IMG/VR virus record: IMGVR_UViG_3300037042_003932
Coordinates: 79,879 to 143,878 of that record
Strand: one strand, 5' to 3'
Origin: a virus
Length of the DNA: 64,000 nt
This document shows positions 1 through 64,000 of the stretch, one piece after another (the stretch's first letter is position 1; every line of letters begins with the position of its first letter). A program made the position numbers and the translations under genes. The notes beneath the pieces are model-generated. The model saw only the letters and a list, made by a program, of their open reading frames with translations. It searched no databases and had not been told where the DNA came from.

Positions 1-596
1 TTGAAAATATTCCAAATGAACTCTGACGGGCTCTTAATGACCTCAAGAGGATCTTCAATATTTTCGCTTCCAGTTACGGGAACAGCTGTGGGGACCAAGC
101 CATGACGGAATAACGACAAGGGGTATGACACCATCGGGGTGACTACAGTCTCGCTCGAGGTTCCGACAACGGCGCTGTTCGCGGTAACGATGTCATCAAC
201 CGACGACATATAGTAGAACTTCAGCTGCTCAAAAATCTGTAGAGTAGAACGCAGGCTGAAGTTCACCGCTCGTCCCATGCCTGTGTTCGTGTATCCCCAC
301 TCTATGATCTCGTATTCACCCATCATCCTGAACTGTGGATTGTTGGGCTGGTAGAACTCGTCCAGATAAAATATCTCAACGAGAATTCGGTCCTCAAACC
401 CCAAACGCTGAAGCATGACGTGAGGAGGAACAGTAATCTGAGCAGTCGGAATCTGCCAAACACCAAACTGGACGTTTACAGAGTTTACAGGTATCTCGAT
501 GCCGTCGATGTAAACAAGCCACACAGCGGTATGCGGCCTATTAGTGGAATAATTTTCGGTAGTAGCCGCAAGCGGATTCTGCTTCTTCTTTGGCAT
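1..596 (-). CDS. Putative baseplate hub (gp27/VgrG-like N-terminus), runs off the window edge
   Basis: Manually read open frame absent from the ORF track: MPKKKQNP...VWLVYIDGIEIPVNSVNVQFGVWQIPTAQITVPP...; resembles the N-terminal beta pattern of contractile-tail hub proteins; lies downstream in the virion module. Confidence 0.5.
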   Translation of the reverse strand, partial: MPKKKQNPLAATTENYSTNRPHTAVWLVYIDGIEIPVNSVNVQFGVWQIPTAQITVPPHVMLQRLGFEDRILVEIFYLDEFYQPNNPQFRMMGEYEIIEWGYTNTGMGRAVNFSLRSTLQIFEQLKFYYMSSVDDIVTANSAVVGTSSETVVTPMVSYPLSLFRHGLVPTAVPVTGSENIEDPLEVIKSPSEFIWNIF

Positions 597-617
597 CGAG
601 ACCCTCTGGAGACTCAG

Positions 618-1112
618 TTAGCCGCGCATTTCAATAATGGCTGACATGATTACAATGGCACAGCGAGCAGCCACACGCAACACAGCGTTTGTAGACTTCA
701 AAGACGCGATGAGCATGTTCACGTACTCTTCGTTTATCCGGTAGTTTACAAAAGAGGCAGCAACATTCTCGTACAGTAGGTCGTACTGCCGTAACTCAGT
801 ATCTATGGGTATGCTATTACGCTTCTCACAGATAAGGACCTCTAGCGTCTTTTGCTGGTTAACCAAATCGACGAAGATCGCGGATAGATTACTCCGTAAA
901 GTACGAAGGATAACTTCCCGGGTCTGCACCTCTCGGAGCTCAGTATTAGCTATATGGTCCAGCGTTCTGTTTCTCAAGAGTTCCGCATTAGGCACTCTGA
1001 GAAACCTCGCAGCCATCACCTCTTCTAGCGGTATCATCTTCCCTCGGTGACACCTCCGGTACTCGGGTTCAGGGAGACGCCCTGCTGTCTCAAATTCCCA
1101 GACGTATGTCAT
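618..1112 (-). CDS. Hypothetical protein in virion module
   Basis: ATG overlaps the stop of the upstream gene (ATGA); 164 aa, helical. Confidence 0.6.
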   Translation of the reverse strand: MTYVWEFETAGRLPEPEYRRCHRGKMIPLEEVMAARFLRVPNAELLRNRTLDHIANTELREVQTREVILRTLRSNLSAIFVDLVNQQKTLEVLICEKRNSIPIDTELRQYDLLYENVAASFVNYRINEEYVNMLIASLKSTNAVLRVAARCAIVIMSAIIEMRG

Positions 1113-1663
1113 CCCCACACCAGCGCATTCGTTTTAGTCGCCTGTTGTCCGAACTCGTCATGACCCGTGTAGCGTATGTACACCTTCTGAGCCGTGGGCC
1201 ATGGAACCGTACTCTGGATATAGAACGTAAGTTCATGCCCTTGGGTTCGTCTAACCTTGCTTAGAGTCCCGTCATACGGAGGATAAAAAGCCTCGGTTTC
1301 AACAAAGCCATTGTACGCAATGTCAAAAGTGAGACCGCCATCCACGCTGATCTCCACGACCGACACTTCTTGACTGATCCAACTCGAGTAGCAGTAGGTT
1401 ATGAACTTGAGCACCTGAGTGAGAGACACATTCCTCTGTCCGTCCAACGGACGAGAGAACAAGAATCGAGGCTCAATATCGCTCTTGGGTGTTCCACACT
1501 CACATTGCCCACACGGGTCAATCCCACAACCCCCGGCCATAACCCCGACTTCCGGAGACGGAGGAGTCCCCAAAGGACCTGTCTTCCAGAACTCTTGCGA
1601 ACGGAAACCGTCATCAGAGAAACTTCCGATATTGAGGTTTCGTGGTGCTACTACAAATGGCAT
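1109..1663 (-). CDS. Putative virion structural protein
   Basis: 184 aa, Gly/Pro/Cys motif GGCGIDPCGQCECG followed by a beta-rich domain; tightly packed in the module. Confidence 0.55.
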   Translation of the reverse strand: MPFVVAPRNLNIGSFSDDGFRSQEFWKTGPLGTPPSPEVGVMAGGCGIDPCGQCECGTPKSDIEPRFLFSRPLDGQRNVSLTQVLKFITYCYSSWISQEVSVVEISVDGGLTFDIAYNGFVETEAFYPPYDGTLSKVRRTQGHELTFYIQSTVPWPTAQKVYIRYTGHDEFGQQATKTNALVWG

Positions 1664-1666
1664 CTA

Positions 1667-2251
1667 TCACACCTTTGTAAACCCGAGGTTGCTACTCCAA
1701 GAACCAAAAGGAGTGGTACGCTCAGCTAGGATCGACAAGTAGTACTCGACATCCGGCGAAAAGAGACTCGCGGAGCAAGTGAACTTGAAAACACCTTGAG
1801 AAGTATCCGTAGTTTCAGGACCAAATGGGTATACCAGTGCTCCCGCAGTACTGTACGCAGCCAGAGTCATACTCGTGAGGTCCGTAACGCGTACACCGTC
1901 TTTCGTCATCCAGACCCCAAAGGTTGCAGTCACGCCGTTGTCCGATGCCGTCATCTCAAACTTGACGTTGCTCACAGCTACAAGTTGAGACCCACCGTAC
2001 ACGTCGTCGTTGTATGTGTTCGTGATTTCCCAAGTCCAGTAGCCCGCGTCTAACGCGGTAAATGAAAACTTGTACTCACCTGATGTTCCGATTTCCACGA
2101 CAGCTTGGTCCAACAGAGGAGACGCAACGACTCCGTTAAACCAAATAGTGATTGTAAAACCAGTCACACCTGTATGCTTGGTGACACCATCCGGCTCATA
2201 AAGAGGAAAGGTGTCTACAACGCTGAAGTTCAAAGTGGTAGGAGGAGCCAT
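1667..2251 (-). CDS. Putative virion protein with two Ig-like beta-sandwich segments
   Basis: Thr/Val/Gly-rich; GEYKFSFT and GVFKFTCS repeats typical of Ig-like/upper-baseplate domains; RBS GAGG. Confidence 0.55.
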   Translation of the reverse strand: MAPPTTLNFSVVDTFPLYEPDGVTKHTGVTGFTITIWFNGVVASPLLDQAVVEIGTSGEYKFSFTALDAGYWTWEITNTYNDDVYGGSQLVAVSNVKFEMTASDNGVTATFGVWMTKDGVRVTDLTSMTLAAYSTAGALVYPFGPETTDTSQGVFKFTCSASLFSPDVEYYLSILAERTTPFGSWSSNLGFTKV

Positions 2252-2261
2252 GGTTTACCTC

Positions 2262-5200
2262 TCAGTCCGTGATTCTAATTTTGTTAGTGCCGCGAACTTC
2301 TGCTCGCACGCTGTCCAGGTATACGTACCGAGAGCTGCTTGTGGTCTCTCCACAGATACCAAACGCACCCGGCATGATATGATTTGTGTCCACGGTGGTG
2401 CATGTAGCGAGCACTGTTTCTCCTGAACGAGCAATGAGAGTCAGGGTGCTACCCACAGCCTCAAACTCAAGCTCAACAGTATCTCCTACAGTATAGGGGC
2501 ACGCAATAGTAGCCAGGGAAGTTCTACCTTGCGTTCCTGCGCTGTCAAAGACACGCTCTATCTGCAACAAGGTATTCCCCGTTGAGATGTGATACAGCGT
2601 CCCCAAGTACCCATGCGCAATTCCAGTTCCAGCTGTGGCCCAGTGAATTCGTGTGAAGAATCCAATGCGGCCACCTGCGTACCCAACACGCGCATCACCT
2701 AAGATAGAGACATCCCTCAAATAGGGATAAGCGTCCCAGCGCTCCCAACCAACTTCAGAACAACGCGCCGCATTGGAATAGATATCCCATCCGTCACCTG
2801 TCTGAGTGATGACGTCCCAGAAGTCACCAAGGTTCGTAGCGTCTGCCCGCGTGAATCTCTCGATGTACTTAAACGTGGAACGTTGACTCACTTGTCCCCA
2901 AGTAGCGTCACGATCTCCGAGTAGCAGAGCGCCGTTGGGTTCCTGTTTCGCTGCGTACTCAACAACCCACGCGTCAGTTATCTCGTGCACGATGGGTTCC
3001 GCCCACCATCCACCACCCTTTATGCGCAAGTCTGCGGGAGCTGCCCACAAAGATTGATTGATAGGTCCCGGAATCCACGCTTTACCGATAGCGCCAGCGT
3101 TGTTCACGATTATCCCGCAGCCATAACTGACATGCTGCCAAAAATCGATTATAATCGGAGTATCGAATCGTGCTCGTGCTGTGTCCTTGTGATAACCACC
3201 CCAGAATAACGGCACTTCACACGTCTGCGTTCCACGTTCAGAGTCGTAGATTGCTAACCTTATTGTGGGGTCCGCTATTCCGTGAACCTGGTCTCTTACA
3301 TAAGTTCTAGCGACGTCGTCACCGCTATTATAGAAAGAGAGCGTAAACCGATTTGTGATAACTAACCCTGCACATTGCACGTCAACTAAAAGTAACTCGT
3401 CGGTCTTACATAGAAAACTTGCTTGGGGCATCATGGTCATCGATACGTGCATCCACCTAGGATCAAGACAATCATCCCATTGGATCTCTTCCGAACCCAT
3501 AGTTGTTCCTTCCGGAACCCAGCTATGAGGCCACAATGTTCCAATGTTCAGCATGGGTGCGTCCCACCCTACAGCCTGAGAGTCCTGGTAAACACGAACA
3601 TACGCTCGCCACTCGTCCTCAAGGTCTAATGGGTTTCCTCCGGCGAGATCCAAAGCGGCGTGCTCACGCCACCACCATCTTGGTGGATGCATATAGTACG
3701 TACGATTACGTCGTGTAGTCAGCGTACCTGTTGCCGTTGAACCAGGAGCATTGTTGATCCTGATGTAACCTGAAGTAGTCTCTGGACCTGCTTTGGCGCT
3801 CCAGCTCGTACACACCTTCGTATAACCAGCTACAGAGAAACGAACATTCGTCCTCGAGTATGCGTAGTTTTGATTTTCTGGTTTTGTGAGAGTACCATCG
3901 GTGCTGTCGTGTAAAAAACCACCTGTGTACGGGCCAGGTAACGGAAGTCCCGTACTCGCGTCCTCTTCAACACCACCTAACAACAAAGTAAAACTATACC
4001 CTGTGTCTAGGTAATAGGATCTAGCTGCTCGCCAACGCGACCACAAACGATTCCAATACGAAGTCCCACCGTAATCTTCTGGATCTCCAGCGTCACCAGC
4101 ATCAGCCAAAAGCTGTTCGTCGTTAACAGACCAAGCAGACCCTGACCACTGAAGAGTCCATACACCAGGGTGCACAGCGCCTGTAGCCGGGTCTTCACCG
4201 CCGTATACCCAAATGGTGTCTACCCCGTCATAACTCAAGGCACACGACACCAGGTTACGAGGTAAAGTAGATCCCGTAAGCGTTACAAGATACTCAGTCG
4301 CTACGGGGGTTGCTGGGTTAACGATAACCACACGAAGTTTAGACGAGTGTACTTCTTTACCTCCAACGACTACAGCCATTCCGTCGAGGGACCCTCCAGA
4401 ACAAAAGACAGCTTCCCCTCCGGAGTCTGCAGTAGCCAAAAGGTTCGTACCGAGCTCTGTGATAGTCCCCGCGCCGCTTGTGTCTACAACCAAGACAGTT
4501 CGAGAGTACACACCTGTCGTGGCTTCGCCTCCCAAGATGTACAACTTTTTGTTAGCCGGGTCCCACGCGGTAGCTGCGTTCATACGAGCTGACGCGTACG
4601 TTGCGGGGGTAGTTTTAACTCCACCGTTCCAATAGGTTAACAAAATACCTACTAAGTCAGTGCCTAAAAGAACATACCGATAACTGAGAGTATCAGTTAC
4701 GCCCGCAAATCGAAGTTGTTGTGTCGTGTCAGCTACTGAGTCTGCTCCAGTGATAGTTAAGTTTGTAGAACCACTCCAAGTAGAAAAATAGAAATCACCT
4801 GTAGGTGACACAGAAGCAAGAACAAACATATGTGTGACATCGGTAGCCACCTGAACATCATGTACGTCACTAGGCCCGACCGTAGACTCTAGAGGTACTT
4901 CTAGCTTAAGAGTCGGATTGATTACTATGTTTCTACCTTGGTAATCGATATGCCGCTCTTCTCGGCTACTCTCTAACATTTCACTTCTAGCTTTATCCCA
5001 GTAACTTGGACGGTAGGATTCTACTGTACTCGGACCAGCCTTCTCGTTCCATATAGTGAATCCCGCGTTATTAAAATAATTAATCGAAGGTGAGCCGTAC
5101 GTATTTTCAACAAGAACAGCGTCTCGAGGTGTGCAATAATCCCCTTGCATAACTAGAGCGCAACACAAGGCATAATCCAAAGTGTAGTTACATGCGCTCT

Positions 5201-6254
5201 GGTATGTCTCAGGGTCCGTATCAACCGTGACGTACGCCACCTTGTTGTACTCGTTGACCATCGACACAATTGGAATACCGCCGTTCTCTTCACGAGTTCG
5301 CGTAGAGTTCCACGTGTGCCAATGCGGGACATACCTACTTCGGAAGTAGTTGACGAAGAGATCAGGGTCTCCGTCCTCTTGAACTCTTTTTGCCTGTGTC
5401 GCTTTCAGATATCTGTAAATTATGTAGTCGGCCCAGCACGTGAACCAATCGTACTCGTCAATCTCTCGGAAGGTCCTGTCCCTACTCTGGTACCGCGCCC
5501 CATCACCCGCTGTGGAGTGCTGGTCCATGAGAAACGCTACCGGAGTGGGTTGTCCTCCGTTACCTGTGGTACGCCAGGTGTACATCGCCTGAGCCTCAGG
5601 GCAGTCAAGAGGAACTGCACCTTTGGACTCATTCGCAGTAGGTGTGAACTCATCCCAGTACCAAGGCCACACACGGTTCAGGTTGATGTACTTGTCCACA
5701 CCGCTAGGGTGTGGTCCCAACTTCCGGATATCACGAGTACCAAAATAGAAACCATCCGGATTACAGCATGGCATGAAGAAGAGAGTGAAATCGTTACGAA
5801 GCTTCTCGAAGTCAGGATGCGTAAGGAGGATCTCCATCGCCTTGAGCGATCCTGGAAGACCATCAGATTCATTACCGTGGATCATACAATCAATAACAAA
5901 ATGTTTACGATCTGCTGGACCCAACCTTAAAGCTTCTAACGGTCTGCCTTCGTAACTCGAACCTAGAAGAATACGTTCGACGCTGGGGTTACACGCCTCT
6001 AACACGTCCATCCAATCAACAAGGTAATCTGTAGTGTTCCCTGGGATGTTAAAACACGCAGGGTCGTCGTTATACGCGGTAAAACCTTGTGTCGCTTCAA
6101 AGCGATGATATATGCGTACAGGTAACTGAGGTTCAAGAATAAAATTAGAAACTATGCGAGGTTCGTGGGCCTTTACCGCTTTCCCTGTAACCGGACACCA
6201 CGCAACGGATGAGCGATAGAACTCGGAGTCAGCAAACTTTAGGTACCGCGTCAT
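2262..6254 (-). CDS. Fibre/spike-like virion protein with M14 zinc carboxypeptidase, Kelch-like propeller and C-terminal LamG-like domain
   Basis: M14 motifs IHGNE, PCCNPDG, NLNRVWP, DQHS; Kelch GG motifs (LYILGG, VVVGG, IWVYGG, LLLGG); C-terminal GAFGI...YLDSV beta-sandwich. Confidence 0.75.
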   Translation of the reverse strand: MTRYLKFADSEFYRSSVAWCPVTGKAVKAHEPRIVSNFILEPQLPVRIYHRFEATQGFTAYNDDPACFNIPGNTTDYLVDWMDVLEACNPSVERILLGSSYEGRPLEALRLGPADRKHFVIDCMIHGNESDGLPGSLKAMEILLTHPDFEKLRNDFTLFFMPCCNPDGFYFGTRDIRKLGPHPSGVDKYINLNRVWPWYWDEFTPTANESKGAVPLDCPEAQAMYTWRTTGNGGQPTPVAFLMDQHSTAGDGARYQSRDRTFREIDEYDWFTCWADYIIYRYLKATQAKRVQEDGDPDLFVNYFRSRYVPHWHTWNSTRTREENGGIPIVSMVNEYNKVAYVTVDTDPETYQSACNYTLDYALCCALVMQGDYCTPRDAVLVENTYGSPSINYFNNAGFTIWNEKAGPSTVESYRPSYWDKARSEMLESSREERHIDYQGRNIVINPTLKLEVPLESTVGPSDVHDVQVATDVTHMFVLASVSPTGDFYFSTWSGSTNLTITGADSVADTTQQLRFAGVTDTLSYRYVLLGTDLVGILLTYWNGGVKTTPATYASARMNAATAWDPANKKLYILGGEATTGVYSRTVLVVDTSGAGTITELGTNLLATADSGGEAVFCSGGSLDGMAVVVGGKEVHSSKLRVVIVNPATPVATEYLVTLTGSTLPRNLVSCALSYDGVDTIWVYGGEDPATGAVHPGVWTLQWSGSAWSVNDEQLLADAGDAGDPEDYGGTSYWNRLWSRWRAARSYYLDTGYSFTLLLGGVEEDASTGLPLPGPYTGGFLHDSTDGTLTKPENQNYAYSRTNVRFSVAGYTKVCTSWSAKAGPETTSGYIRINNAPGSTATGTLTTRRNRTYYMHPPRWWWREHAALDLAGGNPLDLEDEWRAYVRVYQDSQAVGWDAPMLNIGTLWPHSWVPEGTTMGSEEIQWDDCLDPRWMHVSMTMMPQASFLCKTDELLLVDVQCAGLVITNRFTLSFYNSGDDVARTYVRDQVHGIADPTIRLAIYDSERGTQTCEVPLFWGGYHKDTARARFDTPIIIDFWQHVSYGCGIIVNNAGAIGKAWIPGPINQSLWAAPADLRIKGGGWWAEPIVHEITDAWVVEYAAKQEPNGALLLGDRDATWGQVSQRSTFKYIERFTRADATNLGDFWDVITQTGDGWDIYSNAARCSEVGWERWDAYPYLRDVSILGDARVGYAGGRIGFFTRIHWATAGTGIAHGYLGTLYHISTGNTLLQIERVFDSAGTQGRTSLATIACPYTVGDTVELEFEAVGSTLTLIARSGETVLATCTTVDTNHIMPGAFGICGETTSSSRYVYLDSVRAEVRGTNKIRITD

Positions 6255-7612
6255 ATCTGTCCTCGCGCAATGGTCTTCATATAGGCTGAAAGAACCCGAG
6301 CATCTTTACGTTGTAAAATGTTATTTCCCATCGCTACTTTCGACATGTAACAGTCTGCCGCAGTTGAACCTTCTCCGGTTGTAGAATCTGTTCCTATACG
6401 CAACTGTGCAGGAGTCACACCTCTAGGAAACCATCCAGTAACTGGGTTTGCGACACTGTCTAATTTTCGACCGTTAACATACAAAGATGCGTACTTAGAC
6501 CCATTATTGATCTCCCAACACGCAACGATACCCATCGCCGCAAAACCATCCCAGTCGGAGAGACAATCGAGATACGCGTAGTACACGGGAACAGTGTCTC
6601 CGAGGATAACAATCAATCGATCATTGCTATCGCTCATCGTGACTCTGATTCTTTGAAGGTCGCTATCAAGATTCAGAAGGTACGCTGATTTATAGGAGCC
6701 AACTCCCGCGTAATTCAAATGTCCTCGGGACACAGAGGGGTCAGGTAACACAACGCTCATAGCTAACCAACCAGACTGCTTTATAGCTATCTCGGCGTTA
6801 GTGCTCTTCAGGTACCATAAGCCACGGCTGTACGTCGTAGGACCAAGATCAATGGGGATAGGTGCCCGAGTGATATTCTCAAAAGAAGACCACTGAGAGT
6901 AGCTCATGGGGCAAGCCACGAACCATCGCCCTGTTCCGGCGGTTACGTTAAGAGAAACGTACACCGGAGTGACCAAGGGAGCTGTTAGCATCACTGCCCA
7001 CCAGCCACGAGAACCCGGCAGTTTACGCCACCAGGTACTCGCACTGGACGTACGCGTACCTGCAGTAACATTTATCCCTATGGTTACGACGCCTACCGGC
7101 GATGTTCCGTCTTCACTCTTAATGAGAAACTGGTACACGCGAGTATACGCTGCGCTGTTGGAACACGATTTCTCGATGACAGCATCGTTAGCGTCGACCT
7201 CTGTATCTATTACTGTGACATCCCCCATGGTGGTACCCACCATGATGTCTGCTACGACACCTGTCTCCTGATACAAAGAGCCAACAGGTGTAGGTGCAAC
7301 AACGTCAAAGGCAAGGTTCACAGCATTCCATGTAGCTGTCCAACGCTGTTCAACATACCCATCCGAAAAATATCCAGCCGTTCCAAAAACCTCTTCTGGG
7401 TTTGCTGCAGGCGTGACTACTTTGAAACGTTCATTCCCTGAATCCCATACAGAAAAAGCTTCAGTCGTTACGGTGGCGTCAGCATCAATCGTATCGAACT
7501 TAAGGTTACCATCGCCCTCAATACCCTTACCTACCGCTCTATTTCGAATAGGGTCCCAAACAAAAGTTGGGTTGAGTTGCGTTAAGAGAGCTCGTCCAGT
7601 TCCTGATATCAC
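6251..7612 (-). CDS. Virion protein with C-terminal LamG/concanavalin-like domain
   Basis: GIVACW...ASLYVNG...LRIG...MSKVAM pattern; coupled to neighbours. Confidence 0.6.
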   Translation of the reverse strand: MISGTGRALLTQLNPTFVWDPIRNRAVGKGIEGDGNLKFDTIDADATVTTEAFSVWDSGNERFKVVTPAANPEEVFGTAGYFSDGYVEQRWTATWNAVNLAFDVVAPTPVGSLYQETGVVADIMVGTTMGDVTVIDTEVDANDAVIEKSCSNSAAYTRVYQFLIKSEDGTSPVGVVTIGINVTAGTRTSSASTWWRKLPGSRGWWAVMLTAPLVTPVYVSLNVTAGTGRWFVACPMSYSQWSSFENITRAPIPIDLGPTTYSRGLWYLKSTNAEIAIKQSGWLAMSVVLPDPSVSRGHLNYAGVGSYKSAYLLNLDSDLQRIRVTMSDSNDRLIVILGDTVPVYYAYLDCLSDWDGFAAMGIVACWEINNGSKYASLYVNGRKLDSVANPVTGWFPRGVTPAQLRIGTDSTTGEGSTAADCYMSKVAMGNNILQRKDARVLSAYMKTIARGQI

Positions 7613-9225
7613 GGCGTCACCTGAGGAACAACGCCCATGCTGTACACCATAGCTTGGACATAGAAAGTGAGATCAGGGTCTCCTACAAGACCATCGTGCC
7701 TAACCTCGATAAAGATGGTGTTCTTCTTCGCGGGATTACCGTCCTTATTAATCCACGGAACCATCCACCATGATGTAACCGGGAGTACTCGAGTACCAAT
7801 ATCCCAGCTACCCGCGTCAACTAAGGCTTCTGATATGTTAATATACCCTGTGAGTCTACTACTGCACAGTGCATACTCTTTTCGGGAGTCATCTTCGAAG
7901 ATCATCAAGCCCTCGTCTACTTCGATAAGATCATTCGACGCCACTTCCAAGTACGTCTGTGGAGACGTCATCGCTACGGTCAAAGCAGTCTGCCTAGCTA
8001 TCCCAATTCCCTGCCACACAAGCTCTTTGCCTAGAGCACTACTCGTCTCGTAGACGCGAACACGAAAAGGAATTTCTGTGTCTGTCTTTGCCACAGGAAA
8101 TCCCCAAGCTCGGAGCCAGAGAAGAACTCCTGAATTACCAGTCGCAGGTACCTCAAATAAGTACGTGGCTCCCACAGCCACAGCAGTGCTGTAGGTTGCG
8201 ACAGGTTCATCTAGGACGTTGTCTACTAGTACCCAGGTACCCGGAGTACCTCCAGCGGTACAACGCCACTTGATGCCTGCAGAGTCTAGTATCTCAGCCC
8301 CTGTAGCGTATGTGCCTGTTATTGGGTAACCGGCAGCTATCGTTGGGATGCACCCAACAGAGTCAAAGACTTTATTCGCAGCGATAGACTGTAACGTGGA
8401 GTCGTCAACGGCCCCATGAACAACCGCCCCAAGGGCTGTACCAGCCACGTGTACCGGGGCTGTCTCGTCAGGGGAGATGACAAGTTTCCCCAACGAGAAA
8501 GCCAACCCACTCGTGGAAGACAGAGCTACCCGGGGTTTCCCGGTACCGTCGTCCTCGATACCGTCGCCATACGGAGTCGGGATGATCGTCGGGACTCCTC
8601 GGGGAGATGCTGTTACGGCGGAAAGTAGGAACGTCGCAGTCTGGTCAGCAGGCACACCACTACAGTACAAGGTGCAATAGAGCGACCCGGCTGTCTCAGC
8701 GTTGAAACCAAAAGAGTACGATGACCTCTTCGTGGGAGATGCTAAATCAACGACATGCGTACATACACGAAGAGTCTTCGCTACGTCGTCATAGATCTCA
8801 ACAGTCAGCTGTCCTACAGACGTCGTCGGTGTAACCGTTAAAAGGTATCCAATACCCTCAACGGTATACGCGTCTATCTCGGCCAAGACGAATTCAGTAC
8901 CGTCCAGTAGAGTAACAGCATGAGCAACATAAGAAGTATCGTATGCCCCACTCCATTCACCGCCGAGTTCATCGAGGACCCAATGAGAATTAGTGATACC
9001 ATCGATCAATGTGTAAAAGGCTCTAGTACCGTCTCCTCGGTCAAGAACACGAACAGGCATTCCAATACGCCGTCTATCCGACGTGATAGCATCTCGTTCG
9101 GTTAGAGTAGCTACCGTGCGCCAACCACCTCTGCCGTAAATCTCGTCGTGGACTGCATACGTGTCTTCACTGTCCGATGGGGCGATAAAGCCTGTGAAGC
9201 GAACTGATCCCGGAATAGCCGCCAT
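7609..9225 (-). CDS. Tail fibre/structural protein
   Basis: N-terminal GGWRTVATLTERDAI..DRRRIGM motif common in phage fibres; WRCTAGGTPGTW repeat-like motif; RBS AGGAGG. Confidence 0.65.
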   Translation of the reverse strand: MAAIPGSVRFTGFIAPSDSEDTYAVHDEIYGRGGWRTVATLTERDAITSDRRRIGMPVRVLDRGDGTRAFYTLIDGITNSHWVLDELGGEWSGAYDTSYVAHAVTLLDGTEFVLAEIDAYTVEGIGYLLTVTPTTSVGQLTVEIYDDVAKTLRVCTHVVDLASPTKRSSYSFGFNAETAGSLYCTLYCSGVPADQTATFLLSAVTASPRGVPTIIPTPYGDGIEDDGTGKPRVALSSTSGLAFSLGKLVISPDETAPVHVAGTALGAVVHGAVDDSTLQSIAANKVFDSVGCIPTIAAGYPITGTYATGAEILDSAGIKWRCTAGGTPGTWVLVDNVLDEPVATYSTAVAVGATYLFEVPATGNSGVLLWLRAWGFPVAKTDTEIPFRVRVYETSSALGKELVWQGIGIARQTALTVAMTSPQTYLEVASNDLIEVDEGLMIFEDDSRKEYALCSSRLTGYINISEALVDAGSWDIGTRVLPVTSWWMVPWINKDGNPAKKNTIFIEVRHDGLVGDPDLTFYVQAMVYSMGVVPQVTP

Positions 9226-9234
9226 GGACTCCTC

Positions 9235-10191
9235 CTAAGAAACGACGATGTTGATGGCTGAGCCAATAATGTTGGTGGAACGATGAACTCGGTAGCTAGT
9301 CGTCTGTGAGAAACCATTGGTCACGTTTACGGTGTAACTTGTCTCAAATGGGACATCAAGATTCGTGCTCGCATCTTTGAAAGTTGAAGCCGTTCCAAAA
9401 GATGCCGGGTAGCCTAGGTACTTATGGCCACCAGCGCTGAAAGCGTACGTGCCAGCAAAAGCATTAGACAAACCACCCACACGAAGAGTCTCAATATCCC
9501 CTTCAATGAGAGGGCCTGCATTTACCGATTCTCCATAGAACTTTTTCCACTGCCAAGTTACCGTGAATGTATTCGTGAAGGTACCTGAGTTAGTGTTAAC
9601 ACCGTTTATCCGAAACACATGGGTTGTAGCGCTTGTTTTGGTGATTAGGGAAGCGGGGTAACTGGTAACCTGTACCCCATCATTAGCCGTCCCACTTAGA
9701 ATCGTGACATCACCACTAGTGACGTCTACCAGGTCAATCGAATTGGTAGCGACGTTAGCGCTGTTCGAGGTGGTCCATACGAAAGTTCTATTCGTGGAGA
9801 TTGAATCTCCGACCTCCAACAATATAGATTGTCCCGAAATCGAAAACGCAGTGAACGCCGGGTACTGATACGGGTAGAGTAAGCCATCGAACATGGCCGA
9901 CATTGTCGCAGCATCAAATGTGGACCCAGCAGGCCACCCACCTACCGCTGTGGGCATAGGCGTTGTGTTCGTGTAAGTGTCACCGCCGCCACCCCCACCG
10001 CCCATGGCCTGGACTATCGCGTTTATCAGGCTGACCGTTCCGAAGGAATCCACATAGTCTTCCCACTCGGTATCGGCAGAGCTCAATGGGATAGCAGCAA
10101 AATTGGAGGGGACGAGAGCCCCGTCAACCGCTTCCAACAAGTTACCATCTCGGAAAGTCTGGTTGCCTAGGGTTCTCGTCTCTCGAGACAT
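9235..10191 (-). CDS. Tail-associated structural protein
   Basis: VGGWPAGSTF...LLYPY motif and Thr-rich Ig-like segment typical of phage tail proteins. Confidence 0.6.
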   Translation of the reverse strand: MSRETRTLGNQTFRDGNLLEAVDGALVPSNFAAIPLSSADTEWEDYVDSFGTVSLINAIVQAMGGGGGGGDTYTNTTPMPTAVGGWPAGSTFDAATMSAMFDGLLYPYQYPAFTAFSISGQSILLEVGDSISTNRTFVWTTSNSANVATNSIDLVDVTSGDVTILSGTANDGVQVTSYPASLITKTSATTHVFRINGVNTNSGTFTNTFTVTWQWKKFYGESVNAGPLIEGDIETLRVGGLSNAFAGTYAFSAGGHKYLGYPASFGTASTFKDASTNLDVPFETSYTVNVTNGFSQTTSYRVHRSTNIIGSAINIVVS

Positions 10192-10193
10192 AT

Positions 10194-10709
10194 TTACTCC
10201 TTCAGGATGCCACAGCGTAACAGCATAAGCATAGTCCTGCCGTCAAATACGCTTTCGTCAGAATCGCTCCTAATTTTAGTATTTTCTACGCTGATGGTGT
10301 ACGGCTCAAAATCGTGGTCTTCCTGTAGGAGTTCCTGCTCCTTTTTGGCCAACGCCTTCCTGTCTTCTTGCGCCTGGGGATGTTCTTCAACGAGAATTTT
10401 CATATCAGCGCGAAAAGCATCCATATCTGCAATCGTGTACGCTCGTCCTCCTGGTTGTTGAGGGTCCGCGTGCGTCATAGGGTTACCATTCTCATCCTGT
10501 TGCGCGTGTCTCTCTGCTACACTTTTTCTCGCGACCTCATAAATCGCCATAGCAGGAGACTCATGCAGCAGACTCTGCATGAGCTTAGCGTGTTCCAAAA
10601 TTCCATGGAGGTTTTTCGCCGCCATCCACGCTACTTTTAAATTGTTGCTGTTCAGCGAAGGAGTCAATACGGTACGGAGTTCCAGCAGTTCATGGTTTTT
10701 CAACTTCAT
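10194..10709 (-). CDS. Putative fibre-associated chaperone (DUF1617-like)
   Basis: Helical and charged; MKLKN..L....KVAW..AKN pattern seen in genes adjacent to phage fibre genes. Confidence 0.45.
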   Translation of the reverse strand: MKLKNHELLELRTVLTPSLNSNNLKVAWMAAKNLHGILEHAKLMQSLLHESPAMAIYEVARKSVAERHAQQDENGNPMTHADPQQPGGRAYTIADMDAFRADMKILVEEHPQAQEDRKALAKKEQELLQEDHDFEPYTISVENTKIRSDSDESVFDGRTMLMLLRCGILKE

Positions 10710-10803
10710 TTTTGGTCCTCTATGCGTGTGTGATTTCTAAAGTACCTTATGACTTTTTGGGGGATTACGCAATGGTCGTTAGCTATAACAGGGGAAGCGT
10801 TCG

Positions 10804-11823
10804 TTAACCGACGATTATCGGTGAGGGCTTGTACACAGAAGTAGCTGCGGGAGTATACGTAATGACTAACTTCGGGTCAGAAGCTGTACCTGTGTAATCC
10901 ACCCATCGGACTCCTACAGCCAAATCAGCGTCCGCTTTCCATGTGATACCCGTCCCCGAGATATCAGACCCGATACGAACACCTAAAACGCTTATTCCCG
11001 TTTTGCTTAGAGCCGCTATGCCCGTAGCATCAAGGGTAAAAGTCTTATAGCCATTTGAAACTACGTAGTCAGCATACGACTTCGTTACGAAAACCGTAGT
11101 CCCAAACGAATTGAAATCAGTCGTCGCAATATTACCAGGGTCTGCAGGCGTAAAAGCAACTACGTTCAGGCTACCATCCACGGTGTCGTACGTGTTTACG
11201 TGATACGTATCGGTCGAGTACAGATGCAGGATAGCCTCTGTTATCGTAGCACCAGCTCCTAGGGCAGCAGTATCAAAAGAAAAACCAGCACGTCTCACTG
11301 CGTAATACTCATCCGTATCAGCGTGGCATGTGATACGCGACAGAACACCCGCTGTGGTCGTATTGGACTTAGACGTTCCGCTACCTGTGCGTATGCTGGA
11401 CAACGTAGTCCCTACAGTAACCACCCGAGCAGCATAACCGTCACAAGTAGTTCCACCTTCACCGTCAGCAGGAGCGACCGTGAGTTCAGCCAATCCAAAA
11501 GAATGCTGTGGCAGCAAGCGATCTACTACGAGCCAGTCTAAGAAATGCAAAAACCACCAATAAAAGAACAACGAATAGTAGATACGTTTTGCGTACTTCG
11601 AGTGACTTCTAAAATCAGCCCGGTACACGTTGTCGCCCAGGGTTACTACGTAATGTTTGGGAGTTATCTCAACGAGGTGCTCAGGAGCGTCAATCCTGAG
11701 AGCGTGCCTGGAAATCTTTCGTTTAAGCCACGAGCCATTCAACCAGGATAACAAAGTGCCCTGGTGTTTTTGAAACCAATCGTCGTTAAATACCTTCCAA
11801 GGGCCACTATGCAATTGTGCCAT
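10804..11823 (-). CDS. Virion protein with DNRLRE/CBM96-like C-terminal domain
   Basis: RRAGFSFDTAALGAGATITEAILHLY ... DPKLVITY pattern; start placed at MAQLHS after GAGG. Confidence 0.55.
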   Translation of the reverse strand: MAQLHSGPWKVFNDDWFQKHQGTLLSWLNGSWLKRKISRHALRIDAPEHLVEITPKHYVVTLGDNVYRADFRSHSKYAKRIYYSLFFYWWFLHFLDWLVVDRLLPQHSFGLAELTVAPADGEGGTTCDGYAARVVTVGTTLSSIRTGSGTSKSNTTTAGVLSRITCHADTDEYYAVRRAGFSFDTAALGAGATITEAILHLYSTDTYHVNTYDTVDGSLNVVAFTPADPGNIATTDFNSFGTTVFVTKSYADYVVSNGYKTFTLDATGIAALSKTGISVLGVRIGSDISGTGITWKADADLAVGVRWVDYTGTASDPKLVITYTPAATSVYKPSPIIVG

Positions 11824-12022
11824 TACGGACATCCTCAACAATCTGGTCTACTTTTTCTTTTGAATCTATCCCTGTGAAAGCATACTGAATACTACCGTGT
11901 GGTACCAGTCCCTTGGTATCAGACTGTTTGATGACGCCTCGGGTAAAAACCTGAATGAAAAGCATGTCATCGTGCCAATGGTACCAACGTATTTTACGTA
12001 CTATAGCTATCTCAGGTTTCAT
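11807..12022 (-). CDS. Small hypothetical protein
   Basis: 71 aa, overlaps both neighbours. Confidence 0.5.
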   Translation of the reverse strand: MKPEIAIVRKIRWYHWHDDMLFIQVFTRGVIKQSDTKGLVPHGSIQYAFTGIDSKEKVDQIVEDVRNGTIA

Positions 12023-15000
12023 CAGTCAGTCCAACTATTTACGGTGTATTCCAAACGTAGACCCAGAACGTACGCGTCTAACGATGTGGTGTCATGCGCA
12101 GTGTCTGTGGGGTCTCTCTGCAACTTAAGAACCAGCAGCTTTCCACCAGCAGGAGTCCCACTCGGAGTAACACCTGTACTCCACGTGCCTATCTTAAGAT
12201 CTTCAGCGGTGTCACCAACAACAGTCTCCAACTCTTGAACTGTTCCCATGGTGAGATCAAGAGGGTTTCCGTCCGTTGCACAACCAGCAGATAACGAGAA
12301 CAAGAAGTTATTAGTGCTGTCTGTGGCCACATTCATATACGTGATCTTGGCGTTAATAACGCCACCATCGTATGAGTCAGGGAGCAAGAACGACCACCAG
12401 GCTATACAAACACCTGCGTGAGCAAATTTAAGAACGTCAAGAACCTGTTTATTAGTGGTCAGCTCTCGCGTCTCTCGCGTCGCGGGGGTTGTGGTACCAA
12501 GAGCTGCTGACGCCGCAGGGAGAATTATCGACTTCGCTGGGTAAGCAGTTAAACCGGTTCCACCTACAGACACACCCAAAGAAGACCAACTCGTCACACC
12601 CGCGTCAGTAGACGTGAATACCTGCCCACTAACTGTAGGCATCGCTGTCGGCAGGGTGTACGTTGCATTCGCTGTCTGAGTTCCTGCTGTGAACGTTGTG
12701 TAATATGCATTGTCCCCAGCAGAGAACATCTTCAAATAACCAGCAGTGTTGCCAGTTGGAGTAGTTGCATCAAAACCTAAAACAACACCAGCAGGAATAC
12801 TAACTAAGCCAACGTTAGAAATAGTTAAGGCCGTGTTACTGATGCCCGTGTACGTATTCGACGTACCAAACATCATCTCTGTACCGACAGCCGTCCACTT
12901 AACGCCGATGCCTGCATTACCACCAGCACCCCCATAAGAAGGAGTGCTGAACGTAATCTTCGTAACCGTATCCGCCGATGCGCTCGGACTAGAAATCGTT
13001 ACCTGACCATTATTGCCGTCCTGGAAAACAGTTCTTGCTGCTGTGTCTCCACTTACACTCAGAAGGCTCAACGGATTCGTGGTGCCAATACCAAAGTTAC
13101 CTGCGTGGTACGCTTTTGATGTACCAGTAGAATAGATGGTCCAATGATTTGTGGGCTTCGTAAGCGTTGGGATGTACAGCGCATAAAAGTTGGTAACAAC
13201 ACCAACACCCGCGTAGTCATAAACTCTGAACGCCGTAGAGGCTGTTACTGCTCCGCTTGTGGTAAGTACATACGTGAAACCAACGCTATCTGTGAGCGTC
13301 CCACCACCTGCGTACCGATGCCGAGACTGGAACGACACAATGTGGTTGTAAGTGATGTCCCCGTTAAGAACTGGAATAGAGTCAAACGACGCATACGCAC
13401 CCGTATTCAGACTGGTAAACGTACTCTCATCCCGGAATGCGTGTGAGAACAAATCTGTTCCGGCTACTGCGCGACAAATAAGCAAAGCCGAGTCATCACC
13501 GCTTGGGGCATTCGTTCCAAGGAACATACGTGGTAAACCAGAAGTAGCCGTCCCTGTTCCCGTATAAGCGTGAGCTGTGCTCAGACCCCAACCTGAACTC
13601 GTCTTAGGGCCTAAATCTCCCGTGCTGGCTGTTACGAGAAGAGGGAAGCTGCTTATGTCTGTAGCTTCAGCAGCCACGGTAATCGTGGTGGGCACCGCAT
13701 GGGTGTGGAGGGTTGTTGCCCCGCCACCAGTCAACGCAGTGTGGTTAGCATCCGTAAGATGCTGATAGTTACCCCCTACCGCGTTGAGCCCCGACATGTT
13801 GTTGTGCAACGTAATGAGTGGCGTTCGGAAGTTACTCGCGTTCACCTCACCGTTGTGTACATAATAGATAATACGACTCGTGCTCGTTGAACGACCAAAA
13901 ACAATCTCACCCAATCGGTCACTACCATCAGCGGTTAAGGCGTGTACGCCCTGCACAGACTGCTTAGGTATCAACCCGTAATTCGTACTTAAATACGCAA
14001 TGTTCCCGGTGTTGACTCCGAATAGTCTCTTCCAAACCTTCCAATCGCCTGCCGGGATCGGCGTCGAGCTTCCCTCGTTGGTATACCCCACTAACGTTGT
14101 GACAGCGGCCACCTTAGCATCGCCACCTACAGCCCCCGTCGTTATAGGAAAGATGCCATCGGGCGTTTGGAGATAGCCACAAGTGCTAACGTCTGCTGTA
14201 CCATCTCCTGCAGCAAAAGGAGTCCCTGTGCTAGCAGTTGCTGTACGCGTTGTGCCTGTACTGGACATTACCAGCGTACCGACACCTTGAATCACACGAT
14301 ACACGTTTCTATCTATCTGGGGAGTGCCACTCGCGCCATTTACTGAGCAATAAGTATTTACCGTCCACGTCCCAGCATCAAGCTGGGTGCGACCAAGCGC
14401 TGAGTTGTAAAGGTAACACTCAATTATTTTTGGGGAAGTCGTTGTTGTCGTAGCTTCAACTACTTGAGGCTGCTCAGCAATAGTACGCGGAATCTTCAAC
14501 AATGCCTCAACGGCATAAGCGCTCTGCCCCGGTCCCGTGCTAATAATCGAGGCATCGTCCGCAAAAAAATCAATACCAGCAGACCCAGATACTGTGACGC
14601 CAGTCCGCGATATCCAGTTCATACCATTCCAGACCAACTGGTCATCTATAGCTGGAGAAGGGGCACTCACGTCAGACAGATCGTTTATGCGGTACCCCTG
14701 GTAAATACGGATGTTCACCCTCCCCACAGTAGCCGACTTCGTAATGAGTCGTCCGACGCGGATCTCCAGGTTTGGTGAATCAGGAACCCCAACCCTCAAC
14801 TTACCCGGCACTGCCGCCGATAGGTAGAGAACATCTCCCGCAGTCGTAGCTACGCCACCTCCAAAGGGAAGCACACTAGCAACGATCACATTGCCCGCTG
14901 TCTCCACGTGGACCTGAATATACGCCGAGGGCGTGGTAGTGTTGATGAGGGTCGCAACCTGCGCCCGCGTCGGCGTCGTGCCGCCGAGGTCCACAATGAT

Positions 15001-15648
15001 GGCCCCGCCAACCTCGGTATAGGTGAGTCCCCCCGAGGTCGTATCAACCACCGTGAAGGTGTACGCATTTCCAGCCGTCCCGCCAACAAGACCGTCCATC
15101 ACCATTCCCTGCGTGGACAGATAGGCGCTACCGATGTGATTCGTGTCTAGACCATTGATGTGCCCACGGACCGTCACGAACCCGTAATCGTTGTTGGAGA
15201 TGTCCTGCGTAGAGCAGCCCACTACGAAAGCCGTAGTAGCTGAATCCGCCTTGGCCAAAGCCACCGTGATGACGTTATTCGTCCCGCCACTATATACACC
15301 TGTAGCGTAGACAGCTTGGCCGTTGTAAATAGTAACGCCCGTGTTGTTGTACACCCGGCGCAGGTCCTCTTGCCCAATCTGGAGCGTGACGTCGCGGCCA
15401 ATCTCAGCAGAAAGCGTCTTCCACGTAGCATCGTAGAAGAGATGACCCTCCGCGTAATCCCCAACAGTTGGAGCTAGAGCAAGCTGAATACTATCGACCG
15501 TGGCCTTAAACGCCGTCAGGTCCGCATAAGCGTTGTTAGCGTTATTTTTTACTTCAACAACACCCGCTGCGTTGTTTATTTTGGGGCCACCCTTGCCAAG
15601 TTCAACGAGGGTACCAACGCCATCTATGCCATAGTGCTTACTTGACAC
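12022..15648 (-). CDS. Long mosaic tail fibre protein
   Basis: 1208 aa, Gly/Thr/Ser-rich; GNFGIGTTNP fibre repeat, YTLPTA, VSVGGTG motifs; GTG start after GGAGG. Confidence 0.75.
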   Translation of the reverse strand: MSSKHYGIDGVGTLVELGKGGPKINNAAGVVEVKNNANNAYADLTAFKATVDSIQLALAPTVGDYAEGHLFYDATWKTLSAEIGRDVTLQIGQEDLRRVYNNTGVTIYNGQAVYATGVYSGGTNNVITVALAKADSATTAFVVGCSTQDISNNDYGFVTVRGHINGLDTNHIGSAYLSTQGMVMDGLVGGTAGNAYTFTVVDTTSGGLTYTEVGGAIIVDLGGTTPTRAQVATLINTTTPSAYIQVHVETAGNVIVASVLPFGGGVATTAGDVLYLSAAVPGKLRVGVPDSPNLEIRVGRLITKSATVGRVNIRIYQGYRINDLSDVSAPSPAIDDQLVWNGMNWISRTGVTVSGSAGIDFFADDASIISTGPGQSAYAVEALLKIPRTIAEQPQVVEATTTTTSPKIIECYLYNSALGRTQLDAGTWTVNTYCSVNGASGTPQIDRNVYRVIQGVGTLVMSSTGTTRTATASTGTPFAAGDGTADVSTCGYLQTPDGIFPITTGAVGGDAKVAAVTTLVGYTNEGSSTPIPAGDWKVWKRLFGVNTGNIAYLSTNYGLIPKQSVQGVHALTADGSDRLGEIVFGRSTSTSRIIYYVHNGEVNASNFRTPLITLHNNMSGLNAVGGNYQHLTDANHTALTGGGATTLHTHAVPTTITVAAEATDISSFPLLVTASTGDLGPKTSSGWGLSTAHAYTGTGTATSGLPRMFLGTNAPSGDDSALLICRAVAGTDLFSHAFRDESTFTSLNTGAYASFDSIPVLNGDITYNHIVSFQSRHRYAGGGTLTDSVGFTYVLTTSGAVTASTAFRVYDYAGVGVVTNFYALYIPTLTKPTNHWTIYSTGTSKAYHAGNFGIGTTNPLSLLSVSGDTAARTVFQDGNNGQVTISSPSASADTVTKITFSTPSYGGAGGNAGIGVKWTAVGTEMMFGTSNTYTGISNTALTISNVGLVSIPAGVVLGFDATTPTGNTAGYLKMFSAGDNAYYTTFTAGTQTANATYTLPTAMPTVSGQVFTSTDAGVTSWSSLGVSVGGTGLTAYPAKSIILPAASAALGTTTPATRETRELTTNKQVLDVLKFAHAGVCIAWWSFLLPDSYDGGVINAKITYMNVATDSTNNFLFSLSAGCATDGNPLDLTMGTVQELETVVGDTAEDLKIGTWSTGVTPSGTPAGGKLLVLKLQRDPTDTAHDTTSLDAYVLGLRLEYTVNSWTD

Positions 15649-15696
15649 GTTCTACCTCCGAAATACGTTTCGTAGTAAACCAAAGAAAGGATAGGC

Positions 15697-16512
15697 TTAC
15701 GCCTCAGACCACTCAACGAAGATCGTAGCGGCACCCTGGCTAGAGCTATCCGCCGTATATGTTGCTGTAATCTGAGTCTCAGCAGGCAACATGTAAAAAG
15801 TGTCAATACAACACGGACCAAGCGCTTTCAGGTTGTTCTCTGCAATCGTCATGAACCGATCAGCGTCTCCAGAGTCTCCAACAGTCACAGTAGGAGCTGT
15901 TCCGTTAAACGTTTGTGTTACGTTTACACACACACGGAGAATACGTCCGTAAATTGGGATAACGGCTCCAACGTTCAAAGTTCCAGCTGAACCAAATACC
16001 AATGATACTTCTCGAGTCTTCGTGATCTTGGCAAGAGACGTAGATGTCGATGGACCTAGGTCTACCCACGTAGAGCCATCAGCATCCCACAAGTACGAAT
16101 GGTCTGCGTCAAACGTGAGTGTTCCACCCGTAAGTGCGTCTGTTACCGCAATCGAAAGACCTTCAGACGGGATAATCTCTTCCCAAGTAGCCCCATTGTC
16201 ATAGTAGAGATACTTTACAGTGTAACCACCACCTGTCGTAGTACACACATACATGCGTCCTGCTACACCTGCGGCAGGAGGAGAACCTCCATTAATCTGT
16301 CCGATGATGACCACAGCACCCTTGGTCTGTAAATACTTAAGGGTCACAACATCATTGGCGTCTACAGGATGACCAGCCCGAAGCTTAGCAAAAGCCGTTC
16401 CTGCCTGATCACGCGCTTCGATAGTTCCAGAAGCGTCAACGATCTTCGGCCCACCCTTACCGAGCTCTACAGTCCCGTTAAGGCCGTTTACGTCGTAATG
16501 TTTTGAAGTCAT
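15697..16512 (-). CDS. Fibre/decoration protein sharing its N-terminus with 12022..15648
   Basis: MTSKHY...VELGKGGPKI N-terminus; PVDANDVVTLKY fibre motif; RBS AGGAGG. Confidence 0.65.
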   Translation of the reverse strand: MTSKHYDVNGLNGTVELGKGGPKIVDASGTIEARDQAGTAFAKLRAGHPVDANDVVTLKYLQTKGAVVIIGQINGGSPPAAGVAGRMYVCTTTGGGYTVKYLYYDNGATWEEIIPSEGLSIAVTDALTGGTLTFDADHSYLWDADGSTWVDLGPSTSTSLAKITKTREVSLVFGSAGTLNVGAVIPIYGRILRVCVNVTQTFNGTAPTVTVGDSGDADRFMTIAENNLKALGPCCIDTFYMLPAETQITATYTADSSSQGAATIFVEWSEA

Positions 16513-16535
16513 CTCAAAATCCTCCTACCTGTGTC

Positions 16536-16931
16536 TCACACAGAGGCTGGTACGCGAGTAATACGATACCTAAAAGACAAATTTTCATCTACGCCACTGG
16601 TCACGATGGTCCAATTAACGTTTCCACCTGTGAGAGTAGTACCAAAAACAATCCCCGTGAAGGGAGAAGCTTCAAAGTAGTTGAACTCATGCGACGTCAG
16701 GTACGACGCTATCCCATCATGCGAAATTGTGATTGTACCGTCTTCTTTGTGGTGACTTGTCACCTTATCAACCATGTACTCAATCTTGAAAGAACTGTAC
16801 GAAGCAGCAGCTCCCAAAACGATGGACACAGAATCACTAGAGCCTGTTACGTCCTCTTGTGCATACGCTGATGCAGCCTCATACAGCTGGTCTGCACGTG
16901 ATTTAGTGAGAGCATTTTTGAGTTGAGACAA
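16536..16931 (-). CDS. Putative virion protein
   Basis: 131 aa beta-rich; TTG start after AAAGGAG. Confidence 0.55.
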   Translation of the reverse strand: MSQLKNALTKSRADQLYEAASAYAQEDVTGSSDSVSIVLGAAASYSSFKIEYMVDKVTSHHKEDGTITISHDGIASYLTSHEFNYFEASPFTGIVFGTTLTGGNVNWTIVTSGVDENLSFRYRITRVPASV

Positions 16932-16963
16932 CGACGTTCTCCTTTGGATTGCGATACCCCAAA

Positions 16964-16994
16964 AGTATAGACCTTGGGGGATATCCTATAGCAA
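16964..16994 (-). promoter_or_regulatory. Possible promoter (-10 TATACT flanked by a CCCCAA/TTGGGG inverted repeat)
   Basis: Intergenic; TTGCTA-N19-TATACT on the minus strand, spacing longer than ideal. Confidence 0.3.
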
Positions 16995-17053
16995 TTTACT
17001 CCGTAACGCTAAGATCACACCACAAAATAGAAGTAGACAGAAGTACCGAGACT

Positions 17054-17425
17054 CTAAGGAAGAACATCAACCGGTGGTAGTGGTTCAGGTTCAGGAATGG
17101 CTAGACCTACCTGGACCGAATCATCAGGAATGATCACAGGACTCCCTGGAGAATACAATGTCCCACCAAACACGATGGTCGGGATGTCTTTGTCTTTGCC
17201 TTCTTTGTCCTTGATCTTTTTCTTCGCCTTGGTCTTTGTAGCCCACGTCTCGAGAATGCCCTCGGCGCTCCAGTGGCGATACTGATCCTCGGTCACGCGA
17301 CAGAGATATGTGACGAACTTATCCTTGTCGTCGTACACCGGCACTCGGGCGTAGATTTGATCAGGGGCGTGGCCCTCAGAAATGGCAGAAGGGTCATCGA
17401 TGTAGCAATCCAAAAAAGTCGTCAC
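17054..17425 (-). CDS. Hypothetical protein (possible fibre chaperone)
   Basis: 123 aa; overlaps the stop of the large fibre gene. Confidence 0.5.
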   Translation of the reverse strand: MTTFLDCYIDDPSAISEGHAPDQIYARVPVYDDKDKFVTYLCRVTEDQYRHWSAEGILETWATKTKAKKKIKDKEGKDKDIPTIVFGGTLYSPGSPVIIPDDSVQVGLAIPEPEPLPPVDVLP

Positions 17426-20400
17426 TTATCACCTCGAAACAACTTCACGCCTCCAACCAGGCAGGTCGGCTGATAGGTGCCATCGTGAAACTGGCCCACG
17501 AACACCTTTGATTGTCCTGCGGGAAGTTCACACGAGGCGTCTGTCACTTCCGTGGCGTTATCCACCTTGAGAGAAACCTGATTCGATCTCTCCTGAGTCA
17601 CCAGCCGATGGTCGACCCCGTTACAGACATCCGTTGACGCTGCGCCCGACCACTGCGCCGCTCCGTTGGCTCTGCCTTCGGAATACGCTACGTCATTCGG
17701 GGAAATCGCGGTGTAGTTATAGTCCGACGCATTCCCGCACGATAGGACGATTGAGAAGCCCTGCCGGTTCACGTTCGGGTGCAGGATCTCGCAGCCCAAC
17801 CGGCACGACTGATACCGGAAGGGCTGGTTGAACCGCGCCCGCGCTATCGCGCCCATCACGGCCTGGTTGGTGGCGGCTCCGGGCCACACGGCCCCGCCGA
17901 GATCCCAAACAGCAGCCATAGATACTATAGAAGTAGAAGCACTACTACCAACAGGAGAAGCTGCAACTGTTAACTTTGATTCTGTTATATCTCCGGTAAT
18001 TCCTGATATATCAGATGAGGCATAATAAACTCCATTGACAAACAAATACATCTTTTCAGATCTGTCAAAACAGATCATAAAGTGAGTAGTTACACCTGAA
18101 GATGCAGGACCGACCACACTTACGGCTGTTCCTGCACCATTGTCTAAATAGCATCTAAACGTTCCACCATTACAATAACAAGTATATCCCTTCTCTGTTC
18201 CTGAGGATGCAGCATTTGTTGTTAATACATATCCTAAAGATGTATCATGATTAAGTATGATTTCAATTGCTCCATCATTTGCTGCAAATGTCCCCCAAGA
18301 AGTATCGGCTGCTTGATGATAATTACTTGCCCAATATTTTATTGATCTATTTGCTCGACTAACAGCATCCCAATTTGGTGTAGGGTTTGTTCCTGCGCCA
18401 ACAAAAGCCAATTTTGCTTCGCTCTCTAGCGTTATATCGTCCCACTCGCAATAAGTGGTGCCAGAACTAGTATTAACCCAAAAATATGGCGCAAGTCCCA
18501 CCGCAACGTAGGTTGCATCAAAAGCTTGCCATGATGTTGACGTTGTGCCTGTAAATAACAATACTGCGCCAGAATCATAAACTAGAGGAATTGCCGTTCC
18601 ATCGCTTCTGACATATCCGCGAATTCTATAGGTCTTGCCAATAATTGTTGTTCCTGTTTTTACGAAATACGGATTATTTGTTCCGTTTCTTGCGCAACGC
18701 AAACACAAAGAACCGCCGTGAGGGGTTCCCGCTTCTTTACTTAGGGTCGAACTATTCCCTGAAGCCCAATATGAAGTGTCAGCGGCTTCCATGTTTCCAT
18801 CGATTAGGATGTTCGCATGGTAGGTTGACCTGCTTAACCATGTACCGTCTGCCTGACAATCATCGGCTACCAAATAAGCGCATGGGTCGTAATCCGTCCC
18901 GCCGATGGTGAGCGCCTGCGGGAGGTCGTTGAGGTTCCCGACGATGGGCAACCTGACATTGTAGCTCAGCTCATCCTTGTTCCGCGCCACAGCTGCGGCA
19001 GCGGTAGGTATGTAGCTAGAGGGGAACAGCTCAGCAGTGGCCTCGATTTGGATGCCCCACACCCAAGTATTCGCAGTGGTCGTATCCCCCGAAAAAGTGT
19101 TATCACCATCTGCTTGTGCAGTACGCACCCCATAATTTTTAGCATCCGCTGACCCCGTGAAGCAAATCCACACGCGGTATATACCACTCACTCCCTTGTA
19201 GGACTGCGCGTCTACCCCTGCTGCTGTTACTGCTGCTCCCGCCGTGCCCACCACACCGTTGGAGATGTCAAAGTAGCAACTCACGTTGGTGATGCTAGAG
19301 TAGAGCTCCACCCATCCCTTGTTACCGTACTCGACAAACGCTGATAAACAGTGGTTTGTCGCGGGCAGCGTGTACGCCCCATAAATCCCGTGAGTGGTAT
19401 CCGTAGCATTGGCCACAATGCCATCGGCAGTCGTCGTGCCGTTCGCTGCGACCTGCCCGTTAGCCGTAATCGTAGTCAGGTTCTCCGCTGTCCACGTCGT
19501 TGCTAGGTCCTCCGAGTTAGTCGCCAAGTTAGTAACCTGTGGCTCACAAAGCGCCCGCGTAACTACCTTGCCATTGGCGTCCTTACGCTGGCAAACGCGA
19601 GGCCACCCAGAAGAAACTCGGTGAAGCCACCGAGCAGTGCTAGTCGGAGTCTCATACTTATCCAAGTACGCAGGCGTGGCCCGCGTGAACGTGTGCGCCC
19701 CCTGGCGGCGGTCCTGGATACCCGCGACAAGGGCGAAGCGCTCGCGGGCGATCTTATCGAAGTAGGTGCGGTTCTTTAATGCGCCGGGAAATGGGTTGGT
19801 GGTGAGGTCCCACACGCCAAAGGAGATAATCTGCGACGAACCGTTACCTATCAGCAAAACTCCGCTGCCGGTGGACAAATTACCGGATACACCAGTCAGC
19901 GCTCGCGTGTCAGAAAAGACACCATTGAGATAACCATATAAGTTCTCGCTGCGGTCACCGAGGATTAGGAGGTGATAGATCGCTCCTGTCACGGGCACTA
20001 AGTTCACCAGGCTCTGAACAGAAGACGACCCATCATTAAAGTAGAACGTCGTCTGATTAGCGCCGTTATTATAAAGTGCGTACCCCTTCGTCCCATTCCA
20101 CGTTTTAAACGGTAGGTTTTCAAGATATGGATCGTGAACGTAGACTATCTCAATTGCAAAGTCTTTGTCCGATAGCTGCGCCCAAGTAGTGTTCGCTGCG
20201 GTGTGATACTTATTCGATACAGTATAAATAGCCGACAAGTTCTCAATCGCCGTGACATTCCCATAAGTCGGAGCAGCACCAGACCCTGCTACACTCAACG
20301 TCTTAGTGACGTCATGCCGCGAGGCCCACGCCCCTGTCGCCGGGTTAATGTCGCCTGCCACCAAAAACGCGCACGGCGCAAACCGCACATCGTCGATAGT

Positions 20401-20496
20401 GAGGTGCGTGTCCAGGCGGTCGATGTTGCCCAAGCACCCTGGCACGTCCAGGTCAAGATTACTCGTGCGCGATTGAACAATACGACGAGAGAGCAT
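17422..20496 (-). CDS. Mosaic spike/fibre protein with two paralogous LamG-like domains and a CBM4/9-like module
   Basis: FTRATPAY..PR..EPQVTNL..WGIQIE..SSYIPT scaffold; duplicated PCA[FY]LVA..AIEI..DRSE..NGV..VWDL..IAR.RF domain; NILIDGNME..WDDITL module. Confidence 0.7.
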   Translation of the reverse strand: MLSRRIVQSRTSNLDLDVPGCLGNIDRLDTHLTIDDVRFAPCAFLVAGDINPATGAWASRHDVTKTLSVAGSGAAPTYGNVTAIENLSAIYTVSNKYHTAANTTWAQLSDKDFAIEIVYVHDPYLENLPFKTWNGTKGYALYNNGANQTTFYFNDGSSSVQSLVNLVPVTGAIYHLLILGDRSENLYGYLNGVFSDTRALTGVSGNLSTGSGVLLIGNGSSQIISFGVWDLTTNPFPGALKNRTYFDKIARERFALVAGIQDRRQGAHTFTRATPAYLDKYETPTSTARWLHRVSSGWPRVCQRKDANGKVVTRALCEPQVTNLATNSEDLATTWTAENLTTITANGQVAANGTTTADGIVANATDTTHGIYGAYTLPATNHCLSAFVEYGNKGWVELYSSITNVSCYFDISNGVVGTAGAAVTAAGVDAQSYKGVSGIYRVWICFTGSADAKNYGVRTAQADGDNTFSGDTTTANTWVWGIQIEATAELFPSSYIPTAAAAVARNKDELSYNVRLPIVGNLNDLPQALTIGGTDYDPCAYLVADDCQADGTWLSRSTYHANILIDGNMEAADTSYWASGNSSTLSKEAGTPHGGSLCLRCARNGTNNPYFVKTGTTIIGKTYRIRGYVRSDGTAIPLVYDSGAVLLFTGTTSTSWQAFDATYVAVGLAPYFWVNTSSGTTYCEWDDITLESEAKLAFVGAGTNPTPNWDAVSRANRSIKYWASNYHQAADTSWGTFAANDGAIEIILNHDTSLGYVLTTNAASSGTEKGYTCYCNGGTFRCYLDNGAGTAVSVVGPASSGVTTHFMICFDRSEKMYLFVNGVYYASSDISGITGDITESKLTVAASPVGSSASTSIVSMAAVWDLGGAVWPGAATNQAVMGAIARARFNQPFRYQSCRLGCEILHPNVNRQGFSIVLSCGNASDYNYTAISPNDVAYSEGRANGAAQWSGAASTDVCNGVDHRLVTQERSNQVSLKVDNATEVTDASCELPAGQSKVFVGQFHDGTYQPTCLVGGVKLFRGDK

Positions 20497-20808
20497 CTAC
20501 GCCCCTCCACCCATAGTCAGGCGCGTAATCGTCAACGTGCCCGTGTTGATCATGCCCTTCGCACCGATGAACGTTGGCCCATGAATGGTGTAAGGCATGA
20601 GCACATCCTTAGGAAGCTTGTGCGTGGTTGCCGCCGCTGCGGGAGCAATCGCCCCGAAAGCGATATAGCAATCCTCCGTTGCAAACAACTGCACCTGCGT
20701 ACCGTGAGGAATAGCCGCTGCAGTAACCGCCGTGGCCCCCGTAGTGAAAGTGAGGATCTCGGGGTCTGCGTAGGTCGGCATGCCGTAGTCAATGCTGGTG
20801 ATAATCAC
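20497..20808 (-). CDS. Small virion/decoration-type protein
   Basis: 103 aa beta-rich; GTG start after GGAGG. Confidence 0.5.
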   Translation of the reverse strand: MIITSIDYGMPTYADPEILTFTTGATAVTAAAIPHGTQVQLFATEDCYIAFGAIAPAAAATTHKLPKDVLMPYTIHGPTFIGAKGMINTGTLTITRLTMGGGA

Positions 20809-20817
20809 GATGACCTC

Positions 20818-21582
20818 CTATGATGGCGACGTTAGAGTCAAGCCGTTAGCGACCACCAATGGGAAGCTCGCGGTCGGAAGCACCTTTCGGGCCTCTCGGT
20901 ACAAATCGGCATATACCTGTTCGTCGGCAAGATAGCTGTTCCACATTCTCAAGCCATAAACTGGCGCGACTAACGTATGGTTGAACAGCGTGGTCGTCGG
21001 CGCTTCAATCATACTGTGGTCAACAACAGAGGTGCTAGCAGTGTCATAAACACCATTGACCATCGTCACCACCTCAAGTAGTGGCCCTCCAACTGTGTAT
21101 TTAGCACTCATGATGATGTGCAGAGGAGAACCCTTATGTAATGAAGTAGCCACCGCCGCGCTAGTCAGCTTCTGGTCGATATAGTAGCCTCCACCCCCGA
21201 TGTCACCACCGTTAAAGCTGGCCCATATCGCAACGTTAGAAGTCTCCCCTGCGGCAGGACTCTGGTACAGCCCAAGATTCCAATCCCCATCGAGAACACG
21301 TGCACTTTTCGCCTCAGTACCAGATTCTCCCAGGTGAAACATGTCCAACGATAGGAGAGCCTCAATCGTGACCGCTGTTTGCGACGTCGTCATCCACGAT
21401 TGATCCGCAGGTGCGCCACAGTACGTCAACGCTGGAACGCCATGGGTCGGCTGAATCGTTGGAGCAAACCCAGAACCAGCAAGAGTCCAGGCGGTATTGG
21501 CATAGTTACGAACGTCACCTCCGTGAAAGCGGAAGTCCACTACTGCGCTCTTGATAAAGTCTCGAGCTGGTGTTTGCGCCAT
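20818..21582 (-). CDS. LamG-like domain protein
   Basis: TIEAL..HIIM..TMVNG..GLRMWNSYL pattern. Confidence 0.55.
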   Translation of the reverse strand: MAQTPARDFIKSAVVDFRFHGGDVRNYANTAWTLAGSGFAPTIQPTHGVPALTYCGAPADQSWMTTSQTAVTIEALLSLDMFHLGESGTEAKSARVLDGDWNLGLYQSPAAGETSNVAIWASFNGGDIGGGGYYIDQKLTSAAVATSLHKGSPLHIIMSAKYTVGGPLLEVVTMVNGVYDTASTSVVDHSMIEAPTTTLFNHTLVAPVYGLRMWNSYLADEQVYADLYREARKVLPTASFPLVVANGLTLTSPS

Positions 21583-21591
21583 AGAATCCTC

Positions 21592-23547
21592 CTACTTTCG
21601 GAAGCGTGTCATATAGACCGCAATGCTGTCCGTGTGACCATCAATAACCAACTTTACCCACTGGAACATCAACGGCTCAGCGGTCTGGTAGGCCCCGTCA
21701 ACCGTAATTGCTTGCACACCTAAGGCGAGCGCCGTGACATCATAGTATCCAGTGGTACCTGCAGGATCATTAGTGGCGAGCACTGTTAACTTATCTCCAG
21801 CCGCGCCAATGTTCACACTGAGAGAAAAGGCGTTGTATCCATCCAATAAAAGAGGCTTAACGATCTCCACAGAGTCGCTAGTAAGATCAGCAATCAACCC
21901 ATCATTACAGTAATGCAGCGCATTAGTAACCATCGTCTTTGACGAGTCTGTCGCGGCATGATAGCCCTTAGGTGGTCCGTCGATCTCAATGATATACTCG
22001 TCCGTAGTCACCAACGTACCAAACGAGGTCGTCGTGATAACTCCTGCCAGCGGAATCGACCCATCAGGCGTCCAGGTACACACCAAATCCGTACCCCGAG
22101 TCTTGATAACACTCGCAGCTGCACCCGTAGGTTTACGCGTAATGCGTTTGATTTGAACAGCGTTGATATTCTCAGGAAGCCCAAAGATGTTGATCTCGTC
22201 AGCATCCTTCCAAGTAACCTGGAAATCCCCGGCGATGTTGCTGTAAACCGTCATATCGCTGCCTCCACCGTCCCCGCCAGCGGGGAGTAGGTGCCAGCCC
22301 TTGGTGCCGCTGGCGTTAGTACCATAATAGTACAAGTTACCCGGACTCGCGCTATCGTTAGCTAACGTAACCGTGTCCATTGCACGACTAATAGAATCGC
22401 TAAAGGTGAGAGGCACCTCAAATGAGTCTGAGCTAATCCCACCATCTTGGATGTTTCCATACTCATCAATTGTGACGATATTATCCTGGACACCATCTTT
22501 GATATTGCCGTCGCAGCAGTAAGTCGTGTTTCCAGTCCAAGTACCCGATAAGTCCGTAGCCACCCAATCCATACCATTACTTACGAGGCGTACAGATGCA
22601 AAGTATTGCATCGTAGCAATACTTTCAACGCCCACAGAGCTCCCGTGCCAGATTATCTTAGGTGATGCTCCTTCATTTGACATACCCACGAATAGATACG
22701 CAGGTCCAACGTACGTGCTTAGGCTAAGAATCCTAAGCCAATAACCGGAACCAAAAGCCGAAGCTTCAGGCAGTGTGATCGTAGTACTGAGCTCTCCACC
22801 TTCGCCGTCTGTATGAAAAACTGCGAGATCTCTATTTCGGTCAATCTCAGTTACGATGTACGAGTACCCTTCAACATACTTGTAGTAGTCAGGGATATCA
22901 CGAATGTTTGGGACAGGAGGAACGTTAAAATCAAATGCTAAAGGTTGGCTGAAGCTGTACGTACAAATCGGACCATCGCCAACCTCAATTACGCCTGTGG
23001 TTATCCGACCAATACAGACCAAGTTTCCTACGAGGTTGTACGTAGCAACCGTACCTCCAACTGGCGTAGCTTCAGTCAGAGGCAAATACTCGGATTGGGC
23101 TTCACGTTCTGTTAAGTAGAGCGTGTTGCCAAGAACACACAGGAGCGAAGCAACGTCTTCAGTCCCTGTGTCTCCTCCCAATACGGCGTAAAGCCACAAA
23201 TTGGCGTAATAGCCCTCGGGTATACTTTCAGGTTCTACTTGTGCCGGGAATAACCGATTAGGGTTATCCCACACGACAGGAACGTAATCAAAAGTTGAGT
23301 AAATAACATTCCCCAAAGTGTCGCCGTAGCAATACGGAATAGACGAGGAGTACGAAGGGATCGAATACCTCTTAGTTCCGTATTGGAGTTCTCCTTGGTC
23401 AATAGTGAGAAGTCCGTCTGTTATCACAATCTTACACGAATGCACACCCAGACGAGCACCATCAGTGTACTTAATAGCCCCGTCAACTTTGTTCGGAATA
23501 TCCTTATGGTTATCCCGCATATCAGAGATCTTCAAAAGTTCAGTCAT
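21592..23547 (-). CDS. Tail fibre/structural protein
   Basis: 651 aa; TITLP..SVRLVSNGMDW fibre-tip motif; LANDSASPGNLYYYGT..GTKGW motif. Confidence 0.65.
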   Translation of the reverse strand: MTELLKISDMRDNHKDIPNKVDGAIKYTDGARLGVHSCKIVITDGLLTIDQGELQYGTKRYSIPSYSSSIPYCYGDTLGNVIYSTFDYVPVVWDNPNRLFPAQVEPESIPEGYYANLWLYAVLGGDTGTEDVASLLCVLGNTLYLTEREAQSEYLPLTEATPVGGTVATYNLVGNLVCIGRITTGVIEVGDGPICTYSFSQPLAFDFNVPPVPNIRDIPDYYKYVEGYSYIVTEIDRNRDLAVFHTDGEGGELSTTITLPEASAFGSGYWLRILSLSTYVGPAYLFVGMSNEGASPKIIWHGSSVGVESIATMQYFASVRLVSNGMDWVATDLSGTWTGNTTYCCDGNIKDGVQDNIVTIDEYGNIQDGGISSDSFEVPLTFSDSISRAMDTVTLANDSASPGNLYYYGTNASGTKGWHLLPAGGDGGGSDMTVYSNIAGDFQVTWKDADEINIFGLPENINAVQIKRITRKPTGAAASVIKTRGTDLVCTWTPDGSIPLAGVITTTSFGTLVTTDEYIIEIDGPPKGYHAATDSSKTMVTNALHYCNDGLIADLTSDSVEIVKPLLLDGYNAFSLSVNIGAAGDKLTVLATNDPAGTTGYYDVTALALGVQAITVDGAYQTAEPLMFQWVKLVIDGHTDSIAVYMTRFRK

Positions 23548-23583
23548 GGTTTGCTCCTGGGTAATTCATCGAACGAATCATAC

Positions 23584-24483
23584 TCATGGCACGGCAATGC
23601 ACTCGATTAACAGAGTACCTTCTATGGCGTCTATCGTAGCCGTGATCGTAGAACTACCCCCTATAGATTCACCCCAAGCTTCTCCCGTAGGATTAACACT
23701 TACGTGATTTGTCACGTTATAGTCAGAGGTCCATGTAACTTGGTTAGTTATGTCTACAGGGTCAACCAAGTTTGTATACGTACCCCACGCGGTACATTGA
23801 GTTCCAGACCCAACAGTCACCGGGTTAGCTACAGTCTCAACCACAATGCTCTCAAGGGTATACACAACTGGTCCAGCATCGTCGTAGATAGACAGCATGT
23901 ACAGGAGAGCACACGTCATGTCGTCAGTAGCATTCCATGTGTTCGTCGTATTTATGATTGGGCCAACTTCACCCGTAGGATCAATAAACACGTAGCAAAT
24001 CGGACCAGTCGCATAAACAGTGTCACCCGCTACGTGCATTGTGAGTATTGGGGCATTGGGATCGGCAAAAATACGTAAACAACAGTCACCTTCAGCGAGA
24101 GTTATTTTGTACGTGAGAGGCATTGGATCTTCACGGTCATCAGGAATAGCCTCAGTAATGTCAAAACCACTGAGCACTGAAGAAGAGTACGAGAGGTTAA
24201 ACCACTCGTCTCCTCTATCCATTGTTGTCTGACCCTCGCCGAAGACAGGCATGACAACGTCAGACAATAGCGTTGAGCTAGACCCACCGTTCTCCCACGC
24301 ATCATTAAGCGCCTTGAGCAAACTCCCAGTAGTCCCGTAATTTGTCTCAAAGAGTACCCACTCATCAGCTGATTCACTGATCGTAAGAGCCGGAATAGTT
24401 ACGGGAGATCCTCCACCTTGAGCAGCACTGAGGTAACCATCGATCCAACCGAATGCTTCTTTGGTTCTTACTATCTTACTCAT
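23584..24483 (-). CDS. Virion protein with C-terminal bacterial Ig-like (Big_2-type) domain
   Basis: VTVGSGTQCTAWGTYT..DITNQVTWTS..VSV..G...G..TITAT. Confidence 0.65.
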   Translation of the reverse strand: MSKIVRTKEAFGWIDGYLSAAQGGGSPVTIPALTISESADEWVLFETNYGTTGSLLKALNDAWENGGSSSTLLSDVVMPVFGEGQTTMDRGDEWFNLSYSSSVLSGFDITEAIPDDREDPMPLTYKITLAEGDCCLRIFADPNAPILTMHVAGDTVYATGPICYVFIDPTGEVGPIINTTNTWNATDDMTCALLYMLSIYDDAGPVVYTLESIVVETVANPVTVGSGTQCTAWGTYTNLVDPVDITNQVTWTSDYNVTNHVSVNPTGEAWGESIGGSSTITATIDAIEGTLLIECIAVP

Positions 24484-24491
24484 TTGTTACC

Positions 24492-25709
24492 TCAGGATAA
24501 CATGCCAGGAATGGTGGATACGATTGCAATATCCAAATAACCTGACCATATAACGTCCGGTGTGTGATTAGTTGCATCCTGCACAATGAGTATATCCAAG
24601 CTATTGAGGTCTGGGCTCGTAGCAGGTAAGTAAATATCCCATAAGTCTTCTTCATACACTGTCGTACTCGAGATATTCTTAGTAATCGTCCAATCCTGGT
24701 ACGTGATTTCAGTAGCATTCGCGACTGCTTGGATCTCTCCGTCAAACGTTACCAACGCAGGCAAACTACCGTCAATGGCATCGCATTTTGCGACAACATG
24801 AAGCTGAATATTCAGGAACGAATACTCTGGGACTGGACCAAGGCTAAAGAAACCAGCAGGGTCAATTGTGAGCTGTGACACAGCGCCGCTAGACGAGGTA
24901 ACTCCGCTGACAGGTATTCGTACCGTTTGAGGGTTGGATACCGAGTCACTCGAGGAATTATCATACCCTATGGCCAATGACCGATGGAATACGTTTTGGT
25001 ACCCTTCACCAAAACAAGTAGACCCTGCTAGAGAGGTCACATTAGACCCAAAGACAAAAGAATTGTCACCCGCCGCAGCGCTATACTCACCGAAAGCAAT
25101 GGCTGAGACGCCCGTTGCTACTGAGTCTTTACCGAGTGCCCAGGCATAATCACCTACCGTCGTGGAGTTCAGACCCAAAGACCAGGAGTAGTCACCCTGG
25201 GCAGTTCCAAAATCTTTACGCTGTAACGACTCCGTGCCTGACCCGGATTCGAAGAAGGTGTCTCCTCCACCGCCTGTCCCAGCAAGGGATGCTAACTCAC
25301 GCAAGAACGCATACAGCTTTTCCCACCACCCCCACTCTGGATGACCAATGCTGTTATCCTGAATGGTTTCATTTAGGGCAGGCAGGCAGAAAAGCGTTCC
25401 ATTGATGTCAGTGCCGATGCCAAAGTACAGAGAGTCAACATCCTCGTCAGCCGACCCCGGATTAACAGTCAGCTTCGCAATGTAACCACCGTCGATCTCC
25501 GCAGAGAACGTAGCAGTCTGCGAGGTTGTTCCTCCGATGATTACATTCGACCCTGGGGGTTGAATCACTTCCCACAGGTACACGAGGCCAGCGTTCTCGG
25601 CTTCGAACTGTACATCTACGGACCCAGAAGTAGGAAGGATGTCCCGACGAGCATAACCAAAGGTGCCCGTGGTCGATTGATTGATTCTGAAGCGAGCAAG
25701 ATTTGCCAT
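24492..25709 (-). CDS. Adhesin-like virion protein (PKD-like domain plus YadA-head-like repeats)
   Basis: YLWEVI..P.GS..GGYIAKLTV; 14-residue repeats GDYSWSLG / GDYAWALG / GVSAIAFG / GDNSFVFG. Confidence 0.65.
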   Translation of the reverse strand: MANLARFRINQSTTGTFGYARRDILPTSGSVDVQFEAENAGLVYLWEVIQPPGSNVIIGGTTSQTATFSAEIDGGYIAKLTVNPGSADEDVDSLYFGIGTDINGTLFCLPALNETIQDNSIGHPEWGWWEKLYAFLRELASLAGTGGGGDTFFESGSGTESLQRKDFGTAQGDYSWSLGLNSTTVGDYAWALGKDSVATGVSAIAFGEYSAAAGDNSFVFGSNVTSLAGSTCFGEGYQNVFHRSLAIGYDNSSSDSVSNPQTVRIPVSGVTSSSGAVSQLTIDPAGFFSLGPVPEYSFLNIQLHVVAKCDAIDGSLPALVTFDGEIQAVANATEITYQDWTITKNISSTTVYEEDLWDIYLPATSPDLNSLDILIVQDATNHTPDVIWSGYLDIAIVSTIPGMLS

Positions 25710-25732
25710 CGATACTTATTCTCCGCTATTGG

Positions 25733-26917
25733 CTATGGAGCCATCGGTGAATTAGGAGAAACAGGCTTTCCTCGAAGCATTATAGCGTCTCGAGACGGCG
25801 GTGTCTCTTTGTATGAGTCCAACAAATCCTGGTCGCTGGCCGACAACGTCTGTGGTCCACTCCCACGCGCCTCTTGAGCCGAAACAAATCCTTCATCCAG
25901 TCTACGAGCGTTCGCGTCAGAAACTATCGATACCGTCTGCTGATTCGGGGTCATCTTGGACAAATCATCGAAGCTAGTAGCCTCAGGCATCTGCGCTTCT
26001 TGTTCGTTGATCTCAGCATCTTTGGACGCTTGTGTAATCGTAGCCATATACGACGCGTCTTCACGATTAAACTGCGTATTATAGAAATTGTCATAGTAAT
26101 CTGGCAGCTTAGTAGGCACGTTCTTCGACCCGCGAAGAATTGTGCGCGACCTTACCAAGAAGTTAAACGAGAAAGCTGTGAACAATTCGTTCGAGGATGC
26201 CAGATCCCAGCGGAAGTTGAGCATACACCCACCGACGATCAGTGAGTCATATCGAAGATGAAGCAACAGCCCACGTTTAGCTAGCTGTGAACCTCTCCCG
26301 AGCTCTGAGTACAGCCGAAGCATGTTCATGGTCCAGTCATCCTGGTATGTGTTCATCAGGATGCCACTGTAAGACCACGTAGGAGCTCGCTGACCAAAAA
26401 AGAATACCGCGTAATTATCCTCCAGGACCTCAGACACCTGGTACTTCTCGTCCAAAGACTGAGACACACCCTGAAGAACAAAATCGATGTAGCCTTTTCC
26501 GGTGTTCTCGCTTCCGGATGACTCTCCCAAGAGACGTCTAGCAACTTCAACCAGCTGCGGGTCTTTTCTTCGTTTCAGCCCTTCAATTATTCGGTCTACG
26601 GCTTGAGGGCTACCCACGGGGATGTACATCCTCGCGAGATTATGTAACCGACCTGCTGTTGTGTGTGAAGGATGACGCGCATACTTGGGCGTCATCATGG
26701 GGAAAGCAGAGTAAACTCCAGTCGCTAACTCAGGGTAACCACCAGCAGCATTCGCTCCTACGCCACGGTTGAGTGGGTCATAAGCGTTGTATCGCTCAGT
26801 CAACGAACCGCTGGTGACACTCTTGCCAGTGTTTACGTACTCGTAACGCCCAACGATGCCCGTGTTCTCAAACTGAGAAGTACTGGAGGAGCCTGACTGA
26901 TTGGAGTTGTCTGCCAC
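25733..26917 (-). CDS. Putative baseplate/tail-tube initiator-type protein
   Basis: Follows the tape measure gene; DFVLQGVSQSLDEKYQV..FFFGQR..YSG.L tube-like beta pattern. Confidence 0.45.
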   Translation of the reverse strand: MADNSNQSGSSSTSQFENTGIVGRYEYVNTGKSVTSGSLTERYNAYDPLNRGVGANAAGGYPELATGVYSAFPMMTPKYARHPSHTTAGRLHNLARMYIPVGSPQAVDRIIEGLKRRKDPQLVEVARRLLGESSGSENTGKGYIDFVLQGVSQSLDEKYQVSEVLEDNYAVFFFGQRAPTWSYSGILMNTYQDDWTMNMLRLYSELGRGSQLAKRGLLLHLRYDSLIVGGCMLNFRWDLASSNELFTAFSFNFLVRSRTILRGSKNVPTKLPDYYDNFYNTQFNREDASYMATITQASKDAEINEQEAQMPEATSFDDLSKMTPNQQTVSIVSDANARRLDEGFVSAQEARGSGPQTLSASDQDLLDSYKETPPSRDAIMLRGKPVSPNSPMAP

Positions 26918-26920
26918 TAT

Positions 26921-27181
26921 TTATTGCCTCGTCTGAAATTGTACGTCTGAAGAGTAGTCGGCTACGTCCATCAGCGAAGTCTCGTTAACAATGGTAAACG
27001 CTGTAGAAACAATAGGCGGTCTCATAGAGGGCACGTCATACGCGAAGGTTTTTCGTAGACTCGCCAGCATTGTATCGTTGACATGACGCAGCAAGAACTC
27101 CGCACGCGGCGGGATTTTCTTTGTTCTGGGGGTTGCAGGCTGTGTAACCTGCGACTGGATAAGCTGGATGTCGGTAATCAT
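26921..27181 (-). CDS. Hypothetical protein
   Basis: 86 aa, fills the gap after the tape measure gene. Confidence 0.5.
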   Translation of the reverse strand: MITDIQLIQSQVTQPATPRTKKIPPRAEFLLRHVNDTMLASLRKTFAYDVPSMRPPIVSTAFTIVNETSLMDVADYSSDVQFQTRQ

Positions 27182-27187
27182 CTAGTA

Positions 27188-30100
27188 TCACCCGTCCGTT
27201 GTGTTACCTTGGGTTTGCGGATTAACTTGTGCGTTCTTCTCAGCTTGTTGACGCGCAAACGCTGCGAGGGCTTTTGCACCAGTAGCGAAGTCTTTGGTCG
27301 CAGGAGCAAAATTCTCAAACGCTCTTTCCATAGAAGCAGCTACCGAGTCAATAGCAGCCATGGACCCAGCTAACTGGTCCGCTTCAGATCCCGTAGCCTC
27401 GAGCATGCTGATATCTTTACCAGCAGCACCCGTGGCACCCGCGACTCCCTCTTTTTCGAAAGAAGCTTTAGCCTTCTCCATCTCGCCCGAGGAATCCATC
27501 TTCTTAGCCGCTAAATACCTCCTAGCGGCTGCTGCTTGTCGCGGGTTAACACGCTCTATGGCCTTTATATCCACCTCGGTAATGTTAGCCAGTTTATCTC
27601 GACCAAAAGATGTACCCGTGAAATCTGAAGTTAGCGCATCACCCATAGTTTCAATCGCGGCGTCAGTTCTTTCAGATACCTTTATAAGCTGTCTCCCAAG
27701 AGTCTCAGAAGTACCACCTATAGATCTGTTATATTCTCCGGCTCTACGGAGTTGTGCTTTAGCTTCCGCCGAAATAATCGTCTTACCGTTAGAGTCAGTA
27801 CCTAACGCAACTTCCTCTAGCGTCTTGTCAGCCATAGCCTGTAACTGTTTAGCTGTAGCCTTAGGATTCTCCCGTTGCAGAGTGCTTATAAGTAAAGCTC
27901 TGTCTTTTTCGGTAGGTGTGCCCGCGCTACCACCATAAACTATACCCATAGCTACTTGCTGAGCTGCTGATGTCCCCAACAAAGAATCCTGGAGTGCTTG
28001 GGAATCTGTCCCGAATAAACCTCCACCCTGTATAGCAGAAAGAGAGAAGTTAATCGACTCTTTGGTATCTCGTATCTTTTGTTGAACATCTTCAAGATTA
28101 CCCATTCCAGAACCCGTATTAAATTCAGCTTCGCTAGTGGCTAAAATATTGGCCCCCTTCTCATTAGCCGCTACATCCTTGGCAAAGCGCACACCTCCAC
28201 CTGTAATGGCAGATTTATCCTCAGTCGATAACGTATCATAAAACTTCTGAGCTGCGTTCCACGCCCCCGTTGGATTCGTTTTGACCATAGCCGCAAACTC
28301 AGGTTTAGCGTTCATCAATTTCTTTATCGCGAGGTTTCGTACATCCTTAGACGTCACCTGACCATTGAACCCTACTCGCGTATACTTACTCTCAGCGTAG
28401 CGACCAACATCATGTCCTAAACCCATAATGAAATTCGTGCTGTTAATGCCTAATCTCTGCGATAGCGCCTCTTTAGCGTCCATTGATTTTTCATCTGACG
28501 CTAAGGTGTTAGCTTTATTGGCGTCTACGTATACCGCCCCCGCTTCTTTCCTGGCAGCTGCTGCTACTTTCTGTTGGTTGCGAATCTCATCAGGCGACAA
28601 CCTCTGCTTCATAAGCCAACCCATGCCTTTTTCCGCTGTGCCGTAGTCAATGTCAGCCCCAGCCACAGCCAAAGCTACACTCGCACCGCCAGAAGCAAAA
28701 GCTATAGGGATATTCGCCAATGGAGAAACCACACGTAACGCTTTCTCACGCCACCCCATTTCTCCCTGGTTATCACCTCTAGCTAAGAAAGCAGCGTCAC
28801 GCCAGACATCAGCACCACTACGCCCCGAAGGGTCAGACGAGGTAATAGACATACCCTTGGTCCCACGAACACGTTTTCTGCTAGCCCACGCGTCTACTTG
28901 GGAAGTAGAAAGACCTCCGTAGGGAGACTCACTCACATAATAGTCCCCACGCTCCCGAGCTTCTTCTTTTCGCTTAGTGTCAGCCCAACTCTCAGTAAGA
29001 GCACCAATACTCCGTCCGATCCCAAGTCCACCACCAGTGCCAGAACCAACCATGTTTCCAACAGTTCGTCGGACGTCATCCCACATGCCCGGCGTTCTAT
29101 CTTTGATATCTTTGTACTGCTGACGCGCCAACTCATCACGTTGCCGGTGATTACCTTCGCGTAACGACTTCCAGAACTCAGGACTAGATGCCATCTTCAG
29201 CATATCCGACGCCACTTCACTTCCGTACATCTTCGTAGCGCCAACAGCAAAAGCTCCAGCTCCCTTCAAGCCGAATTGCTGCCCTAGGCTCAAAGCACTT
29301 TGATACCGCATGGCCATCTGTTGTTCTGGGGACATCGACCTGGAAATCTCGTCGTTCATATCCCGAGACTGCAAGCCATAGAGAGCCAAAGCACCAACAC
29401 CACCACTCTGAGCAGCACGAGCGAGATTGTTCGCCGCGCCCATCACAAAGCCTGTAGCTCCACCACGACCACTCATCTGACCTGCCATCTGGCCGTAGTT
29501 CACACCCCAAGAGCCATTCTGGAAGGACGACATCGAAGCCCCAACGATGGGCATCGACATCATCGCCGCTTGGGCTTGCATGTTTCGCTGAGCCACACCA
29601 GAAACACCACCACGAAGAGCCAGTTCTGCGGGACTAAACACACCAGCAGAGACAGCCTGCTTCGCAGCCATAGCCGAAAACATCCCAAAGTTCATACCCG
29701 AAGCTCCGGATAAGCCCATCCCCTGATACAGCATGGAGCCCGCGCCACCGGCCTCCATAATTCCTTCGATAGTTGTACCTGCAGAACGCGAGTACCTGCG
29801 CATATTTCCGGCAGCAGCCGTCATGTCGTTCATAGAGAAACCCATGTTCTGCATGGACGCCATTCTACGAATAAGGCTATTCATATCAGGATCGTTAGTC
29901 AGCTCCATGAACTTCTTAACGCTGATCGCAGCTTTTCGGAGTTGCTCCTTAATCTGGTCAGTGTTCTGCGCGAAGTCCATAAGCCCAGCCTGTCCACCTG
30001 TGGATAACATCTGCATCATGTCGCCACGGGAGAACATGCCTCCGGTCTGTTGCTGGAACGACCGGCTATCAACCATATCCATGATTCCCGTAGCTAATTG

Positions 30101-30904
30101 ACGTGATGCTCCACGAGTAAGACCCATCCCCGACTGATGCAGCTGGGAACCACCAACCACAAAGTTCTGGGACATGTGCTGGATACCAGCTCCCATCTGT
30201 CGAGCTTCCAACTGTGGACGGAAGGGCATCATGGCAAGGTCGCCCATACCCCCTGAGAGACCCGACACTCCTGCCCCTATCATACCGATAGCCGCGCCCA
30301 AGAGTGGCGAACCCATACGCCCACCCATGGCCGCTCCCGCAAACGCACCTATCCCATACCCAGCCATGTTACCGCCTGCTCGAGGCGCTTGCATCGCGTA
30401 GCTGTAAATAGCATCTGCTCTGTAATCCCTCTGGCGCATCTCCTGGTCCCAGGCTGTCTGGAACATCGGCCTGGGAATTTGCGGCGTAAAGGGAGTCTGG
30501 ATGAGCGGCATCGAGTACATCGGGGGAATAGGAGCATAATTCGCACTCTGCATAGGTGGACGGAAGACGCCCATGCTCGCAGGAGTCATCATGATGGGTG
30601 AGGGTAAGTTCATCTGAGGACTACCCATAGCCCCACCCATCATGTTGGCCATGTACGGGTTAAACGACTGCATCGACTGTGCAGCAGAGAACTGGTGCTG
30701 GAACTGCTGACCAAAAGCCATGAGCTGTGGCATGTTACGCGCCACTTGGGGGCCAATAGTCGAGGCGTACTGTAGATTCGCGGTCGCTTGTGCCGACAAC
30801 TCAGCTGCTATCTGTGCCGGTGACTTTATCGGACCGGCCATCGTCGGCTGACCAACGCCAGGGAACAAACCCAAGTTCGCCTGCATACTATTGAAGTCAG
30901 ACAT
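27188..30904 (-). CDS. Tail tape measure protein
   Basis: 1238 aa, Ala/Gly/Met/Gln-rich helical; directly after the chaperone pair. Confidence 0.75.
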   Translation of the reverse strand: MSDFNSMQANLGLFPGVGQPTMAGPIKSPAQIAAELSAQATANLQYASTIGPQVARNMPQLMAFGQQFQHQFSAAQSMQSFNPYMANMMGGAMGSPQMNLPSPIMMTPASMGVFRPPMQSANYAPIPPMYSMPLIQTPFTPQIPRPMFQTAWDQEMRQRDYRADAIYSYAMQAPRAGGNMAGYGIGAFAGAAMGGRMGSPLLGAAIGMIGAGVSGLSGGMGDLAMMPFRPQLEARQMGAGIQHMSQNFVVGGSQLHQSGMGLTRGASRQLATGIMDMVDSRSFQQQTGGMFSRGDMMQMLSTGGQAGLMDFAQNTDQIKEQLRKAAISVKKFMELTNDPDMNSLIRRMASMQNMGFSMNDMTAAAGNMRRYSRSAGTTIEGIMEAGGAGSMLYQGMGLSGASGMNFGMFSAMAAKQAVSAGVFSPAELALRGGVSGVAQRNMQAQAAMMSMPIVGASMSSFQNGSWGVNYGQMAGQMSGRGGATGFVMGAANNLARAAQSGGVGALALYGLQSRDMNDEISRSMSPEQQMAMRYQSALSLGQQFGLKGAGAFAVGATKMYGSEVASDMLKMASSPEFWKSLREGNHRQRDELARQQYKDIKDRTPGMWDDVRRTVGNMVGSGTGGGLGIGRSIGALTESWADTKRKEEARERGDYYVSESPYGGLSTSQVDAWASRKRVRGTKGMSITSSDPSGRSGADVWRDAAFLARGDNQGEMGWREKALRVVSPLANIPIAFASGGASVALAVAGADIDYGTAEKGMGWLMKQRLSPDEIRNQQKVAAAARKEAGAVYVDANKANTLASDEKSMDAKEALSQRLGINSTNFIMGLGHDVGRYAESKYTRVGFNGQVTSKDVRNLAIKKLMNAKPEFAAMVKTNPTGAWNAAQKFYDTLSTEDKSAITGGGVRFAKDVAANEKGANILATSEAEFNTGSGMGNLEDVQQKIRDTKESINFSLSAIQGGGLFGTDSQALQDSLLGTSAAQQVAMGIVYGGSAGTPTEKDRALLISTLQRENPKATAKQLQAMADKTLEEVALGTDSNGKTIISAEAKAQLRRAGEYNRSIGGTSETLGRQLIKVSERTDAAIETMGDALTSDFTGTSFGRDKLANITEVDIKAIERVNPRQAAAARRYLAAKKMDSSGEMEKAKASFEKEGVAGATGAAGKDISMLEATGSEADQLAGSMAAIDSVAASMERAFENFAPATKDFATGAKALAAFARQQAEKNAQVNPQTQGNTTDG

Positions 30905-31283
30905 CTTTTCTCTTTTCCAGCATCTCTTTGAACTGCTCGTCTGTAACAGTCATCTGTTCAATTTTCCGCATCATCCGAGCCTGCTCAGCCGCTTTTCGTA
31001 CTTGATCTAGTATCCGTCGTTGTCTACTAGACTTGTACTTAGAATTGTAGCGCAGCTGGTAGAGTTCTTCCTTATACTCTTCAAGGAGCCCATCTACCGC
31101 GTCATCCTTCAGCCCAAAACCAACTGAAATCACGCGCACAAGCAACGAAACTAGCGAGAACTTTTCGTTTTTCTCCCGTAAAATACTTTCAAAGAGCAGA
31201 CGTTCTTGGAACGAACCAGTTGGTGGCAGCGGTGCATTATGCATATACGCATAAGACCTCACATGGCCCGCTGCCGAATTCAA
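30897..31283 (-). CDS. Tail assembly chaperone, second (T-like) frame, probably reached by -1 frameshift
   Basis: Only a TTG at the slip site and no clear RBS; in the -1 frame relative to 31280..31906. Confidence 0.6.
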   Translation of the reverse strand: MNSAAGHVRSYAYMHNAPLPPTGSFQERLLFESILREKNEKFSLVSLLVRVISVGFGLKDDAVDGLLEEYKEELYQLRYNSKYKSSRQRRILDQVRKAAEQARMMRKIEQMTVTDEQFKEMLEKRKDV

Positions 31284-31906
31284 AAATCCTGTGGAGCGCC
31301 CTCGCCGAAGATGGCAATCATCTTCTGGTCAAAGTCAAAACAGAACTGTTGTATCTTCAAAGACACATACAGAGGTAAACGCTTGAGTAAACGAAGGCGT
31401 GGTGCAAACGCAGTCTCCATCTCTTCTTCAGTCGCGGTCAACGGGTCGGGATGCTCAAAGTAATGTTCGCCGTATCGGACCAAAGAGGCTGCGGTGTTGT
31501 ACCTGTTCAAGAGCTCCTGAACTGCCGTGGCATACTCAGGTCTCTCGTTATCCAGCATCCGTTGAGCACGAACCATATCATCGTAGACACGAGTTCTCAG
31601 AGTAAGAGTGGCTGGTCCGATCTTGAAGCTCTCTTCGTAATAGCCTTTGGTGACCATCTGCTCCATTACGTGCCGAGATTCTTTGATATCGATCTTCAGG
31701 TCAGCGAGACTTTTGAGATACCGCTCTTCCGGGGATAACACCTTCTCTTCGCCATCTGGGTCTTCTGGGGGTGCAATCTTGGCAATCTCTTCGAGGGACG
31801 CTTCGATTTTTTTACTCTGTAAAGCACTCGTGCGCGGGGCGTTGTCTTTAGGACCCACAAAGTTAGCACCGATAATAGGCATTCCGTCTTTCGTCGCGCC
31901 TGGCAT
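31280..31906 (-). CDS. Tail assembly chaperone (G-like)
   Basis: 208 aa acidic protein; first gene before the tape measure; ends ..QDF* on a slippery run. Confidence 0.6.
   Translation of the reverse strand: MPGATKDGMPIIGANFVGPKDNAPRTSALQSKKIEASLEEIAKIAPPEDPDGEEKVLSPEERYLKSLADLKIDIKESRHVMEQMVTKGYYEESFKIGPATLTLRTRVYDDMVRAQRMLDNERPEYATAVQELLNRYNTAASLVRYGEHYFEHPDPLTATEEEMETAFAPRLRLLKRLPLYVSLKIQQFCFDFDQKMIAIFGEGAPQDF
31283..31289 (-). other. Putative -1 ribosomal slippery site G-GAT-TTT
   Basis: Minus strand CAG GAT TTT TGA; -1 frame reads GGA TTT TTG AAT TCG into the next ORF. Confidence 0.6.
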
Positions 31907-31991
31907 TCATCACCTCTTTGTAGCTGAATGTTAAAACTGGTAATACCATATCTTTTTTGGTATAAAAAGCAAACACTCCGAGGTCGTTGTA

Positions 31992-32573
31992 GTGGAAATA
32001 AGTCAAATCAAAAAGTGCACACTCTGCCCTGAACTCGTGGCTAATCGAAAGAACGTAGTAGGTCTAGAGGGGCAATGCCCAGCTGAAATTCTTTTTCTTA
32101 CGAATGCCCCGCGATCTAGGGAAGACACGCAGAAACGTCCACTCGCTGGGCTGAGTGGAAAGTTCTTTCGAGAGATTGTCGGATTCCTAAAGATAAACGA
32201 GCATTACCGCATAGCCTACATGCCTGTCGTCATGTGCATCCCACCAGAACGATTACCCACAGACCAAGAGATAACCAACTGCAGCACCAACGTCCAATCC
32301 CTCATACGTGCAGTTAAACCAAAGGTTGTGGTTGCTATGGGAATCCATACGCACAGTTTTGTTCTGGGGGTTCCTCTGCATAACATCCGTCCCACCGAGA
32401 ATTGCGGCGAGACCGTCTATTCGAACTTCAACGGAGCCCTACCCCACTCAGTACCTGTTATCCTGACGTTTGACCCCAATGACGTTCTGAGAAATCGTAT
32501 GAAATTCGAGGGGATGTACGTTCGACACTTGAGGGCTGCGGCTCGGCTCGTGTTCGTTCCTCCTCAAAAATAA
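31992..32573 (+). CDS. Family-4 uracil-DNA glycosylase-like protein with degenerate active site
   Basis: CxxC..L...R..VVG, ED...RPLAG.SG, C.PP.R.PT..EI..C, KPKVVV.MG; motifs A and B altered. Confidence 0.8.
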   Translation: MEISQIKKCTLCPELVANRKNVVGLEGQCPAEILFLTNAPRSREDTQKRPLAGLSGKFFREIVGFLKINEHYRIAYMPVVMCIPPERLPTDQEITNCSTNVQSLIRAVKPKVVVAMGIHTHSFVLGVPLHNIRPTENCGETVYSNFNGALPHSVPVILTFDPNDVLRNRMKFEGMYVRHLRAAARLVFVPPQK

Positions 32574-32596
32574 CCACGGCTAACAAGGAGAATTCA

Positions 32597-34936
32597 ATGA
32601 GATGTCCTAAGTGCGGACTAGAGTTGCCCCATGCTGCTAAGCTCAACACATGCACAATCTGCGGAATACCCCTGGTATATGATGTCCAAGACGTATTCGA
32701 TGACCGCCTCAATGGGATCGTAAGAGAGATTCGCCCAGGCCAGACCCGAATGGCCAAGACCATCGACGCGCATCTGCGAACACCAGAGCAAACGTTCCTA
32801 CTCCTCGAAGGAGGAACAGGTATCGGAAAGAGCTTCGCGTACCTTGTCCCGTCAATCCTTCAACGTAATGAGCAACTACGCGGTACTCTTGCTGCTGACG
32901 TGCTGAAAGACTTTGAAGAAAAGACCATAATCGACGCCAATCTAAAACAGAAGATTGTTATCGCAACGACCAAAAAGGTTCTGCAGAAACAGATATGTTA
33001 CGACGACCTCCGGGATAACCTCATGCCCAAGCTGAACGCGAGCAGCTACGTCTCCGAGGTCATCCTGAAAAGCCAAAGTAACTATGCATGCACCGACCCT
33101 TCAGTGATAAGCACCCTCAAGAATGCTATGGATCGCGAGAACCTCATGGCGTTCATCCGAAGATGCTCAGCCCAAGGACTCTACCCCGAGTCGGATGCTT
33201 GGGACGGCGATAAACCTGTGTGGTGGGATGAGATCAGCGTCGATAACTGCCCCTTTGCTCCTAAGATGGATGCATGCCCTCGGCGTAGTACTTGCTGTCC
33301 TGATATCACCAGGAGCAACTTCCTGGTATCAAACCAAGCTCTGGTATCCACGCTGTTCGCGAACAACCTATTCACATCACGGACCAAATTCGGGGAATGC
33401 AAGATCCTTATCGTAGACGAAGCGCACATGCTCGTGAACAGCTTGTACAACGCGCACACACGGAAGCTCACGTTCAAAGGTCTGAACTCTCTTCTCAAGA
33501 AAGTCCTGTACCATCCGTTCATAGATACAGGTTGGAACCGGGGTATAGTGTCCCCTCACGTGGAAGATGCTGTTACTGGATTCAAGAAACTCCACGACCT
33601 CTGCCACAAGTGGGGTAAGGAGTCCAAGTCTGCCGGTGGCGTCTTGAAGTCAGTAGGATTCCATTGCAGTTTCCTGGAAGCTGACATCCTGGCTGAGCAG
33701 GCACGCATCGTTGAATCTCTGGAAGAGGTGCGTGGTCTCGTCGGTGGGAAAATCGGAACCTCAGGCGACGATGGCGAGTACGATGACCAAGATGAGGTAT
33801 TCAAAGGAGGAGTCCTGGGGTCCAAGGTCAACAAGAACCGAGAACGGAGCGCACATCGCCTAAAGCTCAAGCGCCACTACGACAATATTGGAAACTTTAG
33901 CAATAACCTACAGACAGCGTTCAAGACGTTTGAGACCCGTCTCATTGCTGGGGCTGTACCCGTTGTCACGGAGGACGGTATCGAGATCATCCCAGAGGAC
34001 ATCAGCCAGATTGCCGCCGAGCACTTCAAGGGGGTCAACAAGGTCGTCTTCTTATCTGCTACGATGTGTGTAGGCGGAACCTTCGACTATATACGAAGAC
34101 AGTTCGGTCTGGATCTCGTTCCTGGAGCTAAGATAGTCGAAGAAGTCTTCGAGAGTCCGTTCGACTACAACAAACAAGCAGTCATCTACCTCCCGATCCA
34201 CATGGACACAATCCCTGAGTACGGGTCCAGCCCCGCCTTGAAGAACGTATGGTTCAGACAGATGGCCGAGGAGATCGCTTTCATGGTTGAAGCCTTCCAA
34301 GGTGACGCTCTGATCCTCTTCACCGCTCAGTACGAAATGGACGCCATCTTCGAAATGGTCAAAGAGATAGCTGGTGTATGGAGCAACGTCACGTACATCA
34401 AGATGGAGAAGGGTCGGGGTGAATACTTTCTGGATAAATACATGGCGACAGACAAAGCCGCGTTATTCGGTATGAAGTCATACTGGGAAGGCATCGACAT
34501 CCCTGGAGACAAGCTGCGCCTCGTGGTAATCGCGAAGCTCCCGTTCCCAATGCAAAGCGACCCAACCATCGCCCTCGAGACCCAAAGAGCAAAAGCTGCA
34601 GGCTCAAACGATTTTAATACAGTGCAAATACCCCGGATGCTCTTCGATCTCCGTCAGGGAGCTGGACGTCTTATACGCCGTAAAACAGATGTGGGTATCG
34701 TAGCGGTGCTCGACGCTCGCATGTGGACAGGGGGCGGTAAGGACAGCGTGCAGAAGCTACAAAGGCTTCGAAAGTTAAAAGAAGCAGGCCAACCCATTAG
34801 CCCAATGGGGTATGGTTTAAGGGCTTTTAACGCTATTGGGTTCAAAAACCGCATTGACACTCGAGAGAAATTCCTTAAAGTGTTGGAGAAGATAAACAAT
34901 CGCCCTGGTTTACAGGGTAATGAAAAGGAAGAATAA
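32597..34936 (+). CDS. dinG: DinG/YoaA-family SF2 helicase with N-terminal zinc ribbon
   Basis: RPGQ Q-motif, EGGTGIGKS, DEAH, SAT, SPFDY, YWEGIDIPG, QGAGRLIR; Fe-S-type Cys cluster. Confidence 0.9.
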   Translation: MRCPKCGLELPHAAKLNTCTICGIPLVYDVQDVFDDRLNGIVREIRPGQTRMAKTIDAHLRTPEQTFLLLEGGTGIGKSFAYLVPSILQRNEQLRGTLAADVLKDFEEKTIIDANLKQKIVIATTKKVLQKQICYDDLRDNLMPKLNASSYVSEVILKSQSNYACTDPSVISTLKNAMDRENLMAFIRRCSAQGLYPESDAWDGDKPVWWDEISVDNCPFAPKMDACPRRSTCCPDITRSNFLVSNQALVSTLFANNLFTSRTKFGECKILIVDEAHMLVNSLYNAHTRKLTFKGLNSLLKKVLYHPFIDTGWNRGIVSPHVEDAVTGFKKLHDLCHKWGKESKSAGGVLKSVGFHCSFLEADILAEQARIVESLEEVRGLVGGKIGTSGDDGEYDDQDEVFKGGVLGSKVNKNRERSAHRLKLKRHYDNIGNFSNNLQTAFKTFETRLIAGAVPVVTEDGIEIIPEDISQIAAEHFKGVNKVVFLSATMCVGGTFDYIRRQFGLDLVPGAKIVEEVFESPFDYNKQAVIYLPIHMDTIPEYGSSPALKNVWFRQMAEEIAFMVEAFQGDALILFTAQYEMDAIFEMVKEIAGVWSNVTYIKMEKGRGEYFLDKYMATDKAALFGMKSYWEGIDIPGDKLRLVVIAKLPFPMQSDPTIALETQRAKAAGSNDFNTVQIPRMLFDLRQGAGRLIRRKTDVGIVAVLDARMWTGGGKDSVQKLQRLRKLKEAGQPISPMGYGLRAFNAIGFKNRIDTREKFLKVLEKINNRPGLQGNEKEE

Positions 34937-34937
34937 G

Positions 34938-35225
34938 ATGGCAAGAGCAGCGGGGAGCAAAATCGTGACGTGTCCCAACGTCAAGTGTGGGTCGAGAATC
35001 TGCGGTATTCCCGGGGAGTCGATCCTCTGCAAGAAGTGCGGTACGAAGGTGCGCCTGACCAAGGCCGTCCTCGCTGCGGAGTCCGAGAAGAAGGGTGGCG
35101 CAACCGTAGCCCCCAAAGCAGTGAAGAAGATCGAAAAGAAGATCGAAAAGAAGGTCGAGAAGAAGAGCAAGAAGATGCCTGTGGCCGAGCCCGTTAAGCG
35201 CGGTCGCAGGGCGAAGGCAGCATAG
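34938..35225 (+). CDS. Zinc-ribbon protein with Lys-rich histone-like tail
   Basis: CPNVKCG..CKKCG; KAVKKIEKKIEKKVEKKSKK. Confidence 0.7.
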   Translation: MARAAGSKIVTCPNVKCGSRICGIPGESILCKKCGTKVRLTKAVLAAESEKKGGATVAPKAVKKIEKKIEKKVEKKSKKMPVAEPVKRGRRAKAA

Positions 35226-35247
35226 TTAACAACAAGTCGTCTCTCGG

Positions 35248-35283
35248 AAAAACGCCGTAGCTAATCCCTACGGCGTTTTTTTT
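35248..35283 (+). terminator. Rho-independent terminator (possibly bidirectional)
   Basis: AAAAACGCCGTAG-CTAATCC-CTACGGCGTTTTTTTT. Confidence 0.85.
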
Positions 35284-35288
35284 GGTTC

Positions 35289-35317
35289 TTGACAACAAGC
35301 TGTTAATTACACATAAG
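35289..35317 (+). promoter_or_regulatory. Possible sigma70-type promoter
   Basis: TTGACA-N17-CATAAG directly after the terminator; AAGCTGTTA occurs twice in this stretch. Confidence 0.35.
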
Positions 35318-35324
35318 CTGTTAT

Positions 35325-35789
35325 ATGCGATTCACTATTGGAATTTCTACAAAACAAAAGTTGGACGGGTCCTTCATTATCTGCGCGGCTACGTGGTTTG
35401 CTCAAAAGCCATCGTTTAAACTGGCCGATGCTGATATCGAAAAAATGAAGAAGTCTCTGCTGTCCCTGGTGTTCACTGAAAGTAGAAAAGAATCCGTAGC
35501 CATAAACGCAGCAATAACCCGAAGTGTCGAACAGCTGTTCCTACAGGAGTTAATCGCAAACCCTGAGAATGGATATCCCCCCATAATCATCCATGCCCCT
35601 GCTCAATCCCGAGTAGTATCCACGAAGTACAAGTTCACACCCGCAAGGGGGTGTTGGCTTATGAATTGTGCCAAAAACGCCATAGAGGAGTACTATGTCA
35701 CTCAACTTTCCAAAGCCGGAGGATATGCATCCACACGTAACGTCAAGGCAGTGCGGACGCTGTCGAAAACCTTTGCAGCCAGGGGATAG
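35325..35789 (+). CDS. Hypothetical protein
   Basis: 154 aa; overlaps the next ORF by 95 bp. Confidence 0.45.
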   Translation: MRFTIGISTKQKLDGSFIICAATWFAQKPSFKLADADIEKMKKSLLSLVFTESRKESVAINAAITRSVEQLFLQELIANPENGYPPIIIHAPAQSRVVSTKYKFTPARGCWLMNCAKNAIEEYYVTQLSKAGGYASTRNVKAVRTLSKTFAARG

Positions 35790-35934
35790 AGTAACGATGG
35801 CATTCATCTTTACAAACATCGCCCTAGACCCGGTTCATCAAATTGTCCCCGGAGCTGAATTGAGTGAAGAATTCGAGCTAGTGCATATCCACTGTGGTGA
35901 CACACGACTGAACATCGTAGGGACAAGCTCATGA
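35695..35934 (+). CDS. Small zinc-finger protein
   Basis: CGRC...HIHC; RBS GAGGAG. Confidence 0.6.
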   Translation: MSLNFPKPEDMHPHVTSRQCGRCRKPLQPGDRVTMAFIFTNIALDPVHQIVPGAELSEEFELVHIHCGDTRLNIVGTSS

Positions 35935-36377
35935 AAATAGGAATACACAACCCCTTCGCTAAGCGTGTAGTGAAAGAGGAGAAGATATCCAAATACGCGA
36001 TTGGTGAAGTCGATACGGATGCTCCTACCCGTGTCGGCCCTAAGATACATCTCGACGGAGGACGGTACGTCATCATCATCAAGGATACTGACTCCGCACA
36101 AATTGCAGTCGAGAGACTCCTCTCGCTCATGTACACCGTCGCAAAGACTCACGAGCGCTCTCTGAACATGAACGGCGTCTACGTTGGGCCTAGGCTCGTG
36201 AACACCGACGAGAGGGCTCTAACAAACAAAGGTCGTCAACTGACTGTGTACGCCCCCGAAGACGCCATCAGCGAAGAAGCGATATACCGAAGGATTGCTT
36301 ACACACTCCTAGGTCTACCTCTGAGGACCACCTACGCCAAGATGGGCGTAGAAATCTACGAAAGGAATATCGGATGA
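35931..36377 (+). CDS. Hypothetical protein
   Basis: ATGA-coupled at both ends. Confidence 0.6.
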   Translation: MKIGIHNPFAKRVVKEEKISKYAIGEVDTDAPTRVGPKIHLDGGRYVIIIKDTDSAQIAVERLLSLMYTVAKTHERSLNMNGVYVGPRLVNTDERALTNKGRQLTVYAPEDAISEEAIYRRIAYTLLGLPLRTTYAKMGVEIYERNIG

Positions 36378-36625
36378 ACACCCAACCTTGTGGACAGTGC
36401 AACGGTTACCACCCCATCGAGAAGGGTAGCAAAGGCGGGGAACGCCGACCTCTCGCGTACGGGTATTGTTTGAAGAAGAGCATCTTCGCGTCAAACAAAC
36501 CAGGGAATCCTGTCTACCCGCCGAAAGCAACTGTCGCTGAGCTCCCAAACGCTGTCCATGATTTGAAGGTCGTTAAGGTCAACCAAGTGGAAAAGCACTG
36601 CAGCGACTATCTCGCAAGGAGCTAA
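36374..36625 (+). CDS. Small Cys-containing protein
   Basis: CGQC..GYC..C; coupled to the upstream gene. Confidence 0.6.
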   Translation: MNTQPCGQCNGYHPIEKGSKGGERRPLAYGYCLKKSIFASNKPGNPVYPPKATVAELPNAVHDLKVVKVNQVEKHCSDYLARS

Positions 36626-36628
36626 CCA

Positions 36629-36967
36629 ATGCCAGACGTCAAAGTGCCCGATGGAAAAGGTGGATGGGTCAAAGTGGAACCCGGCACCAAAGCAAACCTC
36701 GTCCCCGAGAAGACCAACACCGCGATTGAGAAAGCCGCGAGAGAAGACTTCCTTAAGCGCATAGGGGCCTGCGCTGAAGCTCTTAACCAGTATCTAAAAG
36801 TTTATGCCGCAGATTATGGGCTTAAGCCCATCGAGGTCGCAGCGGCTGTTTATCTCGAAAACTGTAATAACCGTCATTTCTTTCCAAAAGATGCCGGTGG
36901 CTCCGACGCATTCGATGTTATGACTGGCGAAATATGGGATTGGTTCATCAAACAAGCCAAGTCATAA
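36629..36967 (+). CDS. Hypothetical protein
   Basis: RBS AAGGAG; 112 aa. Confidence 0.6.
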   Translation: MPDVKVPDGKGGWVKVEPGTKANLVPEKTNTAIEKAAREDFLKRIGACAEALNQYLKVYAADYGLKPIEVAAAVYLENCNNRHFFPKDAGGSDAFDVMTGEIWDWFIKQAKS

Positions 36968-37096
36968 AGTAGCTTCCAAAAATCTCCGTTATGTTGGTAT
37001 AATAAGTTACACAACGTCCTTACGGCCCTCTGTGTATCCGCTTTCCGGGTACTGGAAAGTCGTGAGGAAAAGTCTCTAACCCCAAAGGAGGAAGAG

Positions 37097-37693
37097 ATGA
37101 GACTAACGCTATGCTCGTTCTTGTTCACACTATCGGTAATGGTATCGCTAGATGTGAACGCAGTTGAAAGGCCCACTTCGGACGAAGCCAAGGGTGCCTG
37201 GATGACTGCGACACCAGAGGAGATCGACACTGCCATCCAACATATTTTGGAAAAAGAGCCGGGTCATCACATGCGCCGTGATGTACCTGCTCGCCAAGAA
37301 TTGGCAGCAAAGATCGTAGAAGTTGGAGAGGAACTAGGAATACCTCCAATGCTGGTTCTGACAATTGTTTTCCGTGAGTCTGACTTCGATGAGAAGGCTG
37401 TAGGGAAGTTAGGGGAGCTGGGGTTGATGCAAGTCGCAAAAATGCACGTTAGGAACCGTGAATGCGACATGACCAACGCAATCGGGCAGATGACCTGTGG
37501 CTCAGGGCTGTTAAAGGAAGCGTTCGACCTGTGCCACACGTGGAAGGGAGCGCTCACGCGCTACGCTACAAAAGCAGGACAATGCACGAGTAAGGACCCC
37601 TGGGTCCAGAGCAAGATAAAGCTCAGGCTCAAAGATTGGCAAAAGCTCTCGATGTTCGTACAATCAGTCTACGAACATGGAGACGAAGAGTAA
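37097..37693 (+). CDS. Lytic transglycosylase (SLT domain) with N-terminal signal peptide
   Basis: IVFRESDF..AVG..GE.GLMQV..ALTRY; hydrophobic N-terminus ending VNA; RBS AAGGAGG. Confidence 0.85.
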   Translation: MRLTLCSFLFTLSVMVSLDVNAVERPTSDEAKGAWMTATPEEIDTAIQHILEKEPGHHMRRDVPARQELAAKIVEVGEELGIPPMLVLTIVFRESDFDEKAVGKLGELGLMQVAKMHVRNRECDMTNAIGQMTCGSGLLKEAFDLCHTWKGALTRYATKAGQCTSKDPWVQSKIKLRLKDWQKLSMFVQSVYEHGDEE

Positions 37694-37976
37694 CCTAAAT
37701 CGCCATGGCAAGGATCAGATGATTGCTAGGTATACGAACGAAGTTACTTCGTTCATTTTTACGAGTGGGGTGCCCACTCTGGAGCTCGAGACGATCACGT
37801 GCCCCTCAGTGATACTTGACCATGGCGTACCTTTTGGAACAGAGCTGCTACTTGTTTTGGGACGATCTCAATCTTGGCTGAGTAACTCAGCTCTTTATTC
37901 GCTGCGCGTGGGTCCCGGGATGCTCTGTTCTGGAGACAGAGCCCTCAAAAGCAAAACAGTAGCAGCTCTGTTCTGA
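37677..37976 (+). CDS. Hypothetical protein
   Basis: 99 aa overlapping the SLT stop; start uncertain. Confidence 0.35.
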   Translation: METKSNLNRHGKDQMIARYTNEVTSFIFTSGVPTLELETITCPSVILDHGVPFGTELLLVLGRSQSWLSNSALYSLRVGPGMLCSGDRALKSKTVAALF

Positions 37977-38159
37977 TTCTTTCCTAGCCTGTGTGTTTTG
38001 GGAACGTTCCTTGGAGACGCAGTAACTGCGTTCTTCTCTAGTTCCTATAAGGAAAAAGAGATTTTCTCCGGCGAGCTCCACATTTCCCTCCAAAGCAAAA
38101 CACACAGGCTCCTTTTCTTTTGCCTTTGCCTTTACGACGTAATCATATAAACTCCTCAC

Positions 38160-38441
38160 ATGTTTACAGACAATGAGAAAGTGATCGGGGTAATCGACGT
38201 CAACTCTGGTGGTATCATGATCACTGACGTCGTCTGGAAGAGCGCACTTCCGTTAACCTCCGATCAGAGTGTTGCGCTAGACCTCGACCTGCCACAAGGG
38301 AAGATCCCAGTTATCGCTGTGATGCGCGGAGGTAAACGCCTGCTGATTCTAGACCTCGATGGAATGTGGAAAAACACGGCCCTCGAAGAGAACGTCATTG
38401 TCGAAAACCCAGTAACGCAAGAAGAGGAGATGCCTGGATGA
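38160..38441 (+). CDS. Hypothetical protein
   Basis: 93 aa, ATGA-coupled to the kinase gene. Confidence 0.6.
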   Translation: MFTDNEKVIGVIDVNSGGIMITDVVWKSALPLTSDQSVALDLDLPQGKIPVIAVMRGGKRLLILDLDGMWKNTALEENVIVENPVTQEEEMPG

Positions 38442-38986
38442 TTAAGGTCATTGGGATCTATGGGAAGGCTCGGTCAGGGAAAACAACGGCACGCAAGTAC
38501 CTGGAGAATAAGTACCACGTCACGCCTATGTCTTTCGCTACAGATCTCAAAGAGGCTGTGCACAACCTATTCGGTGTCCCCATACAGGAGCTCTACTCCG
38601 ATAGTAAGAGTGACCGCACTCGCTGGATTCTTCAGTTCTTTGGTACCGAATGCTGTAGGACGATTGACCCCGATATCTGGGTCAATAAGCTGAACGAACA
38701 GATCCTAATGCTGAATAACGATGTCGATAACATAATTGTGATCGATGACGTCCGCTTCATAAACGAAGCAGGCATTCTCAAAAATAAATGGGACGCAACT
38801 CTTGTGAAGCTAGTGGGACCCGAAGACCTCGTCACCAACGACGAGCACAAAAGCCACATCAGTGAGACGCAGATGGACAGCGTTATGGATAGTGAGTACG
38901 ACGCGGTGTACCTCAACACAGGTACTCTCGAGGATCTTTACGCGTTCATGGACGGCGTTTACACCATGGCTAAGAACACACCATGA
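38438..38986 (+). CDS. Deoxynucleoside monophosphate kinase (T4 gp1-like)
   Basis: IGIYGKARSGKTT, SFA..LK, R.ILQ..GTE..R..DPDIWV, IDDVRF.NE, H.SE. Confidence 0.9.
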   Translation: MIKVIGIYGKARSGKTTARKYLENKYHVTPMSFATDLKEAVHNLFGVPIQELYSDSKSDRTRWILQFFGTECCRTIDPDIWVNKLNEQILMLNNDVDNIIVIDDVRFINEAGILKNKWDATLVKLVGPEDLVTNDEHKSHISETQMDSVMDSEYDAVYLNTGTLEDLYAFMDGVYTMAKNTP

Positions 38987-39417
38987 TCACACACGAATGC
39001 CTACCGCTCAATCCGCAGCACAAAGACAGCTTCGAGATCCCTGGGGATGTCCAAGTACATGCTGGCGCTTTCGTGAGCCTGTACATTGACTCAGAACCAA
39101 TCGGGGAAGCTTCCGCGTTTAACAAAGTTCCTGTGATGTCAAATCTGTGGACACTACATAGGGTCATCACACCCAGTAGTGTGACCCTCACGATTGATAC
39201 AGAAATCAACGTGCACACCGCAATCAGGAATGCCCGGTGGGTAACGTTTGAAGATGGGTTTGGTTGGTATGTGTCCGCGTATGACCCAAATCCAATAGCG
39301 GAAACAGTGTATATAGGAAAAGTAGCTTCGGTAACAGGACCCGTATTCGCTGCTGGAAAATACAGCGTGTATGAGTTATTAGGTTTTAGAGTTACCACAA
39401 AAGGAGAACCAAAATGA
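38983..39417 (+). CDS. Hypothetical protein
   Basis: Coupled, 144 aa beta-rich. Confidence 0.6.
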   Translation: MITHECLPLNPQHKDSFEIPGDVQVHAGAFVSLYIDSEPIGEASAFNKVPVMSNLWTLHRVITPSSVTLTIDTEINVHTAIRNARWVTFEDGFGWYVSAYDPNPIAETVYIGKVASVTGPVFAAGKYSVYELLGFRVTTKGEPK

Positions 39418-40046
39418 TGCCACGTATGCCCCAGCAAAATCAACCCCGAGTAGAAATGACACCTGAGCAGCGCGAGATGATGAAAGCACAGCGGCTTCAG
39501 TCGCTCAACCCTCTTCCGTCCGATAAGACGCTCATCGGTACTCTGCGAGAAATCCATCAGTGCCCCGTGGCCATGGAACAGAAGCAGATGACCATGTTCA
39601 TCGGCAAGCTCGTAGAGTTCGGCGACGAGACCACGGTTCCTCTCATCGCAGAGGGCGTCACCGCAGGATTGAATGCAGAGTTCGTCTGCCGTAAATCCCT
39701 CGAGGAGCGCACGGTCGTACGGATGGAAGAAGACCCCAACCTCCAAGAGAAGCTCAAACTCCTCAAGGAAACCGAGGAGACCGTTCTCAGACTTCAAGCT
39801 GAGCTCGACGTAGCCGCCAAGAACATGGAAGAGCTGTCCAAAGGAATGTGGGCAGACATCGTAAAGAACTACGGGCTGTCTGTGACCCAACGCTGCTACA
39901 CCGTGGACGAAGAAAGCGGAGTAGTGAAGCAAGTGTCCCTGGACTGCGACAAGTGCTCGGCGAAGACCGCCATGCAAGAAACCAGGAAGAAGATGACTGA
40001 AGCCATCTTCAAAGCACAAAAAGGTGTGAAGGGTGCCAATGACTGA
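39414..40046 (+). CDS. Coiled-coil protein with Cys motifs
   Basis: Heptad region LQEKLKLLKETEETVLRLQAEL; CDKC; RBS AAGGAG. Confidence 0.65.
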   Translation: MMPRMPQQNQPRVEMTPEQREMMKAQRLQSLNPLPSDKTLIGTLREIHQCPVAMEQKQMTMFIGKLVEFGDETTVPLIAEGVTAGLNAEFVCRKSLEERTVVRMEEDPNLQEKLKLLKETEETVLRLQAELDVAAKNMEELSKGMWADIVKNYGLSVTQRCYTVDEESGVVKQVSLDCDKCSAKTAMQETRKKMTEAIFKAQKGVKGAND

Positions 40047-40296
40047 CCAAACACCCCGGGTCATGAAGTGCGCCATCGAATACGACATCGTCGAGGGTGT
40101 CGGCATCGACCCTAGCTCGTTTATTATGACCGTAGATGGAAGGGTCATAGGAAAAGTGGATAACTTCGAGTTGAGCGTGTCTTCTGACCAAAACAAATGC
40201 ATGATGTTCATTCGTGGCCCTGAAGAACCCGCAGAGATTCTGTTTAATCATGAGCGGGTAAAACAGCTCACAAGAAAAACAGGAGAACTCAATTGA
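40039..40296 (+). CDS. Hypothetical protein
   Basis: Overlapping start (MTDQTP). Confidence 0.55.
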   Translation: MTDQTPRVMKCAIEYDIVEGVGIDPSSFIMTVDGRVIGKVDNFELSVSSDQNKCMMFIRGPEEPAEILFNHERVKQLTRKTGELN

Positions 40297-40673
40297 CCGA
40301 CAACGAAGTACGCCTCGAGCATATCCGGCTAAACCACAGTCTCTATCGCGAGATGCAGCACTCGGCGTTCAAGAGCAAGAAGTTCTTGGCGTTCTTCATC
40401 TACGAAATTCTGTCAGCGGGTATGGCCATCTTCACAGCGTGGAAGCAGCCCGACCTGAACTGGCCCTTGGCTGGATACATGACAGGTATCGCTTTCTCCA
40501 TGGGCGCTGCGGCCATGTGGTATCTCGGCAAACAAGCAGCGACGGATATGTACATCCGAGGGTTCGCTATGGTTGCTGGGAAGCCTGGGGTGACACGTGA
40601 AGAAGTAGAAGAGCAGATCAAGAGCTCTATCCCGCCACCTTTTGTTACGACGTATACCTCACCGAAGCTCTGA
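40293..40673 (+). CDS. Holin-like two-TM membrane protein
   Basis: FKSKKF followed by two hydrophobic helices and Y.GKQA..D; TTG start after AGGAG. Confidence 0.5.
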   Translation: MTDNEVRLEHIRLNHSLYREMQHSAFKSKKFLAFFIYEILSAGMAIFTAWKQPDLNWPLAGYMTGIAFSMGAAAMWYLGKQAATDMYIRGFAMVAGKPGVTREEVEEQIKSSIPPPFVTTYTSPKL

Positions 40674-40681
40674 GACCAAAA

Positions 40682-40709
40682 AGAAAGGGAGCTGTTGGGC
40701 TCCCTTTCT
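40682..40709. terminator. Terminator hairpin between convergent operons
   Basis: AGAAAGGGAGC-TGTTGG-GCTCCCTTTCT perfect 11-bp stem; T-run on the minus strand. Confidence 0.8.
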
Positions 40710-40729
40710 CGCTTACATCTCACACTGTA

Positions 40730-40903
40730 TTAGTACTTGAACTCAAACCAATTCTGACTCATGTCTGTTGACCCACAGTTATCGTCGGGGGTGACTGGGT
40801 CACCACATACGATACACATAAGATTAACGGCGTCGAAGTTGCTACACTCGCTACACGTCTGTTTTCCCCACTTGTCTAACATCTCTTGTTTCTCTGAGCC
40901 CAT
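40730..40903 (-). CDS. Small Cys-rich protein
   Basis: MGSEKQ..CSEC..C..C..C; RBS GAGG. Confidence 0.5.
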   Translation of the reverse strand: MGSEKQEMLDKWGKQTCSECSNFDAVNLMCIVCGDPVTPDDNCGSTDMSQNWFEFKY

Positions 40904-40910
40904 CGCAACC

Positions 40911-41321
40911 TCACTTGTGGTTGTACGCAGACAGGAACTGCTGACCATCAGTGCCAGGGCGTTGCATAACAAACCCCCAACTCCAGACCAGAGCATCGAC
41001 TATAGCTACCACAGCCCATGGAAGGAACCAGCTATGACGCGCTGTGGCCTGGGCCAATATCAAACACATAGCCATCTCAAAACAAGCCATAAGCAGGGGT
41101 GCAGCGTGTCGCCACGCTGGCGACCCCAGCAACTTAGTAGCAGGACCACACTCGTAACGAGAGAAGTAAAACTTCCCTCCAAACTTGTGGGGCCAGGGTA
41201 TCATCTTTGTAGGTTTTCGGCCTTCGACGACCCAACCCAGCATCAAGTGCGACACCTCATGCAGTACGTTCTGCATGAACCACGCAACAATGAATAGTCC
41301 TGCTAGTAAGTACCAGTTCAT
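40911..41321 (-). CDS. Membrane zinc metallopeptidase-like protein (M50/S2P-like)
   Basis: TM-embedded HEVSH, AAP, C-terminal GTDG. Confidence 0.6.
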   Translation of the reverse strand: MNWYLLAGLFIVAWFMQNVLHEVSHLMLGWVVEGRKPTKMIPWPHKFGGKFYFSRYECGPATKLLGSPAWRHAAPLLMACFEMAMCLILAQATARHSWFLPWAVVAIVDALVWSWGFVMQRPGTDGQQFLSAYNHK

Positions 41322-41944
41322 TCGGGCCTCTCGGGTTTATCTTTGATGATATCCTCAAAGAATACGTGATGTGATGCTGGAATAGCCTTGTACATATCCC
41401 AAGCAAGTTTACGATATTCAAGAAGCACATCCTTGTTTAGGCGGGTATTGAACAGGTTACGCAGGCTGCGAGCGTTGATTGTGAAGATGAGCTGGGTAAG
41501 CATGGCTTCGGGGATTGCGTACTTTGCAAGGTCATTGGGGATTCCCAGCTGTACTAGAGATTTCAAATGCATCATCTGTACGTGTGAAGCGGTGTCCACA
41601 TCCGAATTTCCCGTGTGATAGTACAGCTCGTCGATGTCCTGTTCTTTACGGAGTAACTTCCCCAAAGTGAACCTAGAGCTCTGAACACTCTCCACAGCGA
41701 TACGCGTCCGCGAGAACTCCTGCAAACACGCACGAGAAAGCTTAACCTCGAAAGTGAACACACAGTGCTCGAGGACGCTGGTGTGCCCGCTGTTGATGCA
41801 GCGAGTGACTAAGTCGTGATCTTTGGGACCAAGATACAAACTGAGGTCTTCCGTATCCGACTTATCTTGAGAGGCTTTGCACATACGTATCGCTTCGACA
41901 ACTGCGATGACGGGTGTACAGCGGAGTAATTTGGCGACTGTCAT
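41318..41944 (-). CDS. thyX: FAD-dependent thymidylate synthase
   Basis: GHTSVLEH..FTF...SRA...EF.RTR....VQSSRF, A+Y.IP, INARSL.N....RL. Confidence 0.9.
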   Translation of the reverse strand: MTVAKLLRCTPVIAVVEAIRMCKASQDKSDTEDLSLYLGPKDHDLVTRCINSGHTSVLEHCVFTFEVKLSRACLQEFSRTRIAVESVQSSRFTLGKLLRKEQDIDELYYHTGNSDVDTASHVQMMHLKSLVQLGIPNDLAKYAIPEAMLTQLIFTINARSLRNLFNTRLNKDVLLEYRKLAWDMYKAIPASHHVFFEDIIKDKPERPE

Positions 41945-42168
41945 CGGCGCTCCTCTAACTGTTTTAGTAGGTCATCACGCTCATCAATAGCGTCACGAGC
42001 AAGAAGTAGGGCACCGATAAGCTCTTCATACGTGAACCCAGGTGTAATCTGGTCATCTACGCTAAGCTTATCTGACTCATAAAGGTTGCTTAGGCAGTAC
42101 TCAACGCACTCCCGATCTGTAGAATCGGGACGAGCGGCTTCAAGCTGTTCCTTGGAATACGTTTTCAT
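41941..42168 (-). CDS. Small acidic hypothetical protein
   Basis: 75 aa, coupled. Confidence 0.6.
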   Translation of the reverse strand: MKTYSKEQLEAARPDSTDRECVEYCLSNLYESDKLSVDDQITPGFTYEELIGALLLARDAIDERDDLLKQLEERR

Positions 42169-42206
42169 CTGTCACCTTCTTTCGTGCTTAGCGGGGTCAT
42201 CTTCTA

Positions 42207-43217
42207 TTAAAGCCGACACAGCAGCTTCTCCATCAAGAACTCCCAACTCGTCTGGAACCCTGCAGCTCCCTTGTGCCCACCACCCCCAGGGAAAGGCCCA
42301 GCCTCACCGCAGCGCTTTGCAATATCGCCGCAGTCGATGTCTGGGTCGATAGAGTAAAGACTAACCGTGACTTTACCGGTGTTCTCGTACGCGAAGCCAA
42401 GCATGATCTCGTGCTTCTCATGGTCATAGACACTTGCGAAGCGGTCGCTGCCACGTGCTCCAAAGTTTGCAGCGATGACCGAGTACACATGGCGTCCATG
42501 GATAGAAGCAGGGTACGGAACGGTGAGCTCAGCATCGAACGCCCGGCTCTTCATGAGGGCTGCGCTCTCAGAGACCTCGAACATCTTAATGCTGGTGCCT
42601 ACACGGACAGCTTCGTCTACTTTTGCCATCGTCGTGTAGCCGGAATCGGAACGTAAGATATCGAGAGTGTAGCAGTAGAACCACTCAATGATACCCTCGG
42701 GGACCATGGTATCAAAGTACATCTTAAAGAACGGGGCCTTGCTGTCGACTATGTTCTTATGACGCCAGGTGTCCCAATCTCCAACAAGCCTTATAGCATC
42801 TGGAGCACCATTCGCACACAGCTCCGCAACTTGCATAAGGCTTTTACCTGGCAGGTTAAACCACGCCCACGTCAGCTCTGCTCCACAAACACCATCGAGT
42901 CTCACACCATCATAACCCCAACCAATCCCCTTCTCTTTCTGAAGGAGTTCATACGCGCTAATGCTGCTTGCGTGGTGATCAATCCAGATGAACTTAGCTA
43001 CCCGGTTTGCAAGGGCTTCCATACCCTCGTCAAAAGGCTGCAGCGAAAAGTCCAGCATGTAAACGGTATCCTCAGGACCAAATACGTCTGGCAGAGTCAT
43101 ACCGTAATTCATCTCGATTAGCTTGGGGTAGATACCCTGCTTATCAAGGAACGCTCGGGCTACACCAGCGCTGGCATATCCGTCTAAGTCGTTGTGATGA
43201 ATGATGTAGGTTGTCAT
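42207..43217 (-). CDS. DHH/DHHA1 phosphoesterase (nanoRNase NrnB-like)
   Basis: HHNDLDG, LDFS, IDHH, CGAELTW, VSLYS, GGGHKGAAGF. Confidence 0.9.
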   Translation of the reverse strand: MTTYIIHHNDLDGYASAGVARAFLDKQGIYPKLIEMNYGMTLPDVFGPEDTVYMLDFSLQPFDEGMEALANRVAKFIWIDHHASSISAYELLQKEKGIGWGYDGVRLDGVCGAELTWAWFNLPGKSLMQVAELCANGAPDAIRLVGDWDTWRHKNIVDSKAPFFKMYFDTMVPEGIIEWFYCYTLDILRSDSGYTTMAKVDEAVRVGTSIKMFEVSESAALMKSRAFDAELTVPYPASIHGRHVYSVIAANFGARGSDRFASVYDHEKHEIMLGFAYENTGKVTVSLYSIDPDIDCGDIAKRCGEAGPFPGGGGHKGAAGFQTSWEFLMEKLLCRL

Positions 43218-43402
43218 ACCTCGTCAGCTGCTCCTTTCTTTTTCTCTATTTCTTTTGCTAAGGCTTGCTTAAGCGCCTCGATCTCTTCGCGCTGAAGAGC
43301 CACTGTGTTGATTAGACCTTGGACGTAGTCCTGGTCTGGGTACGTAGACGCTAGAGTGGTGATGTTGATGTCAGGTCTTTTGGGGGAGCGAGAAGAAGTC
43401 AT
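43214..43402 (-). CDS. Small coiled-coil protein
   Basis: 62 aa, coupled. Confidence 0.5.
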   Translation of the reverse strand: MTSSRSPKRPDINITTLASTYPDQDYVQGLINTVALQREEIEALKQALAKEIEKKKGAADEV

Positions 43403-43833
43403 TCGACGACTTCGAGGGTCATCTTACACAAGACCCAACCTGCGTCGGGATCTCCAGCTTCGACCAATCCTTTACGAGCCGCGTCTGGAGTCTTGAACAA
43501 CAGGTCAAATGGGAACTCGTACTGCCTCGGGTTAGCCCACGGAGTCAACAAGCGCACTTCACCTGTCTCGTCTATGACCGATCTCTGCTTCCAGGTGTAC
43601 CACGTTTCGCTGTGAGTGGGCTTGGAGGTTTCCGGCGTGGTTGGCATCGCCGCAATGAGCTCGTCACGCAGGCGTAGCTTGTCTTGCACCTTATCCAAAA
43701 GAGAATCTAGCATCTCAATAGGAGGTGTAATCGCCAAGATAGTCTTTGCGATCTCCTCTAGAACTCGGGCGTCTTCTTGCGAGCACATCTCGGCATGGAC
43801 AATATCGCTCGCTCTACTTTGGATTGTCGTCAT
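43399..43833 (-). CDS. Hypothetical protein
   Basis: 144 aa, coupled. Confidence 0.6.
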   Translation of the reverse strand: MTTIQSRASDIVHAEMCSQEDARVLEEIAKTILAITPPIEMLDSLLDKVQDKLRLRDELIAAMPTTPETSKPTHSETWYTWKQRSVIDETGEVRLLTPWANPRQYEFPFDLLFKTPDAARKGLVEAGDPDAGWVLCKMTLEVVE

Positions 43834-44107
43834 CTACTTCCTCTTCGTCATCATCCTCGTCCTCGTCATCCTCGTCCTCGTCGTCATCATCATCATCATC
43901 ATCATCATCGTCGCAATCGTCGTCGTCCTCGAAGAAGCTCGTGTCGTCCCAGTCGTCATCCGACTCTGGGTCTTCGATGAGGTTGCAGTCACGGCTGCTG
44001 CAATGCGAGTCACCGATCTCTACGTCCTTGCCAATCCGAGCAAGGTTGAGATCACTCGTGTCGTCCTCGGACCAAACTACGATCACCGTTTTGTAAAGCT
44101 TCGTCAT
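43814..44107 (-). CDS. Extremely acidic protein (poly-Asp/Glu tail)
   Basis: C-terminus DDDCDDDDDDDDDDEDEDDEDEDDDEEEVDDD; coupled to neighbours. Confidence 0.65.
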   Translation of the reverse strand: MTKLYKTVIVVWSEDDTSDLNLARIGKDVEIGDSHCSSRDCNLIEDPESDDDWDDTSFFEDDDDCDDDDDDDDDDDEDEDDEDEDDDEEEVDDDNPK

Positions 44108-44466
44108 TCGTCGTCCTCCTCATCTGTTTCGTCAGTGTCGTCCACATCGTCTTCAACGTCCGCGCCGTCTTCTCGCACGAGTTTACTCGCAGCTCGAGCC
44201 TTGGCTAGACGTTCTGCACACGCTTGTCGCTGCTCGTCTGTCATGTTCCTAGTCGCATTTGACTTCAAAACCAACCCTGCCTTCTTCGGTGAGTACAGCT
44301 CCCACTCCCGGTCCTCTGGGAGGGTGGAATAAGGCATCCAGAAGTATAGCGAACACTTGGGATTCCGGCAGTCCCTATTTCCGCTGTCGTCATAGTGCCC
44401 CATGCAGTCATGGCACTTAGCAAGTATCGCAGCCTTCATGCTCGGCTTCTTGATTGCCACCATCAC
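44104..44466 (-). CDS. Zinc-finger protein with acidic tail
   Basis: AILAKCHDC..DC...CSL, MTDEQR..ERL phage motif. Confidence 0.65.
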   Translation of the reverse strand: MMVAIKKPSMKAAILAKCHDCMGHYDDSGNRDCRNPKCSLYFWMPYSTLPEDREWELYSPKKAGLVLKSNATRNMTDEQRQACAERLAKARAASKLVREDGADVEDDVDDTDETDEEDDE

Positions 44467-44972
44467 TTGACTCCTAGCTTAGCTCTGAACGTAGTGCAAG
44501 CGTCGACATCACTATGACAACGCCGCGTGAACTTCGACTCAATAGCATCAACAGACATACGCTCCCAAATCTCCCGGGAGGTCTCTTCAGCCTCATCCTC
44601 TACCTCTCGCATATACTCTTCAACGAGGTCACGAGCAGCATCAAGGTTATCAGCCTTAACCGAAACCGTAAAGCGAGTGGAAGCCTTTGCTTCTAGGACA
44701 CAGTCAAAATAGTATTTGGGTTCGAGCGTCACCGACAGCGAAAGGGGTAGATCATTATCATTAACAACGAAGTCTAGCGAGACCTTTTCACTTCGAACAA
44801 GGGTCTCAGTGTATGGAAGATTCGCGAATTCTTTCTGCGTCGCTGCAAGTAATACTTTCGTTGTTTCCCCCAGAATCTGATTGTTATCATAGTCATCAGG
44901 GGCTTCAACCCGAATATTAAAACATCTTTGGCGTACCGGTGGCGTGTAGGTCACTTCGAGATACTTCAGCAT
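44463..44972 (-). CDS. Acidic hypothetical protein
   Basis: 169 aa; V.V.A..L..A..LVEE motif; RBS GAGGAG. Confidence 0.6.
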   Translation of the reverse strand: MLKYLEVTYTPPVRQRCFNIRVEAPDDYDNNQILGETTKVLLAATQKEFANLPYTETLVRSEKVSLDFVVNDNDLPLSLSVTLEPKYYFDCVLEAKASTRFTVSVKADNLDAARDLVEEYMREVEDEAEETSREIWERMSVDAIESKFTRRCHSDVDACTTFRAKLGVK

Positions 44973-44985
44973 AACCGATTTCTCC

Positions 44986-45378
44986 TCAGTCTACGTTGAT
45001 AGATCTGCGTATACTAGAGCGCCTCTCACAATCAGGAGATCCCGTCTCTGTGTTGTCGTCTGTATTTTCCCCTATGCACGTGTACTCCCACTCAAGACCC
45101 AGTTCCTCTTCGGCGTATGTCGTGAGTTCTCGTAACACGGTATCAAAACCATAAAGTTTTATGCCGTCATCTTCAAAGAATAAGAAGTCTTCATACGGGA
45201 CCGATTTATCAACGACAACATTCGTAATCAAGTACGAGTACCAACCGGAATAGTAAGTAGAGACCTTGTCCTTGGTTTCCTCCTCCGCTTTGGTGTTCAA
45301 CCATACCCAAAGCTTTGCTAGAGCGTCTGAATCCTCTTTCCCGTGTATGATAAGCACATAGCTACTCCGGTATCCCAT
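44986..45378 (-). CDS. Acidic hypothetical phage protein
   Basis: MGYRS....IGE..DD.E..G pattern common in phage accessory genes. Confidence 0.65.
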   Translation of the reverse strand: MGYRSSYVLIIHGKEDSDALAKLWVWLNTKAEEETKDKVSTYYSGWYSYLITNVVVDKSVPYEDFLFFEDDGIKLYGFDTVLRELTTYAEEELGLEWEYTCIGENTDDNTETGSPDCERRSSIRRSINVD

Positions 45379-45562
45379 CTGCTATTTTCTCCACAAATTG
45401 TAAAGTAGCGCTTGGTAGATCCCCTTCGTACCGAGGGTCACCATCGTACTCATAGTCTCCGTTCTCTATCTTCTTCTTAACCTCCTCTTCGTCGTCAGTA
45501 GGTGCGTCAACAAGAACATTCACTGCGTATACTTCGAACTTCTTCACGATAAACTTTGGCAT
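45362..45562 (-). CDS. Small acidic protein
   Basis: 66 aa; RBS AAGGGAG. Confidence 0.6.
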   Translation of the reverse strand: MPKFIVKKFEVYAVNVLVDAPTDDEEEVKKKIENGDYEYDGDPRYEGDLPSATLQFVEKIADGIPE

Positions 45563-45609
45563 GGCTTCTCCCTTCAGAAGTCAGTGTGTCCCCTACGTAT
45601 ACCAATAAT

Positions 45610-45774
45610 TCAGAAGGGTTTTAGGTCTTTGAGGTCTTCGGGCGCAATCGAGTACCCACAGTCAACACAAGTGATACGTGGTGTATCACGCTTATACCTG
45701 ATGAGCATACCGCAGACACATTTTGCTAAGACGTAAACGTCGTTAGCAACGACCAACACATTCACAAGTTGCAT
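45610..45774 (-). CDS. Small zinc-ribbon protein (54 aa, below ORF-track cutoff)
   Basis: MQLVNVLVVANDVYVLAKCVCG...TCVDCGYSI...; RBS AGGAG. Confidence 0.6.
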   Translation of the reverse strand: MQLVNVLVVANDVYVLAKCVCGMLIRYKRDTPRITCVDCGYSIAPEDLKDLKPF

Positions 45775-45827
45775 CGAAGCTCCTAGGAGGAAAAGAGAAG
45801 CTAAGCTTTACGCTCGCCTCTCAAAGC

Positions 45828-46064
45828 TTACTCCTGAGTTGTCGCCAATTTACTCCGTAATTCAGAGTCACAAAGCTTTCGAGTTCTGTCAGACAACTCA
45901 GCGGTAGAAATATACAAGGTGATCCCGCACCGCTTGGCGAGTACAGCGTCAATCTCGTTAAAGCCGTGATGAGCCGCGAGCATATTCACATACTTGAGAT
46001 CAGATACAGGCAAGAATCCCTTAACAAGCACACACTCTGAATGAACCATAACTTCGTAACTCAT
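45828..46064 (-). CDS. Hypothetical protein
   Basis: ATGA-coupled MSYEVM start. Confidence 0.55.
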   Translation of the reverse strand: MSYEVMVHSECVLVKGFLPVSDLKYVNMLAAHHGFNEIDAVLAKRCGITLYISTAELSDRTRKLCDSELRSKLATTQE

Positions 46065-46309
46065 TGCTTGGTCCCTCCGGTGTATTCCAACCATTTGTTA
46101 ATAATCTCTGGGATTTTCTCGGGTGGAGCTTCGATATGAACGGCATCTCCGTTCGATAGGTTGAGAGTGATTCTTCGTAACCCCTGGGTCTTACTATACT
46201 CGAATATCGTAGCGACAGCCCCGTACCAAACCCACTTGGTGGTCTCTTTACGCCGGACACACAGATGCGAAGCAGAGACTAACTCGAAATCATTGTAGGT
46301 CTCGTACAT
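46061..46309 (-). CDS. Hypothetical protein
   Basis: RBS GGAGG; 82 aa. Confidence 0.6.
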   Translation of the reverse strand: MYETYNDFELVSASHLCVRRKETTKWVWYGAVATIFEYSKTQGLRRITLNLSNGDAVHIEAPPEKIPEIINKWLEYTGGTKQ

Positions 46310-46324
46310 TCGCGCCTCCGGTGC

Positions 46325-46555
46325 TTACGCCTTCACAGAGCAAGCTACGATGTCTGTCGCGATGGATACAGCTACCCCAGCCATACAATAACTTTTATTG
46401 CCCGTGTGAATAGTCAAGGAGCAATCTTCACCATCGAACACTATGGCCGTTATCGATTCCATCTTTATGTAAAGCGTCTTATTCTTAGAGATCTCCGCTT
46501 TGATATGCGTAGGCGAGTGCTTCAAATAACGTATGACTGCCACGAGAGACATCAT
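46325..46555 (-). CDS. Hypothetical protein
   Basis: 76 aa; RBS AAGGA. Confidence 0.5.
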   Translation of the reverse strand: MMSLVAVIRYLKHSPTHIKAEISKNKTLYIKMESITAIVFDGEDCSLTIHTGNKSYCMAGVAVSIATDIVACSVKA

Positions 46556-46613
46556 CTTCCTTGTCTGAGAGACATGTTCTCACCAACAAAACGTCTCCCG
46601 ACTAATTGTACGC

Positions 46614-46976
46614 CTAACCCCCAGATGTCTCTGTCTTTTCCGGTTCGAGGCGTTTCTTCTCAAGGGCATGCTGGCGCTCTAGAGCGCACAAAAGGACACT
46701 CGCGTCGTTATGAAGCTTGCGAAGTTGTAACATCACGGTCTCTGTAGTTACCTTCTGCAAGTGTCCTGCGTCTAGGACTAAAGTCTCGTCCCTATAATAG
46801 CTAGTGAAACCACTCAGCGTAGCGACGCGCTTCAACGTAATTAGGTCTGTCTCCCACACACGCGGGCGTATCTCCACGACCTCATAGATAGCAAAGGGAA
46901 CAATGGACCAGCAGGTCACTGCATCTCCAGGCAGAAATCCACTGGACATATCCGGTATCTTTCTCTTTTTTGGCAT
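46614..46976 (-). CDS. Hypothetical protein (SH3/KOW-like N-terminal part)
   Basis: FLPGDAV..YEVVEI; RBS GAGG. Confidence 0.5.
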   Translation of the reverse strand: MPKKRKIPDMSSGFLPGDAVTCWSIVPFAIYEVVEIRPRVWETDLITLKRVATLSGFTSYYRDETLVLDAGHLQKVTTETVMLQLRKLHNDASVLLCALERQHALEKKRLEPEKTETSGG

Positions 46977-46978
46977 CT

Positions 46979-47593
46979 CTACCTCATCAAAAACGTCAGT
47001 AAATCCTGTGACCAATCCTCGAGTCTTACGAAGATCAACGGGCTGTTTAGGTCTCCTAACCTAGACCAACCAACTGCTTCGAACTTAGGGGATGCAGAGG
47101 TCACCATGTCACCAGGAGCTGAGAACGAATACACGATACCAAAGTGCGTATCAGCTGGTTTCCGTATAAATCCTCGGAGAGTAAAGTCCAGTATGTCTGG
47201 AGCAGAACGCGAAGGGTCTGTGTTCTTTCGCGTAGCTCCTGAAAACCGAATGCTCTCGTTCATCCGGTTCAACGCGGATATCTTGAAGAGCTGCTCCCCT
47301 TGGTTGTCTTCGGGTTTGACACTCCCACCTACGCCTATGGACAATTTACGCAGTAACGACGCATCAGTTCGCCGGTACACGAGAATCTCAGGCTTCCAGC
47401 CGTACACGTACGAGTAGGTGACCACTTGGAGAACTGATACGTCGTTATCGGCTTCTTCTTGGGGCACGAACACCGAAGCCGATCTGATGTCACTCAGCAG
47501 GTTCTTGTACGCGGGAGTGTACGCTTGTAAACCCAGAAGCTTATACGGCTGAAGGATCTTTGCCGGGAACACCAAGACCTCGTTGTTCTCCAT
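46979..47593 (-). CDS. Nudix-fold phosphoesterase-like protein (COG4112-type), degenerate
   Basis: F....A..D....QVV.Y, ILVYRR, KLSIGVGG, HFGIVY, LEDWSQ; Nudix box not intact. Confidence 0.7.
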   Translation of the reverse strand: MENNEVLVFPAKILQPYKLLGLQAYTPAYKNLLSDIRSASVFVPQEEADNDVSVLQVVTYSYVYGWKPEILVYRRTDASLLRKLSIGVGGSVKPEDNQGEQLFKISALNRMNESIRFSGATRKNTDPSRSAPDILDFTLRGFIRKPADTHFGIVYSFSAPGDMVTSASPKFEAVGWSRLGDLNSPLIFVRLEDWSQDLLTFLMR

Positions 47594-47876
47594 TCTCTTT
47601 CTCCTCTTGCTCCACACGAGCGAGAATCCCCTTGAGGATCGTCTGAGTTAAGATGTTAGGATACATTATAGCTTCTGCCTTGTCGCAAAAATGCTCATTA
47701 CACCCTGCAGGTCTTTCCGACCTGGGCAACTCACAGCCATCATCTTTCTGGTGGGGACAAGGACCCCAAAGGTGATCATCTGGATACTTCTTGGCCAATT
47801 CGTCGATATCCCTCCAATAACGTTCACAACACTCACCGCACCTAATAGGACAAACGATTCCGTGTTCTTGGGTCAT
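47541..47876 (-). CDS. YkgJ-like CxxxCxxCC cysteine-cluster protein
   Basis: CPIRCGECC..CP....C.....RP..C...FC; RBS AAGGAG. Confidence 0.7.
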   Translation of the reverse strand: MTQEHGIVCPIRCGECCERYWRDIDELAKKYPDDHLWGPCPHQKDDGCELPRSERPAGCNEHFCDKAEAIMYPNILTQTILKGILARVEQEEKENGEQRGLGVPGKDPSAV

Positions 47877-47884
47877 AGGGCTCC

Positions 47885-48112
47885 TTACATCAGATTGGAG
47901 TATAGGTAGCACAATTCGTTTAGAACAGACCTGAAAGAAAGCCAGCGCAAAAGAGGGATAGACTTGGAGCGTAGAAGCACACAAGTGTTGTTGTTGTTAC
48001 ATAGAGAGTTCGCGCATAACCTGTCAAAAGTTATGTTACGATCTGTTACTGACGCTGCTAGGGGTACTATCAGGCGCAAAGACGTTCTCGTGTCACCATT
48101 CACGAATGCCAT
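47885..48112 (-). CDS. Small array paralog
   Basis: C-terminal FRSVLNELCYLYSNL; RBS GAGG. Confidence 0.55.
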   Translation of the reverse strand: MAFVNGDTRTSLRLIVPLAASVTDRNITFDRLCANSLCNNNNTCVLLRSKSIPLLRWLSFRSVLNELCYLYSNLM

Positions 48113-48314
48113 GCCGTACCTCTTCGTTGTTCCATACCGTGATAAAACAATAGAAACAACACTCCGAAGCCTTCCTCCGTTCTTTCCAAGGGACTGTTGC
48201 CAAGAGACAGGACAATCCGTTTTTCGCTGTTTGACGAAAAGCAGCATCAAAGGTTTCTCGGTACCACTTAACGCCGGTTCGAGCTGACAGTCCGTCGTAC
48301 ACGTGTCGTCGCAT
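48093..48314 (-). CDS. Small array protein (weak motif match)
   Basis: RBS GGAGG; 73 aa. Confidence 0.5.
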   Translation of the reverse strand: MRRHVYDGLSARTGVKWYRETFDAAFRQTAKNGLSCLLATVPWKERRKASECCFYCFITVWNNEEVRHGIREW

Positions 48315-48540
48315 AACAAAACCTCCATAGGGAATTTTCGAATTCTACTTGTATGTCATCTGCCCTCCGACGAAAGATTTCATCTCGGGTATTTACAGCT
48401 GTTTCGAGACTAAGCCTCTGTGGCTTACTTAACTTTGCTCCGTTACACCAACACGAGTAATACGCGATGGTGTACATCCAGCTGTAAAGATTTATGTTTG
48501 GGTCTGAGCTGAATCCGGAGTTCACGCCTATGATATCCAT
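48268..48540 (-). CDS. Small array protein (weak motif match)
   Basis: FRRRADDIQVEF. Confidence 0.45.
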   Translation of the reverse strand: MDIIGVNSGFSSDPNINLYSWMYTIAYYSCWCNGAKLSKPQRLSLETAVNTRDEIFRRRADDIQVEFENSLWRFCYATTRVRRTVSSNRR

Positions 48541-48836
48541 TGTTTGTTCTTGGGATTTTGGATCATTCGGTTAGTGTTGGCCTTGTAGATTCGTTCGAGG
48601 CATACGACGGACATCTCGAAGCGCATGAGTGTTGAATCTCTGAAATTACGCGCCTGGGCTATGCAATACGCCCCGTCAAAGTAAAACCAGAATGGCCGCG
48701 TACGCCGCAGATAATGACTATTATCCACGAAGTAGTGATGAAAGTTAGCAACCTTGAGTCTAAATGACTCTTGGGCTTTTTGTGAGTTCTTTCCGGTGTA
48801 CAAGCCTGCGTATGTGCTTGAGTTCACGTCCTCCAC
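48528..48836 (-). CDS. Small array paralog
   Basis: FEMSVVCLERIY. Confidence 0.5.
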   Translation of the reverse strand: MEDVNSSTYAGLYTGKNSQKAQESFRLKVANFHHYFVDNSHYLRRTRPFWFYFDGAYCIAQARNFRDSTLMRFEMSVVCLERIYKANTNRMIQNPKNKQWIS

Positions 48837-49090
48837 CTTTTGTCGTTAGGATCAAAGCTGAGCCTGTTCAAGTTCGTACCGAAGTTCTGGGTCTGATAGC
48901 GTATGGTGCTACGAAAGTGGGTGTCGCGTACCCTAGTGTAGGAGCTCATACTTTGAATCGCCCACGCGTGGTACGAATCAGAGATGCCTGTTTTTAACAG
49001 AGATCCCTGGAGTTCTTTTGAGAAATACTTCTTGTTAAAAGTGTGACACTTAACCTCTTCAAACTCAGGTCTTTCAAAGCGTTTCACCAT
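48824..49090 (-). CDS. Small array paralog (AW subfamily)
   Basis: EVKCHTFNKKY..EL..AWAIQS..Y...R..HFRSTIRY aligns with the next two ORFs. Confidence 0.6.
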   Translation of the reverse strand: MVKRFERPEFEEVKCHTFNKKYFSKELQGSLLKTGISDSYHAWAIQSMSSYTRVRDTHFRSTIRYQTQNFGTNLNRLSFDPNDKRWRT

Positions 49091-49368
49091 GCAGGCCCCA
49101 AACCGTTAAAGCGGGCTTCAAAGCCCGGCCTATTCACATAGGACACATAATTCAGACGCAAGTAATGAACGACCCTATTGAACTGAATAGAGCGCGATCC
49201 TACGTAAGAGAGTACGCTGTGGACTACCCACGCGGGAGTACCAATACCAAAAGTGAGTGGATCATTAATCCTAGGCAAATGCCAGAGAAGCTCGTGTGCG
49301 TAATAGTTTTGGTTATGCGCGTGCAATTTTACTTTATCAAGCTCAGTTCGACCTTTGTGATGTGTCAT
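49084..49368 (-). CDS. Small array paralog (AW subfamily)
   Basis: KVKLHAHNQNY..EL..AWVVHS..Y...R..QFNRVVHYLRLNY. Confidence 0.6.
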   Translation of the reverse strand: MTHHKGRTELDKVKLHAHNQNYYAHELLWHLPRINDPLTFGIGTPAWVVHSVLSYVGSRSIQFNRVVHYLRLNYVSYVNRPGFEARFNGLGPAW

Positions 49369-49640
49369 TAAGACCCTCCATTAGCTAGCATGTCCGTGTA
49401 GCTCTGATTTTGATAATATGTAACGTCACGAAAGTAGCGAATACGGGACTCAACGTGTGACTTTATCCTCGTTAAGGACCATGCTCGAGACTCTGGTACA
49501 TTGGGCGTTGCGTATAAACACCAGAAAATCTCTACCATAGAAAAACGCTTACTACTCGTATACGATCTGACATGGCCAATCTCTTGGCTGAGTGTGTAAG
49601 CACTGAGGTTATTACGCGCTTGGATGTGTGAGTACGTCAT
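49368..49640 (-). CDS. Small array paralog (AW subfamily)
   Basis: AWSL...SH...R..YFRDVTYYQNQSYTDM. Confidence 0.6.
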   Translation of the reverse strand: MTYSHIQARNNLSAYTLSQEIGHVRSYTSSKRFSMVEIFWCLYATPNVPESRAWSLTRIKSHVESRIRYFRDVTYYQNQSYTDMLANGGS

Positions 49641-49894
49641 GGGAGCTCTTTTAATAAAGGAACAAACGCAGATGCCGTTCTGTTATGACTCATAAGCATG
49701 TAAATGAATTTGAGATTCGTTACGAGACTACTAAAATCGTACGCTGTCTTCTGCTGAGCCCATACCATTCGTTCTATATTTCTTCTGTACAGCTGAGCAG
49801 AATACCATCGCTGTTGCTCGAATAACTCACCTGACGTACGAATGACAAGCCTGGTGAGCTCGTGATACCTGGTGTACTTATCCATGGTGATCAT
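49637..49894 (-). CDS. Small array paralog
   Basis: FSSLVTNLKFIYMLM; RBS AGGAGG; start trimmed from the track ORF. Confidence 0.6.
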   Translation of the reverse strand: MITMDKYTRYHELTRLVIRTSGELFEQQRWYSAQLYRRNIERMVWAQQKTAYDFSSLVTNLKFIYMLMSHNRTASAFVPLLKELP

Positions 49895-49970
49895 GCTTCC
49901 TCCTGTTGCACGATATGTGAATGCCATTACGCTCTTATACCCAGCCCTACTATTATTTCGGAGGTCACGG

Positions 49971-50606
49971 ATGAACAAAGAAGAACGAAGAGTAGCTATA
50001 AAACTAGAACTCTTAGAGGCTCGAGCCAAACAGCAATATAATCTTCGCATACGCCATAAGGAGGATGTGTTCGGGTGGCAACTACTGAAATGGATTGTGC
50101 TATTCCTAACGTTCTTCCAGATCGATCTGGTCGAGAGAGCCTGGGTAACGATTGGGCGAACAGTGTACGTGCCCAGGCGATATGACCCCAAACAAAGGAA
50201 GGTCTACCGTTATGGAGACATTCCTTTTGAAGACTACTGCACCCTCTCGCATGAGATCGAACATGTCAAACAATACGAGAGGTTTGGAGTCATCCTCTTC
50301 CTCCTAATCTATATCTTCCCGTTCTTTCCAATAGGGCTCGCATATGGCCGATACTATCTGGAAAGGCAAGCATACCTGGCGGGAGTCATCGCGGCGAAGA
50401 GTATCGATTATACTAGGTGGGCTCGGCAGCGCTATCTGAAGACACCGGTTCCTCCACTGGAGAAGGCGATTCAGGCGTGCTCGACGTCTCCGTGGTATCT
50501 GTGGCCATGGCCGTTTCCGAAGTCGGTACGTCTGTGGTTTGGCAGGGCTCTTCTTCGCGAGGAAGAACGATACCGCAATGTTCTTCAATCCTCTCGAGAC
50601 GCGTGA
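49971..50606 (+). CDS. Zincin-type metallopeptidase-like membrane protein (DUF4157-like)
   Basis: WVTIGRTVY, LSHEIEHVKQY, LERQAY; RBS GGAGG. Confidence 0.7.
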   Translation: MNKEERRVAIKLELLEARAKQQYNLRIRHKEDVFGWQLLKWIVLFLTFFQIDLVERAWVTIGRTVYVPRRYDPKQRKVYRYGDIPFEDYCTLSHEIEHVKQYERFGVILFLLIYIFPFFPIGLAYGRYYLERQAYLAGVIAAKSIDYTRWARQRYLKTPVPPLEKAIQACSTSPWYLWPWPFPKSVRLWFGRALLREEERYRNVLQSSRDA

Positions 50607-50766
50607 AGATATTGTCCAAGCACCGCCCGATCTCCTCGACTAGCTTATTCGTGTTTTCCTTGAGCTTCGCGTTGATAACGATGAGCTCTTTGTTCATGTC
50701 CATCAGGTCTTTTTTCATCTCTGGTGCAATTTTAGAGGGAGCACGTACGATTCTTCTTCTAGACAT
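50413..50766 (-). CDS. Coiled-coil protein with disordered acidic Ser/Thr tail
   Basis: RBS AAGGAG; heptads; tail overlaps the antisense peptidase gene. Confidence 0.55.
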   Translation of the reverse strand: MSRRRIVRAPSKIAPEMKKDLMDMNKELIVINAKLKENTNKLVEEIGRCLDNIFTRLERIEEHCGIVLPREEEPCQTTDVPTSETAMATDTTETSSTPESPSPVEEPVSSDSAAEPT

Positions 50767-50779
50767 TTTTTTCTCCTTG

Positions 50780-51007
50780 TCACATTACGCTGTAAATGGT
50801 GCGTAGGTACTTTGCCACGACTCGGAAATCTACTCTACTTATTTCGCTCCTTCCGTGAACCTTATTCAGGTCTTTAGGTTGTAACAGCAGATAGAAGGTC
50901 GCAGTTCGAAGACCTACTCCTTTTGTTAGGTGCTGCATAAGTACTGAGATCACGTACTTATCTCCATACTCATGTGTTCCTGTAATATATATGCTCGGTT
51001 TCAGCAA
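50780..51007 (-). CDS. Small array paralog
   Basis: FRVVAKYLRTIYSVM. Confidence 0.55.
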   Translation of the reverse strand: MLKPSIYITGTHEYGDKYVISVLMQHLTKGVGLRTATFYLLLQPKDLNKVHGRSEISRVDFRVVAKYLRTIYSVM

Positions 51008-51233
51008 CGATATAGCCCATCCTTAACATCTGGCATAGTAAGCCCAGATAGTCAAATACGTCCTTATGGGTCGTGTGGTATGTTGGGATGTACGTGTAGC
51101 ATCTATAAGAAATGAACTTCAGATAATGCGAGAATCTTTTTGCGTTCATCGTCGTGGCTAATACGACAGCTTGGTTGAGGTTTCCTGAGGTTACTAAGTA
51201 AAAATCTTTGTCTTCGAAGATGCTAGTGTCCAT
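50970..51233 (-). CDS. Small array paralog
   Basis: TAATG coupling, RBS GGAGG; LGLLCQMLRMGY. Confidence 0.55.
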   Translation of the reverse strand: MDTSIFEDKDFYLVTSGNLNQAVVLATTMNAKRFSHYLKFISYRCYTYIPTYHTTHKDVFDYLGLLCQMLRMGYIVAETEHIYYRNT

Positions 51234-51418
51234 TAATCCAACCTCCACCAACCAAAGGGTATCTCTGTGATTCCCTTGAGTGCCCTTACTTCTTCATCGC
51301 GCAGCACACATATGCGATGATCTATAGGATATATACCCCATCGATTAAGCCACAACGTGTGGCCCCACCTCTGTCTTCTGCATTTCGTGAGTGACTTGTA
51401 TCTTTCAGCTGCTGGCAT
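51233..51418 (-). CDS. Small Trp/Arg-rich protein, WWRLD family copy 2
   Basis: Y+.LT.CRR.RW...EE..A...P..WWRLD. Confidence 0.6.
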   Translation of the reverse strand: MPAAERYKSLTKCRRQRWGHTLWLNRWGIYPIDHRICVLRDEEVRALKGITEIPFGWWRLD

Positions 51419-51427
51419 GACATCCTT

Positions 51428-51616
51428 TCAATCCAACCTCCACCAGTGTAAAGGTCTCTCGAGTAATGCTTGGGTTGCTTGGGTTTCTTCGATCATCCAA
51501 AGTTTAATAGAGGTGTTTTTATTGACTACGACACGCGACCGTACAACCTTCAACATAAAGTCCCATCTATTTCGGCGACACCAGGTCAACGTCCTATACA
51601 GATCTGCTGCGGTCAT
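51428..51616 (-). CDS. Small Trp/Arg-rich protein, WWRLD family copy 1
   Basis: Paralog of the adjacent ORF; RBS AAAGGA. Confidence 0.6.
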   Translation of the reverse strand: MTAADLYRTLTWCRRNRWDFMLKVVRSRVVVNKNTSIKLWMIEETQATQALLERPLHWWRLD

Positions 51617-51842
51617 GGTGTCCTTTCTCCATACGGTGAATCCCAAAGGCTGTGAGGGCTTTGGCTGTCTCTATGAACCTTTGGTCTTGGCGTTCCGACC
51701 GAAGAGTATCTGTGAGCCTGTTACGGATTAAATCAGCATAGATGTGATAAAAGGTCAGAGCAGCGCAAATCCAACAGTTGGATGCATACGTCATCATGTT
51801 GATGGGGTGTGCGTAAAAGGTAACGTCAAATGGGGTACGCAT
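51594..51842 (-). CDS. Small array paralog
   Basis: WICAALTFYHIYADL; RBS GGAG. Confidence 0.45.
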   Translation of the reverse strand: MRTPFDVTFYAHPINMMTYASNCWICAALTFYHIYADLIRNRLTDTLRSERQDQRFIETAKALTAFGIHRMEKGHHDRSRSV

Positions 51843-52026
51843 TACGAAACTCCATAGCGACTGAGACAAAGTAATAATGGAACATAGTGTGGTTGCGCAC
51901 TTTTCGATGCTCCTCTCCCGCTGCTTCTTCGCGATACATCAGCTTGAACACACCATTTCCCAACCCGACAGACGCTGCAATAAGGCTAGTTAAGCGCATA
52001 CGCTTAATCTCTTCATGGTCATACAC
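51826..52026 (-). CDS. Small array paralog
   Basis: FVSVAMEFRNAY. Confidence 0.5.
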   Translation of the reverse strand: MYDHEEIKRMRLTSLIAASVGLGNGVFKLMYREEAAGEEHRKVRNHTMFHYYFVSVAMEFRNAYPI

Positions 52027-52270
52027 GCCTAAAACTCTCCATAGCGCTGTAGTGACTGCGTAGTTGATTCATCAAGAACTTCGCATGGTTCAGGATGCTG
52101 GTATGATAGAAGTGACTAGGATACATATTCTGATGGTTCCGTGACAGGAGAGAGACATACTTCTCAAAGAAATCCCGTACAAAGCGTACATTCATGTCGT
52201 GTGCGCTTTTACAGTAACGATCACTGCTTATGATTGTTTTGTGGTTGATCACGTACGTCGTGGACAGCAT
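52019..52270 (-). CDS. Small array paralog
   Basis: AKFLMNQLRSHYSAMESFRR; RBS GAGGAGG. Confidence 0.6.
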   Translation of the reverse strand: MLSTTYVINHKTIISSDRYCKSAHDMNVRFVRDFFEKYVSLLSRNHQNMYPSHFYHTSILNHAKFLMNQLRSHYSAMESFRRV

Positions 52271-52493
52271 TCAATACCTCCTCGTATGTGTGAAACAAGA
52301 ACCGAATAGCCGAAGTCAAGTTGTACCCCACTAACCTGTCGTAGAATGCGATGGGTTGGTGAATCTCATAGCCCTTCTCGAAATAGTTATAAAGATTACT
52401 CTGACTTATGGCGTACTTTGTGTACCAGTACGTGTACGCCCCCTTTACGCAATCCAGTATATGCTCTGTGTGAGCTATCGTTTCTCCCGTCAT
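52221..52493 (-). CDS. Small array paralog
   Basis: LTSAIRFLFHTYEEV; ATGA coupling. Confidence 0.55.
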   Translation of the reverse strand: MTGETIAHTEHILDCVKGAYTYWYTKYAISQSNLYNYFEKGYEIHQPIAFYDRLVGYNLTSAIRFLFHTYEEVLNAVHDVRDQPQNNHKQ

Positions 52494-52774
52494 GGCAAGA
52501 GTCCAAAGGTCAGTGTGTTCCTATAGAACGAGCGCAAGAGCCAACACGTTCGGTCAAAAGCTTCGTTGCGTTTCTTGTAAATGAACCTGTGGTTGAGCCG
52601 GGGCATCACACTCCACACATCAAGAAGACCCACACCCAATCGGATTCGACACCTCAGTTCGTGGTCCTCGTCATAGAGTTCGTTCATACGAGATACTGCG
52701 TTGGTGCTATTAACATTATTCAAGGGAACCATCCGACTTATGCGGTGTTCATCTACCGTAGGATGTATTTGCAA
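52490..52774 (-). CDS. Small array paralog
   Basis: FDRTCWLLRSFY. Confidence 0.5.
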   Translation of the reverse strand: MQIHPTVDEHRISRMVPLNNVNSTNAVSRMNELYDEDHELRCRIRLGVGLLDVWSVMPRLNHRFIYKKRNEAFDRTCWLLRSFYRNTLTFGLLP

Positions 52775-53030
52775 AGAAGTTACCCTTCCCTTCTAGGTAC
52801 GTGTAATAACGCCAATGTACCATTACGATGTGTTTGAACCTCTCTCGAGTCAGCTCGTTTGTACCAGTTGCGTAGTTCCAAAAACGAAAACCTCCGCTCA
52901 CAGCTACGCGAAGATAACTGTCGTATTCCATGCGGACAGCTCCATGCAACTGTGAGGTTTTATTCGAGGTTTTCGCCATGAAAGTGACAGCTGCTGTTTC
53001 GTTATAGGGTCGAGGGACAAGCGTGTGCAT
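52749..53030 (-). CDS. Small array paralog
   Basis: FKHIVMVHWRYYTYL; start MHTLVP after AAAGGA. Confidence 0.55.
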   Translation of the reverse strand: MHTLVPRPYNETAAVTFMAKTSNKTSQLHGAVRMEYDSYLRVAVSGGFRFWNYATGTNELTRERFKHIVMVHWRYYTYLEGKGNFFANTSYGR

Positions 53031-53044
53031 ACTCGGTCCTTTCT

Positions 53045-53305
53045 TTACGAGGTAAAGATTGCTAGCTCCCCGGCGTTTATGCGTCGCACGAATTGGGCAT
53101 AACGTATGTCGAAATGCGTATCCCAATAGAAGCGCCGCATATGAATGTTGATAACTCTTGACCAACCTCTCCAAACATTAGAAGGCATAAGATCGTCGGT
53201 GTTGTAAGGATCAGCGGCATAACTAATGAAATAGTTAAATAGGACCTCGCGCTGTTCACGCAATATACGGCTGTCCCGGCACAATTCCGTCAATAAGTTC
53301 ATCAC
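53045..53305 (-). CDS. Small array paralog (DS subfamily)
   Basis: MNLL...CRDSRILR..R..LF; RBS GAGGAG. Confidence 0.6.
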   Translation of the reverse strand: MMNLLTELCRDSRILREQREVLFNYFISYAADPYNTDDLMPSNVWRGWSRVINIHMRRFYWDTHFDIRYAQFVRRINAGELAIFTS

Positions 53306-53517
53306 TCCTCTCTCCTCCTCTTATATGCCTCAACCTCATAAGCATCATGCATATGCTCGGTAACATGCCGCAACTTATTTAAAAGGGTTAAGTAGCGGGG
53401 CGGCATACCCACTGGCCTCAAGGGGTAACGAAGGAGATAGACAAGATGTTGAAATAATACATACCTTAGATCTTGTACTCGTTTACTATCGTCGCATGCG
53501 AGCTTCAAAAAGTTCAT
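53302..53517 (-). CDS. Small array paralog (DS subfamily)
   Basis: MNFL..ACDDS....R..LF..LRHVTEHMHDAY; RBS GAGGAGG. Confidence 0.6.
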   Translation of the reverse strand: MNFLKLACDDSKRVQDLRYVLFQHLVYLLRYPLRPVGMPPRYLTLLNKLRHVTEHMHDAYEVEAYKRRREE

Positions 53518-53740
53518 TACGCCTCCTCACGTTATCTCGCCGCATCAGCGTTTCTATTTCTCTGTAATGTGCCTGCATGCCACACGTGATTTGAAGGAAT
53601 CTTCCTTCGATATACTTATGCGACATGATGGCTGCGCATCGATGGTCGTACTTTGCGTGGTAAAGTAAATTCTCAAACAGCTGCTGTTTCTTGTCTCTCA
53701 GGGTGCAGCTATCCTCATAGATGTATGTTAAAGTGTTCAT
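53486..53740 (-). CDS. Small array paralog (DS subfamily)
   Basis: MNTL...YEDSCTLR....LF..FLQITCGMQAHYREIETL.RR. Confidence 0.6.
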   Translation of the reverse strand: MNTLTYIYEDSCTLRDKKQQLFENLLYHAKYDHRCAAIMSHKYIEGRFLQITCGMQAHYREIETLMRRDNVRRRNELFEARMRR

Positions 53741-53954
53741 AGCTTCTACGCCTACTCAGAGTTTCCATGTGCTCATACGCCGCCTTCAGGTTAGAAACTA
53801 CCATCGCAAATTGATCATCGACGTTGTCCTCGGATAAGAAATATGTGTGAACCGGTGATCCTTCTGAAGAACGAATGAAGTTCTCAAATCTCGTGGCGTT
53901 CTGGGTGTACAACAAGACACAGGCGTTGTGGGCGTATACCAAGAAAATGCTCAT
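53715..53954 (-). CDS. Small array paralog, recent duplicate B
   Basis: FAMVVSNLKAAYEHMETLSRRR; RBS AAGGAG. Confidence 0.7.
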   Translation of the reverse strand: MSIFLVYAHNACVLLYTQNATRFENFIRSSEGSPVHTYFLSEDNVDDQFAMVVSNLKAAYEHMETLSRRRSYEHFNIHL

Positions 53955-53967
53955 ACAATCTCGCTCC

Positions 53968-54192
53968 TTAATGTTTATAGTTTCTACGCCTACTCAGAGT
54001 TTCCATGTGCACATACGCCGCCTTCAGGTTAGAAACTACCAGTGCAAATCGGTCTTCACATGCTTCATACGATAAGAAGTACACGTGAACAGACGAGCCT
54101 TTTGCACAAAGGATAAAGTTTCTAAAGCGCGTAGCGTTGTGCCCCGTGTACGAGACACAAGAGTTATGAGCGTATATCATGAAAATGCTCAT
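53968..54192 (-). CDS. Small array paralog, recent duplicate A
   Basis: FALVVSNLKAAYVHMETLSRRR; RBS AAAGGAG. Confidence 0.7.
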   Translation of the reverse strand: MSIFMIYAHNSCVSYTGHNATRFRNFILCAKGSSVHVYFLSYEACEDRFALVVSNLKAAYVHMETLSRRRNYKH

Positions 54193-54455
54193 GCAGACTC
54201 GCTCCTTTCTGTGCTCATATATGTGTAGGCATCTTCAAGATCTTGAAACACACACTGGTAATATTCCAATTGGAAAGAACTAGACGCAAGAGATACGCGG
54301 GTAGATTGGGGTCTACGGGAATACGAACAGATGACAGCGAACTTCAACTTCATTTGTGCCCGAATGCGTCGGCTATCGTATACCGCAGCTCCCAAAGATT
54401 GTTCAAGCTCTTGAAAATCTCTTAACTTCTCTCGTGTATGCGACGAAATAGTCAT
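54189..54455 (-). CDS. Small array paralog (DS subfamily)
   Basis: YDSRRIR....KF..YQCVFQDLEDAYTYM; start MTISSH after AGGAG. Confidence 0.6.
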   Translation of the reverse strand: MTISSHTREKLRDFQELEQSLGAAVYDSRRIRAQMKLKFAVICSYSRRPQSTRVSLASSSFQLEYYQCVFQDLEDAYTYMSTERSESA

Positions 54456-54663
54456 ATGCACTCTCCTGATCTGCCACAGCGCAGCTAAACCAATAGGCAA
54501 GATGGTTGGTGACTATCTGAATCTCATACGCCTTGGGGGCGTTGGGAATCCTCATAACATACCGAATGCCTTCAAATGACTGAGCCACTGACGTCGTGGC
54601 TTGTCGCACAGACAATACGCCACGTAACGCGGTCGTGTCGTCCCTGGGTATGAAATAACCCAT
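54403..54663 (-). CDS. Small array paralog
   Basis: FSCAVADQESAYDYF; RBS AGGAGG. Confidence 0.6.
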   Translation of the reverse strand: MGYFIPRDDTTALRGVLSVRQATTSVAQSFEGIRYVMRIPNAPKAYEIQIVTNHLAYWFSCAVADQESAYDYFVAYTREVKRFSRA

Positions 54664-54687
54664 GACGTCCTCCTCTCTGTTGGGGAT

Positions 54688-55050
54688 TTACGGTATGAGG
54701 CCGTTATCGCGAAGGAACTGCTCAGCCTTCTCCCCTGCAATCATGGGGGTCTCTGCGTCCTTCTCAATCTTTTGCCTCTTGGCTTTTTGCCACTCACCCT
54801 GCGCAATGACAAAGAAGGAACCGTAGTTCCTGTGAGCGAACCCTAGGTTTGCGATGGCCTTGTCGAACTCGCCGCTGGACATGTACTTGTCTACCAGTGC
54901 GACCTCGAGCTCGATCTTGTTCTTGAAGCCCGACAGCAACTGGAATAGCTCCGTGTTGTCCTCAATGATAGGGACGATCTCGTCCCAACGCTTCTGGATC
55001 AGTCCCTTGAGCTCTTGCGCGTTCTCTTTGATATCGTTGTGTAGTCCCAT
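54688..55050 (-). CDS. Helical hypothetical protein
   Basis: 120 aa; RBS AGGAGG; TGATG coupling. Confidence 0.65.
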   Translation of the reverse strand: MGLHNDIKENAQELKGLIQKRWDEIVPIIEDNTELFQLLSGFKNKIELEVALVDKYMSSGEFDKAIANLGFAHRNYGSFFVIAQGEWQKAKRQKIEKDAETPMIAGEKAEQFLRDNGLIP

Positions 55051-55322
55051 CAGTCCCTCCTAATTGTTCTTTGGTCTTCCAACCGTTCCACCTTCTCTGA
55101 TAACACACCCCACGTTACGATGGCCACAAGGGAAGCCAGCGAGAACGTAGTGACCCAGGGAAGCACGATGAGCGATAATACCACCGTCGCTAGGGTCAGA
55201 CACGTACAGAACATCTTTCTAGTTTTCCGAGCCTTATAGAGTTCTAACTCGATGTGCGTCACGGTCCCTCCTTTGATAGATTGTCTTCTTTGAACTCTTC
55301 TACCAAAAAAAGGAAGTTTCAT
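55050..55322 (-). CDS. Two-TM membrane protein
   Basis: Basic N-terminus followed by two hydrophobic segments. Confidence 0.6.
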   Translation of the reverse strand: MKLPFFGRRVQRRQSIKGGTVTHIELELYKARKTRKMFCTCLTLATVVLSLIVLPWVTTFSLASLVAIVTWGVLSEKVERLEDQRTIRRD

Positions 55323-55326
55323 CTGT

Positions 55327-55740
55327 TCAGGGTTTGGGGAATAGTGGGCTCTCCACGTAGTCCTTAGTGTCCGAGATGTCTGGGTAGAGCGGGACCATCT
55401 TGAGGGGGATGGAAGCCTTGAAGTCCTTGGAGTCCTCGACGAAACTCTCCAAGCACTCTTCGAATTTTGCGTTCACAAACTCACGCTTGGAGTTAATGAT
55501 CTTGGTCGTGACATTCCCATCGTCATCAACAGACACGAAGTGAATGGCACCGTTACCGACATGGATCTCTGGTTGTTCAACGTAAGTGAAAACCACAGAC
55601 GTCATGGCTGTCGTATCCGCCGTGAGCATCCTGTCGGTGTTGTAGCTGAAACGGGCGATGCGTCCAGATTGGACCTTACTCTTCAGAGAATCCAATTCCG
55701 CACAGATCATTTCCTTCGCCTTCTCGGTCATCTCCATCAT
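55327..55740 (-). CDS. Hypothetical protein
   Basis: Start MMEMTE after AAGGAG. Confidence 0.6.
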   Translation of the reverse strand: MMEMTEKAKEMICAELDSLKSKVQSGRIARFSYNTDRMLTADTTAMTSVVFTYVEQPEIHVGNGAIHFVSVDDDGNVTTKIINSKREFVNAKFEECLESFVEDSKDFKASIPLKMVPLYPDISDTKDYVESPLFPKP

Positions 55741-55951
55741 CCTGCTCCTTCTCCAACGTAGAGTTGATAGCGTCAAACACAGCGTTTACGTAACTGTTAT
55801 TAGCGTATCTTATGGGTTGGAAAAGTAAAGGAGCAGGCAACATACAATCCCCCTGCCATAACATCTGGTTGTTAAAGCAAATCATAGGGATTACGTAAAC
55901 TCGCTCGACGGCGGAATGACCAAGCCCTGAGCCAAAGGATGACCTTCGCAT
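55676..55951 (-). CDS. Hypothetical protein
   Basis: 91 aa; first ORF after the putative promoter. Confidence 0.35.
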   Translation of the reverse strand: MRRSSFGSGLGHSAVERVYVIPMICFNNQMLWQGDCMLPAPLLFQPIRYANNSYVNAVFDAINSTLEKEQDDGDDREGEGNDLCGIGFSEE

Positions 55952-56060
55952 ACCTAAGCCTAGTACCCTTCAAAAATGAAGACAACAGACCACTCCCTGG
56001 CATTAAAACTTTTGGTGGTGCTCTGAGGTTGCCAGGGTTGGCCCGAGGTGTGACTTTTTC

Positions 56061-56088
56061 AGTATAGGGATTCTTGAGTACGAAGCAA
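56061..56088 (-). promoter_or_regulatory. Putative sigma70-type promoter for the accessory/array operon
   Basis: TTGCTT-N16-TATACT on the minus strand, intergenic. Confidence 0.45.
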
Positions 56089-56110
56089 CAGTATTTTACA
56101 GCGGAAAATT

Positions 56111-58225
56111 CTAGTCTACGTGCTGAGCGATATACGTACCGGCAGGGCGACCGAGCAATGAGCCCAGCAAGAAGCCTTTGGGGCCAAGAGCAAAAGAACC
56201 AGCCAATCCACCAACGACATCTCCCGCTATCCCACCAAACAATGCCCGACCGAATTGATCAAAGCGCTCTCCAGGATGCGCAGTCGCTGCAGCAAGGGGC
56301 GCAGACATAAAGGGGTGTAACGCCGAGCTCAAGTAGAGAAGCCCCTGGCGTCCAGAGGTGTAGCGGTCTGCGGGCACTTCGGGACCGTCAGGGCCGTCAG
56401 GGTTGTGGGGGAAGTCATCATAGTAACTGCCCTGCTTGCCGTGCATGGCGTCCACAATCTTGTCCACAGCATACGAAGAGCCCATCGCAGTACCAAGGCT
56501 ACCTGCTATCTCACCCATAGGTGGAACAGCCTTACCGAGGGATTGGAGGGCCGGATACTTCGAGGCTTGCCAGGGTTTTGGGATGCTGTCGCGCAACAAC
56601 AAAGAAGTACCGGCACCAACCAAACCACCAACGCCACCCGCGAACGCACTCTCAGCCAATCCATGACGTTTGATATGAGCGTGTAAACCCTTCATGCCCT
56701 CGGCGTCGTACACGCTCTTCATAGCGCGACGAGAGCCAAGCATCCCCGACACACCACCTGTGGCTGCTCCAAGAAGAGCTGAGATGCCCGTGAGCCCTAA
56801 GCTTGCTTTCGCGAGGTTGCCACCAGAGAGCCCCATCTGCTTAAGCAAAATAGGAGCGGTGATTCCCGAGGACAAAGCACCTGAGATGGTGCTCGTGAGT
56901 ATCCGATGCCTTCGGTCTGCTCCAACAGCCTTGTGATACAACTCTTGCGGGTCTTCCACAGGGGCAGGATTGACGTCCGAAGCGATCTTGGGGATCAAAG
57001 AATCAATCAGACTCGAAACCTTATCGATGTCCCAGCTTCCCAAAGGTTGTGCATCAGGCTTGGGCACTGGGGGACAACGCTTCAGCTTCTCCTCGTGCTG
57101 TGAGGAGGTAGTGATGCCTGACGTTGAGGTTGGCCCAGAGATAGGAGGGAAGTTAGCTCCTGCAGCTACCTTGGGCAGAGACTGGTGCTGCTCTTGGAGC
57201 TTGTACTTCTCCTCGTTCTTCTTGCGAATTCGATAGCGCATGTACTGGTCAGCGCCCTCTTCTACGAGGTCACCACCAAGGCGAAGAGCTCGAGCGACGC
57301 CCTTCAACTCTTCAGCTCTCTTCTCCGACTCGTAGATGCGCTGAGCTACCAAAGCCACAATATCCGACGCCGTCTTCTTCTCGCTAGAAGTGGCAGCGTC
57401 TTCCATCTTCTTGAGCCGCTTGTAGTAGTCTGGGATCTCAGCCAGGTGGTCAAGAGCAACACGCTTGGAGGTAGTCCTGTCAGGCGTATGCTCGGTCTCG
57501 ACTTCAGTACCCTTCGAGAGCTCACCAGAGTCAACGTCAGACTCAGTGACGTTCTCCTCTTTAGCGCGACCACCACCTAAAAAACGAGCATGACCCGTAG
57601 CCAACTCATAAGCTTCAGCCTCGAGTTTATGCTTGTTGAGTCCTTTAGACTCTGCAAAGGCATGGAATGACTCGTCGTCGGGGTTGTGGTTCTTGTTGAA
57701 GAACTTGACCAAGGTCGAACGAGAGGAGTCTTCGTTGTCTGCAGCAGTCTTCTTGTTGGTCACAGTGCCCTCTTCATTCTCGGTATCCCCATCCTGCTTG
57801 CCCTCTTCAAGACGCACAGCTTCTTCGACGTGATTGGCGATGGGGTGAGCTTGGTCGTAGGTCAAACCTTGGCGCTTCATCATGTCGCGCTCGGTAACCT
57901 CGTGCCCAATGAGCGCTGAGAGGTCTTTGCCTTCGTTTCCACTCTCAATCCAGATCTCATTCTCTGGGATGAAAGGGTAAACGTAATGATGACCACCTAC
58001 CGAGAAGCTCTGGTCTTGCTGACGTGCCTGGCCACCGTCAACAGCACAGATGTCGATGCGGTCTATGACCTCTTTGGCGATGTCAGCGGCGGTCTTCTTG
58101 CGCTCGGGTAACTTCTTGATATTCTTAGTTTCATGAGCCCACTCAAGCGCTTTACCCTTAGGCAATTCACCACGAGCCTCGGCGGCAAACATGAAGCGCT
58201 GTTGCGCCTTAGATTTGAACGGCAT
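56111..58225 (-). CDS. Multidomain putative internal virion (poly)protein: MPFKS module, zincin-like module, DUF5661-like module, glycine-zipper helices
   Basis: MPFKSKAQQRFMFA; GGHHYVY..EIWIE..HEVTER..AH; GTEVETEH..ALDHLAEIPDYY.RL; GxxxG helices; start trimmed to MPFKS. Confidence 0.65.
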   Translation of the reverse strand: MPFKSKAQQRFMFAAEARGELPKGKALEWAHETKNIKKLPERKKTAADIAKEVIDRIDICAVDGGQARQQDQSFSVGGHHYVYPFIPENEIWIESGNEGKDLSALIGHEVTERDMMKRQGLTYDQAHPIANHVEEAVRLEEGKQDGDTENEEGTVTNKKTAADNEDSSRSTLVKFFNKNHNPDDESFHAFAESKGLNKHKLEAEAYELATGHARFLGGGRAKEENVTESDVDSGELSKGTEVETEHTPDRTTSKRVALDHLAEIPDYYKRLKKMEDAATSSEKKTASDIVALVAQRIYESEKRAEELKGVARALRLGGDLVEEGADQYMRYRIRKKNEEKYKLQEQHQSLPKVAAGANFPPISGPTSTSGITTSSQHEEKLKRCPPVPKPDAQPLGSWDIDKVSSLIDSLIPKIASDVNPAPVEDPQELYHKAVGADRRHRILTSTISGALSSGITAPILLKQMGLSGGNLAKASLGLTGISALLGAATGGVSGMLGSRRAMKSVYDAEGMKGLHAHIKRHGLAESAFAGGVGGLVGAGTSLLLRDSIPKPWQASKYPALQSLGKAVPPMGEIAGSLGTAMGSSYAVDKIVDAMHGKQGSYYDDFPHNPDGPDGPEVPADRYTSGRQGLLYLSSALHPFMSAPLAAATAHPGERFDQFGRALFGGIAGDVVGGLAGSFALGPKGFLLGSLLGRPAGTYIAQHVD

Positions 58226-58757
58226 TCTGGGCCTCTGGGGGTTTTCTGTTCGCCAAAGCAAGACCACCACCAATGGCACCAGCAGCCAAGAGCCCTCCAC
58301 CAATAGACTTCACTGGGTTTCGAGCGATGGCTCCCCACATACGACTTCCCAAAGAAGGAGTGTTCAACTTGTTGACCAACTTCGTCTGGGAAGCGAGGGC
58401 ATCAGTGATGTTAGATTTATGGATGTTAGGAGAACCCGAGCCACGCTGGGCGTTCATCCAGTTAAGCGCTTCATTCTGCATATTACCTATGCCCTTGCGA
58501 CTCTGCTGAAGCTTTGCGCCCTGCCGCACCGTTTCAGCGTGCTGTGGGTGCAGCTTATCCATAGTCAAAGCTGGGTCCTTCACCATGCGGTTTCCGGTGT
58601 TTACTGCCGCACGAGAAGCCCGCATCTTCTGGGCAAGCTCAGGGTTAGAAGCATCCATCTCACGCATCATGCGGTTAGCTGCTTCTTTTTCAATATCGGC
58701 GTACGCCAGCTTGACGCCATATTCGTAGGCTTCGGTAATATCTTGGGGTGTGAGCAT
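58209..58757 (-). CDS. Glycine-zipper membrane-anchor protein, AYEYGVKLA family
   Basis: N-terminal AYEYGVKLAY..EKEAA; C-terminal IGGGLLAAGAIGGGLALA; RBS AGGAG. Confidence 0.65.
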   Translation of the reverse strand: MLTPQDITEAYEYGVKLAYADIEKEAANRMMREMDASNPELAQKMRASRAAVNTGNRMVKDPALTMDKLHPQHAETVRQGAKLQQSRKGIGNMQNEALNWMNAQRGSGSPNIHKSNITDALASQTKLVNKLNTPSLGSRMWGAIARNPVKSIGGGLLAAGAIGGGLALANRKPPEAQNAVQI

Positions 58758-58811
58758 GTGTCTTATGTCTCCTGCACGGATTGTACAAGAGAAGTATAAG
58801 ACGCGGAAGGA

Positions 58812-59312
58812 CTAGTCGCGGGAGTTGTGCACGGCGTTGCCGATGCCGAGGCCCAAGCCGGTGAGACCAGCAGCGCCAATGCCCGCAGCGCCGAGACCGT
58901 ACGCAGCCGGGTGACGGCCCATGTGAGACAGGAAGCGGTCAGCGACGTTGTTGACAGCGCCGTAACTACGCGAAGCGATCTCACCCATCTGTGGGGCGTT
59001 GGGGATACCGATGGTCGAGCGAAGACCCTTCAGCTCGTCCATGATACCACCACCACGGCTCTTGAGAGCCTGCATGATTTCTTCAGCAGACATCTGGCTG
59101 ATGCCCTTTTCGGGAGCAGCCGCCATCACTTGGGGATTCGGGAAGGCATCGGGCGGCAGACGCGTCGACTGCGGGGCTCCACCACTGACGCCACCTTCCC
59201 ACGACTCGAGTGGTCGGCCCATCGCGTCAGCATTCGCGCTCTTCTGCAGATGCTCATACGCGAGCTTTACGCCGTATTCATAGGCGGCTTGCATATCTCG
59301 TTGCGTGATCAT
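58812..59312 (-). CDS. Glycine-zipper membrane-anchor protein, AYEYGVKLA family
   Basis: N-terminal AYEYGVKLAY..QKSAN; C-terminal YGLGAAGIGAAGLTGLGLGIG; RBS AAAGGA. Confidence 0.65.
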   Translation of the reverse strand: MITQRDMQAAYEYGVKLAYEHLQKSANADAMGRPLESWEGGVSGGAPQSTRLPPDAFPNPQVMAAAPEKGISQMSAEEIMQALKSRGGGIMDELKGLRSTIGIPNAPQMGEIASRSYGAVNNVADRFLSHMGRHPAAYGLGAAGIGAAGLTGLGLGIGNAVHNSRD

Positions 59313-59374
59313 GATCAGTTCCTTTCGTATAGGATGTCAGAGCAAAAAAAGGCACGTGCAAACTAAAGTATAGT

Positions 59375-62350
59375 CTACACGCCCTCTTTCGATAGGAGTT
59401 TTTTTAGCCTGGAGGTTACGTACATGTGGGGGAGTCGAGCGAGGTCTTTAATACCCAGTTCGATTAGATTCTTACAGAGTGTCTTAGCGCGAACACCTAT
59501 GACTTCCCAGCTGTGTCCAGAACACGCATGCAGGATGCTGTCCTTTGTTTCTTGGGTCATCTTTGGTCTGTAATTCCTACAGATAAAGGAATCTTCTGCT
59601 GAAGTGAATCGAAGGCGAGGATCGTTAAGGGATATCCTCTTTCCTTCCTCTCGTTCTTTTACTCTGAGTTCACGCTTCTCCCTATCAACGACAACAAACT
59701 TATCTCTGGGGATTTTGGGGGGCTGGGCTTTTTTGGGTTTATGTGCTCTATCTCGGATATAAAGCTCAGACATGCTGTTAAGGTCCCTTAGGAAAGACTT
59801 GAGTCCTGGGATGTCCAATCGGTATGGGGAAGGGTAAACAATCTTCGACTCTTCGGGAAACAAACTATCCCAAGCAAACAAATAGGGAGTAGAGATATAT
59901 AGTCGAACAGATGATCTTAAAATCTGACGCTCTGCGTTAAGATCTACAGTGTCGTCTGGTTTCAAGTAATCCATGTGGCCCATGATGTCCGAATCAGTTG
60001 AAGTCATAGCATAAAAGAATTGTGCATACTGAGTGCAGTACGCGTTGTTACCTCTCTTTCGTTTGTATACGCACTCAGGGTTAGGCGGTGTGGCTTTGTA
60101 ATCACGATAGAACTCTTTCCACGGCAAACCAAAGAATGTTAGACCTTTGGTGCGTAAAACCTTTATCGTGTAGCTCATTTTTCCAATGTTGAACGGAACA
60201 TCGTAAGGTGTCTTCGCTCCTCGGACACGACCCTTACTCTTCCTACCTCTGTTCTCAGTGCTCAGGGGGTCTTTGGGGTCGTTAGGCCGATGCTTGAATC
60301 TAGTGGCGAGGTCTATTTGCATATCGTCCACTTGCACCCCAAACAGCCACACAGGTAACTCAATTGTGTCTGGGCTTAAGTAATCACTATGTTTCTCGAT
60401 TCTAGCGAATAATGACGACTCACGCATCTCAGGCATCGGCATCTCTCGAATCTCTTTCGATAAGAACTGATCCATTAAAACCATATTCGTTAAGAAATAA
60501 AAACGCTCTCGATAGTTACTATCAGCTCCGGGTAGTAATTTGCAGGCACTCGCTTTTGGTGACGGGTACTCCAGAAGAATATTCTTAATACCCGCAGAGA
60601 TTGCTGGTGGTATTTTGCACATACGAGTGAGGAAAGCTACGTAACGGGGTACAGAGATCTCAAGGACATACTTACCTGCAATGCCGTTAGTGAACACACC
60701 AACATGTTGTAACAGAGGAGCCAGAGAACCAATCTCACGGTTTAAGAAGTCGAATTTAGACTTGTACTTCCGCACAGCGCTATACCAAGCATTCATAGTT
60801 AGAGCCAACGAGAGGGTGTATGCGCTGAAATAGTGTTTGGACTTTTGTGAGTATTGGCTGTTCGTTAACACAGGGCTTACATGCTCAGTACACGGAATAC
60901 CAAAACGATCTGTCCACACCAAAGAGTTCAACACTGCGTAGGTTGGGTCCATAAAGTCCAAGCAGTCTAACGTTCGGGCACGCTGGTCCTCTGGGGAGGC
61001 TGATGCCCCATACCTAGAGAGAAAATGAGACAGTGATACTGTGAACATAATCTTCGTAAGTATCTCCGGTGTCTTTTCTTCTATCGCGGAGCTCAGCAAT
61101 CGTGTTTTTGAAGACTCCGCGACACAAAGAATTTCGGAGTAAACATCTCTATTAGAGGACAAGAAACACCCATCGAATAACTCAATCAGTTTACTCCGTA
61201 AGTTTCTCGAATCAGAACTTTCGTACCCAAAGATCTTTGATAACTGCGCGTAGCTATGATTCAAGAATCTGTGATTTTGCGTTAATGAGATAGCCGAGGC
61301 ATCTGTGATTAACTGGAACAGAGTTAAGTAACGTAGACGTGGGTTTAGGTCACTCTCATTATCGGCTATTCGATCAATGGAGTTGGCCGTCTTAAGAACT
61401 AGACCGGTTTTCCCGTCTTCGTCTTGGAGTTTACAACGTAAAACGTCGACAGATATCCCATGAGAGGAGAGAAAATCAGCCAAAGGAATATATTCATTAG
61501 GAAATGAACGAAGAAAAGGGACAGTCAGAAGTAGCTGGGTTTTGACGGCACACCCAAATGAATCTCGACCGTTAGGTTCATTTAAGAAACCTAAGTCAGG
61601 ATACTTACAGAGAAGTTGTTTGATATCCTTACCTTTAACGTGAGCTACGGCTTCGTGCAACCCAGGCTGTGTAACAAAGAAAGAGGCAAAGTTGGAAGAT
61701 GTGACTTTAGCAAAAGTAGATGACGTGATCACGCTGCTTACACTCTTACAAAGAGTAAAAGCAGCGTCAAAAAGTGGAGAGTTGTTATAGAGCGCAAAGT
61801 ACAGCCGGGATGTCGCGCACTCATACGCACAGGGGTCGTAAATTCGAAGAGTGGGCAGTAACAGAACGGCTAGCCACCCCACGTACTGTCCGTGTAGGAC
61901 ACGACCTATGGACTCAGGGCTAAGAGGCTTCTCAAGCTTCGGAGGAGCAAGAAGCTTGTCCAGGGACAGAAGAACATGGGGCCACGATACTGACCAGCAA
62001 GCACCCAGCTCCGGAAGATCGTAGAGTCCAGCGGTCTCAGCCGAGCTGAGCTTGCTGTACCATATTTCCACACATGGGACAGCTTCGTCAGAACGGCGTA
62101 TTTCTGCTGTGGGTGCTCGCAGCAGAGGGCGGAACACAGAGAACTGCAGGCTGCTGTCGTGTGTCGGCATTCTAGTGAAGGATTCTGCTAACAATCGGAA
62201 CAGAGCGGGTTGGTCTAGGTGCTGGGCCACGTACGCCGTGAGGGCTTCTGGGGAGTCACAGGCTGCAGCCAGAAGCCCATCAGGGTGAAGACCGTCAGGC
62301 AGATACCAGGGGTGATTGTACTGTGGTTGGTTGGTGACTAAATTCGTCAT
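59375..62350 (-). CDS. Large hypothetical protein with C-terminal Myb/SANT-like HTH
   Basis: 991 aa; FTSAEDSFICRNY...GHSWEVIGVRAKTL; RBS GGAGG. Confidence 0.6.
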   Translation of the reverse strand: MTNLVTNQPQYNHPWYLPDGLHPDGLLAAACDSPEALTAYVAQHLDQPALFRLLAESFTRMPTHDSSLQFSVFRPLLRAPTAEIRRSDEAVPCVEIWYSKLSSAETAGLYDLPELGACWSVSWPHVLLSLDKLLAPPKLEKPLSPESIGRVLHGQYVGWLAVLLLPTLRIYDPCAYECATSRLYFALYNNSPLFDAAFTLCKSVSSVITSSTFAKVTSSNFASFFVTQPGLHEAVAHVKGKDIKQLLCKYPDLGFLNEPNGRDSFGCAVKTQLLLTVPFLRSFPNEYIPLADFLSSHGISVDVLRCKLQDEDGKTGLVLKTANSIDRIADNESDLNPRLRYLTLFQLITDASAISLTQNHRFLNHSYAQLSKIFGYESSDSRNLRSKLIELFDGCFLSSNRDVYSEILCVAESSKTRLLSSAIEEKTPEILTKIMFTVSLSHFLSRYGASASPEDQRARTLDCLDFMDPTYAVLNSLVWTDRFGIPCTEHVSPVLTNSQYSQKSKHYFSAYTLSLALTMNAWYSAVRKYKSKFDFLNREIGSLAPLLQHVGVFTNGIAGKYVLEISVPRYVAFLTRMCKIPPAISAGIKNILLEYPSPKASACKLLPGADSNYRERFYFLTNMVLMDQFLSKEIREMPMPEMRESSLFARIEKHSDYLSPDTIELPVWLFGVQVDDMQIDLATRFKHRPNDPKDPLSTENRGRKSKGRVRGAKTPYDVPFNIGKMSYTIKVLRTKGLTFFGLPWKEFYRDYKATPPNPECVYKRKRGNNAYCTQYAQFFYAMTSTDSDIMGHMDYLKPDDTVDLNAERQILRSSVRLYISTPYLFAWDSLFPEESKIVYPSPYRLDIPGLKSFLRDLNSMSELYIRDRAHKPKKAQPPKIPRDKFVVVDREKRELRVKEREEGKRISLNDPRLRFTSAEDSFICRNYRPKMTQETKDSILHACSGHSWEVIGVRAKTLCKNLIELGIKDLARLPHMYVTSRLKKLLSKEGV

Positions 62351-62378
62351 TTATTCGTCCTCCAAAGTCGTTCTGAGG

Positions 62379-62401
62379 TGTTTCGAAGGTATTTCGAAAC
62401 A
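62379..62401. promoter_or_regulatory. Inverted repeat, putative operator
   Basis: TGTTTCGAA-GGTAT-TTCGAAACA, about 30 bp upstream of the 991-aa ORF. Confidence 0.5.
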
Positions 62402-63820
62402 TAAAGTACACGCATAGTGGAAACTTAGTTCGAAGTCAATCTTTCACACGTTGTCAGCTGTCAAGCACAGCGTATATCTAATAAGGGAGAAGAGATATCA
62501 CAGTAAAAAATATTAGTACTGATGCTACAAATAACACAGAAAACGACCAAGGCAAAGAACCGAATAACCGATAAGCTGAAAACAGCAAAAACAAGAGGGA
62601 ATGTGCAAGTGTATACTAACGCTTATACCTTGAAATTATTGCTATTTTGGTAATTACGAACAATTTTACTAAGATACCCCGTTATAGGGTAGGTTAGTTT
62701 TGACGGCAATGCGGGGGATAAACACGAGAAGATAAGAGTTACAGTAAGTTAGAAGGAAATGTATAAGTTAAAAAAGATAAAAAAAGAATATGCTTACATA
62801 CCTCGCCCACACCCACCCCCCGTAATAGGTAAAAAACGCACATTGGTGTCGGAGGTGTCTCTGAGAATAAATACGGTATACTGCATAAATATGCAAAAAC
62901 CGAAAAGTCCATGTGGGGGACACATGTGGGCGAGGTATCCCGGTAGAAAAATGGCTATTAGATTTAACCCCCACAACCCCCAAAACCCCCGCAACCCCAG
63001 ACGGCGCTTGTTTCTCCCATTCCCCTTCTCCCCCTGTTTCAGCCCGTTCTCCCCTGTCCCCAGCCCTCCGCTCAACCCCCTGTAGCTCGAAAGCCGCTAT
63101 TAGAACCCCCCGCCGAGGTGGATGTTGGGTGTTTGAGCCTCTTACAGCACCGCAATCTCAGAGGGCGCTTATGTTTGCGTAGTCTCCTTATCTATCCACT
63201 CATATCGATGACTGCGTAATCTCCCTCAGAGTGGTGTTGGGTGTTTGCCTCCTCGTTTTGTGTGTATTTCTTATATTTTAGGGGAGCGTCAGGATTACCT
63301 GCGGTGCTTTGAAGCAACCCCAGCAGCCCTTAGAGGATTTAGAGTATCTGTGTCCTAATTCCCACATCTCTAAACCGACCTACCCTCACCCCAATAATAA
63401 TAATAAAATAACAAAAAAGATTAGTTTAGTTAGTTAGTTAGCTGTGTTTCTGGGTGTGCTTCCCTGGGGTCTCCTCAGGCCATTCTAAACAAACTTTCAT
63501 ATCGTAACCACGATACTTTTTAACGATTCTATAACCCCATACCTCGTGACTTCTAGTTTAAACCGGAATACCTCACGGACATACCACACCTGTAACATCA
63601 TATCGGATTCTGGTCGCTTCCCTACCTTATCGGGTCTACGACACTTCTGCCGGACTTTTGGCATGTGTTGCGTTCCGGCTGACGATAGACCCTGCATTTC
63701 TATGCTTTTTGACTGGAATTTTACAGCGTCATTGCGCTTTTAGCCCCTCGAACAGGCACCCTATCCACCTTGACGCTCCCCTTTTTTGACTGAGAGCACC
63801 TCGGTCGTGGAGGTCCATTC

Positions 63821-63868
63821 TCTACATCTGATTACCTCTGTCTACGTCTGATTACCTCTGACTACATC
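63821..63868. repeat. 20-bp tandem repeat (about 2.4 copies)
   Basis: TCTACATCTGATTACCTCTG / TCTACGTCTGATTACCTCTG / ACTACATC. Confidence 0.85.
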
Positions 63869-63885
63869 CCACTTTGTAAGTCCGT

Positions 63886-64000
63886 TCCCTACATCTCCTT
63901 ACGGAGGTGTTTTGTATACTTGTCAGGTGCTGTCCGATACCTCCCTACATCTCCTTACAGAGGTGTTTTGTATACATGTAAGGTGCTGCCCGATACTACC
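63886..64000. repeat. 56-bp tandem repeat (2 copies, may continue beyond the window)
   Basis: TCCCTACATCTCCTTAC[G/A]GAGGTGTTTTGTATAC... starting at 63886 and 63942. Confidence 0.85.

Follow-up and report, generated by a model that had tools for sequence, protein, structure and literature searches.

Gene content and layout of the array

The window analysed is a stretch of 64,000 nucleotides from an uncultured phage (IMG/VR record IMGVR_UViG_3300037042_003932) whose genome is at least 144 kb long. Between positions 47885 and 54663 its minus strand carries a gap-free chain of 26 co-oriented genes encoding proteins of 61–117 aa (Table 1), in agreement with a preliminary description of the sequence. 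The products are mostly basic, aromatic-rich and 60–100 aa long, and the enrichment of R, Y, F, H, W and C noted previously was confirmed (median pI 9.4, versus 5.9 for the long genes). SD-like sites were found at 21 of the 26 chosen starts, compared with 26% of background start triplets, and 20 of the 25 junctions overlap or are no more than 14 nt apart; most ORFs thus have their own ribosome-binding site or overlap, as had been stated. The WWRLD codons of the 51233 gene (genes are named by their lower coordinate) double as the SD (GGAGGT) of the next gene, and the SD of the 53302 gene sits within Arg codons of the gene upstream. Sigma-70 promoters and terminators inside the array showed no excess over expectation. 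A large DUF5661 protein is encoded immediately upstream, and the neighbours include nucleotide-metabolism genes, ThyX and a DHH phosphoesterase, with no clear head genes among them.

The long ORF drawn previously at 47885–48328 is two genes, 47885–48112 and 48093–48314. The dN/dS of the latter against one related contig (L005) was so low (Table 1) that the short frame must be the coding one there, not the long 47885 ORF; for the 47885 gene the ratio was 0.09 with the short form versus 0.29 with the 147-aa form. Also missing from the earlier gene list was a conserved plus-strand gene at about 49971–50606, which appears among the gene calls of L005 (211 aa) and matches viral clusters of ~200-aa proteins, with PF13699 in 21% of one cluster's members. 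The 50413 protein, whose N-terminal half is coiled-coil-like and whose tail is of low complexity, is part of the chain and lies outside the motif family.

Table 1. Genes of the array in order of transcription, with the plus-strand gene embedded in it. The motif is the C-terminal motif described in the text; dN/dS was calculated from orthologues in related phage contigs.
Position	Strand	Length (aa)	Family	Motif	dN/dS	Remarks
54403–54663	-	86		FSCAVADQESAYDYF; p=0.03 and p=0.007 (two scans)	0.10–0.29 (L005, L007, L008)	First in array; SD AGGAGG
54189–54455	-	88	C (divergent)	YQCVFQDLEDAYTYM	0.44–0.54	
53968–54192	-	74	C	FALVVSNLKAAYVHM		66% identity to 53715 (BLASTP, E 2e-35)
53715–53954	-	79	C			Youngest duplicate, of 53968; 238-bp direct repeat
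53486–53740	-	84	C			Sequence searches, family C alignment
53302–53517	-	71	C			Sequence searches, family C alignment
53045–53302	-	85	C			Sequence searches, family C alignment
52749–53030	-	93		Motif-like, FKHIVMVHWRYYTYL; p=0.003 (family C block scan), not significant in leave-one-out-type scan	0.46 (L005)	
52490–52774	-	94		Look-alike, FDRTCWLLRSFYRNT; not significant (p=0.31–0.33)	0.00–0.07	
52221–52493	-	90		Unsupported	0.30–0.54	
52019–52270	-	83		AKFLMNQLRSHYSAM; p=0.01 and p=0.04 (two scans)		
51826–52026	-	66		Look-alike, FVSVAMEFRNAY; not significant (p=0.11)	0.34–0.55	
51594–51842	-	82		Absent	0.11–0.26	
51428–51616	-	62	B	Absent		C-terminal end WWRLD; BLASTP to 51233, E 4e-10
51233–51418	-	61	B	Absent		BLASTP match to 51428
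50970–51233	-	87				Weak family C link (HMM E=0.003; one composition-matched shuffle at 0.011)
50780–51007	-	75		FRVVAKYLRTIYSVM, at C-terminal extremity; p=0.0005 and p=0.012	0.12–0.15	
50413–50766	-	117		Absent	0.20–0.35	Acidic, pI 4.7
49971–50606	+	~211			0.09–0.11 (L005, L008)	HEIEH (HExxH) motif; embedded in array, opposite strand
49637–49894	-	85		FSSLVTNLKFIYMLM, strict regex match; leave-one-out p=0.001	0.10–0.21	
49368–49640	-	90	A	FRDVTYYQNQSYTDM (motif region)		BLASTP to 48824, E 3e-4
49084–49368	-	94	A	FNRVVHYLRLNYVSY		BLASTP to 48824, E 1.5e-10
48824–49090	-	88	A			BLASTP, family A alignment
48528–48827	-	99	Probably A			Tail [ND]Px[ND]K[QR]W in common with family A
48268–48540	-	90		Absent	0.15 (L005)	
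48093–48314	-	73		Absent	0.07 (L005; nd 3, sd 11)	
47885–48112	-	75		FRSVLNELCYLYSNL, strict regex match; leave-one-out p=0.0065		Last in array

Selection and paralogue families

The array genes are open and in the same order in three related phage contigs (L005, L007 and L008). Orthologue dN/dS was about 0.07–0.5 in the called frames, whereas plus-strand shadow ORFs gave values above 1 in four of the five cases tested (0.45–0.70 in the fifth). The pooled ratio was 0.21–0.27 in the array and 0.10–0.15 in the flanks; the array is under purifying selection about twofold more relaxed than that on its flanks. Against L008, the most distant relative, median best-match identity was 44% in the array versus 81% in the flanks. 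These results demonstrated that the ORFs are real genes, and 'hypervariable', the term applied to them previously, is too strong because the orthologues are under purifying selection. The codon-usage score relative to the genome's long genes is weak throughout the array, as might be expected of a chance or decayed non-coding region. However, dN/dS lies far under 1 for the called frames and mostly exceeds it for the shadow frames, SD sites are enriched and the frames are open in four genomes; on these grounds we reject this explanation as hardly credible.

Three local families were established by sequence searches: C with six copies, A with three (perhaps four) and B with two. The first two correspond to the sub-families noted earlier at 53.0–54.5 kb and 48.8–49.6 kb, respectively. 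The 54189 gene grouped with family C after pooling of relatives and is included in the family C alignment. The 48528 gene is, judging from its sequence, probably a divergent member of family A; it gave the best inter-cluster 15-mer score (39), and its hhalign comparison (45 columns aligned, score 15.7) fell inside the null range. Across the four related phages, copy number ranged from 3 to 7 (C), 1 to 3 (A) and 1 to 2 (B), the order being otherwise collinear. The serial local duplication with copy-number change ('accordion') proposed earlier was thus observed for these three sub-families, and we conclude that family copy number shifts between close relatives via unequal recombination. The 53715/53968 pair is 67% identical at the nucleotide level in its N-terminal part and 87% in its C-terminal part. 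Ten true representatives of family C were present among 1.84 billion proteins and a database search found 10 family A proteins; the array families are restricted to the present phage clade. The array mixes three or more families with singletons, and a relationship is demonstrable for part of it only.

The C-terminal motif and predicted fold

About 23 paralogs had been proposed to share one C-terminal signature, F-x2-[VIL]-x3-[LM]-x3-Y-x2-[ML]. Of the 25 array ORFs, 5 matched the strict pattern, where shuffles led to an expectation of 0.018, as did 1 control ORF among 714; for the core pattern the counts were 8 of 25 (expectation 0.37) and 5 of 714. Such regex and seed tests are partly circular, because the motif had been drawn from the same sequences. 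Per residue, the motif is ~35-fold commoner in the array than in the remaining ORFs of the genome. For a non-circular PSSM scan of 19 other clusters, the family C block was picked by information content alone; the most informative block was F-x2-[VIL]-x3-[LM]-x3-Y, and it gave a Fisher combined p of 3.6e-5 across these clusters, compared with p=0.09 when an N-terminal block of the same family served as control. All 25 aligned family C sequences have the motif Tyr, which 11 of 13 clusters retain, orthologues of just 40–50% identity included. The C-terminus of the 52019 protein is conserved in an orthologue of 48% identity. Family A normally has Q at the 'L' position, with F..V..YQNQNY in place of F..V...L...Y. 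Altogether, the motif is supported in 10–15 of the 26 genes. Regex and PSSM-type scans did not find it in at least six genes, those marked absent in Table 1, among them 48093 and 48268, previously listed as weak matches, and look-alikes in 52490, 52221, 51826 and 50970 were indistinguishable from chance. What stands of the proposed signature is its enrichment beyond family C, not its presence throughout the array.

AF2 models of two families (53968 for family C, helices 3–15, 17–30 and 42–73; 49084 for family A, helices 8–30 and 46–78) consist of a helix at the N-terminal end, a loop and, at the C-terminal end, a long helix with the motif, and in both the pLDDT peaks at the motif helix. Confidence was low (pLDDT 65 and 57, respectively), and the two-helix scaffold suggested previously is predicted to this extent for these two families. 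The conserved motif residues, at i, i+3, i+7, i+11 and i+14, form one stripe of a helix. A buried hairpin core would account for this spacing no less well than the 'docking face' of the preliminary description.

A single origin for all members was not borne out. Hhalign comparisons between clusters, local and global, gave scores equal to the reversed-profile null, and family HMMs scored no better beyond their own cluster than on composition-matched shuffles, leaving full-length homology between clusters unsupported. An unbiased pairwise 15-mer statistic showed a modest increase (z=2.06, p about 0.013). As noted earlier, the proteins match no described family: among 27 array proteins, PHROGs gave 0 matches at E≤0.01 and Pfam only KxDL on 50413 (E=0.0035, short of its cut-off), PDB profile searches with the family C and family A alignments reached best E values of 0.16 and 0.55, and Foldseek against BFVD, with a low-confidence model as query, 2.1. 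Neither an HTH regulator (aca-type) nor a known anti-defence family was found within or beside the array, and neither an N-terminal peptide common to the clusters nor a cleavage site was found.

Origin, possible role and comparison with known systems

We propose that the 26 small genes form a polycistronic operon with translational coupling, with common descent of the motif genes and a binder role for the products, and assign this explanation as a whole a probability of about 0.5. It is slightly more likely than not that most motif-bearing genes derive from one ancestral helix-loop-helix gene. The stripe, predicted to run along one side of the C-terminal helix, would have been kept as the part needed for hairpin folding or pairing, the remainder having diverged past recognition. 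More tentatively, the products may act in host takeover or counter-defence as small proteins that bind host proteins or nucleic acids stoichiometrically, and gain, loss and allelic replacement of their genes would then follow host differences. The preliminary description had put forward anti-defence proteins and antitoxin mimics among the candidate binders.

Hhalign scores at the level of the reversed null, HMMs that stay within cluster boundaries, the F..V..YQNQNY of family A and the several genes lacking the motif would be expected if unrelated small-gene families lay side by side and the stripe reflected convergence, whether from generic needs of short hairpins or from one common binding partner, rather than descent from a single gene. 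However, the other ORFs of the genome, which include many helical proteins, have the motif at a ~35-fold lower rate per residue; in the array F and Y specifically, not just hydrophobics, recur with constant spacing and without exception within the C-terminal third, and fast-diverging proteins of 60–100 aa are expected to shed detectable full-length similarity. We therefore consider separate origins unlikely, if still a serious competitor. The high pI and the Arg and aromatic enrichment would suit nucleic-acid-binding proteins (transcription or RNA regulators, or DNA coating) serving the phage's own expression programme, but no HTH or other nucleic-acid-binding family was detected with Pfam or PHROGs, and core regulators, unlike the array genes, are rarely gained, lost or replaced among close relatives; this role appears improbable.

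Small, basic and otherwise dissimilar proteins with one short motif in common, whose Tyr is never exchanged with Phe, might also be packaged and ejected internal proteins with the C-terminal helix as a shared targeting or docking signal, for which phage T4 offers a precedent (PMC3012670). The array lies directly downstream of the DUF5661 protein, a suspected processed virion polyprotein. Nevertheless, the T4 signal is N-terminal and cleaved, whereas the array proteins share neither such a peptide nor a cleavage site, and the array adjoins the nucleotide-metabolism and other genes named above, not clear head genes. We regard packaging as quite improbable. There is an outside chance that the stripe with its invariant Tyr is a common address for one phage or host hub; candidates for such a hub would be the capsid or ejection apparatus, or a partner subunit common to all. 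If so, the array would comprise interchangeable effectors with one delivery or activation route, comparable to T4 capsid targeting but working through a C-terminal helix.

The T4 internal proteins (IPI, IPII, IPIII and polymorphic relatives) are injected anti-restriction factors that have in common only an N-terminal capsid targeting sequence, cut off by the prohead protease, and include at least one counter-defence protein, IPI* (PMC3012670). The array resembles the T4 locus in that related phages have differing sets of small basic proteins with one short conserved peptide in common; it differs in that its common element is a predicted C-terminal amphipathic helix, that its products are at most candidates for packaging and that it has no sequence similarity to the T4 proteins. 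The host-takeover module of SPO1 and the pre-early genes of T5 are blocks of small ORFs in large phages, and like them the array is a dense, one-direction run of small, clade-specific, fast-evolving genes. We know of no extensive internal paralogy in blocks of that type, whereas the array has internal paralogue families. In poxvirus-type gene accordions, the copy number of host-interaction genes grows and shrinks by tandem recombination. Copy number in the array varies in the same way, but only in three sub-families and, the 53715/53968 pair excepted, among copies that are old and diverged.

Tandem arrays of tiny orphan paralogues, several kilobases long, are a recurrent feature of large phages. 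The array alone alters no concept; it adds a family confined to one clade whose defined motif, F..V...L...Y..M with its invariant Tyr, can be tested, together with copy-number change between close relatives and clean selection evidence. These features make it a usable case for the question of what such arrays do, and counter-defence, host takeover and packaged effectors are functions for which they could be tested.

Organisation and coding of the array

The preliminary description had placed an array of small ORFs at 47885-54663, and this was borne out: a chain without break runs along the minus strand, comprising 26 genes of 61-117 aa each after start choice (named here by their lower window coordinate). 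A Shine-Dalgarno (SD)-like site precedes 21 of the 26 starts, against a regional background of 26% for all start triplets. At 20 of 25 junctions neighbouring genes overlap or lie no more than 14 nt apart, and the sole large gap in the chain (518 nt) is occupied by a plus-strand gene. Scans for sigma-70-like promoters and terminators showed no enrichment in the array. Together these features are consistent with a single long transcript whose genes are translationally coupled. Some genes end in codons that also encode the SD of the next gene; the WWRLD ending of family B (see table) is written ...GGTGGAGGTTGGATT, and in 53486 and 53302 the Arg-rich tail is written GAGGAGG. Since terminal codons double as SD sites, C-terminal conservation may in part be nucleotide-level.

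The codon-usage score of the array, measured against the long genes of the genome, was weak, and relatives were therefore sought for a coding test. A profile of the clearest sub-family retrieved homologues on Logan contigs, and the syntenic region was found on three related phage contigs (L005, L007 and L008) at 77-96% DNA identity. For nearly all minus-strand ORFs an orthologous frame stays open, with dN/dS (w) of 0.07-0.5, whereas w exceeded 1 in four of five plus-strand shadow ORFs tested (the fifth, 0.45-0.70). Pooled w was 0.21-0.27 for the array versus 0.10-0.15 for flanking genes, and the rate of evolution of the array is about double that of the flanks. In comparison with L008, the most distant relative, median identity was 44% for the array and 81% for the flanks; very divergent alleles stand in for most array genes, 7 of 25 keeping at least 70% identity. 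Selection also corrected one gene call. The reading of 47885-48328 as one long gene had to be abandoned: its 5' part gains only non-synonymous changes, whereas the overlapping 48093 frame has w of 0.07, so the real genes are the two listed in the table.

The plus-strand HEIEH gene, located mid-array, is real and strongly conserved. Hydrophobic segments accompany the HEIEH motif in its product, and the Atlas feature matches of this gene are widespread viral clusters of ~200 aa, in one of which 21% of members carry PF13699 (eCIS_core/DUF4157). Its 3' end overlaps that of minus-strand gene 50413 by ~190 nt. The 50413 product differs from the rest of the chain: it is acidic (pI 4.7), its N-terminal half resembles a coiled coil, its tail is of low complexity and rich in Thr/Ser/Pro/Glu, and it gives a sub-threshold KxDL match.

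Families and features of the array and its surroundings (window coordinates unless a contig is named)
Feature	Coordinates	Strand	Remarks
Family A	48824, 49084, 49368	-	BLASTP
Family B	51233, 51428	-	BLASTP
Family C	53045, 53302, 53486, 53715, 53968	-	BLASTP
Youngest family C pair (53715/53968)	53715-54192	-	238-bp tandem duplication
Seventh family C subtype	L007:10884-11135, L005:10704-10955		starts MCGLQQAL; missing from window
L008-only singletons	L008:4750-5025, L008:5285-5521		missing from window
Overlapping genes at array end	48093-48314, 47885-48112	-	replace 47885-48328
Acidic array gene 50413	50413-50766	-	
HEIEH gene	ORF 49872-50606, probable start 49971 (49971-50606)	+	~211 aa, w ~0.1; also called in L005
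Terminal codons encoding next SD	51233-51265, 51428-51460, 53302-53330, 53517-53545		
Cys-rich acidic gene	47541-47876	-	111 aa; directly downstream of array

The source record is a linear IMG/VR virus of 143,878 bp with a CheckV completeness estimate of 80%; the window covers its bases 79879-143878 and contains no tRNA. Recognisable genes near the array encode ThyX, a DHH phosphoesterase, a helicase, an SLT lysozyme and a 730-aa protein with DUF5661, and a locus search with the last of these gave partial matches only. Megablast with the array DNA matched no GenBank phage, and the phage helicase has only distant relatives (<35% identity), among phages of Gram-positive hosts; the phage was therefore taken as uncultured. 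Directly downstream of the array, the 111-aa acidic protein has a CxxxCxxCC cluster with more Cys and His; it is probably metal-binding, judging by these residues, and has no Pfam match.

Tandem families and copy number

All-vs-all BLASTP in the window proved three groups of tandem paralogues, families A, B and C. When the proteins of all four genomes were pooled into clusters, 20 in total, 54189 joined family C. Gene 48528 is probably a fourth family A member, to judge from a common C-terminal tail, and the link of 50970 to family C is weak (E 0.003; one composition-matched shuffle reached 0.011). HMM iteration from the three families recruited no other clusters above composition-matched shuffles, save 50970 and 54189 into family C. 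Gene order is collinear across all four genomes, and copy number varies only in the families (3-7 for C, 1-3 for A and 1-2 for B, the last counting uncalled copies too). Serial local duplication, as first proposed, is thus upheld by three tandem families with copy-number differences among four genomes. In the youngest pair, 53715 and 53968 share 67% nucleotide identity over the first 44 codons and 87% over the last 30, where synonymous change is nearly nil; this pattern suggests that the stretch encoding the motif helix underwent recent gene conversion or is chimeric in origin.

The C-terminal motif

The preliminary description had proposed a C-terminal signature, F-x2-[VIL]-x3-[LM]-x3-Y-x2-[ML], common to about 23 ORFs. 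The strict pattern occurs in 5 of 25 array ORFs (0.018 expected from shuffles; 1/714 control ORFs), and a relaxed core, [FY]..[VILM]...[LM]...Y, in 8 of 25 (0.37 expected; 5/714 controls). Non-circular tests were added because the pattern had come from these same sequences. A seed PSSM built from regex-positive clusters and scored on the 15 non-seed clusters against column-shuffled nulls gave a Fisher p of 0.005, with 52019, 54403 and one L008-only gene individually significant. The 15 family C columns of highest information content, picked without regard to the motif, turned out to be the motif itself (xxxF..V...[LM]...Y). Scanned against the 19 other clusters, this block gave a Fisher p of 3.6e-5, six clusters reaching p<0.05, and in most remaining clusters the best window was exactly the site first proposed; a control N-terminal family C block gave p=0.09 in the same scan. 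An unbiased pairwise 15-mer statistic was raised modestly (z=2.06), and the motif match of the first L008-only singleton, L008_4750, was significant: FMSVTTTLATFYAKL. A home-made OOPS EM motif finder run on the array overfitted and yielded no usable motif.

The motif Tyr is the sole invariant internal residue among 25 family C sequences, and 11 of 13 clusters retain it, also in orthologues with 40-50% identity. Ten genes have motif support by non-circular tests and ~15 when the regex and leave-one-out seeds are added. The signature is therefore enriched and extends beyond family C, but as a property common to ~23 ORFs it is supported in just 10 to ~15 of 26 genes. It is absent from 48093, 48268, 51233, 51428, 51594 and 50413, and family A normally has Q in place of the motif L.

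Fold, relationships and possible roles

Arg and aromatic residues are abundant in the array proteins, in line with that part of the composition first described. The median pI of the proteins is 9.4, with 76% above 8.5, compared with 5.9 for long genes; the small proteins flanking the array are acidic. AlphaFold2 with the family alignment predicted helices at 3-15 and 17-30, a loop and a helix at 42-73 for 53968 (pLDDT 65), and two helices, 8-30 and 46-78, separated by a loop for 49084 (pLDDT 57), the motif helix being the most confident segment in both models. By simple helical geometry, motif positions 0, 3, 7, 11 and 14 share one helix face. No family in Pfam or PHROG matches the array proteins, PDB sequences and BFVD folds gave no match, and literature searches turned up no description of the array family or of DUF5661, in agreement with the earlier statement that no described family was recognised. 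ESM Atlas structure neighbours (ParE/RelE and others) were set aside because the underlying model was poor (pLDDT 0.49). Searched exhaustively by HMM, 1.84 billion representatives yielded no more than 10 true members of family C, each ~70-100 aa long; a 200-aa profile match, P0021, was rejected as a low-complexity repeat protein. Family A numbers 10 proteins among 5.8 billion. By these searches, the families are confined to the phage clade of the window.

We conclude that the array is a conserved operon with translational coupling, that it encodes small basic proteins predicted to be helical, and that it contains local tandem families whose copy number turns over. Most of its motif-bearing genes may descend from one helix-loop-helix ancestor, in which case the conserved stripe would be the core or pairing seam of the hairpin. 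The rival reading places several unrelated families side by side, with the common stripe arising by convergence. All-vs-all hhalign, local and global, put cluster scores at the reversed-profile null, so the full-length homology sought between clusters did not emerge, and family HMMs did not surpass composition-matched decoys across clusters. Together with the family A Q and the six motif-less genes, these comparisons argue against a single superfamily.

As to role, the array proteins may be binders for host takeover or counter-defence. They might instead be nucleic-acid-binding regulators, or packaged internal proteins with the C-terminal helix as address. The analogue invoked for packaging is the set of T4 internal proteins (IP; PMC3012670); here the address would be C-terminal.
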